DNA from: Oculina patagonica
Lineage: Eukaryota
Direction of reading: 5' to 3'
DNA length: 64,000 nt
Assembly: GCF_052425735.1 (NCBI RefSeq)
Contig: NC_135759.1
Span: forward strand, 22,196,001 to 22,260,000
Shown here: positions 1 to 64,000 of the stretch, piece by piece
How positions within the stretch are numbered: the first letter of the stretch is position 1
Layout: every line of letters starts with the position of its first letter
Program-made: the position numbers and the translations under genes
Notes under the pieces: model-generated
Databases searched by the model: none
What the model was told of the DNA's origin: nothing
The model's input: the letters and a program-made list of their open reading frames with translations, nothing else

Positions 1-4322
<4,322 letters not shown>

Positions 4323-4535
4323 AGTTCCAGATCGAAGGAATATTTACACTAATAGACTGGATAAAATCAAGAAATTCAGTTCAAAATGGAAAATGGCGGA
4401 CAGGCCTTCCTTCCACGTGACAATTTTTGTCCAATCAGACGGATTTTGCGAAAAACTGAGCCCGAGAAACAAACCATATTTGATCAGCGCTCACCCGAAT
4501 AAACATTTCACAAAAAAATGTCCAAGATGGCGGCC
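4323..4535. promoter_or_regulatory. Putative bidirectional promoter ACTR1A / PLPP
   Basis: Divergent ATGs 195 bp apart; YY1-type motifs AAAATGGCGG (4390-4399) and AAGATGGCGGCC (4524-4535); CCAAT at 4431. Confidence 0.7.
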
Positions 4536-7500
4536 AAATTGAGACAAGGTTCTTGTCATTTGTTGGCCGAAATCGGAGCACGACTGATTCTGTTCGCCAT
4601 ATTTATGTAAGTACCTAATCTGCCTTTGGATTTTGTTTCAGGAGAAACAGAGCTTTCCACCAAAACAACGAATATTGCCCTCCGATTTCACTATAAATGT
4701 TGTAATGTGAGTAAAGATATAAAATTTGATTTGGCGACGTGACGGTCGACGTGACGTGTAAAAAGTTGTCTCAGAAACACGGTTGTTTAGTCATGTTTCC
4801 ACTACTCTGTTTTTCTTTTTTTTTGGTCATCTTCTGAAGTCGTAAAAATCGCAGGATAAAGATCTCATGGAAATCATGCCGCATTAACATATACATATGC
4901 GACAACCTTACAGTCATAAGCTTACATGTTTATTCAAATTAAAAAAATAGGGCCCCAATGGGTCCATGTGTTTTGCTGCTAGAGCAAAGTCTTAGGGAAC
5001 ATGTTGATGAAAGACAAGTGAGTCGAGATTGAAATCCAACGTCTTTTATTGTCTGTCACTTGTGTGCAGGTTAATAATTGCACTATATTGTAGTCACTTT
5101 GTGTTAATTCAATCCTGATAATTTTACTGATCAAAATTCAGAAATTATAAATAATCGCACGCGCACCGGCGTACAACAACAGAAAGACGGCGTTGAACGT
5201 AACGCAAAGTTCATTTTGAAAGCGAAAGTTTACAAATAATTATTATCATTCGTCAGTCATCCCTTCACGCATGAACACTCGTCGAATTTCAGTGTCTTCA
5301 CAACAAGATCGGAAGATCGATAAGGACCAATTGTTGATTCTGCGAAAGTTCGTTTTCTTAAAGTTTTAGAAATTTGTGAAGTTGGAGGATTCACTGAGGA
5401 CTGCGTAGCCGAAGATGCAGTGGCTCGCTGGACATCAAATTCTATTTTTCACGGCGTTTAATTAATCTTCACAAAATAAACATGTGGCACCAGCGTGGCA
5501 GTCAAAAATTCATTTTTCAAAAAACTTTCCCTTTCCAGCTATTTTAGCGGGGCTTATACTATAGTACCTACCTGTCAGTCGTAGAAAAGCTGAAATTTAA
5601 GGATGAACTGTTTATTAAATGAAGACCGTATTATTTTTTAATAACTAGTAAACAAACTGGTCGCCACGCATTTAAACACGAACTGACGAATGTTGCATCT
5701 GATGCAGTGAATCTGGTGAATGAGAACTTCCTTTAATATTTCTTTGTTTTCGACGGTGTGAACCACTGAATAAGTTTCTTTCCCATTGTGATGTTACTAG
5801 TATTAATTCGTTTCTAGCTGTCTTTTATATAGCTCGAATACAGCTACAATTAGCGGTGCAGCCTACCACCAGCTGTCTTTGCGTGACAAGTTACACGTTC
5901 ATACATTTTATTTTAAAATATGAAGTTCAGAGTTAATACAGTACTAGTATGCTGTAGACAGTGTAGACAAGGTGAGGGTAAGTTTATTTTCAAAGCGAAA
6001 GTTTACAAACTGTGCACTAACCGGTCCTTTGGAGAAAATATTTATGACCTTCGGCGAGGTTCCAAGTCTTCGCTCTTTTCGTAAATGATGAAAACTGCAG
6101 AATAATTTTCTCATAAAACTGGAGTGGTCGCGCCACAGTTTGTTTTCTTTCCCAATGCGATATACTTTTAAATCGGTTTTCTGTTTTCCAACGTGTCCAA
6201 CGTGGTTTGCGTTCGAATACTTTGGCCCGTAACTTCGAATGCGATCAGCGCTACGGTTCATTGGTTTCGATTTTGTTTGTTCATGGATTTGATTGACATC
6301 GGTAGTTCAGATTTCTCCTCTGTTACGGCACTTACACCTTACGTACCTTACGGCACAAACTTCAGCTCTCAATGTGTTTTGCTTGCAGCCATTGCGGCTG
6401 CAGCAAAACACAAAAATGTACATGAAGGGAGTTTAGAGGTTAACCCTATTGTAAAAACTGCCCTAAAAAAGAAAAAAGGTTACAATTAAAATTAAATTCA
6501 AAACTAAAACTACATTAAAAATTACATTAAAAAATTGTTGAAAGATCTTAAGCTTATTTCTGTTTTATTCAAATGTAGTTTGATTAACTATGATGGATAC
6601 AACAATATTTTTAGGAGGTGGATGGATGATCAACGTAATTATGCCAGTTTTTGTGCTGTAGTTTTCACTCACCTTATTCTTACTAATTTTGGTGAGTACC
6701 AATTTTCAGGATTTCAAAATAATCGGGAAATTTAATACATGCGAAAAAAAAAACATTGCGCGAAATTTAAACATGCAAAAATTAATACCATATTTTATAT
6801 CAAAACAATACAAATAAGTTTGAAACTGCAAATATCTATCCAAGAAAATATCTTTCCCTCTTGTTTTCGACTAGCACCCTTCCTCTGATTACTGTGTTCT
6901 TCAGCTTGTAAATCAGCCAAGACCTGCTTAGTGCAGTCACCAAAGTTCCTGTTTGCAGGCTTCTTGTACAGTAGTTACAAGGAGCCAGGCCTTTGTATAT
7001 TTCCTGTAGTTCCTAAGTCTTTGTCGACTGTTCCAGAAAACACTGACAATATCGCAAAATTTTATACACTTTTCCTCTAATTTTCTTGCAATTGCAAAAA
7101 TAAATACTTGCGAAATTCGACTCCCAAATGTTCGCGAAATTCAGTACGCACAAAAATTAGTAGGAATAAGGTACAATGTATTTAAAGGTAAGTGCATAAT
7201 GTTCAGAGTATTTTCAGTTTGGATGATAGCATGATCAAGCTCTGGAGTAGTCTCATAGTTGCTGGGCTGGCTTCTTCTACTGAGTCGCCAGTTCCAAAAT
7301 TCCAATCGTGATAATGACTAAAAGGACTGCAACATGGTGTCTGTAATAACATGGCTTGACTGCAGTTCCAAAAAAACAACAACAACAAGAGCTTTACTTA
7401 TACTTAGTGGTAAACTAAAGCACACAAGAGCATTATCATTGAACACTGTATGTTTCTTCTTCAGGGCTTTGGAATTTACTCCAGCTTTTATACGTGTCAT

Positions 7501-10500
7501 TCATGATGAAGAGATGTGGCTTTACAAAAATCCCAAATCCCAGAACACAGTTTCAACAGAAATGTTATTTGTAAGTTTCTTCTTGATCAGTAGACTGCCA
7601 AACATAGGCAGGTTATAACATGTAGCAACACAAGGTACACCGCAGGCTTTTAGTCAGGTGAGAGTCCAGGAGTTCTATGGATGGCCACTTTTCAGAGAAA
7701 ATTAATATGAATAATTGTTTACTGTCAGGTTTTTTTAGCAAATTTGGAAATCTTCAGATACCTTTGCAATCGTAACTGCAAAAAATGCAGTTACGATGGG
7801 GACAAAGATCAGGCCTTATAAAAATTTTGGACTCCCATTTTTTAAATCCTTGCTAAAAGCCTGGTACACTGGTAAATGTGAACTAAATTAATATAAAGTC
7901 ACTGCTGTATCCTCTTGAAAAGTCCTTGGCAGTGAAAGGGTCAAGGAGTTACAAGGAGTTATCTTTTAACCAGGACTTGAAAAAGTGGATGTCCTAAAGG
8001 TATTTCAATCAATTAATTAAATAGCATATTTTTTAATTTTTTTGTTGGCAGGTAATTGGTGCAGTTGTTCCTGCTGCTATTATAGTTACTTTGGCCGCTT
8101 TAAGAAAAGACAAGATTGACGGCATACAAGCCCTCTTTGGTAAATTAAAGTGAATTTTAAATGAGCATTCTTATTTGACATAATTATTTAACATTTTTAT
8201 TTACTAGTTTTTAAATTAATACTAACATTTAGATGTTAGTGAAATCACGGTCTTTTGAATTTGGTTAATTTAATTTTTTACAGCTTTGACATTAACTCTT
8301 GGACTAAATGGAGTTGTAACAAACACAGTAAAAGTTCTTGTTGGCAGGTAAGAAAAAAAATAAGGTTTACAATGCTATTGCGCTGTACAAACATGTACTT
8401 TAAGCTCTGGCCAAATGGAGGCACAAATAGTTGCAAGCTGTCACAAGTTCAACTTGCATACTGCAGATTTGCATTGGGTGGCCAAATGGGCTAGCAAGTT
8501 AAATCGCAAGTGCATGCAAGTTTTCAAAAAAGCCATTTCAATGCTACTGCACACGCTGCGATTCAGTAAACAAAAACACTTGCTATGACTTGTGTTGGGT
8601 GGCCAAGCAGTGAAAAGCATTGACTTGCCAGCAAATTTGATCCTGACCCAAGTGAATGCAAGTAATAGCAAGTCAATGCAAGTGCATGTAAGTCCTGGTT
8701 AGATGGAGATGCAAGAATATGCAAGCTGAAAACTTGCATCTACTAAGTTAACGTCTCCATTTGGCCAGGCCTTTATGTTATTGTTTTGTTTTCAGAATTT
8801 TATTATGCTGGTTAAATTAGTTAGATACCAGTTTTATTTACAAAATTGTGATAAACAAGGTAAATGGCTACCGGTATGTTGTGGTTAAATTTTACCTTAG
8901 GTACAATTTGGTATTTTCCTTTTTTTGAGTGTTTGGTAATATGCATGTGATAAAAAATATGAATATGCTTCTTATTGGTGTCATTTTTAAGGTAAAACTG
9001 TGTTTATGTGCAAAAGTTTGTGGTATGGCTGGTGTCAGATTGTGTGGTTGATTTTGCAGGCCTCGTCCAGATTACTTCTGGCGTTGTTATCCCAATGGAG
9101 TTATTCCTGCATCCGTGAAATGTGATGGCAACCCTGATGAAATTATAGAGGGCAGAAAGAGCTTTCCTAGTGGTCATGCTTCTTGTAAGTTGCAGTCAGA
9201 AATGTATTTTATTCAGATCTGATCTAGGGGGAAGTAGAAGTTGTAGAGAATTTATATTTGTATGCTATATAAAAAGCCTGTCGCAAATCCTCTATTGGTC
9301 ACCCCCTTCTCTAACAAGCCTTCTCCCTTTCCTCCTCATTTTGGAGTAAGAAATTTATTAACTCAGGGCAGTTGCATCCTTGTCTTGGTTTACTTTTTTA
9401 TGATTTAGTCAGCAGATGACTTGGGGCTTGGGCCCTTGCCAAACATGTAAGAAAGCATGAAAAGTTTTCTACCCAGGAAGAGAATCTACTTTTCTTAGAT
9501 GACCCGATGAGACATCAAGTGTTGTCAAGCCCTGTCTGAGAGTTGAAGTTAGAGTTAAAGTTTAACCAAAAAGCTATAATTTTGTAATAATACATGTAAG
9601 AATAACAATAATACTATAGCAGGCTGCAATAGAATCAATATAAAGTACCACAAGTGAAGAAAATTGCCTTATTCTGTCTGTTTTCTCTATGTGCAGTTTC
9701 CTTTGCTGGCCTAGGATTTATCTCACTTTATCTTGCTGGAAAGTTACACTGTTTCCAAGCACAGGGAAGAGGACAAGGATGGAAACTGTGTGTTGCTTTA
9801 GCACCTGTAATAATTGCCACAGCACTGACACTTACAAGATATTCAGATTACCGTCATCACTGGCAAGGTACTGGACAGAAGAATCTTTAAAGTTTTGTTT
9901 TAAATGTCATGTTTGTGTATGCCCGGGAATGGCTGATTCCCTCTACATGTACGAGACACGCCAGCAGAGAATCATGGTAGTGGCATTCAGCATTGCCAAG
10001 TCTCGTGCATGTTTTGATAAATACGACTACCATGATTCCCTACAGGTGTGTCTCATAGAGGAAATGGCCATTAGGTTTTGTAAGCAGACGCTTGTCTTTA
10101 TGCACTCACTTCTTTCCTCGCAAGAGAGAGAGAAGTCTAAGTCCAACCACCATACTGACAAGTCAGCAAAACTTCAAATATGTCGTGTCTGATTTGTTTA
10201 GTTCTTTTATGCCTCAGAGACACTACACAGTTAACACGCTTCTTTGACTCTACCCAGCTTTAGTGAAGCTATCTGGGAACAACACTAAGTAAATGTAGGA
10301 AAGATCTTCAGTTACTTCTGAGTTACAGCTGTCTATTAACGGCAGATTGACCATTCTGTTAGTTCAAGATCCTCTCCATTCTGGTTTTATTTATTTGTTT
10401 TACATTATAAACTTATTTCCCTACTATTGTTTCTTATTTCACAGACATAACAGTTGGCTCAATACTAGGTGAGTTGCATGAATAACAATTTTTGCAGCCT

Positions 10501-11597
10501 CACCAGGCACTGTTGCATTTCTTCGGTAAAGGGCAGGTAATAGGGAGCATAGGGCTTGATGGGAACAAGGTAAAACCCCAGGGAGTGGCCCTTGGGGTCT
10601 AGGCAAATTTTTGACTTGCTCCAAGTCGCTAGTTAGATTCGCAGGAGACTGCTGGGTAAGGAAACGGAGGGCATGCGCGGGCATGAGAAACAAAATGACA
10701 GAGGATTGTTGCGGAACGAGCAACTTGTCTCACCTGCAGCGCGCCAATTCTGAAATATGATGCCATCGAGATTATGTCAATCATATTGTATTGCGCGCTG
10801 TGCCCGCCAACTTAGCGCGCGCTGCTCGCGAGACGAGCTTGCGTTTAACTTTTCACCTCTTGAACAGACTTGTTTCCTTCTCACATCGGCAGTTAAACCA
10901 GTTTTAGAACAAATACCGGTAACACAAATGTCTTTTTTTGTGCATGTCCCTTTTAAATCTTGCAGAAATGAGAGAGCCATCAAGGGCCTCGAGTATGATT
11001 TCCCACAAAAAAGGGAAGAAAAGCGCAAGTTTAACACAAGCCACAGCGCGCGTCAGCTGCACACGGCGCACGAAACTGACGTCAATACGATAAAAGAAAC
11101 CAATTCAGTGCACACAAGCATGATGCAATTTTTCGCGGCAATCAACGTCAGCCAGAATCGATTTCCTGCAAGTGACACAAGTCGCTCGTTTTGAGCTTAT
11201 CCTAAGTGTTTGTTTTCCTTCGCGCGCGCGTTCACAGAAATGAATTCCACGCAATCTCTTGCGTGCGATTTCAAAGGTGATTTTACTCAAGTGGTCTTTC
11301 TCGCTTGATTTCAAAGCAATTTTATTTAAGTAACTATAAATGCAAAAAATGCAAAAAATTTCTGCTTGTGTTGAAAACCAGTCAGGTATTTTCCATAGCT
11401 GACATTGTTTGTTTGTTGCAGGTCTGTTCTTCGCCTATCTAAGTTACAGACAGTACTACCCCGCGCTTAACAGACCACACTGTCACATACCATATTGCGC
11501 AGTGACGCCAACCATGAACCATGAACCTGACCACATGTTGCCAATGACTGTTAGGGAGATAAAGACCATAAATCCTGTGGTGACGAAATCACTTTGA
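4518..11597 (+). CDS. PLPP5: Phospholipid phosphatase, PAP2 family (PLPP4/PLPP5, PPAPDC1-like), about 280 aa
   Basis: Exons 4518-4606, 7465-7570 (IHDEEMWLYKNP), 8052-8139, 8284-8347, 9060-9184, 9697-9867, 10445-10468, 11422-11597 total 843 nt in frame. PAP2 motifs C1 KVLVGRPRP, C2 PSGH, C3 TRYSDYRHHWQD. PLPP4 versus PLPP5 cannot be resolved. Confidence 0.92.
6671..7172. mobile_element. Non-autonomous DNA transposon (MITE)
   Basis: Terminal inverted repeats ACCTTATTCTTACTAATTTT / AAAATTAGTAGGAATAAGGT. Confidence 0.7.
7643..7863. mobile_element. hAT-like MITE
   Basis: TIR CAGGCTTTTAG / CTAAAAGCCTG with a near-perfect 8-bp flanking duplication gtacaccg / gtacactg. Confidence 0.7.
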
Positions 11598-12656
11598 CAA
11601 CAGCTGATTTGTCACAATAGGTGTTAGAGTAAGGAGTAAAAAGTATGTTAGATTTGTTATACGTGCAACACCTTCTTGCAACTTATCGCAACAGTATATA
11701 TACCAACCGTGTATAAATAAAGATTGACTTGACTTGACAGTGTTGAAAAGAGCACGATTGTTGGGCCTATTACTATCCGTGTTGCAAGTTTCGGCAGCGT
11801 GTTGCATTGGCCGTTTTCACAATGAGACAGACAAATCATCTATACGGACAAGTTGTCTTAGTGTGAAAACGGGACAGACACGATTTTGGATGTATAAGTT
11901 GTCTGAATTTGGCCGTCTAGAAAGACAATTTTTCGAAGATGACTTGGTCGTCTAGACGGACAAGTCGTCCAAAAGCCGTCTTAAATTCACACTAGACGAA
12001 AAAATCATCACACAACTTGTCTGTCTAGACGATTTGTCCGTCCTCACGTTTGAAAACAGCCATTAGGTTGGACTCGTGGCTTATTCGCACGTAGCATGTT
12101 ACCACAACTTGCAACACGGGTAGTAATCTGCGCAACAACGCTTCTCAACTTGGTATTCAACATTGCCGCGTAAAAAGTTGCAAGAAAGTGTAGTCCGTGT
12201 TTCTTGGCCTTTATTGGTTTATAAATTGGGCAGGGCATTAAACTGACACTTCATGTAAGGGGACGATTACATGCTGTTATAATTTATTTTCTTGAAACCC
12301 CTAGCAATAGACAAATTCTCCCTTGTGGAATTATAGAAATGTAATAAACTGTAAAGATAGTTTTAAATTGAATCTATGGCTTTATTCTACCTCTGTAATA
12401 TATACCAAATGATATGTATTTGTTCTCTCAGGAAGAAAGCATTGTGTTTTATTTTATTCTGCCTACAAAACGCCAAAAACTGTCACCAGAATCAGATTAT
12501 TGTTAGGCTATGTCATAACGAAAAGAGAATTTAAAATAAAATATTTATTCAAAACTGTATTTTAAATACATGTCAATGAAATAATTTACCCGGTGTTGTA
12601 TTAAAATGTTGACAATAAAGAGATTATTTCGCCAAAGCAGTGGTTCTTTTCATCTG

Positions 12657-12802
12657 TAGACTGTTTACAGCCCTCTATTTTTTGTATATTTTCAATCAAC
12701 GAGTGCTACCGCCCTCCTCCCCCCTCCCACAGGCCTCACGCTCATGGTCGCCGATTCTCTCGCTTTTTTGCGTTGAAAAATAGAGAGGCTGTGGACAGTC
12801 TA
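12657..12802. mobile_element. Short palindromic MITE
   Basis: TAGACTGTTTACAGCCCTCTATTT ... AAATAGAGAGGCTGTGGACAGTCTA inverted ends. Confidence 0.65.
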
Positions 12803-13213
12803 TTCTCCACGCCGCCTCCAAAAAAATTAGTCCACTAAATCGCAATACCTCGTGAGTCAAACCACCACAAAAAGCTGTATTCAATAACGTTTTTGCAATA
12901 TTTGGTGCGTGATCCGTCGGACGAAAACTGCCAAAAAATAGCCTGACTCTGGATTCCTGTAAATCGTATAATTAAGATTTTTATTCGATCTGAAATAAAT
13001 ACAGCAAATAATATACTTAAACACTAGAAACTAACCGAAAACAAAAAGCCTAAGTACATCATGAGCTGATGGGCAAGATCTTTTTATCTGTTGCCTGTTG
13101 CACGCGATCAAACAGAAATCAAGTTTAACCTAACAAGAAATCGCCGCATTGGACACAAAAGCAAGGCAAGAACAATACAATGTATAAACGAAAAAGACTT
13201 CAGTTAATAAATA

Positions 13214-13390
13214 TACAGTTAACTCTTTCTAAAATGGACACCTTTGGGACTGGCTCCAACTGTCTGTCTTTAAAAGGAGGCCATCTTATGGGGAGTTTAG
13301 TTACAGTAAAATGACTGAAAAACGGCAGGAATGGCACCAACATGAGGTATCCGTCTTATAGAGGTGTCCGTTAAAAGAGACTTGACGGTA
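13214..13390. mobile_element. Tc1/mariner-type MITE (TA-CAGT ends)
   Basis: TACAGTTAACTCT...GGACACC and GGTGTCC...AGAGACTTGACGGTA imperfect inverted ends; related to the 31757-31915 element. Confidence 0.6.
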
Positions 13391-13999
13391 TTCAAGGAGA
13401 TCCATTAGATTTAGAAGACAGAAATTTCTAAATTCTAAACTTGCTTGGGCACATTGTATGTCATTTATTGGATGTCATGCTACAATATAATGCAACCTTT
13501 GTAGAGATAACAAAGGGAAAACTAAATAAAAAATATAAAGTGAAATAAAATATTACTGTTCAATTGAGGAAATCTATGAAGAAAATGTATTATTTGCATC
13601 TCTGTGGCAACATAACTACTGTATCACATTTATTTGAATTCCAACAGATCCTTGCAATGCTATTTATGCAATCACTAACATTGTTTCTCATGTTAAACAT
13701 TTAAGCTGCAGTTGGATATATTATGTCTCTTCACACACAAGGTGTCAGCTACCTTGTTACTTATTTTCGCGGGAGCTTAATTTTGCGAAGATGAAAAAAA
13801 AACCTAAAAAATGTTAAAAATAAATTTTTGCTGGTCTTTAATTCGGGTAACCTGTGTACAGCCGTCCCACTCTGCTCGCACAAAAATGAGTAACAATACT
13901 TTTATTTACGTTTATTTTTTGACAAATGTTTCTCAAAATCATGTAAGACCCCATCTGAAACATCACTTCTGCAAGCATTACGTGCCAATTTTATTGGAG

Positions 14000-14120
14000 T
14001 CGAAGCCCCCTGAATTCAGCTACAACTTTCCCACTCACTGAACTCCAGATGGAAATTTCTTTATCGGAATAAAATATATTATTGAAAGTCACATACACAA
14101 CCAAAACTGGGTTGTAATCA
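14000..14120 (-). pseudogene. 5' remnant of a propeller-SOCS-box family gene
   Basis: Minus strand reads DYNPVLVVYVTF ... DKEISIWSSVSGKVVAEF, matching the N-termini of the genes at 15529-16596 and 61886-62974; no start codon and no downstream continuation seen. Confidence 0.8.
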
Positions 14121-15528
14121 CCAACGGCGTAGCCAATCGATAAAAATTGAATTGATTGGTATCAATTTTATCAATCAACCGTAAAAATCAGTATCACTCT
14201 CACTTAAATAAATCAATTTTATCAATTTCTAGTGAAGAATTGCATTTGAGAAATTTAATTGCAAAATTTTTGGACTGTAGCCATATCCAGTTATGAAGCC
14301 GGATTTGCCAGATTTAAGTTTTAAGAAAATCAAGAGTTTTACACAAACAGATTTCAAACTGCCTTGTTAAAATCTAGCCAATTAAATCATGTACCCCCAC
14401 CTGTTGCTGGGAAAAGGTCTCGGACCCAGTCTCGTCCCCAGTTGCTCACGATCGTTGGGAGAATGCCAGTTAATTATTGAGGAAAGCGGGGGCGAAGGGA
14501 GACTTCCATCCCCCACCGCTCACGCTTTCTTCCCTTCCCATCACCCACCACTCACGCTTCGAGCTCACTCCCAATCCTCCAACTCACTCCCTCTTTATCA
14601 GAATCCGCGTTCAATCGGCCTTGGAAAGCTTGTGGAGGAGGCAGGGAAAAGGTAACTGCCTCACCAGAACACCCCCCTCCCCCCACTTCCCAGCTTAGAG
14701 GGACAGGCAGCTCTGGGAGCAAGAATGGGAATGAGGTTGCGAGAATACATCAATAGTTTATTACTTGTTGATTTACCCAAAGTTTGGTTACCATGCCAAC
14801 ACACTGTCAAGTAGAAAGCTTGAGAAGCACTGCACCAAACAATTTTAATGGAAAACCCTTGGTAGAATTTCCTTGCACTTTCATGTCATGACATGATATC
14901 ATGTTATGATACCCATTTTTTTTAAGATATTAGCCAGCAAAAGAGGATAAACATCATGGCCTTGTATGTAATATGGCCGTGTTCCTAGGTATTAGTGTAC
15001 TGGTTGTTGCTCCAGCTTGCTTTGCTTCTGGGTAATGCAAGCCCTTATACACATCTGTGTTCCCTGTCTCAAGTAACCCTCCAACCCTTACCCAAAACAA
15101 AATAAACATTGGCAGCCATGGTGCAACTGGGCTTGATCACCAGCCACTTTTCGAAAAATGAGCCAGCACTCCACTCTTCCCAGGGAGGAACAAAGAACGG
15201 ACTCAAGAGAGCGGCGGAAATCAAGCTAAGGGTGAAACTTTTCTTTATTATTTTCTTAGTGAGTGCTTTTTATCACTTTGTTGGCACACTTGTACTAACC
15301 TGCATAATGATAATAAAACATATTATCTATTATTAATTAACTATTTATAAATGAATTTTCCTACATTATATGTGCCACTCTTCAAATCTTTATATTTACA
15401 CCAAAAATAATCTGACACAAGGCACCTTGATATAAAGTGGTGGTTGCAGCCCATGATATATTTGTTGTGCCAATCCCTGTCTATCTACCTCCTCATTGTT
15501 TATCAATTGAATTAATTTTGGGCTTAGT

Positions 15529-16596
15529 TTACTTGAACAACAGGTAATTTTTCAGCATGAATGGAATTTCCAAACTGTTTACTTTATCAGCATATCCAGT
15601 ACAAATTGTTTTTCGAACATGACATCGGCATAAATCTTGAAGGGACCTTGGGTTACATTTATAGTCAAACAGTTTTATGACCTTTTCTTCGCAGACAATT
15701 AACTGGCCTTCGTGGTTTAGTCTTATTTGCCCTCTGGGTTTTACATCTGATGCAATCAGATGTGCATTGCTGCCTTCTGTCGTTGACTCAAGCAACACAA
15801 TTTCACTTTTATTAGCAATGATCAGGTTTTGTCCATCATGAACAAGTCCGACGGCATCAATGTCTTTTCGTTCACCATTTAGCACATAATATGTGATTTT
15901 GTCTTGTTCCTGGATCTCTACTTTCCCTTCAGAGTTCGAGCACACCTTTGCACTTGATAAAAAGGGCAGGTAAATAGAAAACGTTGTTACCTTGAAATCC
16001 GGAGAACAGCATAACGGATAAACTCCCCATTCAGCTTCCTTTTCTCCAGGAATAATTTTTCTAGATTTGAGGACCTTTAAATTGTCCCAGTCTATGAAGA
16101 TTTCATAAACACCCTCGCCACCATTAAATGCATTTGTGACAAGAAGATTCCCCCCTGGAGACAAAGCGATCGCTCCAGGGCAAGTCATGGGAAGATCTTT
16201 GTCTTCTATTACAAGTTCAGCTGTAGAATCTTCATCTTCGTCATCTTCTTCGTTATCTATGTGGTTATCTTTGTCCCCTTTTACAAATTCGGTTGAATTA
16301 GATTTGACACTTCCAAGGTTATAGATCTCTATACTTCCCCCATGATGTTCTTCTGATAAGCTTACTGCAATACGATTACCTGGTACAAACATCGTGTCAC
16401 AGAAGTTGTTGCCGAAGCCGGTAAATTCAGCTACTACTTCTCCACTCACAGGGTTCCAGACGGAAACATCGTAATCGAAAGTCACATACAAATCCAAAAC
16501 TGGGTTGTAATCAACTCCGTATGTGCTTCTTTCTCTTGTTGGAATTTTAATCTCTGAGACGCAGTTGTTCGGAATAACCTTCGTTTGTGCGGCCAT
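15529..16596 (-). CDS. Intronless NHL-like beta-propeller protein with C-terminal SOCS box (paralog A), 355 aa
   Basis: Start reassigned to the ATG at 16596 (MAAQTKVIPNNC) by alignment with the paralog at 61886. C-terminal PRSLQDLCRCHVRKTI...VNSLEIPFMLKNYLLF is a SOCS box. Blade-like segments PGAIALSPGGNLLVT and PRGQIRLNHEGQLIVCE; acidic loop. Confidence 0.88.
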   Translation of the reverse strand: MAAQTKVIPNNCVSEIKIPTRERSTYGVDYNPVLDLYVTFDYDVSVWNPVSGEVVAEFTGFGNNFCDTMFVPGNRIAVSLSEEHHGGSIEIYNLGSVKSNSTEFVKGDKDNHIDNEEDDEDEDSTAELVIEDKDLPMTCPGAIALSPGGNLLVTNAFNGGEGVYEIFIDWDNLKVLKSRKIIPGEKEAEWGVYPLCCSPDFKVTTFSIYLPFLSSAKVCSNSEGKVEIQEQDKITYYVLNGERKDIDAVGLVHDGQNLIIANKSEIVLLESTTEGSNAHLIASDVKPRGQIRLNHEGQLIVCEEKVIKLFDYKCNPRSLQDLCRCHVRKTICTGYADKVNSLEIPFMLKNYLLFK

Positions 16597-16696
16597 TTTG
16601 AATTTGTAAACGCGGTGAGCTGGTGCGAGATCTGTAACCTTGTTCCCAGGGTCTTCTCTTAAGGTTGCAAGATGATGCGAGATCTGGAGCCTCAAG

Positions 16697-17224
16697 TAGG
16701 CATGAATAGATTGTGCCAGTAAATTCAAGAAAAGTTGCTTCACAATATACCCAAAAGTTGCTCTAAAGTTGCTTAAATATCAAAAAGTTGCCACCAAAAT
16801 TTAGAAAAGTTGCTTGCTCTAGAGTCGTTTTGTTTTAGATAAATACTCAAAACGTGTTTGTTTGTTTGTTGTCATTTCAACATTTTCATTAAATATTCTT
16901 ACAATCACTAAAAGAGGCCAAGCAGCCATTGTTATATGAGAAATATAAATACGTTTTTGTAATCAATATACTTTTTAAACTCAACATAACTTCAATAACA
17001 GATATAAAAAAGTAGAAATTTAAAAAAAGATAAAAATCCTTCGAAATGAAACGATCTTTTGTGGTTTAGATTGGTTTTATATCAATTTGTTGCTCAAAAG
17101 TTGCCAAGGAAGGGAAAAGTTGCCCTAGGTTGCTGGTACTACAAAAAGTTGCTCAAAACGCTAAAAGTTGCTCAAAACGCTAAAAGTTGCTCAAAAGTTG
17201 CCGAGCACAATCTATTTATGCCTA
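16697..17224. mobile_element. hAT-like MITE just upstream of paralog A
   Basis: TIR TAGGCATGAATAGATTGTGC / GCACAATCTATTTATGCCTA, perfect 8-bp TSD GCCTCAAG (16689-16696, 17225-17232), subterminal AAAAGTTGC repeats. Confidence 0.88.
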
Positions 17225-18652
17225 GCCTCAAGCCCGGTTACGATGCCAAGCAGAAACCTGCAAGCTTGCTGAGTCGATGCTGAGGTCTGGATTAGCCCGA
17301 AATTCCTAAAAGAAAACAGTGTATGTTGAAGAAAACATTTCTAGCTTTTCTTGCAGGTGGATTCCCCAGATCTGTGCATGATCATATGGGGAGATTTGCC
17401 AGAATTGTGAAAAATGAAAAAAAAAGTGATTTGTGACGAAGATGGGTGCGTAGGGGGTACTCTCACCCTCAAAGGAGTATCTTTTTCAGCCTGTCGGTAT
17501 AAACAAGGATAGGGATTTCATGAGTTGAGTTTACAAAAGGTTAGGGAAAACTGCCATTTAGGTATTTGGAAGTGTAGCGTTTGGCGGGTCTTAGTACGGA
17601 CAGTCCACAGGTTGGGGCTGGCTTACTAGAATTAGCCATCAATCGCTTGGAACTTCAACTCAACTAGTAGCTACGCCTAAATGTAACAGTACTTTTTCTT
17701 TACGTATGACAGAGTTCAAAAAACCTCTGATGGAACTTGGCTTGTGCGTTGACGTTTGTCCCCACTAGCATGTGAACAGGGCGAAAAGAAAGATGCGCAA
17801 GTCGAGTGCGGACTGGGGCTGGGTTCGATTGGTAAACTTTACCACAATAAGCAGCCTGTTAACAGACGAGGTCCGCGAGAGAAAAGTGTAAACAAAAGTT
17901 AAGCAAAGTTATTTATAATGTTAACAAATACTTTTAAACCTTGGTTCATCAAAGATTCAAAGTGTATTTTTAAATAAAACGATCTACAGTATTTTTAACA
18001 GTTTTATTTAATCTACGTATAACATTGAGCTGTAGTTTCGCGCGGGGTGCTCGTTTTAATCTGAAAGTCTTGCATTTAGTTTCTTCAAGTAAAAAAAAAT
18101 ACACGAACAGTAAAAATTGTTTTAGGTCGTCGCATAAAATTTACGCGTTTTGAAGTGTTTGCTATATGATGAAGCCTGTTATATTTGATAAAAACCCAAC
18201 AAACATAAAACTATACGAAAAACAAGTTTAATTTCACGATGCAATCGAAGTGCGCGATTTTGAAATCAACTTTTAACAGCGGCTTTTGAAAATTAATAAA
18301 TATATCGATATGTAAATATCAATCGCCCACGTTCCCGGCAGAAAAACTTTTTCAGATTAAGGTTTGCAATGGACTCCCAAGATCGGCTGTCACTTCACGA
18401 GAATCGAAATTCTTTAGCTTATAAACTTGATACAGATTCCATTAGATAGGAGGGAGCAATTAGACGATCAACAATCCTAGTTCAATTTTGCGATGCCATG
18501 TTAAAGATGATAACTAAAAAATAAATTAGGATCTTTAATTAGTCAGCCAAGTACTGCGACACGAAAGAAAACGCTGGTCAATACACAAGGCAACGTTTCT
18601 TCACCGAAGTGCGGTGATTAAAAGCAATATGAACCAATCAACTTCCTTGTTA

Positions 18653-21600
18653 TTAGTTGTTTTCGAAATTCACGCTCGTGTCTTCGTTTCCTTGCCAAGA
18701 GTGATTGCTCCACCAAACAGGACGGGGGAGACTGAGACTAGCCGGAAAACTGGCGGAGGGTATGGCGGGAAATAGCGTGACGTTTGGTAACCAAGGCAAC
18801 TGATAGGGACGACCGGTAGCAACATAAGTTTCAAACTGTGGACCGACAATCACAGAGCTAACTCCTGGATAGTTGAAAACGCTGTTCCACATTACTTGAG
18901 GCGGTAGGTTAGCGCTGTCAATGCTGCAATTAGAAGAAAATAAGTGTGTCACTACTTTGTCAGGGTGTGCTACCCGGGGGGGGGGGGGGTACTCCCATAA
19001 ATTTCGGATAGGAGTGTGCCGCCAAGGTTCTTAAACCCTGACCCTATTTAAGGATAAAGAAAGCGAAAATTTATACCCTTTTTAAGGCCCAAAACCGACA
19101 AATGACACCCTATTCAAGGGAAGGAGAAGCGTTCCGTGACGACCCAAATAACGGCTAACCGCGCACGGCAAGACACAAATCTTTACAAAATCGCTTTTCT
19201 AATTCCTGAACAGAAAATTCAGTTTTAAGATATCTTTTTTTCGTTTAGCTGGGAGTTTTTTTTTACCTAATAGAATTTAGGTACCCTATCTAAGGATCAC
19301 ACCGGGAACACATTGCCAAAAGGAGCAAAAATGATACCCTATTTAAGGACCGAGAACCGCAAAAACCATACCCTATCGGGCGGCACATACCTATATAGGC
19401 CACATATGGGAGTACCCCCGGCCGGGGTGTGCTACTGCCACTCTCGTCCCAAGAGGCCTCGATTCTTTCGTCCAGCCCCAAGGATCGTGACCTCTGGCTG
19501 GCCGGGGCATTCTCGTCCTACTGGAAGATGCTGCAATCCTTTGGCCGCAGCGAATTTTTTTCAGTATGAGCAGAATTCTCATTTTCGATTGTGAGCGAAT
19601 TAGATTTAAGCGTTAGACCGTAAATGGCGGACTTTCAAATCTTAGGCCGGAACCTGATTCTTGGTGCTGACCAAATGGATCGCCCCCTCTAGGGACGAGA
19701 ATATGCTACTTCTAAAATCGTGTAGCATGATGATCGACTAGCAGTTAACAAAAAATTTCAGGCCAGAGAAAGCGCATGAAGTAAAGTGACCAGTCACATA
19801 TAAAAGGCACATGCTTCTGGGAATATACTGGCTATTCTCATTCCGGTCTATGAATAACAGAGTACACGGAATATCAATTCCCAAATGAACGCATATTCTG
19901 ACAACGGAATTCTGGTGGCGGAGGTGACCTGAGCGCCTTTGTATCTGCACACGTGCGAAAAGGGGGGGGGGGGAAAGAACGCATATTCTTCCTATTCCGA
20001 GGAAACCGTTTTCCATTAATTTCGCTCTGCTTTCGGAAGCAGAATGAAGGGAATAGTATTCCGTTCATTCTGGAAACGGAATAGGTCTAAAAAGAACGCG
20101 ATCACCGTCTATTCCGAGTATTCCTATTCTGAAATAGTTCCAAAAGAATGCGCCATAACTTATTTTCTGGGCTTTTAGTAAAATTCTTTATGACTTGCTC
20201 ATCCTCACCAACTGCCGTTTTGTTAACTGTGACATTTTTATCTCATTTTAGAAAGTAAAACGTTAAAAGTACCACAGTTCCTTGATACCTTTGAGGTTGT
20301 TCCTCCTGGGTTTCGCTCGAAGATAAAGTTAAACCCGTCTCTGATTGGTTAACTGATGGTGTGACGTCTTCCGCCACAGTTCCTTGATGATTTTGAGGTT
20401 GTTTCTCCTGGGTTTCGCTCAAAGACAGAGCTAAACTCTTCTCTGATTGGTTAACTGATGGTGTGACATGTTCCGCCGGTTTCCATCCCCCTCGATGCTG
20501 ACGGAGGTTCTTTGGGCATTCACCTGGTGTGCTGTCCCGGAGACGTCTTCGAGCGTTGGCAAACCAGTTCTTAAGCTGACAACAACAAAACGTCGACAAA
20601 ATCAGGAAAATGATTGCAAATTCTGCAAATTTTGCTCCAAAATTTTCAAATCTTATTTACACCAAACCAGGAGTCCATACTTCTGACCAAACTTGTGAGT
20701 TTGAGAAGATGAATAAAACAGCCAAAAAACGAAAGAAACAAAGTGAACCCCTTGCCACACAGGCCGCGCAAAGCTGATATCAAGAAAGAACGTTATTTGG
20801 GACATCACGTTGCGTTGCGTGACGAACCATCAGCGGCCTCGTCACCAGGGTCTTCTCGGTCATTAACACTGACGACGTTCTTGAGGAAATTGGAACGATC
20901 ACATCACCGGCCCTTTCGGTGTGGTCGCGTATTGAAGACCAACTTAGCAAGGGTTCCCGTTTGCGGAAAATGAAAATCTTTATGTTCTGTTACAACTTAA
21001 TTTTATGAAATAACTTTTAATACCTGGCCCAAAGTGAGTCCATGTTGATGAGCCAACATCAGTCTCTCTGTTTTATCAGGGTATGGATTGCTTATGCGCT
21101 CCGTGAACCACTCCTGTAGGGCTTTACAGGTTGCCTTGGGGATTCCTTTCTCTTTGCGAAAACCAGAAGGGCAAATGCTTGGTGGAGGCATGAATCTACA
21201 AAGAATTAACAGGCCAAACAGGTAAAACAGGATTTGCTCAGTGCGATACTCAATCAAAATCTGGAAGTTTACCTGACCTAAGTACAGGTCTGGAAAGCTC
21301 GTATATAACTCGGTAACAACTGCGCACTGAGATCTTTTATTAAAGAGATTCTGTAATGTAGGGCTGCTTCTCATACACTAAAGCTTTTCTGAGTGGATTT
21401 ACACTGGTTGTATCATTTGAGCAAGTGCACGCAACGTTTTGACCAATCAGAGCATGTGTTATATATGTCTTTCCCAATCAAAGTATACGTTATATATCGT
21501 TGTCTCTATCGATCTCTACATTGAAACGTGCGCAACGGTGCAACGAGGAAGGGCATGCGTTTGCCTAGTTCCTGTACGGCTTTTTCCCTAGGCCTTCACG

Positions 21601-23559
21601 GTATTACTGACATCACAAATCGTTTTGGTGACGTATCAGGGACCACGTGACCATGTGATCCGAAACGAGGTGACCACGACGAAAATAGAGGCCTAGGAAC
21701 TAGGCAAGGCATGCGTAACATTCTTGATATTGTGAACTGTTCGTTTTATTATTCGAGCTCAATTTCTCGTACTCTCAATATCTCGAACCTCCCGATAACT
21801 GGAACCAAAAGTTGTTTCCCATGAATAGTCGAACGCTGTAATCTTACGCCCGATTTTTTCGTTTCCTTTGGAGGTTCAAGGAATCGAATTTTCTGCGACC
21901 CCACTCTATTATGTTGTCATATCCTTAATCAATTTTTCAAGAAAGAACAAGCAACATCTCGCGAAATTTATACGAAACATTGTTCGGTTGTCTGAAACTA
22001 CAGGATCCCTATTGACGGACTGATTATTTTTTTCCGTCTGGGTAAAAAAAATTGAAATCTGATAAATTTTAAAACGAGATCTTATCAGCCAGTTTTACAT
22101 TGCTAACATATACTTGGGTTTACTATTGACGCTATACCAAAACTGTTAAAGAAGATCCACAAAATCAGCGATAACTTCCGGTACAGTCAAACATGTCAGT
22201 GTATTCTGCCTAAACTTGCTGGAATTTTTTGGTTCTTGTACATAGTTGTTGTTGTTGTTTTTTGTCGCAAAGCGGCAGCCTGATCAAAAGTTATCATATG
22301 GTTGATAGACCGTTTGTTCCAGTCAAGGAGGATTCAAATACACAACCTGTTTGGAAAATTTTCGTGATTCTGTATTTGTTGTACGTTTGAGATTAACAGT
22401 AATTCGATTTCGAAGTCAGTGCAGCAGTACTATCTCGGTAGATACAAGCAGTGTTTGGCAAGACGACCCTTCTTTTTGCAGAAAGGCTGTCTAAACTGAA
22501 CTGAATATGTTTTAGAGCGGAGAAACAGCCAAAGAAACTCACTGGAAACTAAGTGATGAACTACTCGGCGTTTTGGAATCAGCAACATTGATCAGAATTA
22601 GATAAACTATACAAATATTCTTCACTTTTGACATGAAACATACATCACACCCATCAAACAAACATTGCCGTGAAGGATTCCAACATAATTGGTACCGGTT
22701 ACAATTAATGTAAACTCCAATAAATTCCTTCTAACCAACTTGCTGTAACTGGCTCGTGTGTATAAACGTTCACAATTACCCCCTAGTACACGTAAACTCC
22801 CATGAAATAGATCTCCGAAACGGACGAGGCGAAACACGGTTGAAAGTTACACAAATTGTTTATTGAACTATTTATTTTCGGTGTTTTATTTCTGCAGAGT
22901 AAATGGGAAAGAAATAACCGAATCAAAAACGTCGATTTCTAGCATCAATAGATTATGACATCATCTAGATTATGGCATCAATTTTAGAGTTTATTCTAAG
23001 TTCTCTGCTTAAACTTAACTAGATTGAGATTTTAATACTGATAAGTGCGTTTACCAACTTTTATACAGTAATATAAACTAGATGTCATCAACAAACCTTT
23101 GTCTCAAGCGATGTCTTTGCACTGCAGTTCTGGCCTTAGCTTCATAAACATGAGCCTGATCCCATATCAAAATAAGATCTTCACCGTTTGAGAATTTACC
23201 CTCCTAGATAAGATAACAAGTTAAAACAGAAATGAGCAACTTTCGAAGAAACGAACAACCGTTCGAGATTTGAAACATGCAGTGAAACTTGCGTTTGAAA
23301 TAAAAACTTCACATAAAACAGTCATCAATCACGATTTTACCTCTATAAGCTTGTAAACCGTTTGCACGTCTTTTTTGTGCCAGGCAAGAGCTATTTTTGC
23401 CCGAGTGATCTCTTCATTATCCTGATATTCGGGGGTGTTGGGGAGACGGTTCAGCAAATTCTCGACATCAGCAAATTTGTTGCAATGAACAAGATGTGAC
23501 ACACGCGAGTTGACGGTTGTAACATCGGGCATACTGGTTAGAAGCCGTGTCCGCTTCAT
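18653..23559 (-). CDS. Homeobox transcription factor with SIX-type N-terminal domain and TALE-type homeodomain (ANHX-like), about 351 aa
   Basis: Exons 23341-23559, 23097-23203, 21024-21195, 20289-20575, 18653-18923 total 1056 nt, GT-AG, phases 0/2/0/2. SIX-domain-like NEEITRAKIALAWHKKDVQTVYKLIEEGKFSNGEDLILIWDQAHVYEA...AVQRHRLRQRFMPPPSI; homeodomain LQEWFTERISNPYPDKTERLMLAHQHGLTLGQLKNWFANARRRLR. The last exon is the least certain. Confidence 0.87.
18973..19426. mobile_element. Poly-G-ended non-autonomous DNA transposon, 8-bp TSD
   Basis: CCCGG(G)nTACTCCCATA ... TATGGGAGTACCCCCGGCCGGG flanked by GTGTGCTA on both sides. Confidence 0.8.
20273..20467 (-). repeat. 102-bp (34-codon) tandem duplication in homeobox exon 4
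   Basis: HVTPSVNQSEKSLALSLSETQEKQPQNHQGTV and DVTPSVNQSETGLTLSSSETQEEQPQ; GTGAC anchors at 20463 and 20361. Confidence 0.9.
21561..21707. mobile_element. MITE with 9-bp TSD (Mutator-like)
   Basis: TIR TTGCCTAGTTCCT / AGGAACTAGGCAA with GGCATGCGT duplicated on both sides. Confidence 0.8.
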
Positions 23560-23917
23560 GTTTTTACAATATTATAATGGAGCTTTTCAAGACTTTACAG
23601 ACCACTTAACTAACACGATGGAAAAATGGCGCCAGACTGTCTACAATTGCGTGCTAAAGTTGAGTCGTGAGAACGGAGACTCTCGATTGGCTAATATTAA
23701 TAAGTCACGTCACTTTGACGAGTATCAAATTTACAGAAGACCCATTACGTGTGTGGTATTTTGCTTAAAATTGTCAAAACTGATAGGTAGGTCAGTTCAT
23801 AGAACCTTATTATAGCAAATTAACGCTCAGTGAAATTAACGCGAACTTTAAAAATTCGCGTTAATTTTTGTGGTTATTTTGTTTTTTTTTTTTTTTTTTT
23901 TTTTTTTTTCTACCAAA

Positions 23918-24410
23918 GAGCTGCGCCAGCGGGGATTTTGATCCCTGGCAGATCTAACCATGCTGGATTGGTCGAGGGGTAGGGTAGAGGCCAGACGCAG
24001 AACAGCCTCTGGTCCTCCAGGTTGGGGTATGGGCGGCGGGCCGTTTACCCCCCGATAACCCGCTCCCGGAAAACGAAACATATTACAGAAACCAAACCAA
24101 AAATTACCACTGCGCCCTACCCCCCTAGGGGTACAAGATGTTAACACCCGGTTAGAGCAACGTGCGAAGCAAACGATGACGCATTTATCGCCGACGAAAT
24201 TGCTAACGCCAAACGCGTGTGTTAAGATCGGGCAATGGAATGTAAAGCGAAAGAGAGGGAGACCCCAGAACAAGAGGAGACGCACGAGAATGGCAGAGTT
24301 GGAGGGGAATCACCCTACGTAGAATAAGGCAATGGGCACTGCACAAAATAGGGTTAGGTGGCGCGCGCTAGTTGAGGACCTTTGTTCCACTTAGGAACGA
24401 AAAAGATTAA
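23918..24410 (+). mobile_element. Internally deleted RTE-clade non-LTR retroelement
   Basis: GC-rich RTE-like 5' UTR, then from ATG 24176 MTHLSPTKLLTPNACVKIGQWNV (APE endonuclease start) joined in frame to KRKRGRPQNKRRRT...AQNRVRWRALVEDLC (RTE ORF C-terminus, with a stop). Confidence 0.75.
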
Positions 24411-24549
24411 GACGGAAACCACTAGGAAGTCGAGTAATATTTATTAAAGTTGGACAAAAATCAATTTCCAGAATAATTTAAATCCTATTGCGTTATTTCC
24501 TACCCTTAATAGAAGGTAAAGATGTAAGTAATTATCCGTGATAACACCA

Positions 24550-24935
24550 ACAACAATTTCTTATCAGAGTCTGAGAAAATGAATTTCAAAGTTCACAAGG
24601 TATGGGCAAAATCTCAGTGTAGCTTAATTCGTCTTAAGGTAGTGAAAGTGGACTCCAAATTTTTTCGATTGTGTTTTTAGAAAAGATTTCTTTGATAAGA
24701 TATTTGAAGAGTAAAAAAAAGTTTCAATAAGGTGGAAATAATTTGGTCAACAATTTCTTATCAGAGTCTGAGAAAATGATATTTAAAGTTCACCATGGCA
24801 GCTACATTTTTAAGAGATTCAGTGGAACAGCGGAACTTCAAAATGTGTTTTCGAGTGTGTGTTGTTAGAAAAGATTTCTTTCGATAAGATATTTGAAGCA
24901 GTAACACAAAAGCTTGCAATTAGGTGTAAATAGTC
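24550..24935. repeat. Degenerate local tandem duplication (period about 190-200 bp)
   Basis: CAACAATTTCTTATCAGAGTCTGAGAAAATGA and TTAGAAAAGATTTCTTT(C)GATAAGATATTTGAAG each occur twice. Confidence 0.75.
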
Positions 24936-25014
24936 TTGGTACATAATTTTGTCCAATAACTACTCGAAGTCCTGGCGGATTTCCTCTTAAGTAAGTTTTC
25001 CTCCAACTCGCGAT

Positions 25015-25258
25015 GTAATTACTTCGGCCAATCACAAAAGACACGGACAACCCAGTGAACCAATCAAAACTCGAAGCAAATACATGTAGCCAGCGCAAAG
25101 CGCGGGAAAACGTGCGCGAGCGAGTCACGATTGGTTTTGGTTTTAGTTCTGATTGGCTGCGAAAGTGGCGCGAGATTTTTAAGCCAATCACTGAGCGTAG
25201 TAATTCAAAACCAAAGCAAACGCAATTTACTTTCGACACTCAAGTGAAAACCACTGTA
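25015..25258. mobile_element. Palindromic MITE-like repeat (related copy at about 57000-57264)
   Basis: CCAATCA / TGATTGG-rich inverted structure ending GACACTCAAGTGAAAACCACTGTA. Confidence 0.6.
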
Positions 25259-26346
25259 ATTTCAAATACCTTAATTACAACGAGCGTTAATTTCCTACAA
25301 GGTATTTTCACAGTGGCCATCCAGGTGGACACTGAAATGTTTGCAATCCACACCTCGGAAGTCCCCCTTCTCTTCGCTCTTCGTTGGTGAGGAGGAGGGG
25401 GGGGGGGGGGGGAGCTAAAACATTTTGAATTGGATTTGGACCCATGACCTTTAGTGCGCATGTCACTTCCTCTCGCAGAGGTCACGGGTTCAAATCCCGT
25501 TCAAGCTGGATTTTTTTCAAGCTTTCTTTTCGCAACTGCCTTAGTTGCGTGCATAACTGTAATGGTCATTCGTTGATCGAATTTGAAATTACAAATAAAT
25601 TAATAAGCGGGGAAGGAGGAGGTAAAACCAGAGTATAAAAAAAGCATCCATTTGGCGCGAAAATATGCACTGATATCTGTACGTGGACATTATCTGTTCA
25701 ATATTAATATCAAAGGAAAAAATAACCCTGTATATTTTTGAAGCCAAATGGAGGCTATTGTTTTTATTATCCTTCAAATCTTTTTATACAAGGCCGCTTA
25801 CTTTGGGAGACCTTCTCTGACAGCTTTAAACATTACAAAAAATTCTGTTGGCGCGTTAAAATATTGTTAGACTGTTGATAATGTTTCGTTCTTTTCAATT
25901 TAACAATTTTCTCGGGCTGAAAACTGAACGCGCGAACATGAATCCCAAAGTTTGAAAACTGGGGAATATCACTTGGGAAATATCACTCGGATATTCCCCA
26001 ATTTTATGAGTCGGGACATACTGTGTCACGTGAAGCTTTTTAACCAATTGCGCGGGCGAAAATATTTGATGGGTTATAATCACAGTTGTTGAACCAATAG
26101 CTCACCCCAGGTCTCTCGGCTAAGGAGAATCACGTGATTTTTGGTACACTCCCTGACCCTTCGTCTTTGCACGAAGTTCTTAACCACACGTACACAGCAT
26201 TCATATCAAGTCAGCAGTTCATTATATTTATTCATCATTAAAGAAAATATCTCGCCAGGTAATAAAATAAACATTAAACAAAGCATCATCTTGATAAGTT
26301 ACGGAGTTCTTTCTGCGAAGCAGCTTAAAATATAACACTGTTTCTA

Positions 26347-29300
26347 CTAAGCTCTTTTCTTGCTCGTCCTAAGTGATAAAGACGCGCCAGTAAAGAGTCT
26401 TGCTAAACCAAATATTGGAAGCAAGAAGATAATAAAAGCCATCATGATAACATAATGACTGATGCTTGTTCCGATATCCAGCCAGCTACCGCTATCCTGC
26501 ACGAGGTAAAAGAAATGCAGTCCCATAAGATCCGTCATGGCAAGAACGACCAACACTAGGCTTTGAACTGGGATCGATAAAACTACGTGTATAGCGTCGA
26601 ACGCGCACGCTACAATCACAAACGGAATGAGGACTTTACAAAGCAGTAAAGCGCCCATGACAAATGGTGAAAATACTGTTAAGAAGCAGTAAACGGACGC
26701 AGGGTCAAAACTGTTAATGCTTGCAATGTTTCCTGTTCCGAAGAACGCCACCACGATGAAGAACACGAAGAAATATGCGCAACGAAGGTCTTCTAAAGTG
26801 AGCTTTCTAATGAGCGGGGTGTCGATGCCTTTTGTGAGAACCTTCCAAGCCGGCTGGTGGGTTGTCGTGGCATCTTCGTTGCTAAGTTGCGTTTCTAACA
26901 GTGCATTGAGTGTTTTTCCAGATAGTTTATGTTCAGATAACAGCCACGCACCCATCAGCAGTGAGAGAACTAAGAGAAACAGACCCTCATAAGCAGTACT
27001 CATCAGCAAATACACCGAGGAAAATGCGATGGCAATGCTTGACAGCCTGATGGTTAAATTACTAGAGTTGATTAGCGGAAGCAAAAACGACGAGAGGAAA
27101 ATTGTCCAACTTCCAAGTTGGTTCACCACTGGAAGACCAAGTTTACGCTGCAGACTTGATGCAGTGCTGTTTACAATATAAACCGCGAAGCCCGTAAGTA
27201 GCGCTTGAGGAAGCAGTATTTTACATGATTTTGTTATTTCCGTCTTGAGCAGTTGTGAAATATTAGAGGCATAAAGCAGCAAAGATGCAAAAGCAAGCAA
27301 CGTTAAAACTCCTGCAGCGGTCACTAAGAAGTAGTTCGCCTCGCGTCCGACCACGGGAAGAACAGGAAATACAGAGAGAGCGAAGCTAAGAACCATCCAA
27401 CACACCACCGTCCATTTGCAGTTTGTGTACAGTGGAGTGCTGAACGGCCACAAAGCAAGGCACAAAAGACCAACAGACAGAATCTCTCGCCTGAAGAAGC
27501 TCATCACAAGAATCTCTAACGAAAATACACCAAACAAGACCGTAAATAACACTCGACGTTGCAACTGCTTTGCACGGATATAGTCCAACACGGCACGAAT
27601 CACGTGAAGTCTCTTCGCAATGCGGTTCCAAAACACCAACGGCATCAAGCAGTAACTGTAATACATCCACGGTGCTTTCTGAATCAATAACAAAAGAACA
27701 AAAAGAAAAGCGAAGGCACAAGATGTAGTGTCTATTAATGAAGCCTTTACCAAGGGATTGAAGCCTCTTTTGCTGAGTTTAGACGCCTCTTTCATAACGT
27801 CGCTGTGCTCTTCAATAATCTGAAGCACAATACAAAATACCCATCCAAGAAAGCCAAGAGTAACCACTAGATTCAAGAACACTCTGTCATAGTTTTGATA
27901 GTAATTGAGTCCTTGTAACGCAAGGTTTATTAGATCTCTGCTGAGGCTGTCTGCTTCTTTATACTTCTTGGCTCGCATGAACTCCTTGATGTCACGAATC
28001 ATTCCTGTTTTCTTTGCACCTAAAGAGTAAACAACAGAAAAACAACGGAAAATTGTCTTAGTTTTGACCACTTTACAGGGCTGACTCACAACAATCATTC
28101 CTTTTATTTTCCTTTGCTGTTCGTTTATTTTGCTTGTTCCACCATTCTCTGTAAACTGCTTAATATAATGCAGTCTGGTCTAAGTCCCCCGCAAAGTGTT
28201 GTAAAGCGCATTAAGCGTGTGGATTTGCGCCACATAAATACCGTTATTATTATTAATTTTTTTAATATGAGGGGAGTCTAGAGCAGACTAGAAGTGGGAA
28301 CTACTGTTTTAAGTAACCTTCCCACCCCCCACCTCTCCGCTGAGGCTCCCCTGAGGAGCAGAGAGATCGAAATCGGAGAAAGAGCAAATATGGGAAGAAG
28401 ATCCCTTGCGCAATTGCTTTTTCTCCCTCCCCAGCCTCCACGGGCTTTATATTTCTCTCTCCCCAATCTCCCTACAATTTAATCTTGAAAGTACGCTTAC
28501 AAAGAAAACTCTCCTCCATGTATCCCGGTTGGGGGGGGGGGAGGGGGTACTCAAAAAAGTTTTATACGGGGAGGCTCTGCCCCGAGGTCCAGCCCCATAC
28601 CATTTTCTATACCATTTTAACAGAAAAGGCACTTCTTTCATATACATTTTATTGAAAAAAAGGTACCCCTTTCATATACCTACATGATACGACATACATG
28701 TATACTTAAAACAGGACGTTTTCTTGACATTTTTATGTAGCGCTTAAAAAATTAACACGATAGAGCCATAAGTTGCGTCTGTTCGAAATCTTTAATCTAA
28801 AGGCCCCTTAAAATATCTTCATGACAGAATTTCCTACCCTTTCATATACCTAAACTTGTGAAATTCCTACCCTTTTATATACCTTATTACATGAAATTTT
28901 CGCGACACGTTAATTTCGCGATTTTGAGGTGTGCATATTTCGCGACACTTAAATTGCGCGATTTTGCGACAATTTTGATTTTGAATCACTTAAATTTCGC
29001 GTTTTTGGGTAAGACACAATTTACATTTCCTTGGCAATATTAATTAACATGCCCTTGAATTAAATAAAACGACTTCATCAATGGAACAATAACGTCAAAA
29101 TAAACAAAAACGTAAGGGCGTGACTAAATCTCGGCAATAGCAACAACAGAGCAGTTCTCACAATGTCTACATGTAGGTCATGCTTAATGCATGCTTGTAC
29201 GTGCATGAGTTATTGTTCTTGAGTCATTGATGACAACATCCATTTACATTGAAAATTCCTCCCTTCAGTGGTACTAAACACCTCCCACCAATGTGGCCCT

Positions 29301-32300
29301 GGGTTCGATTCCGGTCTGGTGTCATATGTGGGTTGAGTTTGTTGTTGGTTCTCGTCCTTGCTCAGAGGGTTTTTCCCCGGGTCTCCGGTTTTCCTCCCTC
29401 CACAAAAAACCAACACTCTAAATTCCAAGCGATCTTCGATCACAATTACAAGTCTTTAATATCACAATTTTTTGAAATCGCGAAATTCGCGAAATAAATG
29501 TGTCGCAAAAATTTCATGAAATAAGGGACTTGACGCCTAAAAAAGGTACACCTTTCAGGCAGAGCCTCCCCGTATAGGCCATCATAGGGAGTGCACCCCC
29601 CCCCCCCCTTGGCCATGTATCTACTTTAAAATGATACATTTTGAGAGCCCTTTCCTGTGTTTTTTTTTTTCTCGGCAGAGGAGAGACCTCTAAATAAGGT
29701 GCAAATACAAACTAGAGTGCAAACATACCTGACAACGAAGTGAAAGGCCGAAACCATAGGGAGGTTTCTTTTCTGAACAATTCTTTGACGTCATATTGAG
29801 CAAGAATCTCTTGTGAATTCATAAAGAGGTTTTCTGCAATGTAATGCTCGGTGTTGTTCAGATATTCTGCTGGTAAAATGCCCACAGAGTTCAGGGGGAA
29901 TGGTACACCTGAGGAACAAAAAAAGTTATTTTTTTTAGCAATAACAAAGTGTAAGCATAAAGAAATGAAAATATTTATTTCAACTCATTTCAACCCTGTC
30001 CTGTCTGGGCAGGTGTGGGGTAGAAATTTTCACACCCTTTATCAGAGATGTTGTAACGAGGTTTGTATGGTGCGTAAATCATCCTAAAGTATTTATTTTA
30101 AATTACTTGCTGTCGAGTAATATAAATCATATTGTGCCAATTGAAAATGATGTCATACATTTCAGAAATCAGCAATTCGGACTTTTCAATTAAGACTCAA
30201 AATCTCCAAAAATTATTTTATTTAAAAAGATAGGCAAAATATAAGGATGCAAACTGTAAAGATTCTATTTTAAAAGTTGCAGCCTATCAGAACATGGTTG
30301 CCATGTGTGGAATCTGGTGACTAGTAGTTTAGACCGCGTTGCGCGGAAACAGTGTGAGTTGAAGAACGTGCTACACTGCACAAGACAAGACTGAACCGCC
30401 ATTGAACGTGTTATGTACTCATTGTGTTGTCGTTACCGCGTTTATTTCTGTCACTGTTAGAAGTTTGATCAAGTATTCGTCGATTAAAGTCAAATAATTC
30501 AGTCTTGTGGTTTACACATCATGGTAACATCACGCAATGTTAGATAATTTTTAGGAAAAAATGTGCAATGTAACTGAGTTTGCTTATCATTGCCTCGATG
30601 CATTTTAAGTTACAAAGTTGAAAATCAGCACTGGCCAGCACATTCTGTCCCACCCCAGGCAGAAAAGGGTTCAAAAGGGACACTTTTTACAGTAAAACTT
30701 TCTGCTGAAGTTCTGTCAAGCCTCAGTCCATTGATGTGAAAGTCGGGGTTCATTTATTTAATACAATAAAAACATAAGAATAACAGCACTGTGCAATTTC
30801 AGATTATCTGTCACTTGTTTAGCTGTTATTGCTTGATATTCAACTTTTCCTTTTGCTAAAATCTCTTGCCTCATAGAAAAACTCCAGAAAAAAGGGACTA
30901 CAGATAATCACACAAACTCACCAATCAGAGAGGTCATCAGTGCTGCAATATCAGCTTGATTGACATCAGTTCTCCTCAGATGAGCAAGGTTCCATTCAAG
31001 TGTGTCAGTTGGAATATCAGCTCCATGGATGGGGGCCATGGGTCCCTGTACCCCCGCTCCCCAAGCCACTAAGGGTGTCAGCGTCTCATGGGGATGCCCT
31101 GCACCATGCGAGCCCCAGTTGGTCATACCATGATCAGCTGTCATCACATATGCTGTTTGACCATCATGATTATAAAATTCCTCGAATAATTTTTCCATTT
31201 CTTTTATTCCCTCATCGACCACAGCAATGTTCCTAAGATATTCTTGTGAGGTTGGTCTGTGGGCATGACCATTGGTGTCAATTCCTGGTTACAAAAAGGC
31301 ACATTAAGATAGTGTACCTGACATATTCACTGGTCTTAAAATCAATTGATACCTCAAAAATGTAAACAATTACATTTCTTCATAATTATTTTTCTTAATT
31401 ATATTTATTAGGGAGTCTAAGCAGCCATGATAGCGAGGGTCATGCTGATGACAATGTCAATTAAAAAATAAAATATATTTTACTTATTAAGAATCTTGCG
31501 ATAATCTAGATCAATCTAGCTTGTCTTTTGATGTTAGAACTATCCACAGGTTGATATGTAAAGGCAGCATCTTATGCTGCCGGAGCTTATCCCGGTTTCT
31601 GAAGCATTAAGCGGCTAGGAATATTTATACTCCCCCTTGAATGGGATGCTAGTCCATCGCAAGGTATCCCCCCAGCATTATGTCGCCGGTACCCATTTAT
31701 ACACCTGGGTGGAGAGAGGCACTATAAGAGTAAAGTGTCTTGCCCAAGACACTTTACAGTCAACTCTCGTTAAAGCGGACACGCTCGGGGCATCGTTTAG
31801 TGTCCGTAATAGCAGGAGTCATTTCCAGTCAAACCTTATTTGCCGGGGATCTGGATTTTGTCTGTAATAGCGTGCATCCGCAATAGCGGGGTGTCCGCAA
31901 GGCAAGAGTTGACTGTAAGTGGTCAACCCAGTGACCCCGGCCAGGGCTCGAACCCAGACTACTCGATCGGGAGTCCAGCGCACTGACCATTAGGCCACTG
32001 CGCCTCCCATAGTAACTACAGTACATGTACACAAATTTTGTAAGGTGTCAACACAATTAAAAGTAGTTTAAAAGGTAAGAATCACCCATTATGGTGTGTC
32101 CTAGTCCAATGCATAATTTATGAGTATAGACACCAAATCAGTGATTCAAATCTGTGTATTACTAACAAAATCCTTTCACTATTTACTTTTTGGTAGTGCA
32201 GTTGTTCGCATGAAAACCCACTAAAAACACTCCATGCCATAGCAACAGAAACAGTTGATTGATATCTAAGAAAAACAAAGTAAGGTCAAGCTACTTTAGA

Positions 32301-35300
32301 TGGATCTAAAATATTCACTCACTGATCTTAGAAACAAATGTCACTTCTTAGTAATAATTGTTTGTCCTAGTGTTGCAGAGGAAAACAAAAGAAATGCTTT
32401 CCATTCAAGGCCTTGAATCATCATTGAGGATGCTTCCTGGATTTTAACTTTCTACACAACCCAGTACAGTGGAACCTCGATATAACGAAGGGCCAAGGGA
32501 CTGGCAAAATATGTTTTCTATAACGAAGTTTCGTTATATCGAGGTTCTTTTCCATATGTTTTTCTATTATTGGGGCTAAGAATATTGTTCATTATATTGA
32601 GGACTTCGCTATGTAGAGGTTTGTTAAATCAAGGTTCCACTGTATTAAGAGATCTTACCTAGAAGGTGAAGAAAAAACACTATTTGTCCTTCATGAAGCA
32701 TCTTCTTCAATGTCTCATTTTTCCCTGCAGTATCAAAGAACCCTCTGACTTCATTAAACACCCAAGTGTCAAGTTTAGCAGCATCTTCATTTCCAAAGTC
32801 TTCCTCAACATCTTTATACATGGAAGTGAAGACATGGCCCCCACTGGCCCCCTTGGCAAACATGGGCAGGATATCAGGGCTTCCCCATGCCCATGTGTAG
32901 CGACTTTCATTGAAGGTAGAATCAAACTCCACTGGATTTTCTTTCCAACCTAGAAAGAGGGGCATTTGTGAAGAAAAGCGTCCATATTAGACTGTAGGTA
33001 AGTTGTCGGCTGACTGTTAGTTGACACATTACCTACATATTACCAACAGTCTACCAACAGGTCAACAACAGTTGGCCCACAGATATCTAACAATCTGATG
33101 GTAAAATCGTGGAATTCATGGAAGCTTTCAGCAGACATACTGCAAGATGAGACAATATGAATAAACTAAATTAAAAATCAAGGACTGATCATAAGTTTTT
33201 AACCTCAGCACCCTACAGCAAAACTAATCTGAGAGACTCAAAAGATAGGGGAAGCAATGGGACAGATCAATAATATTGACAGTAATTTTTTTCATGATTA
33301 TTAGCTTCAGTTTATTTCCAGTAAGATGTCAAAGCACAAAACTTGATACAATTTTCTTTACGACCGTAACACCGTTCATTTGTAACACAATACAGTCGAA
33401 GCTCTCGTAACCGGGGGACACCCTCGGGACGCAAAAAAAAGTGTCCGTAGCTGGAGCTGACCGCTTACGTGAACTGGTTCTCGTAAGTGGCCACTAGAGG
33501 TGTAGGGAAAAGATGGCCACTTACGGAAGCTTGCTCAGCTAACAATAACCGGACGGACGTGGATGACGACAAAACAAACACTGAAATATGGTACTGTAAT
33601 TACTTTAAAATCATTGTGACGAATGGTGATGTGAAGTTGATTTATAAAAACAACGGGGAGAGTTAAAAAATGGGGAGATTGAAAAAAAAAAAACGTGGGT
33701 GGGGGGGGGAGTGTGGCGGGGCAGAAAAAATAGGGACTCCCCCCCCCCACCCACATTTTTTTTTCACTCTCCCCATTTTTTGCTCGCATTCGTAAACCAA
33801 GATGGCGGCCCGTCGGACTGAACGATCCATTTCTACGACTTCACGGAAAAATAGGGGACTGTGAACAGTCTATTTCAAGGGAAAATGTGCTGCCATTTCA
33901 TATAAAAAAAATCTTCTTTCAGACACATGAAACACAGTGATATTTCATGAAACAACAGACATGTAAGGTTAATAAAGGGTATTCTGAAATTTAACCAAAC
34001 AAAATGCACTGTTTTCAAAAAAAGGATTCATGTTACAGTGTTACTGATCGCACAACACACTTTAGAACAACTCATTATGTATGATGTTATGGTTTAAATC
34101 ATCTTTGGTTTAAAATTTTTCAAACCAGTTACATTTTTATTTTTCTTTGCCTCATATTCATTACCATAATCTGAGACAGAGGGATATAAAAATCAAATGT
34201 AACTGGTTGGAAAAATTTTGAACCATAAATAAAGATAGTCCATAGCATAATATACAGATTTTATCTTTGCCTACAACATGTTAATGACAATTTTGCTTGC
34301 TGACATTTCACAGATTCAAACCATTTGCTTAAAACTGTAATTTTCTCACAAGCCTGTTATTTCTGTTAAATTTGTCATTATTTTGTTTGACCACTCTTCT
34401 TTCAAATCATTTGCATAGCTTTGTTAATTATGCATCAGCTTGCTATTTTTGTCTTGTGCATTTCAGTTATTTTTTGTTCCCAAGGGGGGTACTTGGGAAA
34501 AGCTTCCAGATGGGGATGATCGAATAGGAGCAAAAATCAGGACCCAAAAGAATCCCTAGGGCTTCCAACAAAACCCCAAAAAATCCCTGGACCAAAAATG
34601 CATCATCTGAATCCTTTATTTCTCCTCTGGGAGAATAGGGCTTTTGATCGAAAATTAACCCCCCAAAAATCCCATGCTAAATTTCTGACCCTTAAATTTT
34701 CAGAAAGGGGGAATGAACACTTGTGTTTGTTTATTCATCGATCATACCATCTGAATTTATCTTTCCCTCATCTGGTTGTCATCCTAACAATGCTAGAGAC
34801 ATCCAAGAAAACTTCTGTTTCAACAATAGCATTATGAATGACTACAAAAAAATACTTGGCAATTTATCCTACCCAAAAAGTCCAAAACAATTCTAGAATC
34901 GAAAATTTCTTACCCAAAAATTCCTTCGACCATCCCTGTCACTTCAGGTTTTTGTTTCATTGGTTCCCCTTGGTTTTTGTTTTGTTTCATTGGTGAACTT
35001 ATCTTCCTTTAATGAATTTGCACAAATACTGTGGAGGGGGACAGGGGGGCGGGAGCCCGGGAGAAAAGGGGCGGGAAGCGGGAGGAGAGAGGGCGGGAAG
35101 CGGGATTCTTAAGGTGGCGGGAACCGGGAGAAAACGAGTGAAATTTTGTAACATTTCATTATATTTCGCAATAGACATGGAGCAAACAGGAAAGAACAGC
35201 TACGAAAAGGGGCGGGAGGCAGGAGTAGAAGGTACGGGAAGCGGGAGTAAAAGGTACGGGAGGCGGGAGGTTCAGACCCCCCTGTCCCCCCCCCCAATAC

Positions 35301-35941
35301 TATGTAATTTGTTATTTTCATGCAAGTCTCTTATTTTCGTTATATATTTGCTATTTTTCAGTTATTACATCTGGCCCGCCTTTTTCAAGTCATGGAGTCA
35401 TTTGAATTACTAAAATCCACGAGACCTTATTATTTTCGTTATCTTTGCGATCGTCATACAATTCTGGACATAATTGTCATTTGTTATGTTTGGATGCTTC
35501 GTTTTCGAGTCTTTTGTTCGTTTTCAATACTGTCCATGTGGCATGATGTGAGTAACACGGAAATTCAAACAAAGCAAATTCACCAACTTGCTCACCTTTA
35601 GCCACAGCGCTAACGTCCTCATAAAATCCAGCGATAAGAGCAACATGTCCAGGGCGAGACTCTGTAGGAACTCGTGTATGTGACACGCCCCAGCTACCTT
35701 TTTTCTCGATTATTTCTCTGAAAAACGGCGCGCGCGTCATTCCGTGTTCATAAAATTTGTCCGCTCTCAAACCATCAGCGACGAACAAAACCAGCCTCTT
35801 TGCAGGCGGTTTGAGGGTCGATTTAAAAGGAGTCATACCATGAACAAGAGGAGAAGTAAAATAAATATCGAATATAGAGGCTAGATAGATGACATGAACT
35901 AATATTCCAAGAACGAACAAGGACAACTTCGCGGCCGCCAT
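26347..35941 (-). CDS. PIGN: GPI ethanolamine phosphate transferase 1, about 950 aa
   Basis: Exons 35596-35941 ([36 protein letters not shown]), 32659-32949 ([10 protein letters not shown]), 30922-31284 ([15 protein letters not shown]), 29729-29908, 26347-28019 ([25 protein letters not shown]) total 2853 nt in frame; C-terminal KKRA fits a KKxx ER-retrieval signal. Confidence 0.97.
28524..29612. mobile_element. Poly-G-ended DNA transposon (8-bp TSD CCATGTAT) with a nested MITE (about 28880-29527) and SINE fragment (about 29278-29430)
   Basis: TSD at 28516-28523 and 29613-29620. Inner TIR CCTTATTACATGAAATTTT / AAATTTCATGAAATAAGG. Innermost segment has B-box GGTTCGATTCC and a SINE-like body. 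Confidence 0.8.
31575..32008 (-). mobile_element. tRNA-derived SINE (CORE-like body) interrupted by a MITE
   Basis: Minus-strand head GGGAGGCGCAGTGGCCTAATGG...GGTTCGAGCCC, body TTGGGCAAGACACTT...CTCCACCCAGGTGTATAAATGGGTA; uninterrupted copy at about 47330-47594. Confidence 0.8.
31757..31915. mobile_element. Tc1/mariner-type MITE nested in a SINE
   Basis: TA|CAGTCAACTCT ... AGAGTTGACTG|TA. Confidence 0.85.
32465..32644. mobile_element. Tc1/mariner (pogo/Tigger-like) MITE
   Basis: TACAGTGGAACCT ... AGGTTCCACTGTA inverted ends, immediately beside PIGN exon 2. Confidence 0.8.
34479..34973. mobile_element. Poly-G-ended DNA transposon, 8-bp TSD TTTTTGTT
   Basis: CCCAAGGGGGGTACT ... CCCCTTGG; internal similarity to the 41953 and 50221 copies. 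Confidence 0.7.
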
Positions 35942-36332
35942 ATTGAATTCAAAGTATAGCCGCTGAGCTGACATACTCTGACAAGAGGCTCAAAACAAGA
36001 CCGAGAGAGATTGGTGCCCAAAAACTCGAGACCCACGTGGATTGTGCGAGTTCCTAAAACGGGGACATTCTACTAGAATGTAGCAGCGACCAGTAAACTA
36101 AAATAAAAGCAATTTTATTGGCGGAGCGCAATGAAGGTCAATCAAAGATCATTGGTATTAATTAATCAAAATGAAGTCAGCATTTTTTTTAATTTTAGAA
36201 ATCTGATGTAATGTATTTTTGGGAAAGGGGTATAAAACAGGCCATTTTAACGACGCAGTTAAATTTTGCCGAAACTAAAAGTTTACTCAGCAAGAAGAAA
36301 GAAACGAAGATTTTCATCAGAAGCAACCAAAG
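35942..36332. promoter_or_regulatory. Shared divergent promoter region PIGN / HSP70
   Basis: ATGs 391 bp apart; TATAAAA at 36231; inverted CCAAT boxes (ATTGG) near 36117 and 36151; HSE-like palindrome at 36066-36080. Confidence 0.7.
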
Positions 36333-38234
36333 ATGTCAAAGTTAGCTCCCGCAATTGGAATCGACCTTGGAACAACTTATTCCTGTGTTGGAGTATTTCA
36401 ACATGGCAAAGTTGAAATCATCGCCAACGACCAAGGCAACCGAACGACTCCAAGCTATGTCGCCTTCACCGAGTCGGAACGTTTGATCGGCGACGCTGCC
36501 AAGAATCAAGCAACATTAAACCCAAGCAACACGATCTTTGATGCCAAGAGGCTGATTGGGCGGAAGTTCGACGATCCGTCAGTACAATCTGACAGAGAGA
36601 ACTGGCCTTTCCAAGTCATCAATGAGGCTGGGAAACCTAAGCTCCGCGTGGAGACCAAGGGAGCGTGGAAAACTTTTACCCCCGAGGAAATCAGCTCCAT
36701 GGTTCTGACCAGGATGAAAGAGACAGCTGAGAATTACCTAGGCGAGACAGTCAAAGATGCAGTGATCACAGTGCCAGCTTACTTCAACGATTCTCAGCGA
36801 CAGGCCACGAAAGACGCTGGACTGATAGCAGGGCTGAATGTCAAGAGAATCATCAATGAACCAACCGCTGCCGCCCTCGCTTACGGCTTGGAGAAGAACC
36901 TCAGCGGAGAAAAGAACGTGTTGATTTTCGACCTCGGTGGAGGAACTTTTGACGTCTCTGTGCTGACAATAGACGAAGGATCGTTCTTTGAAGTACGCTC
37001 CACGGCTGGAAACACACATCTCGGCGGTGAAGATTTCGACAGTCGCGTCGTGGATCACTTCGTGGAAGAATTCAAGCGCAAGTACAAGAAGGACCTCAAA
37101 AGCAACCCGAGAGCCTTGCGTCGCCTGAGGACCGCTTGTGAACGAGCCAAGAGGACCCTGTCTTCTAGTACTCAGGCCAATATAGAGATCGACTCATTGT
37201 CCGACGGAATTGATTTCTACTCCAGGATTACCCGCGCGAAATTTGAAGAACTGTGTATAGATCTCTTCCGTTCATGCCTAGAACCAGTGGAAAACGCACT
37301 AAAAGATTCAAAGCTTGAGAAATCTCAAATCCATGAAGTGGTTCTGGTTGGAGGCTCTACAAGAATCCCAAAAGTACAGCAACTGCTAGAAGACTTCTTC
37401 AGTGGCAAACAGTTGAGCAAGTCAATCAACCCAGATGAGGCGGTGGCATATGGGGCCGCAATCCAGGCAGCAGTTTTGTCCGGTGATCAGAGTTCCGAAA
37501 TCAGAGATATCTTGTTGCTCGATGTTACACCGCTAAGCCTCGGGATTGAAACCGCTGGCGGAATGATGACCAATCTAATCGAACGCAATACCCGAATTCC
37601 AGCTTCCGTTTCAAAATCAGAGTTCTCAACCTACTCGGATAACCAAACAGCAGTCACCGTTCAGGTGTTTGAAGGCGAGCGGGTCATGACCAAAAACAAC
37701 AATCTGCTGGGGCGATTTGATCTGACTGGAATCCCCCCTGCACCGCGCGGCGTGCCGAAGATCGAAGTCACCTTCGACATCGATGCTAACGGAATCTTGA
37801 ACGTTTCCGCCAAGGATGCGAGCACTGGAAAAACCAACACTATCACCATCACCAACGACAAGGGAAGGCTGTCTAAAGCGGACATTGAGCGCATGGTAGC
37901 TGATGCTGAGAAGTATAAGGAAGAAGACGAGAGGCAACGTGAGACGATCGCTGCAAGAAACAGCTTGGAGAACTATGCATTCAGCGTCAAACATGCGGTA
38001 GAAGATCCAAACGTTGAGGACAAGCTGAATACTGACGATATAGAGATGGCGAAGAGCAAGGCACAAGAAGTGATCGATTGGTTGGACAGGAATTCAATGG
38101 CAGACAAAGAAGAATATCAAGAAAAGGAGAGAGACATGCAAAAAGTGTGTTCGCCAATCATGAGCAAGTTACATGGGCAGCAACAGAACACAGACAGCGC
38201 TTGCAATGGACCCACGCTTGAAGAAATTGAATAA
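36333..38234 (+). CDS. HSP70: Cytosolic HSP70, intronless (inducible type), 633 aa
   Basis: Signatures [37 protein letters not shown] and RAKFEEL; no signal peptide; C-terminus GPTLEEIE. Confidence 0.99.
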
Positions 38235-39169
38235 CTGTAAAATTTGGACAGTTTATAGCAATGTTGTAAAGTAAGAAAATATATTATAAATGATTTCATT
38301 TTTATTATTGATTACTATTTTATTTATTTTATTTTATCCCTCTTTCTCGGAGAAATTAGCTTTTCTTGTAGCTTCTCTTGTAATCCGAGGTTAAATAAAG
38401 GTGGTGTATGTATAATGTATGTAGTTTGAAAGAAATGTCAAAGGCATGAAAAATTTCTTTTTCGTATTATTCATAAGATTATATTTTGGCAAAGTATTTG
38501 CAATAACTAAGTAAATAATAAGCTGAGAGTTTAAGCGCACATGAAAAGTGAAATTTTTTACACGATTTACATATCCCTAGTTGTTAGGTAAGATTGTATT
38601 TTAGTTACACTTTCGAATGTCCGCGATGTTATCGCTAATTAAAGATTTTGATACCTTAATTCACGCCTGCATTGTGCTTTTGTCGTTTGAATAACCTTAT
38701 TAGCCAAGCTGATCCAGGTTATATTAGCAAAGTCACTAGGTTTTTTCAAGTTAACCTAAACAGGTTCTTATATAAATGGTATTTAGTGTAAAATTAGGCT
38801 TACTAGGTTCTTTATTAGGTTCTTAACTTTTGTTCAAGAAATAAAGTAGAATTTTAAAATGATCTGGTCTTTAATGTCCAATAACTGTATTCTTGGAGGC
38901 TTCGGTAAGCAAAATACTATATACTATTTTAATCTGATTCTGTTAAAATCAAACCTATAAACCTTCACTATAATTCCCAACAAAAACTGGAGCTAAGCAT
39001 AAGCGACATCTCACTTGCGGAATCATGATGTTTAAATATTTTTATTTCTGAAGTGGAACTCATAAAACCCCATGTGGTTGTGTGTGACTTGACGGTCCGG
39101 TTGGGATTTATGATTGATCAGACAGTAACATTGAAATCAGCATGATTGGCACATAATTTGTATACTCAT

Positions 39170-39811
39170 AATCGAACGCACCCAGGAGAGAGGTTTGCGT
39201 GCAGTCTTCAGAGATAGCAAATCTACATATGAGCAACTACTGAAGAAAGCTAACTTTAAATCCGGCTCTTTATGAAAGAAGGCTACAGGATATAGCCTGT
39301 ATGATGTTCAAAGTGAAACATGATCTGTGCCCCCCGAACGTCAAAAATTTGTTTTCATTGAAAAGTTCTACTTACAACCTTAGAGGCGCAGATTTCCACA
39401 TTCCCAGATTTAATACAGTCACCTATGGGTAACACTCGCTAAGATATATCGGGCCTATGCTGTGGAATCGACTCCCAACTAACTTAAAAAACTTACCGTC
39501 TCTGCAATCTTTTAAAAGACAGATCACTTTAACTAACCTTTCACTGAAAATTGAACATGGATGTCACAACTGCGTTTTATGTAGTACATGATTTATTTTA
39601 AATGCGAATTAACTTATTTTAAAATTGTTATTGAAATTATTTGTAAATAGCGTAGTTAAATTTTAGTCTGTTTTTATTGTAAATATCAATTTTAAGTCTT
39701 TTTATTATTATTATTTTTATTTATTTTATGTGTCCCCTATTAGTAGAGAGTGTTTCACTCTCGGCTAGAATTCCTTTGACACATTAATAAAGTTGTTGAT
39801 TGATTGATTGA
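39170..39811 (+). mobile_element. 3' fragment of a CR1/L2-group LINE (degenerate)
   Basis: Reads ERTQERGLRAVFRDSKSTYEQLLKKAN...ERRLQDIACMMFKVKH...YNLRGADFHIPRFNTVTYG*HSLRYIGPMLWNRLP, followed by an AT-rich UTR, AATAAA and a (TTGA)n tail. Confidence 0.85.
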
Positions 39812-39914
39812 TCTCGTTCCCACATCTCGCAGGTAGACAAGCCGGACACGAGATCTGGGAACGAGATTAGTATACTCAGTCTGGTACTTATCGCGCAATT
39901 CAAAAACGTTCCTG

Positions 39915-40070
39915 AATATCTCATAGCGACCACCGTTCTTATTCGCAACCGAGTTTTGGACGAATTTTGTGAGCCAATACTTTAAAGACAGACTATCCAG
40001 GTCCTCCAACTTCTCTTCGAGACTTTGCACGCGATGAACATGACCAGCCTTGAACACACTTCCCAGGTCA
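39915..40070 (-). mobile_element. Crypton-like (DUF3504/KCTD1/ZMYM-related) tyrosine-recombinase fragment
   Basis: LEDLDSLSLKYWLTKFVQNSVANKNGGRY resembles the LxxWLxxFVxEVRxxxGxxY motif of Crypton-derived proteins; short and without gene structure. Confidence 0.55.
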
Positions 40071-40446
40071 CATGAGGTCAAGAAAAAGGAATTTTTGCTC
40101 GCGTGCTGATTGGCAAGTACTCAAAACCTCAACGGCTCACTTGTCTTTGTACTGTGTACTTCTACGGTTGGACTGTGCAAGCAAGAAATCTTCTTGCACA
40201 CTTTTGGGTGGCCGAAACCAGCGAGATTCATCCTCAGCTAACCCGTCCAGGTTTCAAAACTAGCAGGACGCTACTGCATGCAAATTGTGGCGGCTTTAGG
40301 TAAACAAGCTTAGTTGTGAAAAACACGGATCTTACATAATCATCACCAAGTATGCGCTAATTAAACTAAAGATGGTACCAATTAAATGTTAACGTGAATA
40401 ATTTCCTTTGTTTGCAATAAGGCCCCGATTTCAAACTGTACGCCAT

Positions 40447-40633
40447 CCTCGGAGACCCAGGGGCAGTTAGTGGGGGCGGGGGAAAGTCTATACGGGCGAA
40501 AAAAGTCAAGAAAACGAAAAGTCAAGAAAAGAAAAGTCAAGAACGAAAACTTGACTTTTCTTCGCTGATTTTTTTTTTCGCCCGTATAGACTTTTCCCCG
40601 CCCCCACTAACTGCCCCTGGGTCTCCGAGGATG
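40447..40633. mobile_element. Near-perfect palindromic MITE
   Basis: Arms of about 55 bp, CATCCTCGGAGACCCAGGGGCAGTTAGTGGGGGCGGGG... and its reverse complement. Confidence 0.8.
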
Positions 40634-40911
40634 ACTGTACGCTTATTAAACCAAAGAAATCAAGAATTAAGTTTTCGTGAATAATATCTTTTGTTTGCAA
40701 TAGCACATTTGCACGATGTCGTCATTTGACTACAAATACCAGAATTCATTTCGCCTTTCCTTTGTTATTCAAATTTTGAATTCCCAGTGGGGTTTGAAAA
40801 ACAATTGCTCTAATTAGAATGACAAAAAGACAAAGCGGAGGATTCTGGTAGTTGTAGTCAAGTGACGCCATCATGCAAATCGCCTATTAGGCGCCGATTG
40901 AGAAGCTATTT

Positions 40912-41046
40912 AAAAAACTCGTGCTTCGTGTTTCATCGGGGTTTCCAAACACTCGAAAACAATAAAAGCACTAGGCCTACGGCCTCGTGCTTTCATCAGT
41001 TTTCTCGTGTTTGGAAACCCCGATGAAACACTCGCACTCGTTTTTG
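40912..41046. repeat. Hairpin-forming palindromic repeat
   Basis: GTGTTTCATCGGGGTTTCCAAACAC ... GTGTTTGGAAACCCCGATGAAACAC arms around AGGCCTACGGCCT. Confidence 0.75.
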
Positions 41047-41952
41047 AAATGGTATTACGTACAGTACTGGATAGCACCCATGCATAAATTATGGAAACTT
41101 CTGGTTGCCAATCTGGAAGGTGCTTTTGTTCTACATGGATGCAGATTTATTTTTGAATCCATGTACTGTGATTTCATAAGGTTCATCTGTTCATCTCAGT
41201 TAATAATTATATTCAAGGAGGACAAGTTTTATGTAACTATGCTGTAACAATAATTTGTACAGACTGTGTTATAAACATATTTTTGAGAAGATTTTTTGAA
41301 TTCTATATTTTTGAGAAGATTATTTTTTCTTTTTTGAAAATAAGAACCTGTTTTAGAATTTTAGCCTAAAACGGTTCTTATGTGAAGGGTGCTTAAAAAT
41401 GAAATTTTAGCCTAACAGGTTCTTACATGTTAGGTTCTTATACGCGGGTTTTTACTGTATTAAAAGACCTGTTTATATGGAGAAAAGGTGTCGTTTAGGA
41501 GGGTTACCCTCATCCCGAGCCATCGCATTTTTATAGCAGAAGTTGTGTTCCTGCTAACGGAGTCAAAACTTTGCCCAATCTCATTCCCAGAGTCCACGGT
41601 CAAGGGGAACGTGGACTCTGGGAATGAGATTGAACGACGATTGAACTTTGCCCTCCCGTTTTCGCGCATGCTCGATGTCTCTGGTATGCGATTCAAACAA
41701 AGTCCGAACATATCCAAAGTATAAAAACACCCTTTCTATAAACTGGCCTTAAGTTGAAGTTAACACTGACTTAAGAGTTTGAAGGGATGACAACACTAAA
41801 ATGTGCCCTTTTTGTGGCTGCCGCTTTTTCTTCTAAATTTACCAGGCTTTCTTTGAATCATTTCTACCTTCGTTTTCCAGAAACGAAAATACCATGTTGC
41901 GTACAATAATTATTTTTGCTACAAGTTTGTTAATTTTTGCCAGTTTGCAGTT

Positions 41953-42319
41953 CCCAGGGGGGGTACTCCGACTTGTAAATGACGGGGATGATCGAATGAA
42001 GGCAAAACTCAGGACCCAAAAAATCCTTAAGTCTTCCGACATTACCCAAAAAATCCCGGGACCAAAAATAACCCCCCAAAAAAATCCCTTGTCAAATTAC
42101 CCCAGGAGGGACAATAACGCTCGCGTTTGATTATTCATCATACCATAAATACGCCAAGACCGTGCCAAAGCACTTAAGTTTGTTTCTAATACCCCCAAAA
42201 AGCCCTTTTTTGAATCAAGTCACCCCAAAAAATACTTGCCAAATCTTCCTGCCCAAAAAAATCCCAGAATCGATCATCCCCGTCATTTACAAGCCGGAGT
42301 ACCCCCCCCCCCCCCTGGG
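41953..42319. mobile_element. Poly-G-ended DNA transposon, 8-bp TSD TTGCAGTT
   Basis: CCCAGGGGGGGTACTCC ... GGAGTAC(C)nTGGG; closely similar inverted copy at 50221-50616. Confidence 0.88.
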
Positions 42320-44717
42320 TTGCAGTTTCCCAAACCGGAAGTATTGCAATTTTAAAGGTAGCCTGCAGAACAGGCGGTTTATTTTTGTGGGGTTATCGCG
42401 ACGACCGCGAAGCGTTCTGCAGGCTATTTTAAAGGGTGTAGGTATTGATTATGTTAAATTGAACAAAATGCAAAAGAAAGTGTTGACAAAAAAATGCTTT
42501 TATTTATTTCACCAACCACTTCAAAAACAATCATCAACGTAACCTCGTTCGCAAACGTTCACTTTGGCCATGACGCTGTCTTTCGTCAAGAGCCAACATG
42601 AGGTTTGCAAGGCAGGGTAGTGTCAAAGGCCGCATACAGCTTGAAATTATAACAGTGCATGTCACCATCTCTTTCCGACAGCCTTCTCTCCTACTGCTTA
42701 GCACAAGGGTGCAAGAGGACCAATAGAAGACAAGGGTGTAGGAAAGAGATTGACTGCCGTCTTCATTGTTTAGGTCATCGTTCCTTAATTCCCTCAGTAG
42801 TACAAGTTTGTCGAAAATTCAATCAAGCCCGGCAAAATTAAAGAGAAAATAAATTGATAGCAACCGTGCCATTGACAAAGTGTGGCAAATGAAAGAGTGA
42901 TTCCTTAAAATATAAAACGAAATAACATTACATTTTTTCAGGCTTAGTAGATTTCTAACATTTTCTTTCACACTTGGCGCGATCACTGAATGCTTCTCTT
43001 TCTAGTTATAAACGTATATTACCTATTACATATATGATATAACGTATATTACTACGAGAAAAAGACAGAAGTGTAGCAGCTCTCGTAAGCTTGCAATTCT
43101 ACTGGTGCTCTAGTTTATCAGTTGCTTCTGTTTTCGGGGCTAGGGACATTGTTCCTGTTGTTTGTCCTGTTGTTCTCTCGAAAGGTAGCCAGTCATTCAT
43201 GCGATACCTTCCGAGAGCTGCTACCCGACCCGAAAAAGAAAGAAAAATAGTGTTATTGCAGTGGTTGACAACTTTATACAGCACTGGAATTTCTGTATTT
43301 CTAACCTGCGATCAGGCGTTACTTTCATTTTTTTCTCTTTCCTACCGCCGCAAAAAAAGAACGCCTGATCGCAGGTTACTCCATTTCTTCAAACGTAACC
43401 TTTCGTAAAATGTAATAAACGAAATCGAAGACACTTTTTAAACCGATGGTTTGTATAAACTGGCTCAGAAGTCCAGCAGAACTGGTTCAATCGTTTTCAT
43501 AAGTTTAATTAATATTACCTTTTTTCTCAAAAATGACTACATAAATAATATCTTTTTTTTGGTTCTCAATTTGTCCTGAGCTTCTATCAACTATATTTAA
43601 ATTGAATTAGGTCACCAGGTCAGTTGTTCACCCGAATATTTCCGCTTTTCTACCGAAAATCTTCGCAGAGTGAGAATTGGGCGCAACTATTGATGAGCAA
43701 ATTCCCGAGTAGCCTGATCTAGGCTCTCGGTAGTTGGGGGAGAGCAAAAACACGGGAAAACCAGGAAAAAAAACAAGGCGAAAAGCCTTCTTCCCTCCTC
43801 GTTTTTCAACGCTCGCCCGCGTTTTCGCTCTACCCAAACTACCGAGAGCCTGGAACAGGCTAATTCCCGAGATATTGGCTGGGTTTTTGTTTACCACGGA
43901 GAAGCTCCATTCCCTATTTTCACCGTTCCCATAATACAGCCTGTTAACCCCCCAAACTTTTTGCATAAGCATTGTTTTCAATTTCTCTTGGGATTTGCAG
44001 TGACCTACAATCGTCCAAACAGAAATTGAAAAGAATGCCTAAGCAAAAATTTTGGGGGTGAACAAGATGTATTATGGGATCGTGAAAACAGCGAATACAG
44101 CCATTCTTGGAGACCAATCATAAAAAAAAAATACAAAATAAGCAGACACTAAACTCACTCATGCATTTTTCTCTGCCTGATTATTAGTCAGTTACACATC
44201 ATGTACCAGGATCTTCAAACTTAAGTCGGCATGATTTTAAAATCATTAAATTAAATACTTTATACTTTTTTTGTAAAAGAGTAACTTTTTAAAAATTTCT
44301 CTCCATGCAAGTCGTGAACGGCATCATTAGATTCGAATCGCTCGAGCAATGACCCGATATTTTTAAAATTTTTCTCTGCCTATTTCCTTTTTTCAATAAT
44401 ACAGTGGACAGTATCTCTTACTGTACAAAACTCAGCACTGCGCTTCTGTAAAACAATAAATTGCCACTTACATAAGCCTAACATTTAACAACGTACAAAA
44501 TTGGGCTGAACATTATTACTGCAACAAACACGTAAGCAAAACATAAAACAACAAAAAAGGCTTACTAAACCACAACAGCACGTTTTTAACTGACAGTTTT
44601 GTACTGAAAACAACGCAATCTTAATCCAGCAAGAAGCCCAACCCTTTAAATACAGCACTGGAGATTCACTAATCTTTATATAAGAAGATCACAGTGATTA
44701 ACTAGAGGAACATTTGT

Positions 44718-47700
44718 TTAAAATGTTCTGCCGAAGATGACTGTATCCGGAGGTGCTGGTTCCTTGAGAGGAATATTATAGAATCCTAATTTGGTGTAGA
44801 AGTCCAGAGCGTTGTTGTTGGTGGTTGCTATCTCACAGTGCACTCCCGTGCATTCTTCAGCCTTCAGTGCTGACAGAACACAGGCTAACAGCCGGTTGCC
44901 AAGCCCAAGGTCCTGTCAGTAAAGCACAGAAATGAACGCATGAACAAACAGGCAAACAAACAAAACATGAACAACAAACAGAGGAACACATCAACAACTA
45001 ACTTATTTGTAACCACTGAATTAAAATGTGTTTCTTCGTTGATAAGTTCTACAAACAAGTACCTTAACGTGATAACAGCTACAGTGATTGCGCAATGTAG
45101 TGTATCAACATTAGCATAAGTAGTTAGCAGTAAGTAAAAATTACATCAAAGTAACACATCCGACATAATGGTAGATGTTTTATTTATTCCAGACAGCACA
45201 ACCGACGGCTTCAATTTATATCGTGTATAAATTAGCCTGTGTACACCCCCCCCCTTTTCAACGTTTTTTTGGGCGGGGGGGGAAAGAAAAAGGAGAAAAA
45301 ATGTTATCATTGTATTGTGTTGTCATGCGTTTTATATATGAGTCCCTATATCAGCATGTGAGGGTAACCTCGTCCCACGCATGACGTGAGATTGATTGAC
45401 CTTACACCTGTTTTACAGGCTGTGAAAGGCTATACATAGGCTATCCACAATCTTATCAACACAAGCCTTCCACCTTTAATCACTAGCTGTGATAAACATT
45501 AAAAATAGTGCTTTATTGAAAAACAGTGTATTCAAACCTGTGCACGAGGAAGAAGGTAGATCTGTACATGAGCACTAAACTTTAAAGCCAAGTCTTCAGG
45601 GAGAAATATCTTTGGACTGTGAAAACTGCTGGCAAGTTGTTCAGCATAGGTCCACTCTGATGAATTTCCCTTCGGCTTTTGGTATTTCTTGCATACCTAA
45701 GAAAACAAATTTAATTTCAAAAAATACATTTCTTACTGACCAAGCATGCAGGCTGTACTGGAGAGTGAAAAGGCAGCAGGGAGACCCAGAACAACCTGGA
45801 GGAGGAGAGAATGCAGTTGGGATGGTGTGGCTGGAGTACTAAGAGCGGTAACCTGGCTGAGGAGGAGTGAAACAGAATGTTGCGACATTATGCACCTACA
45901 GGCACAAGGGAAAACATTTCGATGATAATGATGATAAACTATAGTACTGCACAAGAGATTTCAAACGGTGTATGTAAAAAATGTAACAGCTCAGATTAGC
46001 GTATATATTTGTAATCATATTTAATATTCCGGACAGAATTTCATCACTGCTGTTACAGACATGTCACTCAATAAGTAATTACTTACATGCATATACATAT
46101 TTCTTACTGACCAAGCATGCTGGCTGTACTGGCCCTAGGTTTTAACAATACGGATATAATGCAGCATGGTCCATACATAAAAGACTTTGGGCCAATATTC
46201 TCCCATGGTCCCAAGCAGCTGGTCCAATAGTTGAAGGGCTCGGTGGAAAAAGAGCAGTTGTGATTTTTGGCTGAAAACTAACATCGCCGAAACAACTCCA
46301 AATTTCACACGTAGGTTTGTTTACGTCTACAAAACATTGTCCTGTTTTTATTTCCGCTGGGTTTTGCTTATAAATTTTTTTGAGAAATATCGTATGCAAA
46401 ATACCCGGTTTGTCCAGTCTGCGTCTTTGGAGTTCCTTTGTTAATGGCACTTAAACAAACAGGGCTGCAAATAATTTTTTACACTTGAAAGGAGATATGT
46501 CCTACTAAGGCTCCATCTTGATCGGACAAAACAAAATTTTGGTCAGACATCACCAAAAACAAAAGGTTGAATTTTATTCATTGTTGCCGTAAAATGATTT
46601 ATGATTAAAAAATTGTTTGGACATCATGTCCGATCACACTTGGGATTTTGTCTGACATGAGCAAATTTTGGTCGGCCAATGTCTGATGACCGACTGTTAT
46701 TTGCAGCCCTGAACAAAGGAATTCCTAAAGATGCAAGTTGCTTGCAAATGTTATTCCTAGGAAATGAAACAGAAGCCAGCAAAAAATAAATATAGTCACA
46801 TGATTAACACATGTCAACAAACCTGAACGCAAAATTTGGAGTTTCTTTCGAAATGTTCATTTTTTACAATTGCCAAAAATCACTAACACCCTTTTTCCAC
46901 CAGAATCCTTCAGTTAGAGAATATTGGGCTGGCAATAAAGCATTTTGATTGGCTGATTATAGTCATTCGTTCTCTCAACTGTTTTAGTCAAGTAATAAGT
47001 ACACTCAATGGCAAGGCTCCAATGTAAGATCAGAATTATGTAAACTACTACTGAAAATCAGTAATAGGTAAGTTTTTTTTGTACAATATACCTCTGGAAG
47101 CCAGTGTTTCTTGAACTGCTCATAAAAGTGTTTTGAATCAGGAGCTGCTACTGCATAGCCACAGATGCCATCCCCATCCTCCACCACAAACACATGTTCA
47201 GGACAGATCTTCAGATAGGGACCAACAAACCTAAATAATCGATTTATAAACAGTAGACAATCACTAACGTTCTCATCCCCCCCCCCCCCCACCAAAAAAA
47301 AAAAGGAAACCTCGAGCCATGCAGCCTAAACTGCCAGAGCTTATCCCTGTTTCTGTAGCATTAAGCAGCTAGGAATATTTCTTGTCCCCCCTGAATGGGA
47401 TGCTATTCAATCGTAGGGATTCCCCCCCCCAGCATTATGTTGCCGATACCCATTTACACACCTGGGTGGAGAGGGGCACTATGAGAGTTAACTGTCTTGC
47501 CCAAAAACACAACACAAGTGACCTTGGCCAGGGTTTGAACCTGGACCGCTCAATCCAGAGTGCAATGCACTAACCATTAGGCCACCATGCCTCCAATTCC
47601 CCTCAAAAAGGTAAGCTGTAAATGTTACATGTAATGTACCAAATAGCATGCAGTAGAAACTCAGTTACTGCAGAGTCAGTTATTGATACTAATGACTAAC

Positions 47701-50700
47701 CTGTCTCCTGCCATGTTGAATTGTTTGCAAGGAAATAAGTCATGTCCATCTTCCCAGTCATCACATGTTGAAACACAAATTTCATACAAGGATTTCTGCA
47801 AAAAAAAGGCACAAAAACAGGCATGAATGATGATTTGTAGTTCCACTGCTTAAGTTTTGTTTTTCGGGTGATGAGACGATCCTTGCACAATCTACACGTA
47901 CTTGTGAGTAAGACACCACTGTGCAGAAAAACTTACAGATCATGTAAAAGAAAAGTACTTTCCTAAACAAAGGACACCAACTAGGTGGATAATTGCATAC
48001 ATATTTTACATTACCATCCAAAGTATAGTGACTTATAGTGGCTGTTACAGTGCCAAAAGTTGCTTTTGAACAAAGTACTTCTAGATGTACTTTACTACAA
48101 ACAATCTGTACCTCGTCTTCTGTTTGGTACGGTCTGATTGTGTAGATACATGTTGTGGGAATTTCAGGAGCTCTTAAGTTGAACACTTCATGCCCTCCAT
48201 CTATAGGTAAGAGTCTCTGCAAGCACAATACACACTAACAATCAAAACACTTGACAGTGATACATGCACTCACTCTCTCAACATAATTTTTTCAACATTT
48301 TGGATGAACTTTCTCAACATCAATCAAGACTAAATTACTTTCACTGATTTTTACTATGGTCACTAATCAACAAGAATGTCTCTAGTGTTCATGTTTTCAT
48401 GTTTTTAGTTTATAAGAGTGCAGGATAAACAAAATTTAATCTTATAGCTCAGGGCTTATGTTCTTTCTTCCTTAGGGGCACATCCTACACAGATTATCTA
48501 TTGTAGGAAATTAACACTCCATAAAATTAACATGATTTATTAAAAATTGCGTTTATTTAAGGAAACAATATCCTTCTCTTCTCTATGCACCATTTTTCAG
48601 TCTTTAAGATGTAAAAGCCTTAAAGATTGTCATCTGCAATTTTTTCCAGTTTATTCTTGCTTTCAGAAGAGTGGTACAGCAGCGAAAATATCTTTAGAGT
48701 CATCACAAATCGTGCTAATTTACTTCATTTAAAGAAATTTTCCCTCCAATTCGCATTAATTTAAGTCGCATTTGTTTCAAAGACCTTAATTTAGGGAAAT
48801 ATAAATCTCTTTTAATAAAGTATAAAATCTAGTAAACAAAACGTTTTCTACAATTCATACTGCAGCAAAACATGCAACATACCTGCAGTTCTCCACATAA
48901 ACCTCCTCTAAACACCCAAGGTTCTGGATCTTCTGGGAAAAAACTTTGCCCTTTTTGTTTCTTCCTCTTGTTTTTTGTGCTAAGCCAATTCACAAACGTG
49001 TCCAGCAACTGCAAGACTTCCTTAACATCCCACACATACGGATAAAGATCATACAACAATGCTCTGTTGGAAGTCTCAGTTAGTCTCACAAACATCTCTC
49101 CTACAGACCGACAGATCTCATGGAATTTCTCAGCTCTGTCATTCCACTCGGTTATCTGGAATACAGCAAAATAATAACCTTGATAAGTATGTTTACCATG
49201 ATCCATCACATCACTGGGAAATTAAATTTTTGTGACCATTTGCTAGCCCAAAAGTCATTTTCACTAGCCCAAAAAATCCTCATAAGCATGATAAATTTCC
49301 TCCAAAAAAAAATTCCCGAAGATTTTCACTTGCCCGTCAGGTAAGTGAAGGATAAAAATATTAATACACTAGCTTGACTGCAAAATCCACTAGCCCCGGG
49401 CTATCGGACTAATACTTCTTTGCATGCTGCTACAGTACAAGAGACCAGATGTAACTGCACCGTGATGGAGGTGGTTGGATGGTGGTTGGGGAGTAAAAAG
49501 GCAGCAGGGATACCCAAAACAACCTTGAGAAGGAGAGAATGCAGGTGGGATGATGTGGCTGGAGTACTAAGAGTGGTAACCTGGCAGAGGAAGAGTGAAA
49601 CAGAATGTTGTGGCCTTGTGGATCTATTGGCACAAGGAAAAACAGTGATGATAATGATGATGAACTGTAGTGCTGTACAAGAGATTTCAAACGGTGTATG
49701 TAAAAAATGTAACAGCTCAGATTAGCGTATATATTTGTAATCATATTTAATATTCCAGAAACAAACTCATCATTGCTATTACAGACACATCACTCACCTA
49801 AGTACTTACTAACATGCAAACTAACTTACAAGCTTGGGTCTGAAAGGGTTTGAAACCATACCTTAGATTTCTGCTCTTGTTCAGTAAGTTCCATAAACTC
49901 TTGTGAATCCTCTTTGATTGCATTGAACTTGAGCCATTTGAAATCAGATATGATCTGTTTGGCTTTCTGACCATGGTTGTATGGTAGATAGAATAAATCC
50001 ACCAGCAACAGAAGGTCTTCAACACTCAGTGGTGTCATGGCAGGTTTTTCCTTCAGTTCACTTATCTCCATTGGCATCTCTTGCTCTTTCTTTGCTGTGT
50101 TTTCATCTTTCTTTTCTAAAATTGCAAAGAAACTAGTCATCATAATGGTATTTCAATGTACAAGAAAAGTAGTTTTCTGACAAGTTTGTAAAACCAAAAC
50201 AAAAACAGCCACATCTTGCCCCCAGGGGGGTACTACGGCTTGTAAATGACAACGATGATCAAAGGATTTTTTTGGGTTAGAAATTTTTGATTCTGGGATT
50301 TTTTTGGGTAAGAAGATTTGGCAAGTATTTTTTTGGGTGACTTGATTCAAATAGGGGATCTCTTTGGGTATTAAAAACAAACTAAAGTGATTTGGCACGG
50401 CCTTGGCATATTTATGGTATGATGAATAAACAAACACGAGCATTATTGCCCCTCCTAGCAATATAGGGGTAATTTGGCAAGGGATTTTTTTAGGAGTTAT
50501 TTTTGGTCCAGGGATTTTTTGGGGTAATGTCGGAAGAGTTAGGGATTTTTTTGGGACCTGAGTTTTGCCTTCATTCGATCATCCCCGTCATTTACAAGTC
50601 GGAGTACCCCCCTGGGATCTTGCCATGCACGACACAAACACAAACTTAAGAAGAATCACTGTTTTGTTGTTTTTGACGCAACAGTTTGTCTGCTCTGACT

Positions 50701-53700
50701 GGCTATGGCATTTGGCACAATTTCACAATGCAAAACCATAGCAAATAGAATTTAAGTGTGTATAATAATTTTTACTATCAAGTGCATGTACCTCCCTCCC
50801 ATCTATTCCTTGCCATACCCGTCCCCCTAAAAGAGCTGAATTAGAGCCACTTTCAAAACAGAACTTTAACAAAAACCTGTTTTACAAGTGATCTTTCTTT
50901 AACAGCTTTAGTTATTACAATGTTTAACCAGAACTGGCCAATACATGCATGTCTTATGAGCATCATTCTCATATCCTTGGTACTGAATCTGTACATTGTG
51001 AGACAGCTCACAAAAATAAAATAAAATCAGCAACTATACCCTGATGCACCACTAAATTCAAAGAAAAACAACAACAAATAAAAGATATGCCTGGCAATTA
51101 TTAAGGGGCATTTTCAGCTTAAGACCTGTCTAACTGGTGAATATGTAATATGTGAACATATAACTTAGAGTGAGTGACTTCTACCTCTTACCTGAGGATT
51201 CAGAAGAAGAGGTACTAAGCTTTTTCCTACTGTTTTCCTTTGCAACCTTTATTGGCGAAGGAGTCACTACAGGTGAACACACAGAGGTAGTGACATTTGT
51301 ATGTGATGTTCCCATGGGAGCTTGCACAGGAATTGGCATAGCCTCAGGTACCATACTGTAGGCACCACTCTTGGCATAGGTTCTGGATGTAGCATGCTTT
51401 ACTTTAGAAAATTCTTCCAACCAGGCAGACACAGCCTCTCGCAGTGCATTCTGTGGATTATAGTTTGTGCGAATAGTAGCACTCTTAGATTCACTCAGTG
51501 ATGCACCACTTTCTGTCTCCATTTCACCTTCGACCTTGACACTTTCACTGTCTGTTTCACTAGACATACTGTCTGGAGAGACTTCTTGATCAGCTTCTTT
51601 TGCAGCATTGCTACTACCATTACTCTCAGTACTAGCAAGCAGATCCTCTTCCATGGGCTCACCTGAATTACTTAACTTCTCAGCTTTTAGATCAATGCTC
51701 ATTGGTTCTTCTACAGTGGTCAGTGAGGAATCTCTTAGCCATGAACCAAGAGTGTGGACAGCAATAAAATTACTTTCAAACTCACAATTAGGGTTTGTCA
51801 GCACACCATTTAGCATGGGGAAAAGCTCGCCTGGCCTCCCATCATAAGGCCCCAAGAAGACTCGCCGCTGATCATAGTCATTTGCATGAATGTTGTCCCA
51901 AATAACAGGTTTCCGTTTAAGCACAGTTGTTAGGGCCTCAATAGTTTGCGTGGTAATCACTTTGGAGACTACCTTTGGACCTAAAATGAGTGAAGTAGCA
52001 ACATAAGAATGATGTTGTGTCAAGTGTGACAACACATAGTACACAGACACATGGGCTGCTATATACAGGCACGTCTAGTCTTTCTTTCCCAAAGCCAGCA
52101 TTTATATTTAACACTCTGTTTTCAAAAAACTGAATTGCTAATTGCCAAGAATAAGAAACTAACCAACTCAATTTAATCCATGCAATCAGAAGTAAAGGAT
52201 AAATCCAGTGAAGCTTAAGATCACTGTAATATAATTTTCCAAAAGTAGATCTGTTTTCTGTGGCATTGAGAATTGCATAGCCGCAGTGCAGTAAGCGGCT
52301 AAAGTGGGCTCTTAACCTTCACTGAACTTAGCCCCTACCCTGCAGATGTTTCAAAAAGGCAAATATCATTTTATTGAATATATTCAAAGTTAGGTCTGTT
52401 ACAGTACAGTCAATCAATTTTGAGTCTAATCAATAATTTTACATCTCACAATATTCATCAATCAGCAAGGTAGTTTTTGTACAGGAATCATTGCCAAAAC
52501 TTTTGTTCCATATTAAAGATTGAAAAGGACAAAACCTTTACTCTTTCATAATCTGGATTTCTCTTTTACACAACAGCTAGTTCTTTTCACACAAACATTC
52601 ACAACACAAAATAAAACATGTTCACTGGTCACTCACTATGACAACAACTACTACTACAATCACAGAAAACACAATTAAGACACACAAAGAGATTTTTATA
52701 AGGCCATTTTGCATAATAAATTGACTCTGGCACAAGTGGGTAAATTGACTCTTGTTCAAATTGTTTTCTTCCAAATATCTGTTTTTCCACTTTTCAATTG
52801 GGCCGGAGCCTGTTATGATGAGAATGGTCTTATGTAAAAAAATTCTGTTTTCAATAGTATTGTTCTTTCTTTTAAAGTGGAAACTAAACAAAGTTCACAA
52901 GAATTTTGAACTTTCCTTGTTTTAGTAATTTTGAGGAGGGTAATTTTAGAATTGCATTTGTCTCTGCAAATTTTTATCCAAGAATACTTTTTGCAAGAGG
53001 TGAATTAAACACCTGACTGTATTTCCAACTTTTTTAGAAAGAACAAAAAGTGAAAACAGGATTATGCTGCAGGTTGCTCATAAAACTTAGACAGCCATTC
53101 TTTGCCACTAAATAAAACCACTCTATAACAAATTAACTGATAAAAGCATTTTTATAGTGTTTCCACCGATAACCATAGAAACAGTTAATGCTGGAGATCC
53201 AGATTCTTCTGTAGCTGTAGCAATAGGTTCTTAAACAGATTATTGCCTTCTTTTTAGGTCAATTGGAGAGTGTTTTAATTCATTGTACCAAGGATATGCC
53301 ATTTAAATGTTACAAGCAACCAATTTTGACTGTTGATAGTTGTTTCTTTGCAGTAACGTGTTTTTAGAAAAAAAAGAAAAGAAAAGAATCCAAACATTTA
53401 GGGCAGCACATATGAAAAGCAGGGGGTGCGAGACTGCAAAGGCGCCAAGACTCAGTCATTACTAACATTAAAGGTGCCAGTAAATGATTTCTCATGGAAA
53501 CTGCAAAGAACACTGCTCAACAGTTCTTTACGCCGAAATGGATGCAGTGAGCAAGAAACATTTAGGTTTATGTTTCTTGTCGGGAATAATTCATGGAGTT
53601 TATTTAGCTGTATAAACCTGACAGAGTTCCAGAAAAAGTGAAGGTTTTGTGCAACAAAGGTATATTGTTACAAACTGTTTTTGTTGTTGTTTTTTTTGCA

Positions 53701-56700
53701 AAATGGTGATAATGTAAATGCAATGAATTTTCTTATTAGAAAAGATATTGTTCAGTACACGAAAATTTATGTTTTATTTTTCATGACTGCAAAATACAAA
53801 CCAAACCTGGAATATACAATATTATTGTTCATTGTGCACATTTATCAAGCACATTCACAACATGCTCACAAGATTACATTTCCTGCTATTCAAGGAAAAT
53901 ATTTTGTTATATTTTGACAAACTTGTGGCAAATCTGTTTCTTTCTAGAGTTTCCCGAATTACATTTTCTCTCTCATTTGCACACAATATTTCAAAGGCTG
54001 CAGCTGCCCCATGAAAAACTTAAAAAGGTTGTTAACTTGAAATTTTAAATCATTTTTCATGTTTTCACTGCCAATCAAACAATCACTGTTGTTCACATTG
54101 ATATGCACTCCAGAACTTAATAAAAATCTATTTAACAAAACAGGGGGTTGATCCTGTAAGCACGTTGTAGGTTTAGTAATGTTTATTTTATGAACAAGAA
54201 TTTTTCTGAGTTGGTTAATTTGTTTACATTTTTAGTTTGATCATATGCTTGAGCTGTTTATTTTGGTGATATTTATAGATCAAACTTCTTCTGATCATCA
54301 TAATCATCAAGTGTCAGAAGAACTTTGATCTGCTGGATTATGAACCCTACACATGAAACCATGGATATCTGAAGATTGCTCGATCCTGAAAGGCTGGCTG
54401 GCTGGCAGGAAAGGAAAAACTAAGATGCAACTGTACCTTCAACCAAGCATAGAAGAAGCAGGCTAGGATTTGTCCCTCACCACACTGCTAAATGAAACAG
54501 GACATGTTGACAACAAAACCAGCATTCATCAATGATAAATCAAATCAAAAGTCAAATTCACAAAATAAAAAAATTAAAATAACAATATTTACCTGTCCAC
54601 ATAATGTTTATCTTCGGGTTAAGCTTATTCCCCAAGGTAATAAGGTAGTCTGAAGTCTCTACAGTTGGAACAGCTCTAGTACCACAGTACTCTACACACA
54701 TGAAAGATCAAATCAGTTTACTAGGTGAAATACCAAAAATGATCTAATAAATGCCCGGGGCATCTATTTAATTTTAGGGGTCCGAGGAGGGGCATTAAAT
54801 ATGAGACGTTTATTAGAGAGAGGCGTTTAATTCACTTTAACTGTAACAACATCAAAGAAACAAATAAGATGTGTAGCTTGCTTGCGGAGTAAAATAGAAA
54901 ACAGAGTTTGCGAGTAGGAGACTAATCTATTCTTCGCTAATGCAAGAGATGTCGTTCATAGTTAATTGATATCGATGTCTTCATCGTCATCAGGGTCAAC
55001 CATATTGGCATTGTTGGCGTCTTCAATGTCCGATTCAAGCAAGAAACTAAATAAATTGCGTGATTTTACTCTATGGCTTGGAGCATTGCCTTGGTTTTTG
55101 AGGAGATTCTTGGAAGGGGCGTTATTATACACAAGGCGATTATTAGGGGGGGCTAGTACAAACTTAACAGCAAAGAGGGGGCATTTATTAGATACAAGGT
55201 GTTTATTTGAGAGTGGGCGTTTATTAGATCATTTACGGTACACTATATTACAAGTAACTGTGGTGCTCAAGGTTGACTAAAACAGGTGTTTCTGTAGCAT
55301 GACATCTCCTTCCAAGCATTATCTTACATTGCAAAAACCTCTGTTAAAAATGTTTCTATTTGTAACATTATTCAGAGGTGTGTTATATTCAACTACACAA
55401 ATAAAATACTTATTCTCTATTGTACAAAACAATGACCTTGCAGAATGTGTATAGAAGTACTGCATGGCAAGTTTACAATGAAAGGGAATTTACCTGTTGG
55501 ACAAAAGAGAAAGCTTGGACATCCCAAGTGTTTGTATACGTTATTGGTGATTTCCACCTGAGCATCGCCAAATGTACTAAATGCTTCAAGATCAGCACCA
55601 TGTAGCTGTGGATCAATGTCATCAAATAACAAGGCAAATGCCGCACAACCAAGCTTTTGAACCTGAGAAGGGACCATCAAATTAATACAGTTTGCATTCA
55701 CTGATAGTACTGAGACTGTACAAGCCAAAATAAAAATGCTACACTTCCAGTAGAAATGACCTGCACATAATAATTGTTGATGATAAAAAATTAAGTAATG
55801 ACTTCTAAAGGACATCGGAACATTTGTGTACATTTTAGTGAATACATGTATATGCGTTGTAGGTCATATTGGTTTTCAAGTTAAATGTTTCTAACCTAAA
55901 GAAAACACTCTTTCAAACACTTAATGCAATTTACATTTATTTACTAGGGTTTTCTTTTTAATGAATTCAAATTGTTTTATGTTATTCTTAATGTTTCACC
56001 TTCAGATTAAAACATCTTAAACAAAGCTAGAAAACTTGGAAAACAATTTGATCTACAAGTCATGTGAATGAACTACATATATAAACTAATGACTTGATCA
56101 GGGTTGTCGCTAAGAGCCGGTTGCTGGCTAATTTCACTGGCTGAAAGAGAACCTAAAATCCGGATAAAATTCACATTAAAACAAAGACTTACCGGTAGGT
56201 AAACTTTTAGAGCTGCCAATGCCATAAAGGCCAGCTGGGCTTGTTAATGACCCGGCTCAGCGTTTTCTTACCTACATCCTTGCTTGATTATAGCACAAAT
56301 TACAATGAAAAAGAAAATATATATATTACCTGGTCCATCTTCTTTTTGAGCAGCTGAATGTCTCTTGAGTTTGAAAACAAAATATCAAGACCAGGAGATA
56401 AGGCATAGTAGAATGTTATCCCACATTCCTTTGATGATGCAATAAGCTGCTTCAAATTTTCTGTTGAGATATAAATTAAATAATTCAGAGAAAGTGAGAC
56501 ACTAAATAAGAGGAGTTGTGTCTCACTGCATGGCTTGATTATCAGACCCAAAACACACAGTCAAATGTTTGGCATATATGTACATTTCACAATCATTCTG
56601 CAAATCATGTGGAATATCATGCAACACTTAGTAACAAGGGCGCAGGCCGAGTGAGCTAAAATCAGTCGATATTCTGCAAGATTGAACAGGATTATTGTTT

Positions 56701-59163
56701 CATAATTCAACATATTTTCAACAAAATGCATTTATCAGCTAGATAAACCATGCTTATGCAGCGATTACACAATGTCAGTTCAATCTTGGCAAGCTACATA
56801 TATCACAGGATACCTATTATGGAGAGATAACACATAACAAGGACATTCTGAGCATACATTGTGAAAATTTATTGAATAATAAGTAAGTTTATTTTTCCTT
56901 GCACTGCAAAATGCCTTCATGCATCCATCAGCTACCATAAAGATAGAAAAATGATACCAGAAACCAATAGTCTCTACATTACGTAACCATGTTTCAACAT
57001 AGAGCAGTTTTCAATTGACACATTTGCTTTGGTTTTGCATTACAACGATTATTGATTGGTTTAAAAATCTTGCGCCACTTTCTTTACCAATCAGGAGTAA
57101 AAACATCACACATGTCACATGTTTCCTGCACTTCGCATTGGCTACATGTATTTACTTTGAGTTTAAATTGGAATTTGGTTCACTGAATCATCTGCGTCTT
57201 TTGTGATTAGCCAGAATGATTACTTTGGTTTTGGTTTTACGACACTCAAATAAAAACTGCTCTATGAGCTCATAATTAAGGGATTTCACACCAACTTAGT
57301 TGGTGATTACTGCAACACCTTGGTCTAATTTACCTGTTTCCTCTGGGCTGTAAAGATCCCTCCACAGAGCTCTGTGTTTGAGATCATCTTTGGGAGCATA
57401 CAAATAAGTATTCATTCCCAGACTCTTTAACCTAGTACAACGATATGAAAAGTAGTCCTGTTACATAAATCTGGTATACTGAAGCCCCATACTATATGAC
57501 TTAATTTTTTAATACATTGAAATCCCAGATAAAGAAGTGTCAAGATACTGGAAAAATGCATTCATTATAATGGGGCTGGTTATACTGGGGACCTGTTATA
57601 ACTTTGGCCAGGCTGAAGAATATCCTTCATTACACTGAGGAGTTCATTATTCATATAGGGGCTCCACTGTAAATAGGGTGGCAAAGGGTTTGTGCGTGAC
57701 ACTTGATGGCCCCTAAATTTAGCAGCGTGATGTGTGATGGAGCCAAAATAAGTCATATGACGTGGGACTGGACATTATAACATGATGTTGGACATTGTAA
57801 CGTGATGCTTTATTTTACAAGCTTGAGACACTTGATTTAGATTTTTGCAATAAGTGAACTTCCTTTAACTTGCAGAAGAATATCCTTCAAAGTAAAATAC
57901 AGTCTAAATGGAGGTCAATAAACTGTAGCAGCCCCAACCCCTTTTTCTGGTTTTTCAGGGTACATTCAGTAGCGATTCCAACAAACAGTAAGTTGCGTTA
58001 GACGTGTATGTCTAACAAAAACTGTCTGCCGTTTGGGGCAATAAGACAAGTAAAATTAATAATTAACACCCAAACAATCCAAGTTCCCACCAAAAAAGTG
58101 AACAGGAAGGTACATACCTATTTTAAAGTGGTGCATGAGTTAATTTGAAACTTCAATGTGATGCATGCCCCCCCCCCCCCCCCCCCCCTTGCCACCCTCT
58201 GTAAACAATACCCAACACATTTCTAGGGTTTATTGGCTCAATCAACAGCATATTAAATATGAAAGAAGTTTGAATACTACAGGCTAAACTTGCTGAAACT
58301 GGAAAGTGATCTGCAAGATTTTTAAACAACATAAATGTCTTGTCTGATACTTATATCAAATTCTTACGATGACTACAAGAGTCTGGAAAGTAGTCTTCTT
58401 GAAAAAAAAAGTTTGTTTCACGACCCATTTGATAAAAATTATTATACAAAAGTATAGTACTTCTATTGTTCATACATGGTACACTTGATTGAAATGGTTT
58501 TTATCCTGCGAGACAAACCATGAAAAGGCAAAACACCATAACACAGGTTTGGCCATACATGAACTAAGCTTATTAAGCTTACCTCATCACAAACATAGCT
58601 GTGAAAAGCAGATTACTCAAACTCTAGACAAGTAGACAATTAAATTCACGCTTATCTTTTTAAAACCAGTCTATGCGTGTCAAATTGTACCAAAACACAT
58701 ATATTTTATATCTCACTTCTAGAAGTCATTATTGCCCAACAAAACACATCCCCAGGCTTAAAATTAACAACTTATTAACTTATAATAAAATAAAAAAAAC
58801 CTTGCAAGTATAAGCTTAAGTTTAATTTTGACGTCGACATTAAAGACGACTCAAAATATATAAGCTTGAGCTTGAAGTTAAACTTGAATGTGTAATTTTT
58901 TACCTCACAAACAACTCTTTTCGCTGTTCGAACGTCCACGGTCTTCCATAGAAACCTATTACAAACAAAAGTAAAAAGAAAAACCATTTAATCTTCATAA
59001 AAACAGCCATCGATATCGGGGAAAATAGCTTGACTCGGCGTAAGAAAGTTGCTGGGCCTTTTCGTTCAAGATCGTTTCATCAACGCACAAAAGAAATCCG
59101 TTGACCTTCAACAACTCCGCTGAGAAACTCCTCAGTCTTATCTTTAGACGTATCAGAAGTCAT
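44718..59163 (-). CDS. OGA: O-GlcNAcase (GH84 domain + stalk + C-terminal GNAT-like domain), about 871 aa
   Basis: 14 GT-AG exons: 59106-59163, 58904-58955, 57334-57431, 56330-56460, 55494-55662, 54593-54691, 51192-51980, 49862-50115, 48883-49155, 48112-48216, 47701-47795, 47092-47230, 45538-45696, 44718-44912, total 2616 nt. Motifs [19 protein letters not shown], catalytic [33 protein letters not shown]. An in-frame upstream ATG at 59244 is an alternative start. Confidence 0.96.
45982..46057 (-). ncRNA. Box C/D snoRNA, copy in OGA intron 12
   Basis: TGTAACAGC-A-GTGATGA (box C) ... CTGA (box D)-GCTGTTACA with a perfect 9-bp terminal stem; intronic and on the host strand. Confidence 0.75.
46460..46711. 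mobile_element. hAT-like MITE
   Basis: TIR CAGGGCTGCAAATAA / TTATTTGCAGCCCTG; TSD not clean. Confidence 0.7.
47330..47594 (-). mobile_element. tRNA-derived SINE (same family as 31575-32008)
   Basis: GGAGGCATGGTGGCCTAATGG...GGTTCAAACCC head plus the shared body. Confidence 0.8.
49708..49783 (-). ncRNA. Box C/D snoRNA, copy in OGA intron 8
   Basis: TGTAATAGC-A-ATGATGA ... CTGA-GCTGTTACA; the 3' half is identical to the intron-12 copy. Confidence 0.75.
50221..50616. mobile_element. Poly-G-ended DNA transposon, 8-bp TSD ATCTTGCC
   Basis: CCCAGGGGGGTACT ... AGTACCCCCCTGGG; TSD at 50213-50220 and 50617-50624. Confidence 0.88.
54731..55240. mobile_element. TA-flanked MITE
   Basis: TACCAAAAATGATCTAATAAATGCCC / GGGCGTTTATTAGATCATTTACGGTA inverted ends with GGGGCRTTTATTAG subterminal repeats. 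Confidence 0.75.
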
Positions 59164-59475
59164 TGCAACTCTTTTCTTGAATCCTACGGGGAGTTTAAGC
59201 TTTGAATTCTTGAGAATACGAACTCGACCAGATAACGCCTTCATTGGTACCCGCTCATGAAGACGCTCATGAACTGAGTTGAGAGCAAAATTCGGATTAT
59301 GCGCAGTTTCACCGCAAATCACGTTTTTCCGGTTTTCACAAATATCCCCGCGAAATACGCGCGTCACGCGAGACCTGTCTAGTGTCTAGTTGAGTTGTTG
59401 CTGTCTGCGTTCTGCCTTTGCTCTGCCCGAGTAATATGGTGGCAGTTCAGTACTTCTCGAGTTTTCTGCTTGGTA

Positions 59476-59667
59476 ATGTGTTGGAGATTACTTACAATAG
59501 TCGTTGAAGAAAATGTTATAAAGCTGTTTGATTATAAATGTAACCCAAGGTCGCTTCAAGATTTATGCCGAAGTTGTGTTCGGAAAACAATTTGTTCGGG
59601 ATACCTTGATAAAGTGAACAGCTTGGAAATTCCACATACGTTGAAAAACTACCTTTTGTTCAAATAA
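59476..59667 (+). pseudogene. SOCS-box-only remnant or possible 63-aa micro-ORF
   Basis: From 59506 it aligns with the C-terminus of both paralogs (EENVIKLFDYKCNPRSLQDLCRSCVRKTICSGYLDKVNSLEIPHTLKNYLLFK*); in-frame ATG at 59476 lies in non-homologous sequence. Confidence 0.75.
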
Positions 59668-59837
59668 ACCAAGCCAGAGATTTATTCAACATGTTCAATG
59701 CACTTCAAAAAAATTGTGTGAATCTTTCATCACAGCAAGAAGATAGATAGACAGGGACCAGCACATTATAGGGGAAAATGCTCAACTTGATATCTCGGAG
59801 CCCACCTGTCAAAATTTGGAAAAGAAAGCTGTCTGTA

Positions 59838-59918
59838 ACAATTTGTTCGGGATACGTTGATAAAGTAAACAGTTTGGAAATTCCATCTATGCTGAAAAAT
59901 TACCTGTTGTTCAAGTAA
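59838..59918 (+). pseudogene. Second SOCS-box 3' remnant
   Basis: TICSGYVDKVNSLEIPSMLKNYLLFK*, followed by a 3' flank homologous to that of paralog A. Confidence 0.85.
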
Positions 59919-60311
59919 ACCATGCCAAAAATTCATCTAAAAGAAACTATTAATCACTCATGAAAATGAGAAGGTAGATAAACAGGGACTGGCACAAAAA
60001 GGGGTCCAAGACCCACTTTATATCCAGGTGCCTTGTCTAGGATCATTTTATGTGTAAATATAAAAAGGACTTACAGATTGTCATGTGGAATGTAAGAAAA
60101 GACATTAACAATTTATTAACAATAGATAACTTATTATCTATTATTAAAAAGCACTCACTAAGAAAATAATAGGAAAGATTTCACCTGGCTGCCAATTTTG
60201 TTTTTTTTTGTTTTGGGGAGGAGTTATTTAATACAGGACCAGAGTTGTATGTTAGGGCCTCCAGTCCTTGCATTACCCAGAAGCAAAGCTAGCCGAAGCA
60301 TCTACCAGTAC

Positions 60312-60800
60312 ACTAGTCCCAGCGTATCCAATCGAACAAAATCGAACCAAAAATCAATCGAACCCAATCGAACACCAATCGTTCGATTGGGTTCGGTAAT
60401 CGAGCAAAATCAAACATCTATTTTGCTGTGAGTTCGATTTTCGAACCAATCGGACGCAATTGAACTCAATCCGATTCGATTTTGTTTGGAATCCGCCTCT
60501 TGATAAGTAAATCACGCAGGACTAACTAGGGGGACAGTGCACCGTACAAAATGCCCGCATTATAAACAAACAGGAGTTCGGTAATTGAACCTTCGATTGA
60601 GTTCGATTGTCGAATGTTCGGTAATCGAACGTTCGATTTTGTTGGATTGTCGACTGTTTGTTAATCGAACGTTCGATTTTGTTTGATTGACCAAATTTTA
60701 TTGTGAGTTTTATTATGTTCGATTACCGAACCCAATCGATACAATTGATGTTTGATTAAGTCCGATTACTGAACGTTCGATTGGATACGCCGGGACTAGT
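60312..60800. mobile_element. MITE built of AATCGAAC / GTTCGATT repeats
   Basis: ACTAGTCCCAGCGTATCCAATCGAAC ... GTTCGATTGGATACGCCGGGACTAGT; absent from the paralogous flank near 14990. Confidence 0.88.
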
Positions 60801-61885
60801 ACCTAGTATATATTCACACAAACAAGGCCATGATGTTTATCCTCTCTCACTGGTTGAAATTTCAAAAATGGTGTTGTATCATGAAATCATGATGTCATGG
60901 CATGAAAGCAAGAAAATGCTTGCCAAGGTACTTGGTGTCCCCCTTTACTTCTTGCATAACAGATAATGTCAAAATAATACCTTATGTGAAAGAGTGATTA
61001 ATCTCTTCTTTACTACCTATGTTTTACAATTAACTGTCCAGAGGTGGCGGAGCATTTTGAAACATGGGTGGGGGCTCGTACTCCAAGCCAAGCGTATAAC
61101 CGGCCTGTTGGGGTGGGTCGCATCCCCCTATTTGAATTACCCAAAATGTCTTTAACAGTGTCCGGTGTGTCCGTAATCGTTTTGTGACAATATAACTAGG
61201 CAGTTCAGATGATCTTGCTTGATGGTGTTAACTGTACTTATCTGGAACATGTCTCTTTTTTTGCTTAAATACCGGTAGTCGAAAAAATGTTAAACACATA
61301 CGACAATGCAGCGTGCAAACTAGTACCTAATTTGATTGGCTATCATGGTTATATTTAGCAAATCAAATCGACCGTTTTAAAACCCCTTTGCTGAATTAAG
61401 CCTAGGGGGGGGGGGGGGGCACTTCCTATAAATGGGCTAATGGGGATGTGCCGCTGGATGGGGTCGCATTTTCACGACTGGTCTGACTATAATGGGGTCG
61501 CCTTTTCAAGCATTTTTTATAGGGTGACTAGAATGGGGTCACACTTTTCCGTGATTTTGAGAGGAAGAAAGTTCTGGCAAGTTTAGTTGTGATTTATAAA
61601 CGGAAAGATTCCCGAACAAAAATTGACCCAAGTACCCGCCCGAGGCTGTAAGGGATTTTACAATAGTTGATTTGATTGGCTAGTTTTAAATTCTCTTTTT
61701 TAAAAATCTAGCCAATCAAATCAATCAAATCATGTGTCCCCAGAGCCACTTGTTACTCGTGCCCCAGGCTCAGTCGGCTATAAAGTGGGACAGCCGGACA
61801 GGGGACAGGCGACTCTGGGACGAGAGGATCCTGGGAACAAGGTTACAGAACTCGCACCAGCTCGCCGCGTCTAAAACTATTTAAA

Positions 61886-62974
61886 ATGGCCGAACACGCG
61901 AAGGTTATTCCCAACAACTGTGTTTCAGAGATTAAAATCCCAAGAAGTGTGGGAAGAGCACACGGAGTTGATTACAACCCAGTTTTGGACTTGTATGCGA
62001 CTTTCGATTACGATGAAAGAGTTTCCCTCTGGAATCCTGTGAGTGGATCAGTGGTAGCTGAATTAAGAGGCTTCGGCGCGCTCCATGACCCGTTGTTTGT
62101 ACCAGGTAATCGTATTGCAGTAAGCTCATCAGATTTATATGCTCAAAGAGATATAAAGATCTTTGACCTTGGACAAGTCATACCTAATTCAGCCGAATTT
62201 GTAAAAGGAGACAATGACAGTGACAGAGAGGACGAAGGCGACGAAGAGGAGGACGAGGACGAAGATTCCACACCTGAAATAGTAATAGAAGACAAAGATT
62301 TTCTCATGGCGGATATGCCTGGAGCGATTGCTTTGTCACCAGCTCCAGGAAGGAATCTTCTTGTCACAGATACACATGGAGGGTGTGTTTATGAAATATT
62401 CATTGACTGGGACACTTTAAAGGTCCTCAAATGGAGAGAAGTTTTTCCAGAAGACGAGGAAGTTGAATGTGGAATTCATCTGCTATGCTGTTCTGCGGAT
62501 TTCAAGGTTACAATTTTTTCTTTTGACCTGCCCTTTATATCTACTGTAAAAGTGTGCTTGAACTCTGAAGGGAAGGTAGAGTTGCAGGAACAAGAGAAAA
62601 TCACATATTACATGCTAAATGGTGAGGAAAAACGGATTGACAAGAATGTAACTGGACTTGTTCATGATGGAGAAAACCTGATCATTGCAAATGAAGGTGA
62701 AATTGTGTTGCTGGAGTCAACGACAGAAGGCAGCAATGCACATCTGATTGCATCAGATGTTAAACCTACAGGGCAAATAAGACTAAACCATGAGGGCCAG
62801 TTAATTGTCTGTGAAGAAAAGGTTATAAAGCTGTTTGAGTATAAATGTAACCCAAGGTCCCTTCAAGATTTATGCCGTTGTCTTGTTCGAAAAGCAATTT
62901 GTTCTGGATACATTGATAAAGTAAACAGTTTGGTAATTCCATCCCTTCTAAGAAACTACCTCTTGTTCAAGTAA
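61886..62974 (+). CDS. Intronless NHL-like beta-propeller protein with C-terminal SOCS box (paralog B), 362 aa
   Basis: Intact ORF collinear with paralog A; SOCS box PRSLQDLCRCLVRKAI...VNSLVIPSLLRNYLLF; TATAAA at about 61779. Confidence 0.9.
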   Translation: MAEHAKVIPNNCVSEIKIPRSVGRAHGVDYNPVLDLYATFDYDERVSLWNPVSGSVVAELRGFGALHDPLFVPGNRIAVSSSDLYAQRDIKIFDLGQVIPNSAEFVKGDNDSDREDEGDEEEDEDEDSTPEIVIEDKDFLMADMPGAIALSPAPGRNLLVTDTHGGCVYEIFIDWDTLKVLKWREVFPEDEEVECGIHLLCCSADFKVTIFSFDLPFISTVKVCLNSEGKVELQEQEKITYYMLNGEEKRIDKNVTGLVHDGENLIIANEGEIVLLESTTEGSNAHLIASDVKPTGQIRLNHEGQLIVCEEKVIKLFEYKCNPRSLQDLCRCLVRKAICSGYIDKVNSLVIPSLLRNYLLFK

Positions 62975-63159
62975 ACCATTCCAAAAATTAATTCAATTAA
63001 TCTAATAGAAAATATTAAATATATATTACAATGAGAAGGTTGATAGACAGGAACCGGCACAAAAAGGGGTCCAAGGTCCACTATATATCCAGGTGCCTTT
63101 TGTAGGATCATAAGACTTCTGGCGTTTTTGACAGATGAATTGGCAGAGCCCTTTTTTGT

Positions 63160-63295
63160 TTCAAAGATATTGTCTATGTACTAGTAGTACCAACGTATGT
63201 ATGGTCGGTAAGGGGCATGTCTTAGGGAGTCTTTTTGAAATTTTGTTTAGAAAAGATTGGCATATGAAGGAGCCATCCTTGTACCCATAGCAATG
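63160..63295 (-). mobile_element. Penelope-like reverse transcriptase fragment (degenerate)
   Basis: Minus strand IAMGTRMAPSYANLF*...WYY*YIDNIF resembles the Penelope RT motifs AMGTxMAPxYANLFM and RYIDDIF. Confidence 0.75.
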
Positions 63296-64000
63296 GGTTC
63301 AAGAATGGCTCATTGTGTGCTTCATAGACGATATCTTTATGATATGGAGGCTCACAGTACAGGATCTCAACACTTTTATAACTTTTCTCAAAGGCATTCA
63401 CCCCACCATTAGATTCACTTGTAATCATTCCTGATTGAAGAAAACGTGGCTTGGGAATTGCCAGAGGCCAGCAACTCCCTGAGCCTTCCCCTTCCCTCCC
63501 CCTGTGGGGTTTAAAAGAGCCCAGGGACACTGCTAGAAAGCCTCCCGTCACAGCTAACCTTTCAGAGGCCTCAAGGCTGCTGAGCCCAGAGACAACGATT
63601 TCAAATAACTTCACTAAACAGCGTCAGAATGGCTTTAAAATCAGCACAAGAGAAAATTACATGACTCATTTGAGGTAGGAAAACTTTATTTTAAATTAGT
63701 AGTTATTTACGCAATTTTTTTTACGATTGGTGACTTTCCCGTACAATTCTTTATATACACAAGCGCAGACGCGAATTTTGAGTTTGGGGAGCCTGTAGGC
63801 CAATGCACTTTTTGCGAATCCTTTCTCAAAGTGACGCGTGGATCACGAATCCTAAAAATCGGGATTTAGATATCTGATGTCTCCACTTGGAGTGTGGATT
63901 CTTCAGATCACTAATCCATGATTAATCCATTTTCATATTAAAGTAAAGAAACGAAAAATCTGTTTTTGGATACAATAATCTGAATCTGGATCTTCCACAA

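Follow-up and report, generated by a model that had tools for sequence, protein, structure and literature searches.

The locus examined in the window (the whole 64,000-nucleotide stretch of Oculina patagonica contig NC_135759.1) is the 3' end of a stony-coral O-GlcNAcase (OGA) orthologue, and its tail is a module of the GNAT fold and the orthologue of the human pseudo-HAT. Alignment shows that this tail has kept an ancestral cofactor-binding signature composed of the Q-D-L-G-L-G loop, the motif B Asn, Thr721, a basic 3'-phosphate residue and a spacing identical to that of OgpAT. With moderate confidence we take it for a GNAT module of ancestral type in which CoA or acetyl-CoA binding probably persists, catalysis being unlikely. 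OGA's C-terminal domain as an acetyltransferase has been a matter of dispute since 2004, and no paper describing a coral OGA with an intact P-loop was found.

The features of the gene are collected in table 1. All OGA introns are GT-AG, and in the splice model a single uninterrupted open frame extends over the 14 exons, giving a product of 906 aa from the upstream ATG at 59244 or of 879 aa from the ATG at 59163; the upstream ATG is conserved, and the N-terminus MKALSGRV... is also kept in annotated orthologues. The junction of which the model is least certain is the exon 7 donor at 51185, for which no other in-frame candidate was found. The GH84 catalytic domain is present with its Asp-Asp motif, the tblastn matches of the four OGAs cover every exon of this domain, and the tail domain comprises residues about 677-906. 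Over the full length, the product is 86% identical to the Pocillopora and Stylophora OGAs and 82% to that of Montipora, and its orthology with characterised OGAs is full-length and collinear, stalk and tail included. Additionally, synteny of OGA with the neighbouring HSP70 gene is conserved, and purifying selection on the tail domain is strong (dN/dS 0.066 at dS 0.51, against a related coral).

Table 1. Features of the OGA gene, in window positions.
Feature	Position	Strand	Basis or remark
Complete O-GlcNAcase (OGA) gene, 14 exons	44718..59244	-	tblastn with four bilaterian OGAs, splice model
Exon 1	59106..59244	-	start codon 59244, alternative 59163; ends FLSGVVE + 1 base
Exon 2	58904..58955	-	tblastn, splice model
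Exon 3, GH84 domain	57334..57431	-	tblastn, splice model
Exon 4, GH84 domain	56330..56460	-	Pfam NAGidase 34.7 bits
Exon 5, GH84 domain, catalytic Asp-Asp motif FALLFDDID	55494..55662	-	Pfam NAGidase 19.2 bits
Exon 6, GH84 domain	54593..54691	-	tblastn, splice model
Exon 7, GH84 end and acidic Ser-rich low-complexity linker	51185..51980	-	Pfam NAGidase 60.7 bits
Exon 8, linker and stalk	49862..50132	-	splice model
Exon 9, stalk domain	48883..49155	-	tblastn, splice model
Exon 10, C-terminal GNAT-like domain begins	48112..48216	-	tblastn, splice model
Exon 11, carries Thr721 (OgpAT Thr25, human Met735)	47701..47795	-	splice model, alignment
Exon 12	47092..47230	-	tblastn, splice model
Exon 13, ends with beta-strand 4 and first P-loop residue	45538..45696	-	Gln842 codon 45540-45538
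Beta-4 segment, 12 residues	45538..45573	-	alignment to 3zj0
Intron 13, phase 0, GT...AG	44913..45537	-	splits P-loop between positions 1 and 2
Exon 14, final coding exon	44718..44912	-	stop codon TAA 44720-44718
P-loop positions 2-6, Asp843-Leu-Gly845-Leu-Gly847	44898..44912	-	alignment
Motif B segment with Asn874, Tyr881, Lys883	44781..44819	-	alignment; residue roles PMC3814719

The junction between exons 13 and 14, which the earlier note had proposed to confirm, holds by gap-free homology, a shared intron position and contiguous orthologues. The translation of exon 13 starts VCKKYQ..., the donor CAG/gtttga follows 45538, the acceptor ctgacag/GAC precedes 44912, both in phase 0, and the spliced product continues across the junction as DLGLGNRLL.... 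This junction aligns gap-free to human OGA 803-915 and to OgpAT, in which AHGHIDLLPRAQ terminates with Gln143, the residue that opens the P-loop, matching the end of exon 13; exon 13 aligns to OgpAT as far as this Gln, and exon 14 aligns to the G-Y-G of SsAT. The sole alternative in-frame junction (donor after 45568) would remove the β4 strand. A phase-0 intron with GT/AG borders lies at the same position in four other anthozoan contigs, and the orthologues from Pocillopora, Stylophora, Montipora and Logan assemblies, annotated or transcript-derived, read LLPRAQDLGLGKRLL unbroken.

The proposal that exons 13 and 14 encode GNAT motifs A and B in the OGA tail was confirmed by translation, alignment and Pfam. 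The coral loop Q842-D-L-G845-L-G847 fits the consensus [Q/R]-x-x-G-x-[G/A] and aligned to Q143-G148 of OgpAT and Q195-G200 of SsAT at the homologous β4-α5 junction. Because the site is homologous and the motif is common to sponge, ctenophore and bacterial homologues, the match is evidently not due to chance. Exon 14 alone passes the Pfam model Acetyltransf_1 (PF00583; 26.5 bits, cut-off 20.7), and a 92%-identical domain from the Pocilloporidae cluster (Logan transcript) reached 40 bits with PF00583 as well as with PF13508; elsewhere, Acetyltransf_1 gave 38 bits in the sponge, 24-25 bits or none in sea anemones, 17 in a hemichordate and none in a vertebrate. Asn874 (OgpAT Asn175, human Asp884) occupies the column of the pantetheine-contacting motif B Asn, which is Asp in 201 of 218 OGAs; Tyr881 corresponds to OgpAT Tyr182 and human Tyr891, Lys883 to OgpAT His184, and at the 3'-phosphate position the tail has kept a basic residue. 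In the alignment to 3zj0, coral Gln834, Ile835 and Tyr836 stand opposite OgpAT His135, Ile136 and Asp137, and Glu869, equivalent to human Glu879, is kept; since catalytic residues are little conserved among GNATs, neither the exchanges nor the kept Glu weighs decisively on catalysis. The residue roles were drawn from PMC3814719 and PMC3919268.

Of the traits that define the pseudo-HAT of human OGA (Rao et al. 2013; He et al. 2014), the coral tail has some and lacks others. The P-loop consensus, absent from human OGA (T852-D853-P854-S855-V856-A857), is present, with Pro854 and Ser855 replaced by Leu and Gly, and the Met735 that clashes with pantothenate corresponds to Thr721 in the coral and to Thr25 in OgpAT. 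The acidic residue beside the pyrophosphate site is retained, Asp843 standing in the column of human Asp853. Human Asp853 adjoins the pyrophosphate site (Rao et al. 2013, PMC3814719), so the earlier note's caution that this Asp could hinder pyrophosphate binding was apt. Its statement that human OGA is without the loop, the human strings it gave (KKVTDPSVAKSMM and DKRILEFY) and the bacterial LLPxxQGxGxG motif all proved correct against the PDB sequences.

A predicted structure (AF2) of the tail domain, built ligand-free on an orthologue domain rather than the window protein and from an alignment that included bacterial-type sequences, had a pLDDT of 89 and exhibited a strand at 156-162 followed by a helix at 171-185. 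The model superposed best on the OgpAT-acetyl-CoA complex 3zj0 (RMSD 1.8 Å, TM 0.92), against 2.9 Å and TM 0.88 for the Trichoplax pHAT, and its Foldseek matches were 3zj0, 4bmh, 6r45 and then dozens of CoA-bound GNATs, with probability 1.00. The predicted fold of this orthologous tail domain is that of a GNAT.

The human pseudo-HAT (residues about 700-916; PDB 5m7r, 6hki, 9qen) is orthologous to the coral domain and has the same place in the multi-domain protein, the coral-type domain aligning end to end with human 690-915 (156 bits) with no gaps around the loop. Both exhibit Asp at loop position 2 (Asp853), the equivalents of Tyr891 and Glu879 and two family-specific insertions, whereas the human loop reads T-D-P-S-V-A against the coral Q-D-L-G-L-G, human Asp884, Met735 and Lys844 are Asn, Thr and Gln in the coral, and the Pfam GNAT models detect the coral tail domain and miss the vertebrate one. 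The bacterial proteins OgpAT (also OgAT; Oceanicola granulosus, PDB 3ZJ0) and SsAT (Streptomyces sviceus, PDB 4BMH) belong to the same GNAT sub-family as the coral domain, and the coral-type domain matches both at E=1e-25, compared with 1e-15 to 1e-18 for a hemichordate domain. The bacterial and coral domains have in common the α1-α2 and β3-β4 insertions, a loop-to-motif-B spacing of 32 residues, the LLPRAQ that precedes the loop, the G-x-G and the residues Asn175, Tyr182 and Thr25; the bacterial proteins are standalone, whereas GH84 and a stalk are fused to the domain in the coral, and they have Gly-Arg at loop positions 2-3 and H-x-H-I-D (His135, Asp137) where Asp-Leu, Gln and Tyr stand in the coral. 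A 2025 paper (PMC12494797) puts forward "4 extra residues in helix alpha5", which were dismissed as a binding barrier, since OgpAT, a binder, has the same 32-residue spacing from loop to Asn.

Among non-bilaterian tail domains, the Trichoplax adhaerens pHAT (PDB 6R45, 9QEP) has the same fold as that of the coral, but its P-loop is absent (SSVPE-KVIKR, with a one-residue deletion), as are the motif-B Asn and FY, and it does not bind acetyl-CoA (PMC12494797). With P-loop, motif-B Asn/FY and acetyl-CoA binding all missing, Trichoplax is no proxy for the ancestral state. A complete tail P-loop occurs in full-length OGAs of the sponge Corticium candelabrum (XP_062505490) and of the ctenophores Mnemiopsis leidyi (KAL5269181) and Bolinopsis microptera (XP_063683569), where, unlike in the coral, the loops are fully canonical (QGLGVG, QGKGMG) and without Asp. 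Having also the H-x-H-I-D motif, the sponge domain is likelier than the coral one to be a genuine enzyme. No publications on the sponge or ctenophore tail domains came up in literature searches directed at other species. When the ctenophore tail domain served as query in a word search limited by region, only 3 proteins matched, and the ESM Atlas returned bacterial GNAT clusters alone for the ctenophore domain (score 0.91, without taxonomy), a weak lead.

OGA C-termini were compared across Metazoa, as the earlier note had suggested, and motif loss was traced in a survey of 218 full-length OGAs, of which about 205 are bilaterian. The cnidarian sampling consisted of Hexacorallia and two further anthozoan-like lineages, and no named medusozoan or octocoral OGA was among the best 120 matches listed; the loop comparison was made without P0006, and the P0015 and P0004 fragments begin after the loop. 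The complete GNAT P-loop [Q/R]xxGx[G/A] was found in only seven of the 218 OGAs, namely those of stony corals (QDLGLG), sponge (QGLGVG) and ctenophores (QGKGMG) and one JGI sequence, and in none of the about 205 bilaterian sequences, none of the three sea anemones and not in Trichoplax. The sea-anemone loops read RDHFLA, QDHFLM and QMHFPM, the Gly-x-Gly being gone in all three examined, and the domains of echinoderms and amphioxus, which cluster with the pHATs of other bilaterians, exhibit remnants of the form G-x-A (EDKGVA, DDPGVA). Conservation of the motif among cnidarian OGAs, on which the earlier note had staked its reading, thus stood, as regards Gly-x-Gly, for stony corals and a second anthozoan lineage and failed for the three sea anemones.

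Of three anthozoan lineages, two retain Gly-x-Gly, and the sampled stony corals have it on either side of their deep split (Montipora as against Pocillopora and Stylophora). Asp occupies loop position 2 in 212 of 218 OGAs and is nearly invariant where the glycines are gone, and the lineages retaining Gly-x-Gly vary at the x positions (QDLGLG, QNLGLG, HSLGIG, RISGLG), as would be expected of a loop binding through its backbone. At position 2 itself, a closely related coral contig (L002) has Asn, another Gly-x-Gly lineage Ser and a third Ile. The H-x-H-I-D motif was found only in the sponge, the JGI sequence and OgpAT-type standalone acetyltransferases. In the domain tree, corals, the second Gly-x-Gly lineage and sea anemones form one clade with support 100/99, hence the tail domain is orthologous among them and the sea-anemone loss secondary. 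Replacement of the coral domain by a bacterial one through horizontal transfer was ruled out, as the corals nest with sea anemones at 100/99 and intron positions are shared. An alignment of coral exon fragments on a single Priapulus backbone came out scattered and was discarded. Because sponge, ctenophore and bacterial relatives have canonical Q-G-x-G-x-G loops, the P-loop is ancestral in OGA and was lost several times, which bears out the earlier view of the intact loop as the ancestral state; sea anemones and placozoans each lost it on their own, whereas in bilaterians it decayed step by step.

Under the reading that we prefer, CoA or acetyl-CoA would be held via the main-chain amides of the Gly-x-Gly turn, probably with an affinity below that of OgpAT because of Asp843, and the coral tail would serve OGA as a module for ligand binding or regulation. 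Efficient acetyl transfer would not be expected of it, because Gln and Tyr take the places of OgpAT His135, the proposed general base, and Asp137, which hydrogen-bonds pantetheine (PMC3814719). The literature searched contained no acetyl-CoA or CoA binding data for cnidarian, sponge or ctenophore OGAs, and a search for O-GlcNAcase in Nematostella, cnidaria, coral or sponge returned nothing relevant, which does not prove absence. Retention of the glycines could instead reflect slow evolution in corals or a different ligand.

A serious though less probable alternative is a plain pseudo-HAT without nucleotide cofactor, just a protein/histone-binding and dimerisation module, whose P-loop would be a slowly decaying relic disabled by the Gly-to-Asp change common to cnidarians and bilaterians. 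The Asp at position 2, shared with nearly all surveyed OGAs, has been blamed for repelling pyrophosphate, and the OgpAT triple mutant G144D/R145P/G146S loses binding (PMC3814719). In SPR, the pHATs of human, mouse, chicken, zebrafish, fly, worm and Trichoplax, seven of seven eukaryotic domains, failed to bind acetyl-CoA (PMC12494797), and the current consensus, restated in that 2025 structural paper, views eukaryotic pHAT domains as unable to bind it and of unknown function. The lost His135 and Asp137 equivalents, the sister sea anemones that lost the glycines and yet have OGA genes annotated as intact and full-length, and the G-x-A remnants in domains grouping with bilaterian pHATs point the same way. 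Against this, two of the three anthozoan lineages held on to the glycines while the x positions beside them changed, and the Asp is not fixed in Gly-x-Gly lineages (Asn, Ser, Ile). Moreover, the published claim rests on seven species, none with the P-loop, and, because the tested species all lack the consensus loop, their failure to bind in SPR says nothing about the coral sequence type.

The opposite reading, in which the tail is an active acetyltransferase and coral OGA truly a bifunctional O-GlcNAcase/acetyltransferase, seems unlikely. Bifunctionality was implied by the old name NCOAT. Motifs A and B are complete, sponge and bacterial relatives have Pfam GNAT scores equal to those of the coral, the predicted model contains the insertions of the acceptor tunnel, and Glu869 might be a counterpart of the Naa50 base (Rao et al., PMC3814719); but the substitution of Gln and Tyr for His135 and Asp137 weakens the bifunctional reading, H-x-H-I-D is confined to the set named above, OgpAT itself is merely a "putative" acetyltransferase with no acceptor known, and Asp843 probably lowers cofactor affinity. 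An origin of the motif in a misplaced splice junction or in a non-functional copy of the gene is hardly credible: coral contig L005 does have tandem, stop-containing pseudogene copies of these exons, but in the window copy the frame runs without interruption through 14 exons with canonical splice sites, its junction is backed by gap-free homology, conserved intron position and contiguous orthologous transcripts and annotations, and both the low dN/dS and the conserved HSP70 synteny count against such an artefact.

Animal OGAs form a series from canonical loops (ctenophores, sponge), through the consensus with the "human" Asp (stony corals) and half-degraded loops (echinoderms, amphioxus), to fully degraded ones (vertebrates, insects, sea anemones, Trichoplax). 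A bolder view, to which we assign a low probability, is that in early-branching animals (ctenophores, sponges, stony corals) the tails would be working acetyl-CoA-dependent modules, at the strongest true acetyltransferases that make these OGAs bifunctional; the bilaterian pseudo-HAT would then be the fossil of an enzyme coupling O-GlcNAc removal to acetyl-CoA, and the coral Q-D-L-G-L-G a living intermediate of its decay. The series supplies concrete proteins with which to probe the original ligand and activity of the domain, and also lets one ask which substitution ended cofactor binding and what the surviving scaffold does. If acetyl-CoA is linked to O-GlcNAc cycling in corals, two nutrient-sensing systems would be joined, with a bearing on the metabolism of symbiosis.

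Alignment by tblastn with four bilaterian O-GlcNAcases, combined with the enumeration of in-frame GT/AG pairs, yielded a 14-exon model of the protein O-GlcNAcase (OGA) gene in which all introns are GT–AG and the frame remains open throughout, in agreement with the exon 13–14 numbering of the earlier note. The GH84 exons matched Pfam NAGidase and carried the catalytic FALLFDDID motif, and the full-length protein showed 86% identity to the OGAs of Pocillopora meandrina and Stylophora pistillata and 82% to that of Montipora, which places the window in a stony coral. The upstream of the two in-frame ATGs is the likelier start because the MKALSGRVRILKNSK... N-terminus is conserved in the annotated orthologs of Pocillopora, Stylophora, and Montipora; the protein probably comprises 906 residues, which are numbered here from that codon. 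In the same window, the PigN-containing ORF forms an uninterrupted exon of unusual length for this genome, and OGA introns 12 and 8 hold copies of one dispersed repeat with near-identical spurious ORF translations, probably a transposable-element fragment. In a coral contig (L005), tandem OGA copies adjoin HSP70 and TMEM121-like genes and are pseudogenes bearing in-frame stops and frameshifts, in which DLGLG is still recognizable.

Coordinates of the OGA gene, its terminal exons, and surrounding features
Feature	Position	Strand	Description
OGA gene	59244 (or 59163)–44718	-	14 exons; 906 aa (or 879 aa)
OGA exon 13	45696–45538	-	53 aa
OGA exon 14	44912–44718	-	64 aa, then stop
Repeat, OGA intron 12	45736–46063	-	dispersed repeat copy
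Repeat, OGA intron 8	49404–49789	-	dispersed repeat copy
HSP70 gene	36333–38234	+	intronless, 633 aa; Pfam HSP70, 849 bits; convergent with OGA
PigN ORF	26347–28098	-	583 aa, single ORF; Pfam PigN (GPI ethanolamine-phosphate transferase), 428 bits
SOCS box ORF	61886–62974	+	362 aa; C-terminal SOCS box, Pfam 39.5 bits
OGA 3' exon copies	L005:5200–14600 (ENA ERZ26692634)		two tandem partial copies

Whether the cofactor motif arises from a wrong splice call or from a pseudogene was weighed at the exon 13–14 junction, where the sole alternative in-frame donor, after 45568, would drop strand β4. Five lines of evidence favored the 45538/44912 junction, whose donor side reads gtttga and acceptor side ctgacag, both in phase 0. 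With this junction, the coral protein aligned gap-free to human OGA 803–915 and to OgpAT, the acetyl-CoA-binding protein of Oceanicola granulosus; the last 12 residues of exon 13 aligned with OgpAT AHGHIDLLPRAQ and terminated precisely at Gln143, where the P-loop starts. A phase-0 GT...AG intron occupies the identical codon boundary in four other anthozoan contigs, two of which (L002 and L005) also share the OGA–HSP70 neighborhood, and LLPRAQDLGLGKRLL is uninterrupted in protein annotations and assembled transcripts from Pocillopora, Stylophora, and Montipora. We consider this junction correct and an artefactual origin of the motif extremely improbable.

Alignment to OgpAT, its Streptomyces sviceus relative SsAT, and human OGA bore out both motifs previously read in the C-terminal GNAT-like (tail) domain. 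The P-loop (motif A, [Q/R]-x-x-G-x-[G/A]) is Q842-D-L-G845-L-G847 in the coral, Q143-G-R-G-V-G148 in OgpAT, Q195-G-R-G-Y-G200 in SsAT, and T852-D-P-S-V-A857 in human OGA. In motif B, the pantetheine-bonding Asn874 matches OgpAT Asn175 (human Asp884) and Tyr881 matches Tyr182 (human Tyr891), while Lys883 takes the place of OgpAT His184 at the 3'-phosphate contact, and Thr721, near the pantothenate, corresponds to OgpAT Thr25 and to human Met735, which was proposed to clash. The loop Gln and motif-B Asn positions are 32 residues apart in all three of the coral, human, and OgpAT sequences; extra residues in helix α5, cited for Trichoplax, were rejected as the sole block to binding because OgpAT, with the same spacing, binds. 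Exon 14 alone scored 26.5 bits against Pfam Acetyltransf_1 (cut-off 20.7), and scores of the whole tail domain graded downward from the JGI sequence P0192 (41.5), stony corals (40), and sponge (38) through a brittle star (26) and two sea anemones (24–25) to a hemichordate (17, below threshold), with no match in a third sea anemone or a vertebrate.

An AlphaFold2 model of the Pocilloporidae-cluster domain (Logan transcript P0186, 92% identical to the window's domain; 33-sequence alignment) reached a mean pLDDT of 89, with strand 156–162 and helix 171–185 around the loop. Foldseek matched it to the OgpAT–acetyl-CoA complex 3zj0 (RMSD 1.8 Å, TM-score 0.92), SsAT 4bmh (2.2 Å), and Trichoplax 6r45 (2.9 Å, 0.88). 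Being ligand-free and built with bacterial-type sequences in its alignment, the model shows compatibility with acetyl-CoA binding, not proof. Across exons 11–14, dN/dS against L002 was 0.066 at dS 0.51, so that the domain is functional in some sense, which is equally true of bilaterian pseudo-acetyltransferase (pHAT) domains.

Two database searches and cluster look-ups supplied 218 full-length OGAs, in which the six aligned loop columns were read. The full consensus occurred in 7 of them: QDLGLG in the window protein, Montipora, and the Pocillopora/Stylophora cluster; QGLGVG in the homoscleromorph sponge Corticium candelabrum (XP_062505490, P0187); QGKGMG in the ctenophores Mnemiopsis leidyi (KAL5269181) and Bolinopsis microptera (XP_063683569) and a related transcript (P0180 cluster); and QGKGVG in the JGI sequence. 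None of the ~205 bilaterian sequences in the survey carried it: the vertebrate form TDPSVA accounted for 96 sequences, x-D-[PQS]-[SA]-V-[SPA] is the form in arthropods and molluscs, and partial loops were found in the echinoderms Amphiura (P0188, EDKGVA), Acanthaster (P0189, EDTGVV), Holothuria (P0137, QDVGVT), and the amphioxus Branchiostoma (P0121, DDPGVA). Conservation among cnidarian OGAs held in part: stony corals, the close coral relative in L002 (QNLGLG), and a second anthozoan-like lineage (HSLGIG; L001, L003, and L004, the last from GCA_949826985.1) keep Gly-x-Gly, but the sea anemones Nematostella (RDHFLA), Actinostola (QDHFLM), and Actinia (QMHFPM) have lost the glycines. Trichoplax (6r45, 9qep) reads ...SSVPE-KVIKR... 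and lacks motif B, and a metatranscriptome fragment (P0005) reads RISGLG. Where Gly-x-Gly survives, position 1 is Q, H, or R and position 2 is D, N, S, I, or G, as would be expected of a loop binding via backbone amides; where the glycines are lost, Asp at position 2 is nearly invariant (212/218). This suggests two functional regimes, with few loop-keeping lineages sampled.

In the maximum-likelihood tree of the tail domain, stony corals formed one group (100/98–99) within a single clade with the HSLGIG lineage and sea anemones (100/99), Bilateria formed a separate clade (100/99), and sponge, ctenophore, and bacterial-type sequences fell outside both. Sharing one clade with sea anemones shows that the coral domain is orthologous to theirs and not a replacement, and glycine loss in sea anemones is lineage-specific. 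The tree and the sponge and ctenophore loops confirm the proposed ancestral state: early animals had the intact loop, and at least three lineages (Placozoa, Actiniaria, and Bilateria) degraded it. In Bilateria, half-loops in some deuterostome invertebrates and the motif-B Asn retained in hemichordates show that the loss proceeded in steps and not all at once. Replacement of Gly by Asp at position 2 is common to cnidarians and bilaterians and absent from sponge and ctenophores.

The human domain was named a pseudo-acetyltransferase owing to its absent loop (Rao et al. 2013, PMC3814719; He et al. 2014, PMC3919268), and SPR on the human, mouse, chicken, zebrafish, Drosophila, C. elegans, and Trichoplax domains led to the conclusion that acetyl-CoA binding is impossible for eukaryotic pHAT domains (2025 Nature Communications, PMC12494797); none of these seven species has the consensus loop. 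Our literature search found no paper on cnidarian, sponge, or ctenophore tail domains, and the function proposed for the coral domain is hypothetical. With its loop glycines and motif B in place, the domain has, in our estimate, an even chance of having retained CoA or acetyl-CoA binding; this would probably be weak and would make the domain a regulatory ligand site, not an enzyme. Somewhat less probable is that it is already a non-binding pseudo-HAT: its loop position 2 is Asp, identical to human Asp853, which adjoins the pyrophosphate site, and the OgpAT triple mutant G144D/R145P/G146S, in which the Asp came together with two other changes, lost binding (PMC3814719). An active acetyltransferase, in line with the bifunctional enzyme envisaged in the earlier note, is unlikely, as OgpAT His135 (the proposed general base) is replaced by Gln834 and Asp137 (bonding the pantetheine NH) by Tyr836, or His in Pocillopora. 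Among the sequences compared, H-x-H-I-D is retained only by the sponge, P0192, and OgpAT-type standalone acetyltransferases, and the His135 equivalent is gone from ctenophores, all cnidarians, and bilaterians. Ctenophore and sponge loops are fully canonical and free of the Asp, the sponge additionally keeping the proposed catalytic His within H-x-H-I-D, and by sequence these OGAs are stronger candidates for a working acetyltransferase than that of the coral. The main value of these observations lies in the identification of natural OGAs that could settle the tail-domain question at the bench.
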